The notes beneath the pieces are model-generated. The model was not told the DNA's origin, ran no database searches, and saw nothing but the letters and a program-made list of their open reading frames with translations. Below are positions 1-30,662 of a stretch of 30,662 nucleotides of DNA, in pieces (position 1 is the stretch's first letter; each line of letters starts with the position of its first letter). The position numbers and the translations under genes are program-made. The stretch spans positions 1 to 30,662 of the IMG/VR virus record IMGVR_UViG_3300042360_000190; one strand, written 5' to 3'. The DNA is from a virus. Taxonomy: Duplodnaviria; Caudoviricetes.

Positions 1-277
1 CCTCATCTGTGGGTGCGCGACCTTCGGGGCCTTGTTGCCCGTCTTGTCCGTCAACTCCGTCGGCTGGCTGCGATATGTTGTCCTGTAGCCAAGCAACAGT
101 AGCAGCTTTGATTTGTTCGTCCGTAACAGGAGGTGCATCATCGCCCCGTTCCCCTTGTGGGCCAGCTTCACCTTGCGGCCCCGTTATCATCGTGCGTGAT
201 AGCGCGTCGTTGGTGCGCTGATTTAACGCAGCAACAGCCTCCACTAGCGAGGCAATGATTTCCTCGCTGATAGCCAT
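1..277 (-). CDS. Collagen-like (Gly-X-Y) repeat protein, runs off the window edge
   Basis: Not in the ORF track. ATG at 277, 2 nt after the portal stop. My translation is MAISEEIIASLVEAVAALNQRTNDALSRTMITGPQGEAGPQGERGDDAPP...DGVDGQDGQQGPEGRAPTDE, open to base 1. Confidence 0.8.
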   Translation of the reverse strand, partial: MAISEEIIASLVEAVAALNQRTNDALSRTMITGPQGEAGPQGERGDDAPPVTDEQIKAATVAWLQDNISQPADGVDGQDGQQGPEGRAPTDE

Positions 278-279
278 CC

Positions 280-1788
280 TTAAAGACCCAAGCGGCTGCG
301 GATGTTATCAAGCAAACTGGTATCGGGCGCAGTTTCATTGGCTACGTCTGATACGTCAGGCACTTGTTCATCAAAGCTTGGGCCAGCGTCAGCCAACTGC
401 GCTTCGTATTCCTCATATTCCATGTCAGGTGAAATCAATTCGCCGCGCTGGAAATTGTCGAACAGAACCGAAAGCGGCATTGCATCGCCTTGGTATGCGC
501 CAAGCAATGCTGTGACCATCTGCGGGGCCATACGTGCAGCGCCAAAGTCGGTGTTCAGGTTAAATTCAACGTCCTGTGGTGCGCCGACCCATTCGGCCAT
601 CCAATTCAGAGCGCGGGTGATAGCGTCCGATGCAGAGCGGCTGATTGACGCAAGCACTGACCGTTCGCCAGCGGTCTTTAATTCGACCGTGCCAAAGGCT
701 TCAGCGGTGCGCTTATCGTCGGCAAGCATCCGTGCGCCAAGCACTGCCATGCGCTGTTCTTTGTCCTTTAGGGCTTCGCGCAGCGTCTTCAGGCCATCGC
801 CCTTAAATTCAAGATAGCCAGCGTTGGCGGCAGGGTCGGGGAATATCCATGCGCTCATTGAGCCGACCGAAAGCGTCGCGCCTTCTGGAAGCTGCACACC
901 CGCAACGTATGGGGTTGGCAAGCCAGTGAAGTGCAAGCCATGCTCATAATCGGCACTGTTGCGATAGTGGCCAAGGTTCGTGTCTACCAAGTCCAGCAAT
1001 GGCGGTTTCTGCACTGTGGAAGTCGCGCTGTTAGCGCCAAGGATGACGAACGGGATATAACGCAAAGTGCCGCCGTTTCGTGTTGGCAATATTTCGCTAA
1101 TCAGTTCGTTGTCTTCGGTCATTACGCGAACGCGATAACCTTTGTCCGTCAGGTCAAGGACGCGATATTGCGTAACCTGATTGGTGGTGAATTCGTTTTC
1201 CTGCACTTCGACAGTTTCTTTAAGCACCACAAGCGTCAGCACCTGTGCGCCATTGATGTAGCTGACGCGCCAATTGATGATGCTTTCCGCCGTGTAATAA
1301 CGCAAGAATGGGCGAATGTTTAACGCTTCGGCAGCGGCAATCGTGATATTGGTCGGTGCATTGGCAGGGTAATCGACCATGATGCCAACGCGACCCACGG
1401 CAATCTGTTGCTCCACGACCTGTTCGCTAAATTCGCGCAGATTATCGCCAGCAAGCGTTATGTCATCAGCATAAGGCTCAATCGCGGTGGGCAGCTTATA
1501 AACTGGGTCTTTGGCAAATATCATGCCCGTGAAGGCATCCAGCGTCCGTGCGCTTGCGTTGAAGAAGCCAGCCCGTTCTTGATACGTTACATATTCAACA
1601 TCCGTTTGGCCTGTCAGCCGTGGCAGATAGTTGTTCGTGTCAAACGATGGGTTGTAAAGGCTTCCAGTGTAGCGCGTGTTGCTGACATAGTTCTGGATTA
1701 AAGCATCCCGCCCAGCGATGACATCGCGGCAACGCTTCCACTTAAAGCGGTTAGCGTCATATTCGGTGTTGGTGTTGGAGACAGACAT
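280..1788 (-). CDS. Phage portal protein (DUF4055-like)
   Basis: 502 aa, directly after TerL. Motifs YLPRL, Y.ERA.FFN, KPPLLDL...NLGHYRNSADYEHGLHFTGLP are typical of this portal family. Confidence 0.9.
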   Translation of the reverse strand: MSVSNTNTEYDANRFKWKRCRDVIAGRDALIQNYVSNTRYTGSLYNPSFDTNNYLPRLTGQTDVEYVTYQERAGFFNASARTLDAFTGMIFAKDPVYKLPTAIEPYADDITLAGDNLREFSEQVVEQQIAVGRVGIMVDYPANAPTNITIAAAEALNIRPFLRYYTAESIINWRVSYINGAQVLTLVVLKETVEVQENEFTTNQVTQYRVLDLTDKGYRVRVMTEDNELISEILPTRNGGTLRYIPFVILGANSATSTVQKPPLLDLVDTNLGHYRNSADYEHGLHFTGLPTPYVAGVQLPEGATLSVGSMSAWIFPDPAANAGYLEFKGDGLKTLREALKDKEQRMAVLGARMLADDKRTAEAFGTVELKTAGERSVLASISRSASDAITRALNWMAEWVGAPQDVEFNLNTDFGAARMAPQMVTALLGAYQGDAMPLSVLFDNFQRGELISPDMEYEEYEAQLADAGPSFDEQVPDVSDVANETAPDTSLLDNIRSRLGL

Positions 1789-3042
1789 TTACACCCCAGA
1801 AATTTGAGCAAAGGATACCGTTCCTCTACCGATAGCATATTTATATGCAATAAAATAGCCGATAGCATCATTCAGATGGTCAAAGCCGCTTGATTTATCT
1901 GGCTCGCCATTTTTCGCGTATGCTTGGCGCTCCAGACCTTCAATCACATTAGGGCATTTGTCAGGATTGACCAAGAGCCTTCGCTTGCCTTGGTTATAAA
2001 TCATCTGATTGACTGCCATAAGCCTATCTTTGACCGCAGGGTTTTTGCTGTTTGCCAATACCGTGAAGCCAGCCGACCGAAGCAGCGTCAAATCGGATAA
2101 GCTGGCGTTGACGCTCTTGGTCGCGCCGCCCGATGCGTCAGGGTAAACCGTTATTTGATGCCCAGCAAAGCGTTCTTGTAATACCCGTATGAGCGTTGGC
2201 GTATCGCGCACACCCGATAATTCATCCAGTGCCAGCGGGTCGTTGTTCCGTATCACGCACACGACGGCGCTCATGTTGTTGACGTTAAAGTCAACACCGA
2301 TGTGGAGCGGCTCGCGCTGTTCGATGGTCGCAAAGGTGATATTCAGTTTGCGGTCAAACTCTGGATATATGCTGCCAGCCGTTAGGTTGACGAACTCGCC
2401 ATCAAGGTATGCAGCAAGCAAGCTGGCGCTGTAACTGTTTTGCAAGTTCTGAATGTAATCAGGCGGAAGGTTGGCGGCATTGTCGGATGTCTTGGCCTTA
2501 TACAGCGAATATCCTTCGGCCTTGTTCTTCACCCAGCGGTCATATACGAAGCGGAAGCCTTCAGGCGTCGTGGCAACGCCGACAGTATTGCGAACGGGCT
2601 TGCCACCGATGGTAAATGCCTTTTGGCGGTTACGGGCGATAATCTTGTTCCAGACGGCCCGTGCCTTTTCGATGGGCAGCGTATCAAGTTCATCGACAAC
2701 GCTGTGGGCGACTTCGTAACCGACGATGCGGTCAGGCTGTTCCATGTTGCGGAAAATGATGCGGCCCAATTCCGTTTCCAGCACAGCCTTTTGCTGGTTC
2801 AGCTTGAACGGGATACCGTTGCGCTCAAACAATGCGGGGAAGCGTTGAAAGGCGATGTCTTCAATCAGCGGATAGGTGGGCAGATAATATGCCACATCCT
2901 GATACGGGCAATAACGCTTTAAGCGCATTAGCCGTGCGATACCCGCAGCCGTCTTGCCAGAACCAAATCCACCGACGAACGCAGGGAATGGGTCTGTGCT
3001 GTATATAAAATCCCTTTGGCTTGGCGTGAAGGTCAAAGCCAA
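1789..3042 (-). CDS. terL: Terminase large subunit
   Basis: Walker A GGFGSGKT, Walker B VVDELD, coupling motif ATTPEG, RNase H-like nuclease motifs GVDFN and DHLNDA. Confidence 0.95.
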   Translation of the reverse strand: MALTFTPSQRDFIYSTDPFPAFVGGFGSGKTAAGIARLMRLKRYCPYQDVAYYLPTYPLIEDIAFQRFPALFERNGIPFKLNQQKAVLETELGRIIFRNMEQPDRIVGYEVAHSVVDELDTLPIEKARAVWNKIIARNRQKAFTIGGKPVRNTVGVATTPEGFRFVYDRWVKNKAEGYSLYKAKTSDNAANLPPDYIQNLQNSYSASLLAAYLDGEFVNLTAGSIYPEFDRKLNITFATIEQREPLHIGVDFNVNNMSAVVCVIRNNDPLALDELSGVRDTPTLIRVLQERFAGHQITVYPDASGGATKSVNASLSDLTLLRSAGFTVLANSKNPAVKDRLMAVNQMIYNQGKRRLLVNPDKCPNVIEGLERQAYAKNGEPDKSSGFDHLNDAIGYFIAYKYAIGRGTVSFAQISGV

Positions 3043-3437
3043 TCTTCGTCCGTAATGGGTTTGAAGTGCATATTGACTGCCAGCTTGGTCGGTTCGTTAT
3101 AGCCGTGCATGATGTTTAGTTCTTTGACCGCAGCCGTCATCCCCGACGATGCCTTGGCTTCCAGCGCAATTCTATAGGCGCTCATTAAGCCCTTCACGGA
3201 CATTTCGCGTGTCCATAATTGCTTTTCAGCAACCTGTGCTTTCAATTCAGCGACCCTTGCTAACACCTTGCTATTGCTCATTAGCCGTGAAGCATTGGGG
3301 TAAACAGTTTCATCCTTCATGTTTCCAGCATCATATGCGCTGCGATAGGCATCTGCTTGGCCTAAACCGTCGGCTATGCCTTGGGCGAAAGCTTCTTGCT
3401 TTGCGGTAAGTTTGGCGTCAGTCATTGCTTTGCTCAT
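3033..3437 (-). CDS. terS: Terminase small subunit
   Basis: LTAKQEAFAQ...ADAYRSAY...ASRLM N-terminal HTH typical of TerS. Overlaps the TerL start. Confidence 0.85.
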   Translation of the reverse strand: MSKAMTDAKLTAKQEAFAQGIADGLGQADAYRSAYDAGNMKDETVYPNASRLMSNSKVLARVAELKAQVAEKQLWTREMSVKGLMSAYRIALEAKASSGMTAAVKELNIMHGYNEPTKLAVNMHFKPITDEDWL

Positions 3438-3440
3438 ATC

Positions 3441-4214
3441 CTACAAATTCGCAAAAGATTTAAGCGCATACCATACATGGGAATTCCGATACCCGTTTGG
3501 ATGGGTCGGAATGATTGGCGTGACACCGTGCATATTGCGCCAAGCTGGATAAACCAGCATCGAATTGTCTGTCTGGTCGAACGTGGCCCCGTAATCTGGG
3601 ACGTGCAAATTGCCGCCAGTGCTATTCCGGCGCTTGGTTATGATGATATTTATAGCACCCTTCACGTTCGCATGGTCTTGATGGATTGGCGCGGAAATGT
3701 TGCAGTTGCTAATCGTGGAACTGAAATGCTTTGCGAACCGCCATTCTTCGGGTATTTTTTGCGCCACTTGCTCCAGATGCGTTTTCGCAACGCTTGGTAT
3801 GTATTTTTCGACCAATTCAAATGCCTTGATGCCGCTTGCGTTCATTGCCTTGGCGAAAGTTTGCGCTGATTTCACGCCATGCACAGATGAACGCGAGGCA
3901 TAAGGCCTACGCATATGCGGTTTCGGTGGGCATGAGCCAAGGATGGTGCTGTATTGCTTCACTTCCGCTTCAGCGTTACGCAAACCAGATGAACGGCGCA
4001 TATCTGACTTGGGGACACGGTTTGTTTGAATTTCAGCGTCAGCTATGTTGACCAGATTTTGCAAATCATCTGGAAGGTTTCGCAGATATAAACCAACTTC
4101 CGTTCCGTCTGGGTCAACCAATATGCAGCTTTCGGTTATGTTCGGTTCCAAACCTTCGGGCTGTGCGCCTATTCCGATGATGCGCTGAATTGGGTTTAGG
4201 GTGACAATCTTCAT
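3441..4214 (-). CDS. TET/JBP-family 2-oxoglutarate/Fe(II) dioxygenase
   Basis: HxD (IHQDHAN), GGNLHVPDY, distal His (MHGVTP) and 2OG-binding RxS (YRNSHVWY), in the arrangement seen in TET/JBP enzymes. Confidence 0.85.
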   Translation of the reverse strand: MKIVTLNPIQRIIGIGAQPEGLEPNITESCILVDPDGTEVGLYLRNLPDDLQNLVNIADAEIQTNRVPKSDMRRSSGLRNAEAEVKQYSTILGSCPPKPHMRRPYASRSSVHGVKSAQTFAKAMNASGIKAFELVEKYIPSVAKTHLEQVAQKIPEEWRFAKHFSSTISNCNISAPIHQDHANVKGAINIIITKRRNSTGGNLHVPDYGATFDQTDNSMLVYPAWRNMHGVTPIIPTHPNGYRNSHVWYALKSFANL

Positions 4215-4795
4215 GATGACAAAGCCTCAATCAATTTTAAGCCAACATATTCACCGCGCTTTCGGGCGGCGTCAACCAAGCCCTTGGCGCGTTGATAATC
4301 TTCAGCTTGAAACTCAATCTGGATAGCTTTCATGACGCCGCTTGCCAAATCAGCGGTTGGGTCATCCAAATCATCCAGTGCGGAATAATCAGGCTCTTTT
4401 GCGAAAGTGGGAATATCATCTCCCCATCCAAGCAGCGAAATATCAAAATCAAGTTCCAGCAATGCCTCAAATTCAGATTGCAGCAAATCATCGTCCCAAT
4501 CAGCGGTTAAAGCAAGTTGGTTATCAGCGATGACCAAAGCTTTCCGCTGCGCTTCGTCCAGATGGTCAAGGACTATTACAGGCACTTCGACCATGCCCAG
4601 TTTTTTTGCCGCCAATGTCCTTGCATGACCAGCAATGATGGTGTCGCTGCCATCAATCAGGATTGGGTTCGTCCAGCCGAATTCCTTAATGCTGGCAGCT
4701 ATATGCGCCACCTGTGCGTCACTGTGGGTGCGGCTGTTTGCTGCATAAGGGATTAAGTCAGCGACAAGGCGCTGTTCAATTTTGGGGTTGCTCAT
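4211..4795 (-). CDS. ParB/Srx N-terminal domain protein
   Basis: LIPYAANSRTHS...IAASIKEFGWTNPILID...IIAGHAR..AA...ADNQLA is the phage ParB-N signature. ATGA overlap with the dioxygenase. Confidence 0.88.
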   Translation of the reverse strand: MSNPKIEQRLVADLIPYAANSRTHSDAQVAHIAASIKEFGWTNPILIDGSDTIIAGHARTLAAKKLGMVEVPVIVLDHLDEAQRKALVIADNQLALTADWDDDLLQSEFEALLELDFDISLLGWGDDIPTFAKEPDYSALDDLDDPTADLASGVMKAIQIEFQAEDYQRAKGLVDAARKRGEYVGLKLIEALSS

Positions 4796-4841
4796 TGCAC
4801 CTTGTTATACGACCATTATCATTTTGGCAACTGGCGCATAA

Positions 4842-4979
4842 TTATCCGACAAATTCTTTCCATTGCCAATTCGCCCATTGGCGCATTGCGTCGCTCGACC
4901 ATTCATGCTTGCGCCATTTGGCAAGCAGCGCCGCCTTATCCTTAACCTTGCTTAGTTTATAGGCTATCAGGTCAGTCAT
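4842..4979 (-). CDS. Small hypothetical protein (45 aa, Trp/Lys-rich)
   Basis: MTDLIAYKLSKVKDKAALLAKWRKHEW...; start overlaps the upstream stop (ATGACTGA). Confidence 0.6.
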   Translation of the reverse strand: MTDLIAYKLSKVKDKAALLAKWRKHEWSSDAMRQWANWQWKEFVG

Positions 4980-5226
4980 AAAATCCGTCGCCGTCAATTT
5001 CATCATCATCATCGCAATCGTAATCCAAATGGTCAGGCCTATACCCATCAAGGATAGCTTCGAGTGCAACGGCAGCAGGGCCAGTGATTTCCCTTTTCCC
5101 ACTCATCCATGCGCGAACAGTCGTGCTTCCAGATGTTTCGCTTAAGCGAAGCGCGTCAGCTATTTCACCAACGCTCCAGCCAAGTTTCTTTTTTGCGTCC
5201 TTTACGTCTTGTGCTGTGATTATCAT
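4972..5226 (-). CDS. XRE/Cro-like HTH protein with acidic tail
   Basis: AKKKLGWSVGEIADAL...TTVRAWMSGKREITGPA HTH pattern. ATGA-coupled to the upstream gene. Confidence 0.8.
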   Translation of the reverse strand: MIITAQDVKDAKKKLGWSVGEIADALRLSETSGSTTVRAWMSGKREITGPAAVALEAILDGYRPDHLDYDCDDDDEIDGDGFYD

Positions 5227-5465
5227 TTTTTTTCTTCTGCCTTTGCCATCTTTTGTAATGCGTGAAGGATTGTGCTGTGGTCGCGCTTCATTATGCGGCC
5301 TATTTCTGGTGTGCTGAAACCTTGCTCACGGAAAAACTTTATGCATTCGTGGCGCACTTCGACCAGCACCTTAAAGCGTCGTGGCCCAAGAATGTCGTGC
5401 CTATCATATCCATAATCGGATGCGATGTGGTCAATTATGGTCAGGTTTCTTTCGCGTGGCGTCAT
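5223..5465 (-). CDS. Stand-alone DnaA C-terminal (domain IV-like) HTH protein
   Basis: DILGPRR...VR...FSTPEIGRIMKRDHSTILHA matches the Bac_DnaA_C S.P.IG..F.RDHTTV.HA motif. Confidence 0.8.
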   Translation of the reverse strand: MTPRERNLTIIDHIASDYGYDRHDILGPRRFKVLVEVRHECIKFFREQGFSTPEIGRIMKRDHSTILHALQKMAKAEEKK

Positions 5466-5719
5466 ACCCCTTGCTCCTGCTTTTTAATGGCGATGGCTTC
5501 GTTGTAAATTTCGTTCCAAATGCTGTGTATTGTTTCAATGCGGTCATAATGAAATGTGCGGTCAATGTTGCATTTTTCGGTGTTCGAATAATCCCTGCCG
5601 TTTGGCGTGACTTTCAATAAATTTTCGATGGCATACTTTAAGCTGACAACGGCTTTCAATCGTGGGTCGATAAGGTCAGATGCGCTTGAACCGTTTATAT
5701 TTAGCGTTGGGGTTATCAT
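5462..5719 (-). CDS. Hypothetical protein
   Basis: 85 aa ORF, ATGA-coupled on both sides, AAGGAG RBS. Confidence 0.65.
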   Translation of the reverse strand: MITPTLNINGSSASDLIDPRLKAVVSLKYAIENLLKVTPNGRDYSNTEKCNIDRTFHYDRIETIHSIWNEIYNEAIAIKKQEQGV

Positions 5720-5937
5720 CCCGCCGCTCCTTTATCTGCGCTGATAGTTGGGGCCATTGAAAAGCGACCCCAAGGCATGATTTGCTCAACGCCATCCCAT
5801 ACCTTGATGCCGTAACGCTTGCCGTCTGTATCAGTGACAGTTTTTTCGGTGCGCTTGGCAATACGAACGCTGATAATCATGTCGTAATCGCAAATGCTGC
5901 GGGTCGAGTATGTGGTGTTGGGTTGAAACTTAATCAT
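5716..5937 (-). CDS. Hypothetical early protein
   Basis: 73 aa. First gene after the promoter-hairpin leader; AAGGAG RBS at 5945-5950. Confidence 0.7.
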   Translation of the reverse strand: MIKFQPNTTYSTRSICDYDMIISVRIAKRTEKTVTDTDGKRYGIKVWDGVEQIMPWGRFSMAPTISADKGAAG

Positions 5938-5944
5938 GTCGCGT

Positions 5945-6025
5945 CTCCTTGTTGGCGGGGCATCGCCCCTTGCTGATAACCCCCTATGTAAGAGGGTTTA
6001 TATTATGTCAAACGACTTTTTCATT
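5945..6025 (-). promoter_or_regulatory. Early promoter-hairpin-RBS leader, copy 1
   Basis: A-tract, TTGACA (6006-6011), 17 nt spacer, CATAGG (5983-5988), then AGGGGC-GAT-GCCCC-GCCA and AAGGAG. Confidence 0.75.
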
Positions 6026-6039
6026 ATTTTGAAAAAATT

Positions 6040-6222
6040 TTATGCCACGATGTATCGTTGGCTTGGTTCATCATTGTAATAATCTTGGGCTGCGATTTTG
6101 TCGCCAAAAACATCAACGAACCATTCGCGGCAAAAACCATCGTTCAGATATTCCCAAGTCGTGCTAACTGCATCTGCTATGACTTCTGCAAATTTTGCGG
6201 CTGTGGCGTAATTTAAATTCAT
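6040..6222 (-). CDS. Small acidic hypothetical protein
   Basis: 60 aa ORF in operon orientation that fills the gap; weak RBS. Confidence 0.5.
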   Translation of the reverse strand: MNLNYATAAKFAEVIADAVSTTWEYLNDGFCREWFVDVFGDKIAAQDYYNDEPSQRYIVA

Positions 6223-6261
6223 TTTCTGTTTCCGTGATAGCGACTGTTGGTTTTGGTGGGT

Positions 6262-6277
6262 GGGGGCCGAAGCCCCC
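6262..6277 (-). other. GC hairpin with cUUCGg tetraloop between genes
   Basis: Minus strand GGGGGC-TTCG-GCCCCC just after the stop of 6284-6652. No U-tract on this strand. Confidence 0.6.
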
Positions 6278-6283
6278 GTTTAA

Positions 6284-6652
6284 TTAGATTTGAACCAGCT
6301 TGACGTTGTTGTTGTGTGTTGGCTCAACAGTGAATGATTTGCCCTTATAGTTGATTACATCGCCGTGGTTGATGCCGCGAATAATCTCCTGCTTGCGCTT
6401 GTCGGAGGTAATCATTGTGCTTTTGATGTTAGCCCAAAAAACCTGATGCCCGTTTGCGATTGCTTTGGCTTCTTCTTTTGCTGCGTCTAAGCCCATGTCA
6501 GCAATGCAATCAGCAATGCAACCAAGTATGTAAATCCGATGCAGTGTGCCGTGATTTTTGGTTTCGTATGCGATTGCGAACTGTTCGCCAGTTTCAAAGT
6601 TGTTGTGGCCTTCAACGATGAGGTAAGCTGGTGATGAAGAAATGATAGTCAT
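6284..6652 (-). CDS. Hypothetical early protein
   Basis: 122 aa, directly downstream of leader copy 2, with AAGGA RBS. Confidence 0.75.
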   Translation of the reverse strand: MTIISSSPAYLIVEGHNNFETGEQFAIAYETKNHGTLHRIYILGCIADCIADMGLDAAKEEAKAIANGHQVFWANIKSTMITSDKRKQEIIRGINHGDVINYKGKSFTVEPTHNNNVKLVQI

Positions 6653-6660
6653 GGTCGTTT

Positions 6661-6742
6661 TCCTTAATGGCGGGGCAGAACCCCTGTGGTTGATGCCCCC
6701 TTATAAGGATGGTTGCTTTATATGTAAACCCCCTTTTTCATT
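6661..6742 (-). promoter_or_regulatory. Early promoter-hairpin-RBS leader, copy 2
   Basis: A-tract, TTTACA (6723-6728), 17 nt spacer, TATAAG (6700-6705), then AGGGGT-TCT-GCCCC-GCCA and AAGGA. Confidence 0.75.
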
Positions 6743-6762
6743 TTTTTGCATTTTTTTTGCAT

Positions 6763-7056
6763 TTATTCCTCTTTGACAAAAATTCCGTCCACCATGCGGC
6801 CCTTGCGGTCTTTGATTTCATGCCATGCGTGAACGACGCATTCTTCAATTTCCAAATCCTTTTGCGCTGCCAAGATGGTCAGCACGACAAAGGCGTCACC
6901 GATGCTGTCCATAAACTGTTCGTCCTTGCCCTTGGCGATGGCTTCGGCCAGTTCCCCAATTTCCTCAATCAGCTTGACGAATTGGGCTTGCACGGTGCTG
7001 CCAGCAATCAGGTTGCGGTCTTCAGCCCATTGGCGGATTAGGTGTCCATAAATCAT
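6763..7056 (-). CDS. MazG-like nucleotide pyrophosphohydrolase
   Basis: WAEDRNL...KLIEEIGELAEAI...DSIGD (EExxE...D motif)...AWHEIKDRKG....G.FVKE. Confidence 0.88.
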   Translation of the reverse strand: MIYGHLIRQWAEDRNLIAGSTVQAQFVKLIEEIGELAEAIAKGKDEQFMDSIGDAFVVLTILAAQKDLEIEECVVHAWHEIKDRKGRMVDGIFVKEE

Positions 7057-7568
7057 TAGTTCATCCCTTCTTTGGTGTTCAGTGATTGCAGTAATTCGTT
7101 CTTCAGTTCTGCCAGTTCGTCGGCTGTGATGTAATCTGGCTCTTGCTTGGCGATGCGCGGCGCGTTGAAGTTATCGACCTGTGCCTGCGCATGGCGCAGC
7201 GCCTCCTTTGACCACCGCACTGCTTCGGGTTCAAAATTACAGATGAACGGCACAATCTTTGCAGGATGGTCACAGGTGCGACGGGCTTGCTCACAGGCAC
7301 GGCGCAATATCTGCAACGGAACATCGCTTATCGTCATGATGGCAGCCTTATACCAAGCTGTCCGTTCCGCCTCCTGCATACCCGATGGAGCGCACAGCAT
7401 CAGGCACGGTGCTAATAGTGTGATGATTTCCTGTGGCGTTGCTGGTCGATATTTGTCCTGCGCTGCCTTCAAAGCTTCCAGTGCCGCCTGATATTTCGTG
7501 CAGTGCTTGTCTGGCTGCGCGCTCTGAAGTTCCAATATCGCTGAATTGTCCCTTGGATAGTTTGCCAT
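7056..7568 (-). CDS. Putative helicase-loader/replication P-like protein
   Basis: Position directly after the initiator; AAGGA RBS; helical DVP...LRRAC......PA.I pattern. Function is inferred from position. Confidence 0.55.
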   Translation of the reverse strand: MANYPRDNSAILELQSAQPDKHCTKYQAALEALKAAQDKYRPATPQEIITLLAPCLMLCAPSGMQEAERTAWYKAAIMTISDVPLQILRRACEQARRTCDHPAKIVPFICNFEPEAVRWSKEALRHAQAQVDNFNAPRIAKQEPDYITADELAELKNELLQSLNTKEGMN

Positions 7569-8184
7569 TTCCTTGTTCCTTCACCCATTCTGCTTTGAAC
7601 GTCAGCCATCCGCGAGTTGTTGCCTCACCAATAGCGTCCTGTAAATTCCAACCCGCAATGCTGGCTTGATTGATTAAACTCTTTAACGCGGTTTCCGTAA
7701 TTGGCGACTTCTTGGCTTTGCGAACAGCCATAAAATCATCCCACACCTGTTGCGATACATCTTCAGGCTTCGCCACTTTCCCCTTCAGGGGTATATTTGT
7801 TTCTTGGTTGTTGGTTATTGGTTGTTGGTTATTGGTTGGTTGAACGTCCGTTGAACGCCCGTTGTTCCGACGTTGAGCGGATGCTTTACCAGCGTTGGAT
7901 GCTTTCAATGATTTATCGCGGAAATGCGTTATTTCTGCATCGCACCGCGTGTGGCTCCAACCAGCTTCATTGTTGGGAATAAAGAAGTCTTGCAGCACTT
8001 GCTCTACTTCCTCGATGTGGTCACGCATACCTATCTGCCGTGCAACTTCAGGCGCGCTGCCGACAAGGATACCATCCTTCAGGTAATACACATCAAGCAA
8101 GCGGCGATAGGCCAAATCCTCTAACAAGGACAGGTGGCGCGTATGGCTGGCGTAATCGCCAATGTTGAATTGGAAATAGTGCAT
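7348..8184 (-). CDS. Replication initiator, DUF1376/YdaU family
   Basis: MHYFQFNIGDYASHTRHLSLLEDLAYRRLLDVYY N-terminus, internal repeats, and C-terminal W.DF...RK.KK...T......GW..FKAEW domain. Confidence 0.88.
   Translation of the reverse strand: MHYFQFNIGDYASHTRHLSLLEDLAYRRLLDVYYLKDGILVGSAPEVARQIGMRDHIEEVEQVLQDFFIPNNEAGWSHTRCDAEITHFRDKSLKASNAGKASAQRRNNGRSTDVQPTNNQQPITNNQETNIPLKGKVAKPEDVSQQVWDDFMAVRKAKKSPITETALKSLINQASIAGWNLQDAIGEATTRGWLTFKAEWVKEQGNGKLSKGQFSDIGTSERAARQALHEISGGTGSFEGSAGQISTSNATGNHHTISTVPDAVRSIGYAGGGTDSLV
7804..7897. repeat. Putative replication origin: heptamer array plus 11-bp iterons
   Basis: Five TTGGTT units at 7-bp period (7804-7837). GTTGAACGTCC, GTTGAACGCCC, GTTGTTCCGAC and GTTGAGCGGAT at 11-bp period (7839-7882), plus an in-phase GTTG at 7894. 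Confidence 0.7.
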
Positions 8185-8186
8185 GG

Positions 8187-8231
8187 CTATGTGCCTTGCA
8201 AAATGGTTTTATGGCGTGTATATTTCATCAT
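8187..8231 (-). CDS. Putative 14-aa leader peptide (MMKYTRHKTILQGT)
   Basis: GAAGGAAG RBS at 8240-8247. The stop ends 2 nt before the initiator ATG. Confidence 0.4.
   Translation of the reverse strand: MMKYTRHKTILQGT
8196..8224 (+). promoter_or_regulatory. Sigma70-type antisense promoter
   Basis: TTGCAA (8196-8201), 17 nt spacer, TATATT (8219-8224), opposite to the operon direction. Confidence 0.6.
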
Positions 8232-8306
8232 ATGCGGTGCTTCCTTCTGTAAAGCATTGCGGCCAGCGAAATTTCGACGCTCCTTAATTTCGCTGGCCCC
8301 CCTTTT
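8230..8306 (+). ncRNA. Putative ~75-nt counter-transcribed RNA upstream of the initiator
   Basis: Promoter above, then a perfect 13-bp stem GGCCAGCGAAATT (8261-8273) / AATTTCGCTGGCC (8286-8298), followed by CCCCTTTT. Confidence 0.5.
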
Positions 8307-8331
8307 GCCTCAATATCAGCCTTTTATAAAG

Positions 8332-8685
8332 CTACTTTGTTTGCCGAAATTCGATTGTCGGGAACAACGCTTTGAATATAGCCTTGCGTAATGTGAAATC
8401 AGCCGTGACCATACCCTTCACATCTTCGACGCAATCCCGACCGCTTTCCGTGTAAGCAAAGTCTGGCTTATATCCAACGCGCCGTCCGTTATCGTGCTTC
8501 ATCTGACTGCCATTGATGACAAACCAAAACTGCGGGTGGATGACTAAATCGCCAATCACACCCGCAGCCCATAAAGCGTGAAGTTCATCACATCGTGCAG
8601 CTTCGCGCTTGCTGTCGTGTTTGTGGCATTGAAAGCAATATGCTTTCTTGGCATTGAATTTCGACCGACGATTAAACACCGCCAC
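8332..8685 (-). CDS. DUF1064 PD-(D/E)XK endonuclease-like protein
   Basis: SKFNAKK...HDSKREAAR...YKPDFAY...VEDVKG..T..F.LRK. Confidence 0.85.
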   Translation of the reverse strand: MAVFNRRSKFNAKKAYCFQCHKHDSKREAARCDELHALWAAGVIGDLVIHPQFWFVINGSQMKHDNGRRVGYKPDFAYTESGRDCVEDVKGMVTADFTLRKAIFKALFPTIEFRQTK

Positions 8686-8966
8686 TATTCCGATGGCTGT
8701 TCATCATATTTTGTGACAGCGTCCCACATCGCTTTTTTATCCGCTTCACTGCGCTTGGGTCTGCTTGCAATTTTTTCTGAAATCAATGCGTCCAATGCCT
8801 GTTCAACAGCAAGATATGCTTCCAACATTGGCGTTGAGCGTTTGCGCTTCCAGTTGCTCAACGTGACCCGACTAAGGCCAGCGGCGGTGGCAAGCTTCCC
8901 CGCAGTGATATTGTGTTCAGCAGCGCGTCCGTAAATACGCATAACGGCTTGGTGGCTTAACGTCAT
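8685..8966 (-). CDS. Cro-like HTH regulator
   Basis: ITAGKLATAAGLSRVTLSNWKRKRSTP HTH. First gene of the leftward early arm. Confidence 0.8.
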   Translation of the reverse strand: MTLSHQAVMRIYGRAAEHNITAGKLATAAGLSRVTLSNWKRKRSTPMLEAYLAVEQALDALISEKIASRPKRSEADKKAMWDAVTKYDEQPSE

Positions 8967-8995
8967 TTCATGTCCTTTTTGCTAAATGCAAATGC

Positions 8996-9039
8996 CCTAT
9001 AAAAAAATGCTTTACAAATGTAAATGGGGGTTACATAAA
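8996..9039. promoter_or_regulatory. Overlapping divergent promoters
   Basis: Rightward: TTTACA (9011-9016)-N17-CATAAA (9034-9039). Leftward: TTTACA (9024-9019)-N17-TATAGG (9001-8996). The two -35 boxes form the palindrome TTTACA-AA-TGTAAA. Confidence 0.7.
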
Positions 9040-9059
9040 AAACACAAGGAGCAAACATT

Positions 9060-9269
9060 ATGAACATTGAAACTTGCACAATTTGCGGCTTTGGGCTGAC
9101 ACCTGCTTTTTGCTGCCCAGCTTGCGATGCGGTTGACGCAATCGTTGAGGCTGGCGGCTGTCACCCAAATTTCAAAGAAGCGTTGGCTGAAAAAATAGGC
9201 AACATTCTTTTGGACAATGATTGGCACACAACCTTCAATGTCCGCAAAGTTTATCCACGGTTTTATTAA
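9060..9269 (+). CDS. Small Cys-rich (putative Zn-ribbon) protein
   Basis: CTICG...CCPAC; strong AAGGAG RBS. Confidence 0.7.
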   Translation: MNIETCTICGFGLTPAFCCPACDAVDAIVEAGGCHPNFKEALAEKIGNILLDNDWHTTFNVRKVYPRFY

Positions 9270-9282
9270 GGAGCAAAATGTT

Positions 9283-9639
9283 ATGAGTGATTTATTGAGC
9301 ATCCACCAAGTAGCAATCGACAAGGCCATCAAGCTTCTTGATGCGGCTGGCGCGAAATACGCTATCCAATACAACGGCGACACATACGGCACGTTACAAG
9401 TCAAGCCAGCGCCATTGCGTCCACGCCGTTACGCTAAAGGTGAAACCAGCGCACATTATTTGCCCATTATCGGCGGATTAAAAGTTGGGGAAGGCGCTTC
9501 AGTCCCTATGAGTTATTTCGACCCAAGGATTTTGTCATCCAACATCAGCGGATATTGCGTTCATAATTGGGGCGCTAGTAATGCCATGACCAAAATAAAT
9601 CGGGAAAACCAGACCATCGAAGTTCTGCGTGTAGGATAA
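9283..9639 (+). CDS. Hypothetical protein
   Basis: Start reassigned to MSDLL, downstream of AAGGAG; 118 aa. Confidence 0.7.
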   Translation: MSDLLSIHQVAIDKAIKLLDAAGAKYAIQYNGDTYGTLQVKPAPLRPRRYAKGETSAHYLPIIGGLKVGEGASVPMSYFDPRILSSNISGYCVHNWGASNAMTKINRENQTIEVLRVG

Positions 9640-9650
9640 GGGCTAAATCA

Positions 9651-10223
9651 ATGAGCGAAGATAAAATTTGCGCTGCGTATGTTGCGGCATTTGCGGAATT
9701 AGAAGCGGCGACAAAGACCGCCAGCAACCCGCATTTCAAATCCAAATACGCCGACCTTCCGACAGTGATTGATGCTATCAAGCCTCACCTGTCAAAGCAT
9801 GGCCTTGCATTCATGCAAATGCCAAAGCCAAGCGACGGCGGGATTTCAATCGAAACTATCCTGATACATAGCAGCGGCGACAAGCTTTCGATGGGCGTAT
9901 TGTTTGTGCCAGCCAATAGGCAGGACGCACATGGTTACGGGTCAGCCCTAACCTATGCGCGGCGATACGCACTGCAAACTTGTTTTGGTCTGCCGACGGA
10001 AGATGACGATGGCAATGCAGCGGTTAAATCGCAGCAGCCAGCGCCATCAAAGCCCATCACGCAGGAACAGCTTGCGGTGCTGCAAGATTTAATTGAACAG
10101 ACAGGCACTGACCCAAAGGTCATGGCAGCGCATTACAAAGTGCCATACCTTACCATGCTTCCATCGACTTCATTTGAAGCAGCAAAGGCGGCATTGGAAC
10201 GGAAGGTGCAAAATGCGGGTTGA
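9651..10223 (+). CDS. erf: ERF-family ssDNA annealing protein
   Basis: K...NPHFKSKYADL...GSALTYARRYAL....GL..EDDDGN ERF signature. Confidence 0.92.
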   Translation: MSEDKICAAYVAAFAELEAATKTASNPHFKSKYADLPTVIDAIKPHLSKHGLAFMQMPKPSDGGISIETILIHSSGDKLSMGVLFVPANRQDAHGYGSALTYARRYALQTCFGLPTEDDDGNAAVKSQQPAPSKPITQEQLAVLQDLIEQTGTDPKVMAAHYKVPYLTMLPSTSFEAAKAALERKVQNAG

Positions 10224-10854
10224 TGTCGAACAGCGCAGTGAAGATTGGTATACTGCGCGATGCGGTTCGCTGGGGGCGTCACAGGTTGCTGACGCCCTAT
10301 CCCGCACCAAAACCGGTTACAGCGCCACCAGAACAAATTTACGCATTAAGCTGGCTTTGGAACGGCTGACAGGCAAGCAAGCGGCTGGGTTCACCAGTGC
10401 AGCAATGCAGCATGGCATCGACACGGAAGAAGAAGCCCGAATAGCCTATTGCTTTGAACAGAACGTCACGGTTACGGAAACGGGTCTGGTCAGGCATTCA
10501 AGCATCCCGTGGACGCACTGTTCGCCCGATGGTCTTGTTGGCGACGATGGGCTTGTCGAAATCAAATGCCGCCAACCAGCAGGGCATCTTGAAACGCTAA
10601 CAACTGGCGAAATACCATCGCAGTATGTGACGCAAATGAACTGGCAGCTTGCTTGTATGCCAGAGCGGAAATGGGTCGATTATGTTTGTTACAACCCAGA
10701 CTTTCCCGAAGACCTCAAACTTTTCATAAAAAGGCATTATCGCAATGATGGACAAATTTTGGAATTGGAGCAATGTGTTTGCGAATTTCTCGCAGAAATC
10801 GAAGCCGACCTCGCAGCCATCGACGGCATTAGGGGAAGGGCTAAGGTTGGCTAA
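10213..10854 (+). CDS. YqaJ/lambda-exonuclease family protein
   Basis: EQRSEDWYTARCG.LGAS, MQHG...EEEAR..Y, CSPDGL, EIKC, Y..QM.WQ. Start reassigned to MRVDV. Confidence 0.92.
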   Translation: MRVDVEQRSEDWYTARCGSLGASQVADALSRTKTGYSATRTNLRIKLALERLTGKQAAGFTSAAMQHGIDTEEEARIAYCFEQNVTVTETGLVRHSSIPWTHCSPDGLVGDDGLVEIKCRQPAGHLETLTTGEIPSQYVTQMNWQLACMPERKWVDYVCYNPDFPEDLKLFIKRHYRNDGQILELEQCVCEFLAEIEADLAAIDGIRGRAKVG

Positions 10855-11125
10855 ACTGTCAGCCAATAAGCAAGGCCCAGAATGGCAAGCGGCTGCATAT
10901 CAAGCTTATGTCGAACACGCCAAGCGCCATAGGTTCTTTACCACCGAAGATGTGCGGAAAGCAGCAAAGAACGTCCCTGCGGCCACAAACAACAGCGCGT
11001 GGGGCCATATCGCAAAGACGGCCAGCAAGAACGGCATCATGGTGGAGTTTGAAACCATGCGGTCGAAAAGCGCCTCTACGCACGGGCGGCATATCATCAT
11101 CTGGCAATCGACGTTGCTGTCATGA
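10847..11125 (+). CDS. Hypothetical protein (winged-helix-like)
   Basis: FTTEDVR...NSAWG.....A...G...S...H.....W.S. The start (TTG 10847) is uncertain. Confidence 0.6.
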   Translation: MAKLSANKQGPEWQAAAYQAYVEHAKRHRFFTTEDVRKAAKNVPAATNNSAWGHIAKTASKNGIMVEFETMRSKSASTHGRHIIIWQSTLLS

Positions 11126-11469
11126 TGTTACCGCGCAAGATACCAAAAGAGGCAAAGCGTCAAAGCCGATGGAAGTCGCCAGCGCATTGCAATTTTGTCA
11201 GGGGCCACGCCTGTTCTGTATGCGGCGGCATGGCAGGAATTGAAGTTGCCCACGTTCGTTATGGAAGCGGCGCTGGCATGGGACAAAAGCCGCACGATTG
11301 GTTTACCGTCAGTCTATGCAAGCAATGCCATACGAACCAGCACAGCGTCGGTGAACTTACATTTTGGGCCAATTATAACATCAACCCGTTTGCACTGGCT
11401 GAAGCGTTTGCAAAGGCCAGCCCGAAAGCGGCTGAAATAGCTGCCAAGAAGCGGGAATTGGGGTTATGA
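11122..11469 (+). CDS. DUF968 / HNH-like Zn-binding protein
   Basis: CSVCG...AHVR...G.GQKPHDW..VSLCKQCH..QH..GE..FW. Confidence 0.8.
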   Translation: MMLPRKIPKEAKRQSRWKSPAHCNFVRGHACSVCGGMAGIEVAHVRYGSGAGMGQKPHDWFTVSLCKQCHTNQHSVGELTFWANYNINPFALAEAFAKASPKAAEIAAKKRELGL

Positions 11470-11846
11470 CGCAGACAGTTATTTTGCGGGGACAGCCACA
11501 GCGTGATTTGGCCAAGCAATTGATTGATAAAGCCCCCGTCGATGCGGTTGTTAAAATCAGCGAAGCAAAGCGCAGCGATGACCAAAACGCAAAAATGTGG
11601 GCAATGCTGTCAGACATAAGCCGCGCAAAGCCAGATGGTCGGCTGCACATTCCCGAAGTCTGGAAGTGCATTTTTATGGCCGCGCTTGGCCATGAAACAT
11701 TATTCGAAAATGGTCTTGATAACAGGCCATTCCCGATAGGGTTTAGGACATCAAAGCTGACAAAGGCCCAGATGTCCGACCTGATTGAATTTATCTATGC
11801 CTATGGCGCAAACAACAACGTAAAATGGAGTGAAAAATATGAGTGA
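11466..11846 (+). CDS. ninB: NinB/Orf-family recombination protein
   Basis: [16 protein letters not shown]...WK..F...RTSKL....[13 protein letters not shown]...V.W. Confidence 0.88.
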
Positions 11847-12072
11847 ACCAAACAATGACCAGCTTCGTCTTTTTATCGAACGCATTGAGCGATTGAATGA
11901 AGAAAAAAAGGGCATCAACGATGACATCCGCGATGTTTACAATGAAGCCAAATCGCAGGGATATGATACCAAAATTATGCGGCCCGTTATTCGTCTTCGC
12001 GCAATGGCAGACCATGACCGCCAAGAATATCAAGCATTGCTCGACACATATATGTCCGCCCTTGGACTTTGA
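11839..12072 (+). CDS. gapR: GapR/DUF2312 (UPF0335) nucleoid-associated protein homologue
   Basis: [41 protein letters not shown]...RLR...LLDTY..ALG. Confidence 0.9.
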
Positions 12073-12083
12073 AAGGAAACACC

Positions 12084-12524
12084 ATGTCATCATTGAATAA
12101 AGTAAGCTTGTTGGGTTCGCTTGGCGCTGACCCAGAAATAAAATCGTTCCAGAATGGTGGGCGCGTCTGCAATTTGCGGCTGGCAACATCCGAACGCTGG
12201 AAAGACAAAAGCACTGGCGAACAGAAAGAAACGACCGAATGGCATAGCGTGTCCATCTTTAGCGATGGGTTGGTCGGTGTTGCAGAACGCTTTTTGACCA
12301 AAGGCAGCAAGGTATATATCGAAGGCCAGCTAAAGACCCGCAAATGGCAGGACACCAACGGCAACGACAAATACAGCACGGAGATTGTGTTGAATGGCCC
12401 CAAGGCTGCACTGATTTTGCTTGGCAGCAAGGGTGAGGCAAAGCCACTGAATGCGTCTGTTGACCCATCGAAGGGTGAGCATACCACTTGGGATAATGAC
12501 CTCGACGATGACTGTCCTTTTTGA
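12084..12524 (+). CDS. ssb: Single-stranded DNA-binding protein
   Basis: LNKV.L.G.LGADPE...ATSE.W.DK..GE..E.TEWH...KGSKVYIEGQL.TRKW, with acidic DDDCPF tail. Confidence 0.95.
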   Translation: MSSLNKVSLLGSLGADPEIKSFQNGGRVCNLRLATSERWKDKSTGEQKETTEWHSVSIFSDGLVGVAERFLTKGSKVYIEGQLKTRKWQDTNGNDKYSTEIVLNGPKAALILLGSKGEAKPLNASVDPSKGEHTTWDNDLDDDCPF

Positions 12525-12534
12525 AGATTGCACC

Positions 12535-12870
12535 ATGACAAAAATAACAATCAAAGAAGTCGTTGAACAGTGCAGGATTTACGCTTGCGATAAAAAGGTG
12601 GCGCAAGTGCTTAACTGCCCTGTCACCTTGGTCGAAGCCTGTCGGCCCATGATTTACAGTCGTGGGCAGCAGCGCAAGGATTTAGGGGTAAACGAAGAAA
12701 CTGGAAAGCATTGCCAAGTTACGTTGCGTTACAAAACGGAAGCTGAAGGCATCAAGATTGCAAGCCAAAGCCTTCTTATCAAGCAACTGGAAACGGGGCA
12801 TCATTGGCTATCGAACGACAGATTTTTTGATGTCGTTTCAAAGCTAAACCCCGAACTTGGGTTGCTATAA
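12535..12870 (+). CDS. Hypothetical protein (possible N-terminal HTH)
   Basis: 111 aa; DKKVAQVLNCPVTLV is HTH-like. Start reassigned to MTKIT. Confidence 0.6.
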   Translation: MTKITIKEVVEQCRIYACDKKVAQVLNCPVTLVEACRPMIYSRGQQRKDLGVNEETGKHCQVTLRYKTEAEGIKIASQSLLIKQLETGHHWLSNDRFFDVVSKLNPELGLL

Positions 12871-12877
12871 TGCAATA

Positions 12878-12955
12878 AATGAAAAAAGTGCTTTACATAT
12901 ATATCAAGCGACTTTATAGCGGTGGACAGGGGCAGATGCCCCGCCACCTAAGGAG
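12878..12955 (+). promoter_or_regulatory. Early promoter-hairpin-RBS leader, copy 3
   Basis: AATGAAAAAAG, TTTACA (12892-12897), 17 nt spacer, TATAGC (12915-12920), then AGGGGC-AGAT-GCCCC-GCCA and AAGGAG. Confidence 0.75.
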
Positions 12956-12963
12956 TTTTGATT

Positions 12964-13077
12964 ATGACCATTCGTGAAATTATCCAATCGCAGCCATTAA
13001 GCGAAATCATCAGCGGCATTGCAATGGCAATCGTCTTGCCCATCGCGTTCATCGCATTGATGGTGGTGCTGCCATGA
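12964..13077 (+). CDS. 37-aa single-pass membrane peptide
   Basis: Not in the ORF track: MTIREIIQSQPLSEIISGIAMAIVLPIAFIALMVVLP. Strong RBS; ATGA overlap with the next gene. Confidence 0.7.
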   Translation: MTIREIIQSQPLSEIISGIAMAIVLPIAFIALMVVLP

Positions 13078-13334
13078 TAGTCGATATTGATTATACGCTC
13101 ACCCGTGGCAACGAGGTTTTTGACTTGCTTGTCGAATACACCGCAACCCGTCATTGGGATGAAGTCGATATACATATTACCAGTGTCACGCTTGATGGCG
13201 CGGTATTTGAAATCACCGACCAAGAAAGCAATGAGATTTTAGAAGCCTGTTACGAACAGGTCGAAGAAGACTTTGAAAGTTATGCAGCCAGTGAAGGGGA
13301 TTATCGCCATGACGCAGCCAAACACGACTTCTGA
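13074..13334 (+). CDS. Acidic hypothetical protein
   Basis: 86 aa, D/E-rich, coupled to the upstream peptide. Confidence 0.7.
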   Translation: MIVDIDYTLTRGNEVFDLLVEYTATRHWDEVDIHITSVTLDGAVFEITDQESNEILEACYEQVEEDFESYAASEGDYRHDAAKHDF

Positions 13335-13464
13335 ATTGACCATACGCACTGCCGCCCCAATGGGCCTAAAGCATCGTATCAGCCCACAATCAGCATGGCC
13401 TTTGCGCGGTGCAGATGGAAAGACGTTTGCAGAGCGCCGCAAGGAACAGGAACAAAGCAAATGA
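13309..13464 (+). CDS. Small hypothetical protein
   Basis: 51 aa (MTQPNTT...WPLRGADGKTFAERR). Bridges its neighbours, with an ATGA overlap at the 3' end. Confidence 0.55.
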   Translation: MTQPNTTSELTIRTAAPMGLKHRISPQSAWPLRGADGKTFAERRKEQEQSK

Positions 13465-13916
13465 CAAACGATAGCATTGAAGCAAAAGCCTTGGCGCTGG
13501 TGAATGAGGTGCGGGAAGAACGCAACTACCCACTACAGGCGACGATTTACCGTGTAGCCGACACTGATATAGAAGCACTGTGCCGCGCCATTGAACAGCA
13601 CGAAGCCTTTAAGCAAGAGGTGAGCGATATAGCGTCAGCTTATAATAAAATGGCTTTTACTGTCACTGAAATGGAACCACATGATGTATCAAATTATCGG
13701 GTTATTATTGGGTTTAAAAAAAGTGCCGATGCCTCCATGTGCCATGACCGATTGGTGTCACTCTTGGATTTCGTGAACCCCAAGCCCAAGCCTGACCCGC
13801 TGGAGGAGGTGATGAAAAAGGCTGGATGGGCCGATGCTGTCATCGACAGTTGTGCGCCATCATTGAGCGCCGCGCTGGACGCCCTTGGCTTTGAGATACG
13901 GGAGAAAGGGCAATGA
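13461..13916 (+). CDS. Hypothetical protein
   Basis: 151 aa from MTNDSIEAKALAL; AGGA RBS. Confidence 0.65.
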   Translation: MTNDSIEAKALALVNEVREERNYPLQATIYRVADTDIEALCRAIEQHEAFKQEVSDIASAYNKMAFTVTEMEPHDVSNYRVIIGFKKSADASMCHDRLVSLLDFVNPKPKPDPLEEVMKKAGWADAVIDSCAPSLSAALDALGFEIREKGQ

Positions 13917-14041
13917 CCGCCGATAACTGGCTTTTCTTGTTGGTCATATCAGTGTGGGTATTGACCGCATACCTGATTGCAACCGCGCCTGACATTACAG
14001 AGCAAGAGCGCAAGGAAATGGAAAAAGATTGGTGGTCGTAA
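13913..14041 (+). CDS. 42-aa membrane peptide
   Basis: Not in the ORF track: MTADNWLFLLVISVWVLTAYLIATAPDITEQERKEMEKDWWS. ATGA overlap. Confidence 0.6.
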   Translation: MTADNWLFLLVISVWVLTAYLIATAPDITEQERKEMEKDWWS

Positions 14042-14073
14042 AGGAAATGGGCCACCCATAACGAGCGGCCCAT
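14040..14073 (-). terminator. Rho-independent terminator of the late operon at the convergence point
   Basis: Minus strand AUGGGCCGCUC-GUUAU-GGGUGGCCCAU, followed by UUCCUUU. Confidence 0.65.
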
Positions 14074-14076
14074 AAC

Positions 14077-14223
14077 TTACTTCTTGCGCCGCTTTTTGGC
14101 TTTTTCTGCGGTCGAAAGAGCAATGGCAACAGCCTGTTTCTGGCTCATGCTTGGATGCTTCTTCAACTCATAACCAATGTTGCGGCTTATGGTCTTTTGG
14201 CTGTAGCCCTTTTTCAGTGGCAT
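14077..14223 (-). CDS. Small basic phage protein (48 aa)
   Basis: [16 protein letters not shown]...[11 protein letters not shown]...KKRRKK, a widespread small phage family of unknown function. Confidence 0.75.
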
Positions 14224-14224
14224 T

Positions 14225-14437
14225 TTAGCCCCCAATGATTTGCGACAGGCCAGCAGCGGCGGCAGCGACAAACGCCAGCGCAGCGGCAACAGTTGCCTTC
14301 CAGCCTAGTTTCTTTTCTGAAGCATCGACCATAGGCAAAAGGTTGCCAGTGGCTTTTTTGATGATGGCTTTTTCGGCTTCTTTTCTCAAAGCCTTGCCAG
14401 CTTCTTTTTGCAGCTTGCTTTTCAAATCCATTTTCAT
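14225..14437 (-). CDS. Small protein with C-terminal hydrophobic helix (lysis-associated?)
   Basis: Lys-rich N-terminus plus [23 protein letters not shown]; AGGAG RBS; immediately after the endolysin. Confidence 0.65.
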
Positions 14438-14441
14438 TCTC

Positions 14442-15053
14442 CTATAGCCAAGAAGCGTATTTCTTGGTTTTCAGTTTGCGGTCATCAAGGCCATGTGTTC
14501 CACCATTGATGCGCTTTGTGAGGGCAAGGATTGCAGCATCATTGATGCCTTGGTCGCAGATGCCCCACAACTTATTGCGGTCGAAAAACCATAGCGCACT
14601 TTCGATTGCCAGTTCACCAGCCACAAGGTCAGGGTTGTCCATAATATCAGGGCGATTGATATACTGGGACAGCGCCTTGTAATTGTCATGCCCTGTCAGT
14701 TGCAGAAAGCCGCGACCACGGAATTTCCATCCATCGCCGCTGCTTTCGGGGCCATTACCCATCCGATTGCCGTAAACCTTGTTGGCAATCTTGGCGGGTT
14801 GACGCTCATAGGCTTTTGCCAAAGCATCTGTCGGAAAGTATTTCCCAAAGATACCCCGCAATCCCTTTGCGCCATAGTTAAGGTTTTCGCTTGTGGCCTT
14901 CCAGTTGCCGCTTTCATGGGCGCACTGCGCGAAGAAGTGCGCCGCACGAACCTTGTTCAGCTTATAATGTGCAGCCGCAGCTTTCAGCGTGGCGGGGCCA
15001 AAAGCCCCGTCAGCCGGAATGCCGATTTTTTCCTGTAATTTTGTAAGGCTCAT
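14442..15053 (-). CDS. Endolysin, glycoside hydrolase family 19, with a short peptidoglycan-binding motif
   Basis: LQEKIGIPADGAFGPAT, AHFFAQCAHESG, ENLNY, DGWKFRGRGFLQLTG..NY, TKRINGG.HGL.DR. Confidence 0.92.
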   Translation of the reverse strand: MSLTKLQEKIGIPADGAFGPATLKAAAAHYKLNKVRAAHFFAQCAHESGNWKATSENLNYGAKGLRGIFGKYFPTDALAKAYERQPAKIANKVYGNRMGNGPESSGDGWKFRGRGFLQLTGHDNYKALSQYINRPDIMDNPDLVAGELAIESALWFFDRNKLWGICDQGINDAAILALTKRINGGTHGLDDRKLKTKKYASWL

Positions 15054-15556
15054 TTTCCTGCACTCCGCCAATCTGGAAAGTCGTTTTCGTCAACCACGCC
15101 ATCGCCGTTGGCATCATAACGCAAGTCATTGCGATGCTTTTCCCAAGGCTCCATTTCATCATCGTCATCATCATCTGGCTCATCAATGAACACAGTTGCT
15201 GAAGGGTCATCATAACGCGGTGCAGGTGCAACCATGTCAGGTGTGAGCGGTAACGGGTCTGGTTGCGGCGTTACGGGGGCCAGAGGCTCTGGTTCTGGGT
15301 CGTTGCGGTCTTCTGGGGGTGGTGGAACCAACTCGCCTTTCATGCCCATCAGCGTGGCGTATGAGCCAGCCACAGCACCGACAACCGAAGTCATGACGTA
15401 TGACAGCAAGCCGAATACGTCTTTGTTGTCGATAACTTCATTTGATACGAACAGGCCGACAATCATCGCGCAAGTGATAGCGACAATGACAAACGCCATT
15501 GTTTTTGCAGCCATCAGCAACGCCTTAATCCGTGCCTCTAATAATTTATCTTCCAT
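15050..15556 (-). CDS. Two-TM membrane protein with Pro-rich linker and EF-hand-like loop (holin candidate)
   Basis: Two hydrophobic segments, PPPPEDRNDPEPEP linker, poly-Asp run, DANGDGVVDENDF. ATGA overlap with the endolysin. Confidence 0.7.
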   Translation of the reverse strand: MEDKLLEARIKALLMAAKTMAFVIVAITCAMIVGLFVSNEVIDNKDVFGLLSYVMTSVVGAVAGSYATLMGMKGELVPPPPEDRNDPEPEPLAPVTPQPDPLPLTPDMVAPAPRYDDPSATVFIDEPDDDDDDEMEPWEKHRNDLRYDANGDGVVDENDFPDWRSAGK

Positions 15557-15558
15557 CC

Positions 15559-16089
15559 TTATTCCTTTCCTGCCAGCGGATTTGCCAGCGTCTTTTGGAT
15601 ACGTTCCTTCGTTTCAGCTTCCAGTTCCTTAATACGGCGCTGTTGCTCTTGGTCTTGCTGACGCAACTGGTCAATGACGGCACGTTGCATTTGCATATTC
15701 TGTGCATCGCTACTGCGAACGCTACTGCTTACAGCGTCAACCGTCTGGCGTGTTGCACCAACGCTGCTTGATATGCTGCCAGTTAAATAGTTCAACGCCT
15801 CGCTGTTGCCCTTGGTCAAACGCTCAACGCTTGTGACGCGCTCATCCATAACCGAAATGCGGCTTTCAATGCCAGACAGGTCAGGCGGCACATATGCGGC
15901 GGTGACTTCCTGCATCGTCAGGAATTGCTGATACACTTGAAAGCCAGCCCACAGGCCACCAAGGATTGTTGAGAATGCAGCAAAGATGATGGCAATTTTG
16001 CCGCTGCTTAGGCCACCAATGTTGAAGCTAAAGCCGCTTTCGTCAAAGGATACTTTGGGTTCTTCTTTTTCGTCATTTGTATTGGGCAT
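15559..16089 (-). CDS. Single-TM anchored coiled-coil protein
   Basis: GKIAIIFAAFSTILGGLWAGF TM, YVPPDLS, long heptad region ending IQKTLANPL. The start may be 16095. Confidence 0.75.
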   Translation of the reverse strand: MPNTNDEKEEPKVSFDESGFSFNIGGLSSGKIAIIFAAFSTILGGLWAGFQVYQQFLTMQEVTAAYVPPDLSGIESRISVMDERVTSVERLTKGNSEALNYLTGSISSSVGATRQTVDAVSSSVRSSDAQNMQMQRAVIDQLRQQDQEQQRRIKELEAETKERIQKTLANPLAGKE

Positions 16090-17791
16090 CAACAATCTCC
16101 CGCCATTTAGTGTCGTTAGTTTGGTTCATCCGATACATTTCAAAGTCAGCGTCACGCAGCCTTCTGTTGCGGTATATATCACGCACAGCGTAAAAGTCAG
16201 CCCTGTCAGACAACGCCACTTGTCGATAGGCACTGAAGGCAGGAACAGAACCCATTTCAGCGATGGTTTCCGATTGCCCTTCAGCCATTTCGCTTTCTGA
16301 CTTTTCAGATGACGCACTTATGGCAACGGGTGCTGCGCCGCTTTGCCCACCGACGCTGTTCAAAATTTCAAATGTGGTGGACATCGAAACAGGGCCACCA
16401 GCCGAAATAGCTGCATCAAGCGGTGAAGAACCAACACCAGCACCGCTTACGTTTGCAGACGTAGCCGACGTGCTTGAACCAAAATCAACGCGCATTTGAA
16501 AACTGCCGAAACTTTGCGACGATTGCGACCCGCTTTCAAACGCCGATGCTTGGCTTACTTCTGTTGCTTCTTCAAAGAATGCGGATTGCATACCCTGTCC
16601 GCTTTCTTCCAGCGCTGTAGCAAGCTGATTGGACGCGTCCTGTTCCAGTGTGCCAGATGATGCGTCTTGGCCTTGTGTGGCGTCCGCAGGGGCATCCAGT
16701 TCCAATAATGCCAATACTTCCTGCGCTTCCGTTTGTTCAGCATTCGCATCAGGTTCAGAACCTTGCGCGGCCAATGCAGCCAGTTCGTCTGGCGATAGCC
16801 GTTCTTTGTCAGGCCCAAGGTCTTCTAAATCCTGTTCCGCTATCAGTTCTTCAATAGCGTCATCTTTAATAGCTTCTTCTTCGACCGCAACTTCATCCGC
16901 TTCAACGGCGGCATCAGCTTCAAGCGATGCTTCGGCGGTTTCCAATGCTTCCTGCGCTTGCTCAATCACCTGTTCAATATCGCCTGCATCTTCCATTTGC
17001 ACTTCTTGCTGCGTTTCTTCCATTGCAGCTTGCTCGACCGAAGCCACAGCAGCTTCTAATGCGGTTTCCGACGGGTCAGGTGCGCCAATATCAATGGCAA
17101 TGGATGCGGGTGGACAGGATGGGTGCAGCGGGGCTGCGTTGCAATCTATGGCCACTTCTTCGGGGATTGGCGAACTATAGGTCAAAAGGCCCGATTGGTT
17201 TTGCAGGAATTGCGGATTGCGCCCGTAAAAAAGCGGCACGTTGTCACCAGCTTCGGGGCCAGTGATGCCAGCCGTAAAGTCGCGCCAGCCAGATGCGGAC
17301 ATCGCCCCATAATTGATTTGGATATTGCCGTTGCTAAACAGGCCAATTTCAAACGTGTTTAGATTGTTTGTGCCGTATTCCTGCACGTTATACCAACCGA
17401 ACAACGCTTCCCCATCGTTTAGGCGATAGAAGGGGTTGCCAGTGAAGCTGATAAGGTCTGACCAATATGCGTAAATCGTGTTGCGTTGCGCCTGTTCAAT
17501 CGGCTGACCATTGCAGCATAGGTTCGCCGCGCTTTCAAACGATACAAAGCCGTTGCTCGACACCCAAACGTCGGTGAAGGTCTGGCCCCAATATTCAAAT
17601 TCAAATCCAAGAGCAATTTGCCGCGTGTTGTCATCGCCAAGGTTTAATGGCGTCATGGTTGTGGGAGCGCCGATTATTTGCGGCGTCAGCAGCGTTGGGT
17701 CGTATGTTTGGGCAGACGCAGATGCGCTGACCAGCAATGCAGCCAGTAAAGATATTATGCGCTTATTCAGCGTCAGGGCGGCGGTCAGCAT
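16073..17791 (-). CDS. Exported protein with nidogen/NIDO-like domain and long acidic region
   Basis: Signal peptide (RIISLLAALLVSASASA-Q). LGDD....I.LGFEFEYWGQTFTDVWVSSNGFVSF...IYAYWSDL...NTFEI.L..NG.I...Y resembles NIDO-like domains. E/A/D-rich linker follows. Confidence 0.75.
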   Translation of the reverse strand: MLTAALTLNKRIISLLAALLVSASASAQTYDPTLLTPQIIGAPTTMTPLNLGDDNTRQIALGFEFEYWGQTFTDVWVSSNGFVSFESAANLCCNGQPIEQAQRNTIYAYWSDLISFTGNPFYRLNDGEALFGWYNVQEYGTNNLNTFEIGLFSNGNIQINYGAMSASGWRDFTAGITGPEAGDNVPLFYGRNPQFLQNQSGLLTYSSPIPEEVAIDCNAAPLHPSCPPASIAIDIGAPDPSETALEAAVASVEQAAMEETQQEVQMEDAGDIEQVIEQAQEALETAEASLEADAAVEADEVAVEEEAIKDDAIEELIAEQDLEDLGPDKERLSPDELAALAAQGSEPDANAEQTEAQEVLALLELDAPADATQGQDASSGTLEQDASNQLATALEESGQGMQSAFFEEATEVSQASAFESGSQSSQSFGSFQMRVDFGSSTSATSANVSGAGVGSSPLDAAISAGGPVSMSTTFEILNSVGGQSGAAPVAISASSEKSESEMAEGQSETIAEMGSVPAFSAYRQVALSDRADFYAVRDIYRNRRLRDADFEMYRMNQTNDTKWREIVDAQYK

Positions 17792-18803
17792 TTTCTACCC
17801 ATGCCGCTGTTGCAGCCGCGCCAATTTCACCCATGAACGGGCAAGGTGTGCCGGCCATTTCCATCGCCTTGAAGACGCGGATGTCTTGGCAAAGGAGGCT
17901 AACAGCAGCCACGCGCATTCCCATATCGTAAAGCGTCTTGGATAGCTTCATGCGTTCGCAATTTTGGTCGCGCACAGTGCGGCCAGCCGACAAGCCAATG
18001 ATTTGCGTCTGCACAGCGCCCGATTGCCCCGTGGTGCAAAGGTCTTGGCTATAAGACATCATCGACGGCGCGATGGCGCTGGGTGGCGGCGACTTAATGT
18101 TTTGGTCGATAACCTGACGGTTGACGCTCTCGCTGTAGCTTTTGCTGTCGGACACGTTGACGTTGTTATTCTGGTTGACGTTACGGTTGTCGCTGTTTGT
18201 CGTTTGGTTAATCGTGCTGGTATCGTTGTTGGTATTGTTCGTGTTCACGGTGCTATTGTTATTGCTGTTGACCGTCTGATTAACTGTGCTGTTGCTAACG
18301 TCCGTGTTGAAATTGCGATTGGTCGCGTCGGAGGTGTTGGCGTTTGTGTTCTGATTGATGTTTGTCATCGTGCCAGAATTGACATTGGTATTCTGGTTTA
18401 TGTTGGTCATCGTGCCAGAATTTTGGTTGATGTTGGTGTTTGTTGACGAACTTACATTGTTGTTGTTGTTCGTGTTCAGCGAAGTGCTTGTGCTGGCGTT
18501 CACGTTGTTGTTCGTGTTGACCGATGTGCTGGTGCTTGCGCTGGTATTAAAGTTATTGTTGGTGTTGGTGCTGACCGATGTGCTGTCCGACGTATTGGTG
18601 TTGTTATTCGTATTTGTCGATGTGCTGGTCGAAGCATTGTTGTTATTATTCGTGTTGGTGCTGGTGGACGTATTGTTGTTGTCAGATGTGCTGGTCGTGG
18701 TCGTGTTATAAATGTATTCCGTCGGCGCTACGGAAACAGCCTGCGCCAGCACCATCGACGATGATGCAGCGAATGCAATAAAAGCCAGCACAAATTTTTT
18801 CAT
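17763..18803 (-). CDS. Exported Asn/Thr/Ser-repeat protein with 4-Cys C-terminal domain
   Basis: Signal peptide MKKFVLAFIAFAASSSMVLA, ~200 aa of N/T/S repeats, then SAIAPS..DLC..SGAVQTQIIGLSAG..NCER..LCQD..AGTPCP. Confidence 0.8.
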   Translation of the reverse strand: MKKFVLAFIAFAASSSMVLAQAVSVAPTEYIYNTTTTSTSDNNNTSTSTNTNNNNNASTSTSTNTNNNTNTSDSTSVSTNTNNNFNTSASTSTSVNTNNNVNASTSTSLNTNNNNNVSSSTNTNINQNSGTMTNINQNTNVNSGTMTNINQNTNANTSDATNRNFNTDVSNSTVNQTVNSNNNSTVNTNNTNNDTSTINQTTNSDNRNVNQNNNVNVSDSKSYSESVNRQVIDQNIKSPPPSAIAPSMMSYSQDLCTTGQSGAVQTQIIGLSAGRTVRDQNCERMKLSKTLYDMGMRVAAVSLLCQDIRVFKAMEMAGTPCPFMGEIGAAATAAWVENADRRPDAE

Positions 18804-19030
18804 GGTCGGTCAGCCTTGTTATCCAGTTTGTCTTCAATGCGACGAAGGTGCATCATTACTTCGTCAAACTTCTTGTCGATGGCCTGAAATTTCTCATCGC
18901 CAAAACCAAGTCGCGCTTCAAGGAGCGTCAGCTTATTGGTCAGGTTTACCCATACAGTTATGAGCGCACCAACAAAGGTCAGGGCGGTCATAACAAAGCC
19001 AAGGATGGTGAAAAGGGTAGTGGTGTCCAT
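18800..19030 (-). CDS. N-terminal TM plus coiled-coil small protein (holin/antiholin-like)
   Basis: LFTILGFVMTALTFVGALITVWV, then a heptad region ending RIEDKLDNKAD. First gene after the tail fibre genes. Confidence 0.65.
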   Translation of the reverse strand: MDTTTLFTILGFVMTALTFVGALITVWVNLTNKLTLLEARLGFGDEKFQAIDKKFDEVMMHLRRIEDKLDNKADRP

Positions 19031-19476
19031 TATGCGTTACCATTAACCTGAAGTTCAACAGTCCAATAACGGGTAACGCCACCAGCCGTTGCCGAAACTG
19101 ACCAAGATGCCGTTCTTGGGTTGGTGGTTGTGGATAAATAGAATGTTATTATAGCATTAGAACTGCCGCTTGGAATGCTGACGCTACCCCCAAGTCCGCT
19201 ATATGTCCAAACAGCTTGCTGTGAGCACTGGATTGTGACTTGAGCGTCAAATTCACCTTCAGCAAAAAGATAAACTGCTTCACCAGCAGATGCGCCGCCA
19301 GCAGGGTCAAAACTCACTGCGCTTTTGCCGCGCAAATCGTTCATTGAAATTGTCCCAGACGGAACGCCAGCCAAAGTGCGGACGGCACTTTCATTCAGCG
19401 AAATAGTCGCAGTCGCTGAACGGCCAAGTTCTGTGTTGACCTGTGACATGGATATAGTTCCGGTGGGCAATGTCAT
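19030..19476 (-). CDS. Tail-fibre tip / putative receptor-binding adhesin
   Basis: MTLPTGTISMSQVNTELG...ISLN...VR.LAG.PSG.ISMNDLRGKS N-terminal module, as typically found after fibre genes, plus a beta-rich C-terminus. Confidence 0.65.
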   Translation of the reverse strand: MTLPTGTISMSQVNTELGRSATATISLNESAVRTLAGVPSGTISMNDLRGKSAVSFDPAGGASAGEAVYLFAEGEFDAQVTIQCSQQAVWTYSGLGGSVSIPSGSSNAIITFYLSTTTNPRTASWSVSATAGGVTRYWTVELQVNGNA

Positions 19477-19478
19477 GT

Positions 19479-20720
19479 TTATGCAGTCCCGTATGCAGTG
19501 ACGTTATTGACGGCGGTAAACGCACCCGCGCCGCTTAACTTGGCAATGGTTGTGCCATTGTATTTGAACAACAGGTCAGTGCCGCTTTGCTCAACAGTGA
19601 AGTTTGTAGCCACAAGCTTTGTTGCGTTCGTTGCGTTGGTGGCATTAACAGCATTAGTGGCATTTGTAGCATTTGTGGCATTCGTCGCATTGGTAGCCGT
19701 AGTTGCCGTAGTTGCCGTAGTTGCTGTGGTTGCGCTTGTGGCTGTCGTGGCGGTGGTCGCACTGGTTGCTGTCGCAGCGTTGCCAGTGATGTTAATGCCC
19801 CAAGTGCCAGATGCACCCGTGCCATCCGCTTTAGGAGCGCCCACAGTGCTGTAATCAACAGTCCTTGCAGCCGAACCATTAAAAGTAGCGCCAGAAGAAG
19901 CGCCGCCCGTGTTGGCAAACGTCACGGCATTGGTGACAGAACCAGCAGTTGTTGCAGAGCCAGCCGTTGTAGCGGATGTTGCAGTTGTTGCGCTGACGGC
20001 AGTCGTTGCGTTCGTTGCATTGGTGGCGTTTGTCGCATTGGTCGCCGTTGCGGCATTGCCAGATATGCTGATAGCCCAAGTGCCAGTTGCGTTTGCGCCG
20101 CTTACTGAAGGTGCGCCAATGGTGTTATAGCTAATTATTCGCGCAGCGGAGCCGTTAAACGAACCACCAGCCGCGACGCCATCGCCGCCGCTACTGAAAG
20201 TTACAGCCGCAGCGGTAGCCGTAGCCGTGGACGCAGTTGTTGCAGTTGTTGCGCTTGTCGCCGTTGCTGCGTTACCAGTTACGTTAATGCTCCAAGTGCC
20301 ATTTGCGCCAGTGCCAGTTAGCGATGGAACACCAAGGTTGGTTCGTGCTTGGGCAGGGTCAGATGCTCCCGTGCCGCCATTTGCAACCGTAAGGTCAGTG
20401 CCGCTCCATTGGTCGTTATTGATGGTGCTTAAAACAGCCAGTAAGCCAAGACCAAGGGCAGTCCGTGCGCCAGATGCATTGTTCGCACCAGTGCCGCCAT
20501 TAACAACCGCAACAACGCCGCTGACGTTATTTGCAACGACATTCCAGTTCCCGCTGGCGTTTGTGCCGTCAGCGCGTGACAATGCGCGTCCGCCAACAGT
20601 CGCGCCGTCATGAACGTGGATTGTATCGGTGGTGGTGTTGACCGTTATTTCGCCTTCGACGCCAGTAAAACTTGCGTGTTGGGTTGTCGTGCCGCGACGA
20701 ATTTTTACTTGCTTACTCAT
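19479..20720 (-). CDS. Tail fibre protein
   Basis: Mtd-N-like start (KIRRGTT......G.EGEI..NT......HDG...GG), GGTGA repeats, three GTW.I.I.GNAATA modules with (T/N)AT runs, C-terminal NNVTAYG. Confidence 0.85.
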
Positions 20721-21322
20721 GCGATAAAACCCCAGTCATCAGTTTCGGTGTATACTATATCAATTTCCGACCAATCTTCATAGCCGCTTGAAAATACGGC
20801 AACATAATCAGCCAAGCTTTGAAGCGATAATGAAAATGCCCGTGCGCTTCCGTAAAAGGCCAACGCCTTGCTTTCAAAAGCTTCCTGTCCATCGTTACGC
20901 AATGGGCTGGCGTTCACTGTCGTAATGGTTGGTCGTGTCGGGTCAACGATGCTTGGGTTGGCAATATCTGTTTCGCCATCAATCCAAGCTGCAACGGTGT
21001 TTGCGTCCGATATAAACGGATTAAAAGTCGCCAGCATATCATCAATGGCATCTGCCAAGCCCTGACCAAATAGCGGCGGGTTGGTTGGTGTTGCACTGAT
21101 AAAGTTGGTAACAGATACAGGCGATGAACCGCTAACAGGGTCAAGGTTGCCCCAATCGTTTGGGTTAAACTTGCCAACGTTCAATGTGGACGCAACGCTA
21201 TTGCACTGCGTTGCAAAGCCAGTTTGCGCGTCAAGAAACGCAAGACTTTCGGTAATGAAATTGCTGGGGTCGCCCAATCGTGAAGGCGATGCTGGCATTG
21301 CTGAAATTGTTGTAACGGCCAT
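20717..21322 (-). CDS. Minor tail protein (fibre attachment/adaptor)
   Basis: [18 protein letters not shown]...AFL N-terminal motif with degenerate internal repeats; DWG motifs; lies between a tail gene and the fibre gene. Confidence 0.6.
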
Positions 21323-22221
21323 TAAATCAACCCTTCAACAGACAAAGAGCATTCCGATATTGTCGGGCCTGATAGCACAATTGAGAAATCGCGGTAATAC
21401 CCCAAAACAATCGTTTCGCTTCGGTCTTCGTCACCGATGTAAACAACGGGTGTTGTGCGGACAGATGCCAAAAAGCGCGTGAAAGCACTGACATCGCTGG
21501 TTTCGACCGTAACATCATAATCCGCACGTTTGCTGTAGGCGCGTTGGACGATGCTGACATTGCCAAAGTCATCAATCGTTTTTACCGAATAATCCTTGAT
21601 GCCAACGGAGGTTCCAAAGTTGGTAACAGCAAGCGCGGTTTTCTGACCGATAATAAGTTCACCGCATGAAGCCGTGCCAGCGCCAGCGTCGATGATAAGC
21701 TGGAAGGATGCGCCCGAATAATTTGGAATATCCAAAAACGCCACTTCAGATGCGCCAGTTTCGGTTATTGGCGCAAAGAAGTAATTAAAGTAGCCATCAA
21801 TGGCGCTGTAATCGGCAAGGCTTATGGTTTGGTCATAAACAGTCGTGCCGCCAGATGATTTGACAACAAGCCGTGCGCTTGAACCATCGACGTTGAATAG
21901 CACAACAGAATTGCAAACCGTGGCAGGGGTGATTTTGACATCAATCGTGCCGCTGTTTGTCGTGCCAGAGCCGACAGATATATCAAACATCTTAAAGCGA
22001 TTTGTTGCGCTGACAAAAACCCATGTAGGCGATATTGCAGCCGCACCAACATCAGGGCGGTCAGTCGTCGATGCAGCAACCACTTCATAGATTTTGTGGT
22101 CATATATAGTTCTGTTCCCAATCGTATATGTGCCAGCCGTCCATGCGGGATAATCAGTTTCCGCAACATTGGTGGTCGTCAGGTTGGATGCCGTAACATC
22201 GACGGGCTTAATAATAATCAC
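21322..22221 (-). CDS. Minor tail (tail-tip) protein with CBM5/12-like motif
   Basis: GTG start at 22221 after GGAGG; YPAWTAGTYTIGNRTIYDHKIYE; GIKDYSVK..DDFG.....R.YSKR; directly after the tape measure gene. Confidence 0.75.
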   Translation of the reverse strand: MIIIKPVDVTASNLTTTNVAETDYPAWTAGTYTIGNRTIYDHKIYEVVAASTTDRPDVGAAAISPTWVFVSATNRFKMFDISVGSGTTNSGTIDVKITPATVCNSVVLFNVDGSSARLVVKSSGGTTVYDQTISLADYSAIDGYFNYFFAPITETGASEVAFLDIPNYSGASFQLIIDAGAGTASCGELIIGQKTALAVTNFGTSVGIKDYSVKTIDDFGNVSIVQRAYSKRADYDVTVETSDVSAFTRFLASVRTTPVVYIGDEDRSETIVLGYYRDFSIVLSGPTISECSLSVEGLI

Positions 22222-25200
22222 TTGCGTCCTCCCGAATGTCAGGCAGTCCGTCGCCATCCCATCTGTCCATCAATTCAAATGATTTACCAGTGTTCTTGGC
22301 GACCTGATACAGCGCGTTATACATTTCATTTCGCATATTGGCTATGCCGTCAGCGGTCTGTGCGCTGTTGCTTGCCATGCTGGTTTGGTTGCCATCAAAG
22401 ACCGACCCTGCGCCCGTGGTGGCAATTTCAGCACTGTTTGCTGCTTGCGCGCCAAGTGTTTCGGTAAGGCTTGCCGACAGCCACGCACGGATACGGGCCA
22501 CTTCAAGTGCAGACGTTGCCGAACCAAGTGTCGCTTCTTCAATCGAACGGCTAAGTTCTGGCAGCTTACCAAGTGCATCCAAATTGCCCGTTCGTGCCTG
22601 TGCGGTCAGTGTGGCAAATTGGGCCTTCAGCAATACCGACGATGATGATGCGTTAATGCCGCGCAGACGATTGATTTCGTCAACGACAGTTTGGCTGACG
22701 TTTGCCAGTGTTTCTGCGTATTTCTGCATTGCTTGTGCGGCATCTTCGGCAGCTTTTTCTTGTATCTTCGCGGCGTCTTCAGCAGCCTTGGCAGCGACGG
22801 CATCTGCTTCTGCCTTGGCTTGCGCGGCCCATATTTGCTGCTTCAGCCCAACAAGGGTGGCGTCAATGGTTTCAAGTTCCATCGCCCGACGCGCAGCAAG
22901 CGCCTCAACAGCAAAGCCCTGTGCGTCAAGCAATTCAATTTCGAGCGAACGGCGTTCTTTTGCGATAGCCAAGATTTGTTCAGCAGCCCGTGCCTGTTCT
23001 TCGGCAGCAGCCCGTGCAGCTTCAGCGGCGGCATCATTTGCAGCCTTGGCATCTTGGGCAGCGTAAATCTGCAACTGCAACCCACGCAAGCTTGCGTCGA
23101 TGGTTTCCACTTCAACAGCGCGACGGGCAGCGAGTGCTTCAACCGCGAAGCCTTGTGCTTCCAATAGGTCAATTTCCATAGAACGACGTTCACGGGAAAG
23201 GGCCAAGGTTTGTTCAGCCAGCCTTTCTTGTTCCGCTGCCATTGTTTTGGTAGCTTCTGCCGCTGCATTGCTTGCGTTTTTGGCATCTTCAGCCGCATAA
23301 ATCTGAAGTTGCAAGCCGCGCAATGTTTCATCAAGCGCCGCCAATTCCAATTCGCGCCGCGCAGCCAATGCTTCGGATGATTTGCCCAGTGCTTCAAGCA
23401 ACTGTATTTCAAGTTCGACCCTGTTTCTTTGCAAGTCAGCAGCAGCCTTTGCCACTTCCGCCGCAGCACTGGCGGCAGCGTTCATTGCATCGTTTGCAGC
23501 CTTAGCGTCTTCAGCAGCCCAAATTTGCTTCTGCAAGCCACGCAATGTTTCATCCATTGCTTCCAATTCAAGCTGACGCCTTGCGACCAGCGCGTCGGTT
23601 GCAAAGCCCTGCGCTTCAAGAAGGTCGATTTCAAGCATACGCCTATCTCTGGCTAATGCCAAAGCCGCTTCAGCCAATACAGCCGCTTCTTCAGCAGCCT
23701 TTTCCTGTGCGTCGGCCAATGCCTGTGTCGCCTTTGCAGCGTCTTGGGCGGTATACACTTGCTCTTGCAACCCACGAAGGTTTGCATCCATGCTTTCAAG
23801 TTCTAACGCACGTTGTGCAGCCAAAGCACCCGCAGCATCGCCCTGTGCTTCCATCAACTGAATTTCCAGTTCACGGCGCGGCCTGTTGGCTTCAAATATC
23901 GCCTTGGCTTGCTTGATGGCATACAGTTCTTCAAGCTTTGCATAATCAGCCGCAGACGCACCAGCTTCGCCAAAGATAACCTTCAGCTTTTCCATTTCGA
24001 CCGAAAGTTCATCAAGGCTTGATTGCAGCGGGTCGCTTTGGCTTTTCAGGTCTTTGAACACTTGGTCGAACTTCAGTGCCTTCTGCACTTGCTCATTCAA
24101 ATCGTTGCCAGCACGAATAAGTGTTTGCGCCCCTGCGCTGATACCTGTGACGATGCCTTGTTGGATTGCCAGTTGCGTAATGTATGCAACCGCAGCCGCT
24201 TCGTCTGTGCCAAAATTCTTAACGCCAGAACCCTTGGTGCGGCCAGCACCAGTCGGGTCAACAACGTAATCCTTTTTACGCATACCAAGGCTGACCTTGA
24301 CGTTGCCGCCCAATGTCCCACCAAGTTGTTCTGCGACGTTGCCCAAGCCTTTCAACAGGCCATTTGCCATATTATCGGCAATACCCTTTAGCTGTGCGCT
24401 ATTACCCGTCAAAGTGCGCTGCATAGCGCCGCCAGCAATCTGGGTAAGCGTAACACTACCCGTTTTGGTTTTGGTCAACAAACCACCAACAAGACCACCA
24501 AGCAAACCACCAGCGATTGAACCTAACGGCCCAGCAAGCGAACCAAGCGCCTTGCCGAATACCTTACCGCCAATGTCCTGCAATCCCTTGGTCAAAAATT
24601 GCTTTCCAAGTGCACCACCAACAGCGCCACCAACAGCGCCACCAGCGCCGCCGCCGACCATCTGACCAATTTTGGCATTTGCAAGAATGGTCGCAAGTGA
24701 ACCACCAAAGTCCTTAAAGGTGTCCTGCAAATCCTTGGGTAAATCGTCAAAAATTGCCTTCAGGTCTTTTTTCAAATCTGGGGCAACGATGTTTATTTCT
24801 TTGCCAAGGTTAGCCAAGAATGAACCCGCGCCGCCGAAAAGTTCGTCGGTCAGGTCAATCAGGCCAGCAATCGTTTCCTTTAGCTTTTCAGCTTCCTTTT
24901 GGCGCTTATCAAAAACGCTTTCGGCATTGATGATGTCGGTTTCGGCTTTCAAGTATTCTTGCCAAGCAGCGTTGACATCTTTGATGCCATCAGCCGCAGC
25001 CTTGGCCTTAAATGCTTCTTCCTGAAGTTCCAATGCGCGTCGCGCACGGGCTTCACCAGTTAGGCCAACCAATGCCAATTCATTCTGCAATGGCTTGATG
25101 ATGTTGTTTTGGAAGTCCTTGCCAGCTTGGTTGCGGGTCGCTTCTTCCCAAGCAGCGCCAGCGGCCAGAATTTTTAAGCCAAGCAGCGCAGTTGGTGCAG

Positions 25201-26752
25201 CGGCAGCAGCAGCGGCAATTTCCAGTTTCTTAATTTCAATGGCGGTCTTGCCAATGCGCGAAGTTTCCTTTTCGGTATTTTCAAGAAATTGCTTCGCTTG
25301 CTTTTCACGCTGTTCAAATAGCTTCTGTTCTTCCGATTTCTTTTCGGCAGCAGCCTTCTTCTGTTTGCGTTCCTCATCAAGACGCCCTTTGGCAACCTTG
25401 ATGCTGTTGGCTTCCCACTTGCTCATAAACGCGCCAGCGTCAGAATAGGCGTCGGTGTATGCCTTGCCGATTGCCTGACCAGCCTTTTGTGCAGCGCCAG
25501 CATTTTCATTTGCGATTTGGGCAAATTTTACGGGGCTTAAAAGCGGTTCGCCAGCAAGGTCATTGATAGCGGCAACGATATTGTTGACCAGAAAGCCGAC
25601 AGCACCAATCGCAGCATTGACCGCTTGAACAAATAGGTCGCTTAAAACAGCGGGGAAGGTGGCCCAAATTACTTTGACGGCATTGAACGTCCCAGCAAAA
25701 GCCGCATAGATGATTTTAGCGGATGTGACCGCAAACTTTCCAGCCTCATCAAGCCAGCCTTTTATCGTGTCAAAGACTGCGCCAAGATTTAAGCCTTCAT
25801 ACATCGTCATCCAAAGACCTTTGATGGTATCCATCGTGGTCACAGATGCGCCGCCAGCCTTTTCAATTTGTTCACTGGTCATGCCCATTGCCTTGGCATA
25901 GGCTTCGACTTCACCAGACTTATCAAATTGCCCAGAGATAAGCGTAAAGCCAGCGGCCAAAGTAGCGGCAGCAGCGACCACGCCAAGGATGATTGCCGTA
26001 ACTGGCGCAAACGCAACAGCAGTGGCAGCGCCAGCGGCAGTTGATGCGGCGGCAGCTTGCATTTCTGCGGCAGAAAGAACCTTGGCTGTGGCAGCGGCTT
26101 CAATTTGTGCGGCGGCAAGACGGGCTTGACCAGCGGCACGTCTTTCGGTTGCTGCCTGTGCTGCCAATGCAGTCGTTGCGTTTTCAGCTTGGGCAGCGGC
26201 AAGCGCCAATTCAGCTTGTGCAGCAATCACAGCTTCAGCGGCTTGGGTATTCAATGCACGGAAACGGGAAGCAGTTGCACCAGTGGAAGCTGCGGCAGCG
26301 TCAAGTTGCGCGTCAGATGTTGTTTTCAAAATTCCAATGGTGGTCAGCAACGCAGCACCAAATTGCTTGGTGGACATCCCTGACTGCATCATCACGCCAC
26401 TGATTTGGCTTCCCTGTTGCACAAACGCCACAAGCGGGTTTTGCCCCGACGCAATCTGCACACCCAAATCCTGAAACTGGTATGCAAGGTTCGTGATTTG
26501 ATGTCCTGCGAGTTGGCCAGTCTGACCAACAGCCCTCATTGCGTTTGCGGCTGCGGTTTGTGCTGCGGCTCCTTGCGCGATAACTGCGTTCATGCCGTTG
26601 ACGGCCACGGATGTCCGCGTAGCTGTTGCCCCAAAGCTGCGAACACTGCCTTCAGCGCCAGATGCAGCAGCACCCATTTTATTTAGGTCTTGCGATGCCG
26701 ACGCAACATCGCGGCTATCAACTGCAATCCGAAGGTTCGCTAAATCTGCCAC
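22208..26752 (-). CDS. Tape measure protein
   Basis: ~1514 aa, Ala-rich. Lambda-type TMP motif NLAYQFQDLGVQIASGQNP...QQGSQI, a Gly-rich hydrophobic segment, and five C-terminal repeats. Probable GTG start at 26752. Confidence 0.92.
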   Translation of the reverse strand: MADLANLRIAVDSRDVASASQDLNKMGAAASGAEGSVRSFGATATRTSVAVNGMNAVIAQGAAAQTAAANAMRAVGQTGQLAGHQITNLAYQFQDLGVQIASGQNPLVAFVQQGSQISGVMMQSGMSTKQFGAALLTTIGILKTTSDAQLDAAAASTGATASRFRALNTQAAEAVIAAQAELALAAAQAENATTALAAQAATERRAAGQARLAAAQIEAAATAKVLSAAEMQAAAASTAAGAATAVAFAPVTAIILGVVAAAATLAAGFTLISGQFDKSGEVEAYAKAMGMTSEQIEKAGGASVTTMDTIKGLWMTMYEGLNLGAVFDTIKGWLDEAGKFAVTSAKIIYAAFAGTFNAVKVIWATFPAVLSDLFVQAVNAAIGAVGFLVNNIVAAINDLAGEPLLSPVKFAQIANENAGAAQKAGQAIGKAYTDAYSDAGAFMSKWEANSIKVAKGRLDEERKQKKAAAEKKSEEQKLFEQREKQAKQFLENTEKETSRIGKTAIEIKKLEIAAAAAAAPTALLGLKILAAGAAWEEATRNQAGKDFQNNIIKPLQNELALVGLTGEARARRALELQEEAFKAKAAADGIKDVNAAWQEYLKAETDIINAESVFDKRQKEAEKLKETIAGLIDLTDELFGGAGSFLANLGKEINIVAPDLKKDLKAIFDDLPKDLQDTFKDFGGSLATILANAKIGQMVGGGAGGAVGGAVGGALGKQFLTKGLQDIGGKVFGKALGSLAGPLGSIAGGLLGGLVGGLLTKTKTGSVTLTQIAGGAMQRTLTGNSAQLKGIADNMANGLLKGLGNVAEQLGGTLGGNVKVSLGMRKKDYVVDPTGAGRTKGSGVKNFGTDEAAAVAYITQLAIQQGIVTGISAGAQTLIRAGNDLNEQVQKALKFDQVFKDLKSQSDPLQSSLDELSVEMEKLKVIFGEAGASAADYAKLEELYAIKQAKAIFEANRPRRELEIQLMEAQGDAAGALAAQRALELESMDANLRGLQEQVYTAQDAAKATQALADAQEKAAEEAAVLAEAALALARDRRMLEIDLLEAQGFATDALVARRQLELEAMDETLRGLQKQIWAAEDAKAANDAMNAAASAAAEVAKAAADLQRNRVELEIQLLEALGKSSEALAARRELELAALDETLRGLQLQIYAAEDAKNASNAAAEATKTMAAEQERLAEQTLALSRERRSMEIDLLEAQGFAVEALAARRAVEVETIDASLRGLQLQIYAAQDAKAANDAAAEAARAAAEEQARAAEQILAIAKERRSLEIELLDAQGFAVEALAARRAMELETIDATLVGLKQQIWAAQAKAEADAVAAKAAEDAAKIQEKAAEDAAQAMQKYAETLANVSQTVVDEINRLRGINASSSSVLLKAQFATLTAQARTGNLDALGKLPELSRSIEEATLGSATSALEVARIRAWLSASLTETLGAQAANSAEIATTGAGSVFDGNQTSMASNSAQTADGIANMRNEMYNALYQVAKNTGKSFELMDRWDGDGLPDIREDASDYY

Positions 26753-26809
26753 GCGCAATATCCTGTTAGGCCCAGAGCGTTATCGCTTAATATGGGCCAT
26801 AGCACAAGA

Positions 26810-27247
26810 TTATCGTCGTGTCTTGGTGTTGATTAGATTTGCCCAATCAGACATCGCATTTGATATTTTTTCGCGCCGTTCAAAGGTCATGATTGCTGGG
26901 TCAACCCACGGTGGTGGCGTGTTTGGTTCAACAGCTTCTGATAGCATCGCAGCATATTCACGGGATAATTGCCTGACAGTTTTGGCTTCCCAAGGTGTCA
27001 AAGTTACGCCTTGATTTGACATCCACGCAGCCAAATCAACTTCATCTATCGCTGCGCTGCCACCCATGCCAACAGGCTTGGCGGGGCCAACCTCGAAAAG
27101 AATTTCGATAAGGTAAGCCCCACCAAGCACGGGTGGCATTACGTCTGACTTGGTTTCCCGCCGTGGGCGCTTTGCCTTCGTCGGGATTGTGTTAAGCCAA
27201 GCCGCTTGTTTTACAAATAAGGTGAGTTGCTCAATCGTTTGCGCGAA
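26810..27247 (-). CDS. Tail assembly chaperone extension (lambda gpT equivalent), probably reached by frameshift
   Basis: Open frame that overlaps the end of the chaperone in the +1 frame. Has no good start of its own and lies just before the TMP gene. Confidence 0.7.
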   Translation of the reverse strand, partial: FAQTIEQLTLFVKQAAWLNTIPTKAKRPRRETKSDVMPPVLGGAYLIEILFEVGPAKPVGMGGSAAIDEVDLAAWMSNQGVTLTPWEAKTVRQLSREYAAMLSEAVEPNTPPPWVDPAIMTFERREKISNAMSDWANLINTKTRR

Positions 27248-27635
27248 AGAAGTTTGCGCGGTCAGCGACAAACTCCGACACCTGTTCCTTAATCCACGAC
27301 CATTCGTTGTAAACGGTGCGGACGTTTTCAGGTGTGCAATCCAGCTTTACGCCATCAAGCGTGAAGCCTTCCCAAGCAACAGTCAGCTTCACAAGGTCAT
27401 CAATGCTGTCTTCAGCCAGCTTTTCAGCGTCAAAATCGACAGCCTTCTTGCCCTTGGAAATGCGGTTCAATGCCGCTTGCTGCTTTGCAAGTTGGATTTT
27501 GCGATAAACTTTGCTGTCCTGTCCCAGCAGGGTAATCGTCATACCCTCAATGATTTCTTCGCTTTCAGGGTGCGCGATATTAAGAACAGCGCCATCATCA
27601 GCTTTAACAGGTTTCAATGAATTTAGGTCAAACAT
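27231..27635 (-). CDS. Tail assembly chaperone (lambda gpG equivalent)
   Basis: MFDLNSLK...G..L...HP...ITLLG.DS...WI.EQV..F..DRANF; between the tail tube and TMP genes. Confidence 0.8.
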   Translation of the reverse strand: MFDLNSLKPVKADDGAVLNIAHPESEEIIEGMTITLLGQDSKVYRKIQLAKQQAALNRISKGKKAVDFDAEKLAEDSIDDLVKLTVAWEGFTLDGVKLDCTPENVRTVYNEWSWIKEQVSEFVADRANFFRAND

Positions 27636-27644
27636 ATTTAGTTC

Positions 27645-27708
27645 CATCCGAATGCACCGATGTTGAAAGTCTCCCCCGCCGTGGTCGGATGCAGCCACGA
27701 CGGGGAAG
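27645..27708 (-). promoter_or_regulatory. Stem-loop whose loop is complementary to the downstream RBS region
   Basis: Stem CUUCCCCGUCGUGG / CCACGGCGGGGGAG, loop CUGCAUCCGA; UCGGAUG at 27651-27645. Confidence 0.5.
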
Positions 27709-27720
27709 TTTGTTGGCTAA

Positions 27721-28179
27721 TTACGAAGAAACCTTAACAACCGAATTGTCGATTTCAAGTGTCACTTCAGCCATTGTGATTGCGTCAGCATTGCCGACAT
27801 TGGTTTTGAACGACATAACTTGTGCAGTGAAATACTGAATGTCGCCATTAACCAGAGCAACTTTGACCGAAACAAGTGCGCTTGCGCCAGCAGCGGCGCT
27901 GCCCTTGGTTTGCAAAATGGTTTGACCAGCATCTGTTTCAGACAGTGCCATCGTCAAAGTAACCGAACCATAGTTCAGCGAACCACGACGCTTGGCAACA
28001 ATGCCAGTCTTCAAAGGCGTGTGTGTTGCAAGTGCAGCTTCAGCACCGAAAGCTGGCAAGTCGGCCAGTTCACCGCAAGCCGACCATGTTAGGGCAGCAA
28101 AGCCAGTGGCGTCATAAGTGGCGGGGGCAGTAGCGGACACCGAAACGATAGTGCCAACAGAGGAAACAACGTCAGACAT
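27721..28179 (-). CDS. Major tail tube protein
   Basis: SVGT.VSVSA.APATYD..GF.AL.W...GE....P.FG......H.PL..G...K..GS.NYG; GGAG RBS. Confidence 0.88.
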   Translation of the reverse strand: MSDVVSSVGTIVSVSATAPATYDATGFAALTWSACGELADLPAFGAEAALATHTPLKTGIVAKRRGSLNYGSVTLTMALSETDAGQTILQTKGSAAAGASALVSVKVALVNGDIQYFTAQVMSFKTNVGNADAITMAEVTLEIDNSVVKVSS

Positions 28180-28236
28180 AATTTAATCTCCATGCATGGG
28201 ATTTAACATTTAACACAAAAAAGCAGTCAAGTCACC

Positions 28237-28650
28237 CTAACGCACTTTGCGTTCTGCGCGGTTGATTGCCAGCCGCACCATACCACTTGGCGCTTGCTTT
28301 GACCATTGGTCAAATTCAAGGCGGTAAATGTATGGAAGATTGTTGCTAATCCAGAAAATATTGCGCGGCGCACTCGCTACGGCTGCGCTTCCAGCGGCGA
28401 TAGCACGGGCAGATGCGGCGCTTTCCTTTGGCGCTGTAATGCCACTTCCAGTGTCAGCATCAAATTGCACTTCACCAATTGCGGGTGAACCTATGCTGCA
28501 CTGCCAATTGGCTCTTGCCCTGCCGCTATCAACGGGCGTGTTCAAAACAATGTCAGACAACAGGTCTAAACAGATTTTGCTGATAACGGCGTCAGCGTCC
28601 TTTTCAGCCTTTTCCGCAAATTTCTTTACGTCCAAAGTAAAGCTGGTCAT
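28237..28650 (-). CDS. Tail completion protein (HK97 gp10-like)
   Basis: TPVDSGRARANWQ.S...SNNLPY..RLE...WSKQAP.GMVR. Confidence 0.85.
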   Translation of the reverse strand: MTSFTLDVKKFAEKAEKDADAVISKICLDLLSDIVLNTPVDSGRARANWQCSIGSPAIGEVQFDADTGSGITAPKESAASARAIAAGSAAVASAPRNIFWISNNLPYIYRLEFDQWSKQAPSGMVRLAINRAERKVR

Positions 28651-29042
28651 GCAAATGCCCGATACGTCACACTGACAGGGATGACAAAGCGGTTGCCAGA
28701 TATAAACGCTGGGTTCTGTGTCGTGCGCTGTATGGTGACGGTAATGCCGCCATAAACAAGTCTGTCGCCGCGCTGGAATGCAGCGGCAACGGTGTCAGCG
28801 GTTGCACGGGCTTGGCCTTTGTTGGCATCCAAAGGGGCATAAACAAGCACCTGATAAACGCCGCCAAATTCGTCCGATGCTGCACTTGAAACACCGACTG
28901 GGTTAGTGTCGCCGCTCAACAGGATTTCGCTTAAATATATCTGCCCATTGGTGGGCGTGAACTTGGCATTTTCCCAATGCGTTGGAAGTCCAAGCGTATT
29001 AAGTTTGGTCGCAAGCGCCGCACTGATTTTGCTGTTAATCAT
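28647..29042 (-). CDS. Tail terminator protein (DUF4128-like)
   Basis: WEN..FTP...YL...G.YQV.V..P...G.......AD.VA..F.RG...PVSV.YR. Start reassigned to MINSK. Confidence 0.8.
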   Translation of the reverse strand: MINSKISAALATKLNTLGLPTHWENAKFTPTNGQIYLSEILLSGDTNPVGVSSAASDEFGGVYQVLVYAPLDANKGQARATADTVAAAFQRGDRLVYGGITVTIQRTTQNPAFISGNRFVIPVSVTYRAFA

Positions 29043-29202
29043 CCAAAGGCTCCACAATCTGCATATCTACAGCCACCTTTTTACCATCATCCAGCTTAAT
29101 TATATAGGCAATAACGTGGTTGTGCGTATCGTGCAGCACACTGTCCAAAATGCCAGAGTTCCATTGCGATGGGAAGAAAACCCTCTGGCCTATCGGTAAC
29201 AT
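29035..29202 (-). CDS. 55-aa hypothetical protein (SH3-like beta pattern)
   Basis: MLPIGQRV...G.....YIIKLDDG; TGATG coupling to the upstream gene. Confidence 0.55.
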   Translation of the reverse strand: MLPIGQRVFFPSQWNSGILDSVLHDTHNHVIAYIIKLDDGKKVAVDMQIVEPLDD

Positions 29203-29555
29203 CAGTTTGACCTTAGCTGGCATATATAAATCACATCCTCACCAGTAAGACGGATTGGTTGCACATCCATGATGCGGTAAGTTGTGCCGTCAATGGTTGA
29301 TAAACAGCCCACAGCGGGGCGTGTGGCGATAAGTTCAAGGATTAGGCGCACATCACCCGCTTGGATGACATCACCGTCAATATCGCGCTTGTGGTAAGCG
29401 GCGGGATAACCCTTGCCCGTTATTGTCGTGCTGGTGTTCGTGCCAATGACTGCGCCAGTAATGGGGTCTGTCGCGCCGTAAACAGGAAAGATGATGGACA
29501 CCGCTTCGCCATATTTAGCAAGCAGCCTTGATGCTGTTTGCGCTTGGCTACTCAT
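29202..29555 (-). CDS. Head-closure / head-tail joining protein
   Basis: TASRLLAKYG...DP.TG...Y....IDG..IQAGD......Q.R. Confidence 0.8.
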   Translation of the reverse strand: MSSQAQTASRLLAKYGEAVSIIFPVYGATDPITGAVIGTNTSTTITGKGYPAAYHKRDIDGDVIQAGDVRLILELIATRPAVGCLSTIDGTTYRIMDVQPIRLTGEDVIYICQLRSN

Positions 29556-30064
29556 GTGCGGACAACCCGCGTTACGCTAAACCCGCTTTCCGATGACGAC
29601 AAAAGGTAAGGCGTCAACATCCGGTTGACCAAAGGATAGCGTTGCGTTGGGTCGGAATAATCTTGGTATTCAATCTCAATTACATCAATCTTTTCGCGCT
29701 TCACCTTTTGGCCTTGGTCGGCAATCAGCGTATCGCCAGCCGAAGCCCGTAGCGCCATTTCGACGCAAGCGTTTATGACCTGTGGCGGCACAACATTGCT
29801 GGCGTAATTAAAGCCATCCACGACCACGTTATAGCGGGGCCATGACAATGATTGCGTTTCATTGACGCGATTGCCCTTCCAAGCATCGCGGTATGTGGCT
29901 TCCAGATAGTCGGTTGCCTTAACCAGCGATTGTTCTTTGATTGTTTGCGACAGGCTTGCCCAGCCCGTTATGCCACGGTCAGCAACATAGCCATCCGCAG
30001 CCGAAACGCTGGCATAGCTGTTAGCGTTAGAAAGCCCTGCACCTGTTTCGACCACGAATGCCAT
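29552..30064 (-). CDS. Head-tail adaptor (DnaT-like phage family)
   Basis: VETG.GL..ANSY.SV..AD.Y...RG...ATDYL...W.G......Q.L.WPR...KREK.DVIE.EY. Confidence 0.85.
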   Translation of the reverse strand: MAFVVETGAGLSNANSYASVSAADGYVADRGITGWASLSQTIKEQSLVKATDYLEATYRDAWKGNRVNETQSLSWPRYNVVVDGFNYASNVVPPQVINACVEMALRASAGDTLIADQGQKVKREKIDVIEIEYQDYSDPTQRYPLVNRMLTPYLLSSSESGFSVTRVVRT

Positions 30065-30067
30065 TTG

Positions 30068-30382
30068 TTACTCCTTGCGGCTTTTGCCAGTTTTCGTCGC
30101 TGGTTCTGCTTCTTCGACAACTGGGGCTTCTTCGACCACAGGTGCTTCTTCAACAGTTTCCTCAACGGCTGGTGTTTCTTCTACTGGCGCTTCTACCACT
30201 TCCAATACCTCTGGGGCAATGACGGCTTCAGCTTCAATAGCAATTTCTTCTACATCCAGTTTTTCGTGCAAAGGTGTGCCAGCGGGGGCAAAAATAGCAT
30301 CAATGATTTTGTAACCCTGCTCTTGCAATTTAGCTTTACGCGCTGGGTTCATTGGATGCGGTTCGTAAATGATTTTAGCCAT
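30068..30382 (-). CDS. Capsid-adjacent small protein with acidic EEAPVV repeats
   Basis: MAKIIYEPHPM.P.RKA.L..QGYKIIDA.FAP; GGAGG RBS. Confidence 0.75.
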   Translation of the reverse strand: MAKIIYEPHPMNPARKAKLQEQGYKIIDAIFAPAGTPLHEKLDVEEIAIEAEAVIAPEVLEVVEAPVEETPAVEETVEEAPVVEEAPVVEEAEPATKTGKSRKE

Positions 30383-30392
30383 AAAATCCTCC

Positions 30393-30432
30393 AAAAAGGT
30401 TGGGGGCCGCCCTTCCAACCGACGGCCCCCAC
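30393..30432 (-). terminator. Hairpin/terminator after the major capsid gene
   Basis: UGGGGGCCGUC...GGCGGCCCCCA, then ACC-UUUUU. Confidence 0.6.
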
Positions 30433-30443
30433 TCTGTGCTTAA

Positions 30444-30662
30444 TTAAGCAGCAGAACCAATCGCCATAACACCAGCGGTGTGCTTGATGGACGTTGCAAC
30501 CTTGTCCCAGTTGGAACCAGTTGCAAGTTCAGCATCCGTTGGCGACTTGCCGCCGTTGGTTACGTCCCAAGTGTAGCCCTTCAAAGCCACGCCAAAGGTG
30601 TAATCGACCTGCATCGTGGTTTCGATACGGGTCTGACCGTTGTTGGTTTCGATGTTGCTGAT
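30444..30662 (-). CDS. Major capsid protein, C-terminal 72 aa (partial)
   Basis: My translation is ISNIETNNGQTRIETTMQVDYTFGVALKGYTWDVTNGGKSPTDAELATGSNWDKVATSIKHTAGVMAIGSAA*. The KGY.WD...SPTDA.L.T..NW...K.TAGV motif and the position support the call. Confidence 0.85.
   Translation of the reverse strand: MSNIETNNGQTRIETTMQVDYTFGVALKGYTWDVTNGGKSPTDAELATGSNWDKVATSIKHTAGVMAIGSAA

What the first reader, a model, noticed from the sequence alone, without database searches (positions are those of the whole stretch)
15050..19030. Four-gene exported/membrane module inside the lysis cassette, with no canonical spanin: candidate new envelope system
Seen: between the holin-like gene (18800-19030) and the GH19 endolysin lie four overlapping or abutting genes. 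A is a Sec-signal Asn/Thr-repeat protein with a 4-Cys domain. B is a Sec-signal NIDO-like protein with an acidic linker. C is a single-TM anchor with a long coiled coil. D is a 2-TM EF-hand protein. I found no lipobox lipoprotein (o-spanin) in the window. Established: phages of Gram-negative hosts need an outer-membrane disruption step, and i-spanins are N-terminally anchored periplasmic coiled coils, which is the likely topology of C. Inference: A+B+C form a trans-envelope complex that replaces spanins. Alternatively it is a late-expressed surface appendage (adhesion, aggregation, superinfection exclusion). About 3.7 kb is a large investment for a phage this small. I recall similar A and C sequences from uncultured aquatic phages but know no assigned function.
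Basis: partly seen in the sequence, partly recalled or inferred. Interest (0 to 1): 0.9.

Follow-up and report, generated by a model that had tools for sequence, protein, structure and literature searches.

The report
Swappable phage envelope anchor module
Three of these four genes form a very widespread, unstudied cassette of aquatic phages that likely builds a membrane-anchored structure displaying sticky domains on the infected cell, because sister phages carry a known fibre-secretion system in the same gene slot and some carriers keep ordinary membrane-breaking spanins right beside it.

Summary
The genes are real and as described, with two caveats: NIDO likeness of B is weak and H is an unproven holin. 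The conserved unit is A-B-C; D belongs only to this lineage. C, ending in invariant NPL, follows A in 228 of 231 testable viral loci, across unrelated phage types. A's core is a disulfide-closed Gly/Ser-faced beta-hairpin on a helical base, with no known family or fold. It is predicted to self-assemble (tetramer 0.48, best control 0.00) and is fused to an OmpA peptidoglycan-binding domain in three bacterial genes. Against a general spanin substitute: lipobox spanin pairs flank complete cassettes in 11 of 347 loci, and in sister T4-like phages the slot between the spanin pair and primase holds either A-B-C or a curli CsgFG module. Nineteen cassettes also enclose a pilin-like gene. For a lysis role: an endolysin lies within 1.5 kb in 29 of 80 distinct cassettes, and this lineage shows no lipoprotein spanin in three near-complete relatives. 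Best reading (0.5): a late-expressed trans-envelope surface-display device. No function is shown. The scan noted this cassette before on other genomes (47 windows, 39 genomes); the OmpA fusions, hairpin analysis and oligomer model are my additions to the notes I saw.

The parts
17763..18803 (-). Gene A, 346 aa: signal peptide, Asn/Thr/Ser repeat region, conserved 4-Cys domain (PHROG 20531, unknown function)
   Evidence: 1167 clusters at 50% identity match the domain
18099..18713 (-). A residues 31-235: variable-length Asn/Thr/Ser repeats, the likely exported passenger (53-410 residues precede the hairpin in 80 distinct cassettes)
17958..18038 (-). A Cys256-Cys282: beta-hairpin with one face almost only Gly/Ser/Ala, the other hydrophobic, and at most 4% charged residues per column over 17 positions; predicted oligomeric membrane anchor
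16073..17791 (-). Gene B, 572 aa: signal peptide (by eye), beta-sandwich N-domain, acidic linker, conserved C-terminal tail
17102..17710 (-). B N-domain, confident all-beta model (pLDDT 85.6), weakly NIDO-like; replaced by CBM-like, Cys-rich or other domains in distant cassettes
16073..16300 (-). B C-terminal tail, motif M..PGF..Y....PD..FY....IY......DN....QY; homologous to the pelagiphage-type B tail
15559..16089 (-). Gene C, 176 aa: N-terminal membrane anchor (30-52), long helical region, invariant C-terminal NPL (15574-15582), no periplasmic Cys
15050..15556 (-). Gene D, 168 aa: two membrane segments, Pro-rich and acidic tail with an EF-hand-type loop; lineage-specific, holin candidate by topology only
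18800..19030 (-). Gene H, 76 aa: single N-terminal membrane segment plus helical tail; holin role untested; travels with the block
14442..15053 (-). GH19 endolysin
   Evidence: PF00182 E 6e-8, phrog_181 E 4e-60

Best explanation
A, B and C form a conserved, mobile cassette whose products likely assemble late in infection into a trans-envelope anchor that would display repeat and lectin-like domains at the surface of the infected cell, probably to stick it to neighbouring host cells or to shield it from other phages. Shown: the cassette, its spread, its modular B head, its exchange with a curli module, and its coexistence with spanins. Predicted: A self-assembles into a ring, with neighbouring hairpins paired strand to strand above a ring of helices. 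Inferred: the hairpins form a small outer-membrane beta-barrel; the PPSAIAP linker packs on the Gly/Ser face, so the repeats would end up outside and the helices in the periplasm; B docks by its conserved tail; C ties the ring to the inner membrane by its NPL end, doing the job that the OmpA domain does in the bacterial fusions. How B's head would cross the outer membrane is not explained. Its place in the lysis operon would give late, high expression.
For: Slot exchange: between a T4-type spanin pair and a DUF7201-like gene plus primase lies A-B-C in L203 and L230 (downstream flank also in L196 and Mosig) and the CsgF-CsgG curli module in L520, L522, L525, L528; L203's spanins are 68-71% identical to theirs. 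CsgG in 0 of 50 A-B-C records (13 at least 90% complete; controls rang). In 19 of 347 cassettes three secreted genes sit between B and C; one resembles fimbrial major subunits by language-model features, 0.92-0.94 to SCPU, CS1, SEF14 and EcpA clusters, and the same trio stands alone in Vibrio phages and plasmids. A-domain plus OmpA (PF00691) in L208, L218, L220, and collagen repeats before the domain in L208. Hairpin amphipathy over 146 sequences. Tetramer model 0.48 against best control 0.00, runs agree in at least 88% of contacts, pLDDT at least 68; the mark was reached by 20 of 30 solved pairs and 1 of 23 single chains, calibrated on two copies only. B heads vary and B lengths sampled across the 80 cassettes run from 263 to over 800 aa.
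Against: No experiment, expression or localisation data. An endolysin lies within 1.5 kb in 29 of 80 distinct cassettes, and 29 of the 34 found are that close. The whole H-A-B-C-D-endolysin block is shared at 47-95% identity with three genomes that share no portal, terminase or tail gene with the window, and these have no lipoprotein spanin. 23 of 80 A proteins end in a hydrophobic helix close to the domain, which could hold A at the inner membrane. A small barrel filled by its own linkers could not export B. The function of the phage curli module is itself unproven: PMC9004378 saw no clumping and proposed a lysis role, so slot exchange does not by itself separate adhesion from lysis.
Confidence: 0.5

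Rival explanations
1. A-B-C is an accessory outer-membrane disruption device: C would act like an i-spanin and A's hydrophobic hairpin like a fusion loop or outer-membrane partner, essential in spanin-less lineages such as this one and redundant elsewhere.
For: No credible lipobox gene in the window or in G048-G050 (scan found 10 of 11 known o-spanins; one antisense candidate). C has i-spanin topology. Tight link to endolysins in 29 of 80. PMC6139136 section 15 notes that an outer-membrane protein could act as an o-spanin. A variants with a C-terminal membrane helix recall u-spanin topology (recalled analogy).
Against: Spanin pairs beside full cassettes in 11 of 347 loci, found from flanks alone. 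Spanins stay while the module is swapped for curli. C has no periplasmic Cys in 0 of 80 and only an 18-column match to one i-spanin profile (probability 39%), none to the other. Variable lectin-like heads, pilin-like inserts and chromosomal OmpA fusions have no role in membrane fusion. Many marine phages lack spanins anyway (PMC6139136).
Confidence: 0.24
2. The complex stays inside the envelope as a brace between the outer membrane, the wall and the inner membrane, delaying lysis or blocking DNA entry of superinfecting phages without a surface fibre.
For: OmpA-domain fusions link the A domain to peptidoglycan; C length 74 to over 200 aa fits a periplasmic strut; late-operon position.
Against: Does not explain B head swapping, collagen and long repeat extensions, pilin-like inserts or exchange with curli.
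Confidence: 0.16
3. The proteins are virion parts (fibres or decoration).
For: Often downstream of tail genes; repeat-rich, lectin-like domains.
Against: Signal peptides and membrane anchors; same cassette in myo-, podo- and siphovirus-type genomes and beside replication genes; A alone in bacterial chromosomes. I found no virion proteomics for a carrier.
Confidence: 0.05

Closest known systems
Phage-borne curli (type VIII secretion) module CsgF-CsgG-CsgA/B of pelagiphages and Melnitz (PMC7029224, PMC9599517, PMC9004378)
   Same: Multi-gene exported module in aquatic phages, moved between phage families; occupies the same gene slot in sister T4-like phages; oligomeric beta-hairpin pore plus repeat protein in outline.
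   Different: No sequence likeness of A to CsgG, CsgF or CsgB (probability 0.35% or less); one hairpin per subunit, no lipobox; needs an inner-membrane coiled coil; no FecR or cyclase.
Two-component spanins (lambda Rz/Rz1; T4 PseT.3/PseT.2)
   Same: C is an N-terminally anchored helical protein, often in a lysis operon.
   Different: No lipoprotein partner, no periplasmic Cys, three large genes; true spanin pairs coexist with the cassette.
Trimeric autotransporter adhesins (type Vc; architecture recalled)
   Same: Signal peptide, variable N-terminal repeat passenger, short conserved C-terminal oligomeric beta-anchor that the passenger linker may thread.
   Different: One disulfide-closed hairpin followed by a helical domain instead of four terminal strands; no Pfam or fold match; partners B and C.
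OmpA/OprF-type proteins (architecture recalled)
   Same: Three bacterial genes join the A domain through a Pro-rich linker to a PF00691 domain.
   Different: The membrane part would be built from several chains; phage A lacks the OmpA domain.
PHROG 20531 and unannotated genes of HTVC023P, HTVC033P, HTVC115P, HTVC202P, Mosig, Baldr, CRP-207, CRP-810
   Same: Same family and A-B-C order.
   Different: Annotated as hypothetical; labels such as 'lysozyme' on C and 'OmpA family' on A in CRP-810 are not backed by a domain in C or by the A sequence.

Membership tests
Two-component spanin | i-spanin: type II inner-membrane protein with periplasmic helices | tested here: met
   C: one hydrophobic segment 30-52, long helical tail
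Two-component spanin | Adjacent or embedded o-spanin lipoprotein | tested here: not met
   No credible lipobox in six frames of the window or in kin
Two-component spanin | Periplasmic cysteines (lacking in about 4% per PMC6139136) | tested here: not met
   0 of 80 C proteins have Cys in the last 60%
Two-component spanin | Homology to spanin families | tested here: inconclusive
   No PHROG hit for C; 39% over 18 columns to one small i-spanin profile, none to the other
Two-component spanin | Complements an Rz/Rz1 lysis defect | not testable with these tools
   bench test
Unimolecular spanin (T1 gp11) | N-terminal lipobox plus C-terminal membrane helix in one protein | tested here: not met
   Window A has neither; 23 of 80 relatives have the C-terminal helix
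Curli / type VIII secretion | CsgG-family pore and CsgA/B repeats | tested here: not met
   No Pfam hit; no likeness to HTVC008M CsgG, CsgF, CsgB
Trimeric autotransporter | YadA-type four-strand C-terminal anchor | tested here: not met
   Model has two strands followed by helices; no Pfam hit
Chaperone-usher pilus | Pilin and chaperone genes | tested here: not met
   Absent from the window's cassette; pilin-like inserts only in 19 of 347 relatives
NIDO domain (PF06119) | Profile match above the cut-off | tested here: inconclusive
   6 of 46 members, best E 0.018; window member none

The most novel reading that the evidence does not exclude
The A domain defines an undescribed minimal secretion and anchoring class, a self-assembling disulfide-closed hairpin barrel threaded by its own passenger. 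Bacteria use it alone or tied to peptidoglycan; thousands of aquatic phages pair it with B and C to turn the infected cell into an adhesive trap for the next host, interchangeably with curli.
Probability: 0.35. Interest if true: 0.9.

Novelty: categorically new. Interest (0 to 1): 0.72.

Why it matters
The cassette is among the common unannotated modules of aquatic phages and is present in cultured phages of SAR11 and Roseobacter, so it can be tested now. If it displays adhesins, it would give a second, unrelated solution to the untested 'sibling capture' idea proposed for phage curli, and a new small outer-membrane anchor. If it breaks the outer membrane, it would fill the open question of how spanin-less phages finish lysis. 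Either result would be new.

Tried and rejected
Family scans: no Pfam family for A, B, C, D, H; NCBIfam gave only composition-type hits far below cut-off. No solved relative of the A profile (best E 1.1) or the B N-domain. Fold searches: A, no Foldseek PDB match at E 0.001 and best VIA Z 3.5, only uncharacterised phage proteins in BFVD; B N-domain, best Z 5.6, a generic beta-sandwich. The ESM Atlas gave only hypothetical viral clusters for A. Coevolution on 165 paired cassettes (effective 75): best A-B, A-C, B-C scores 6.8, 6.6, 5.6 against 4.6-6.3 in three shuffles, so direct binding among A, B, C was not resolved; no heterocomplex was modelled. A is not detectably related to the second Cys-hairpin protein of the inserts (0.75%). 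D did not match three holin-like clusters (2.5% or less) and only weakly an EF-hand 2-TM cluster (32%). The 'Bn' query was out of frame and is ignored. A regex for collagen also caught Gly-Asn repeats; only the Pfam hit is used. A in 0 of 39 CsgG records is weak: only 2 are at least 90% complete and the call had no positive control. No RNA holder listed. Literature searches listed no paper on this cassette; supplements were not read and could mention it.
Full report
Setting. The window is a linear virus record, 66% complete by CheckV. It has siphovirus-type head and tail genes and alphaproteobacteria-type markers such as GapR (host assignment is inference). The late operon runs on the minus strand from tail genes through H, A, B, C, D to a GH19 endolysin and two small genes.

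Observation. The four genes, their overlaps and their coarse anatomy are as reported. None has a Pfam family; A matches PHROG 20531, function unknown. No credible lipoprotein gene exists in six frames. B's head folds as a confident beta-sandwich (pLDDT 85.6) with only weak NIDO likeness (6 of 46 relatives, best E 0.018).

The unit is A-B-C. The A domain has 2323 matches among 2397 candidates and 1167 clusters at 50% identity. It is found in 13 and 19 of 50,697 named phage records with two queries. In HTVC023P, HTVC033P, HTVC115P, HTVC202P, Mosig, Baldr, a uvMED phage, a Manatee Spring phage, CRP-207 and CRP-810 it is followed by a large exported B and a membrane-anchored C ending in NPL. From five scans of viral contigs, each limited to the best 80 hits and so rich in close kin, 394 loci hold A; of 231 with 5 kb downstream, 228 have C. 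Of the other three, one is RSP15 and one was inspected and holds C with a longer tail. N, P, L are the only invariant columns of 83 C tails. B tails fall in two types (240 and 60 of 347 cassettes) that are homologous (82.7%, reversed control 0.75%). D-like genes occur in 77 of 347 loci but only 2 of 80 distinct cassettes. The 80 are the 101 dereplicated cassettes that have at least 1.5 kb of flank.

What A is. AlphaFold2 gives a beta-hairpin between Cys256 and Cys282 followed by four helices (mean pLDDT 76.6), with no solved match. Over 146 sequences one face of the hairpin is 95-100% Gly/Ser/Ala at six positions, the other face and the tip are hydrophobic, and 17 successive columns have at most 4% charged residues. 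A four-copy model scored 0.48 against a best control of 0.00; runs agreed in at least 88% of contacts, pLDDT at least 68; that mark was reached by 20 of 30 solved pairs and 1 of 23 single chains, in a calibration on two copies. The listed interface has strand 1 of one copy and strand 2 of the other, helix against helix, and the segment before the hairpin. This supports a ring; it does not show one or fix its size. Coevolution pairs Ile244-Ala263 and Ala245-Ser261 (z 5.5, 4.8) put the PPSAIAP linker on the Gly/Ser face, but the analysis is weak. In GTDB genomes 50 loci carry the domain. The closer ones look like phage contigs in bins. About two dozen distant ones, mostly Hyphomonadaceae, Caulobacterales and Micropepsaceae, are stand-alone genes with a signal peptide and Asn/Gly repeats among housekeeping genes. 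Three are fused to an OmpA peptidoglycan-binding domain and one has collagen repeats. From established architecture of OmpA-type proteins I infer that the domain is an envelope anchor with its C-terminal side in the periplasm.

Test of the spanin idea. Against: PHROG spanin families 739 and 812 lie next to complete cassettes, the o-spanins have lipoboxes, and pairs occur in 11 of 347 loci and 7 of 80 distinct ones, counting flanks only. JWAlpha has a lone A and an annotated Rz/Rz1-like gene 50 kb away. 46 of 80 cassettes have no recognised endolysin nearby; this is an upper bound, since lysin profiles were built from neighbours I could name and PHROGs was run on 150 of 347 neighbour clusters. 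For: 29 of 80 have an endolysin within 1.5 kb. Three near-complete genomes share the H-to-endolysin block (H in two of them) at 47-95% identity but no portal, terminase or tail gene with the window, and they show no spanin profile hit and no credible lipobox gene, with a scan that finds 10 of 11 known o-spanins. So this lineage seems to lack spanins, as 13% of phages did in PMC6139136 (passages and section 15 read).

Evidence for a surface structure. Among 80 CsgG loci, 13 have a T4-type spanin pair just upstream, 5 have the DUF7201-like gene downstream and 4 have both. L203 and L230 have the same flanks around A-B-C, and L196 and Mosig the same downstream flank; L203's spanins are 68-71% identical to those of the curli phages. 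No A, B or C was found in the 80 CsgG loci and no CsgG in the A loci or in 50 whole A-B-C records. Cultured carriers are also disjoint. In 19 of 347 cassettes three more secreted genes lie between B and C. One scores 0.92-0.94 against fimbrial subunit clusters in the ESM Atlas, a lead without an E-value; relatives of the trio stand alone in Vibrio phages and in Vibrio and Mesorhizobium plasmids. Phage curli were described in PMC7029224 and PMC9599517, with 'sibling capture' as a hypothesis; PMC9004378 saw no clumping and proposed a lysis role (passages read). The slot exchange therefore shows that the cassette is an optional add-on beside the spanins, and only suggests adhesion.

Verdict. A-B-C is a real, mobile, very common and undescribed envelope module that belongs to none of the families tested. 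I put 0.5 on surface display through an oligomeric A anchor, 0.24 on accessory outer-membrane disruption, 0.16 on an internal brace or exclusion device and 0.05 on virion parts. Binding among A, B and C is inferred from fixed gene order and conserved tails and was not shown. Seven literature searches listed no study of it; PMC6811365 and PMC11288001 (passages) did not mention it under the terms I searched, and no supplements were read. The scan's own index holds look-alikes in 47 windows of 39 genomes.

Noticed in passing
L259:8225-9532; L468:4047-5874; L469:3139-4294; L471:3603-4839: A three-gene set (pilin-like, chaperone-like, Cys-hairpin plus coiled coil) stands alone in Vibrio phages (178 records match the third gene) and plasmids, with no usher gene seen in the regions opened; possible minimal pilus system.
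   Followed up: partly
window:3441-4214 (-): Tet/JBP-type 2OG-Fe(II) oxygenase (PF12851, E 7e-8) beside a ParB-like gene and the terminase; possible DNA base modification.
   Followed up: no
window:11830-12072 (+): Phage-encoded GapR-like DNA-binding protein, also in G048 and G049 at 58% identity.
   Followed up: no
window:14225-14437 and 14077-14223 (-): Two small genes after the endolysin: a basic protein with a C-terminal hydrophobic helix and a very basic 48-residue protein (phrog_2423); the first is a candidate outer-membrane disruptor in this spanin-less lineage.
   Followed up: no
window:19479-20720 (-): Tail fibre with an Mtd_N domain and long Thr-Ala-Asn repeats.
   Followed up: no
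L006, L171, L172, L187, L309 (A C-terminal tails): Several A proteins end in a Y.GNDP(I/V)V-like motif that resembles the Y..NDPI motif of pelagiphage-type B tails.
   Followed up: no
L320:5096-5883: A recurring pair (Cys-rich membrane protein plus 2-TM protein) near GH19 endolysins in about 10 of 80 cassette neighbourhoods; the 2-TM protein is only faintly like D.
   Followed up: partly
window:22208-26758 (-): A 1516-aa tape-measure-like protein, long for a genome of this size.
   Followed up: no
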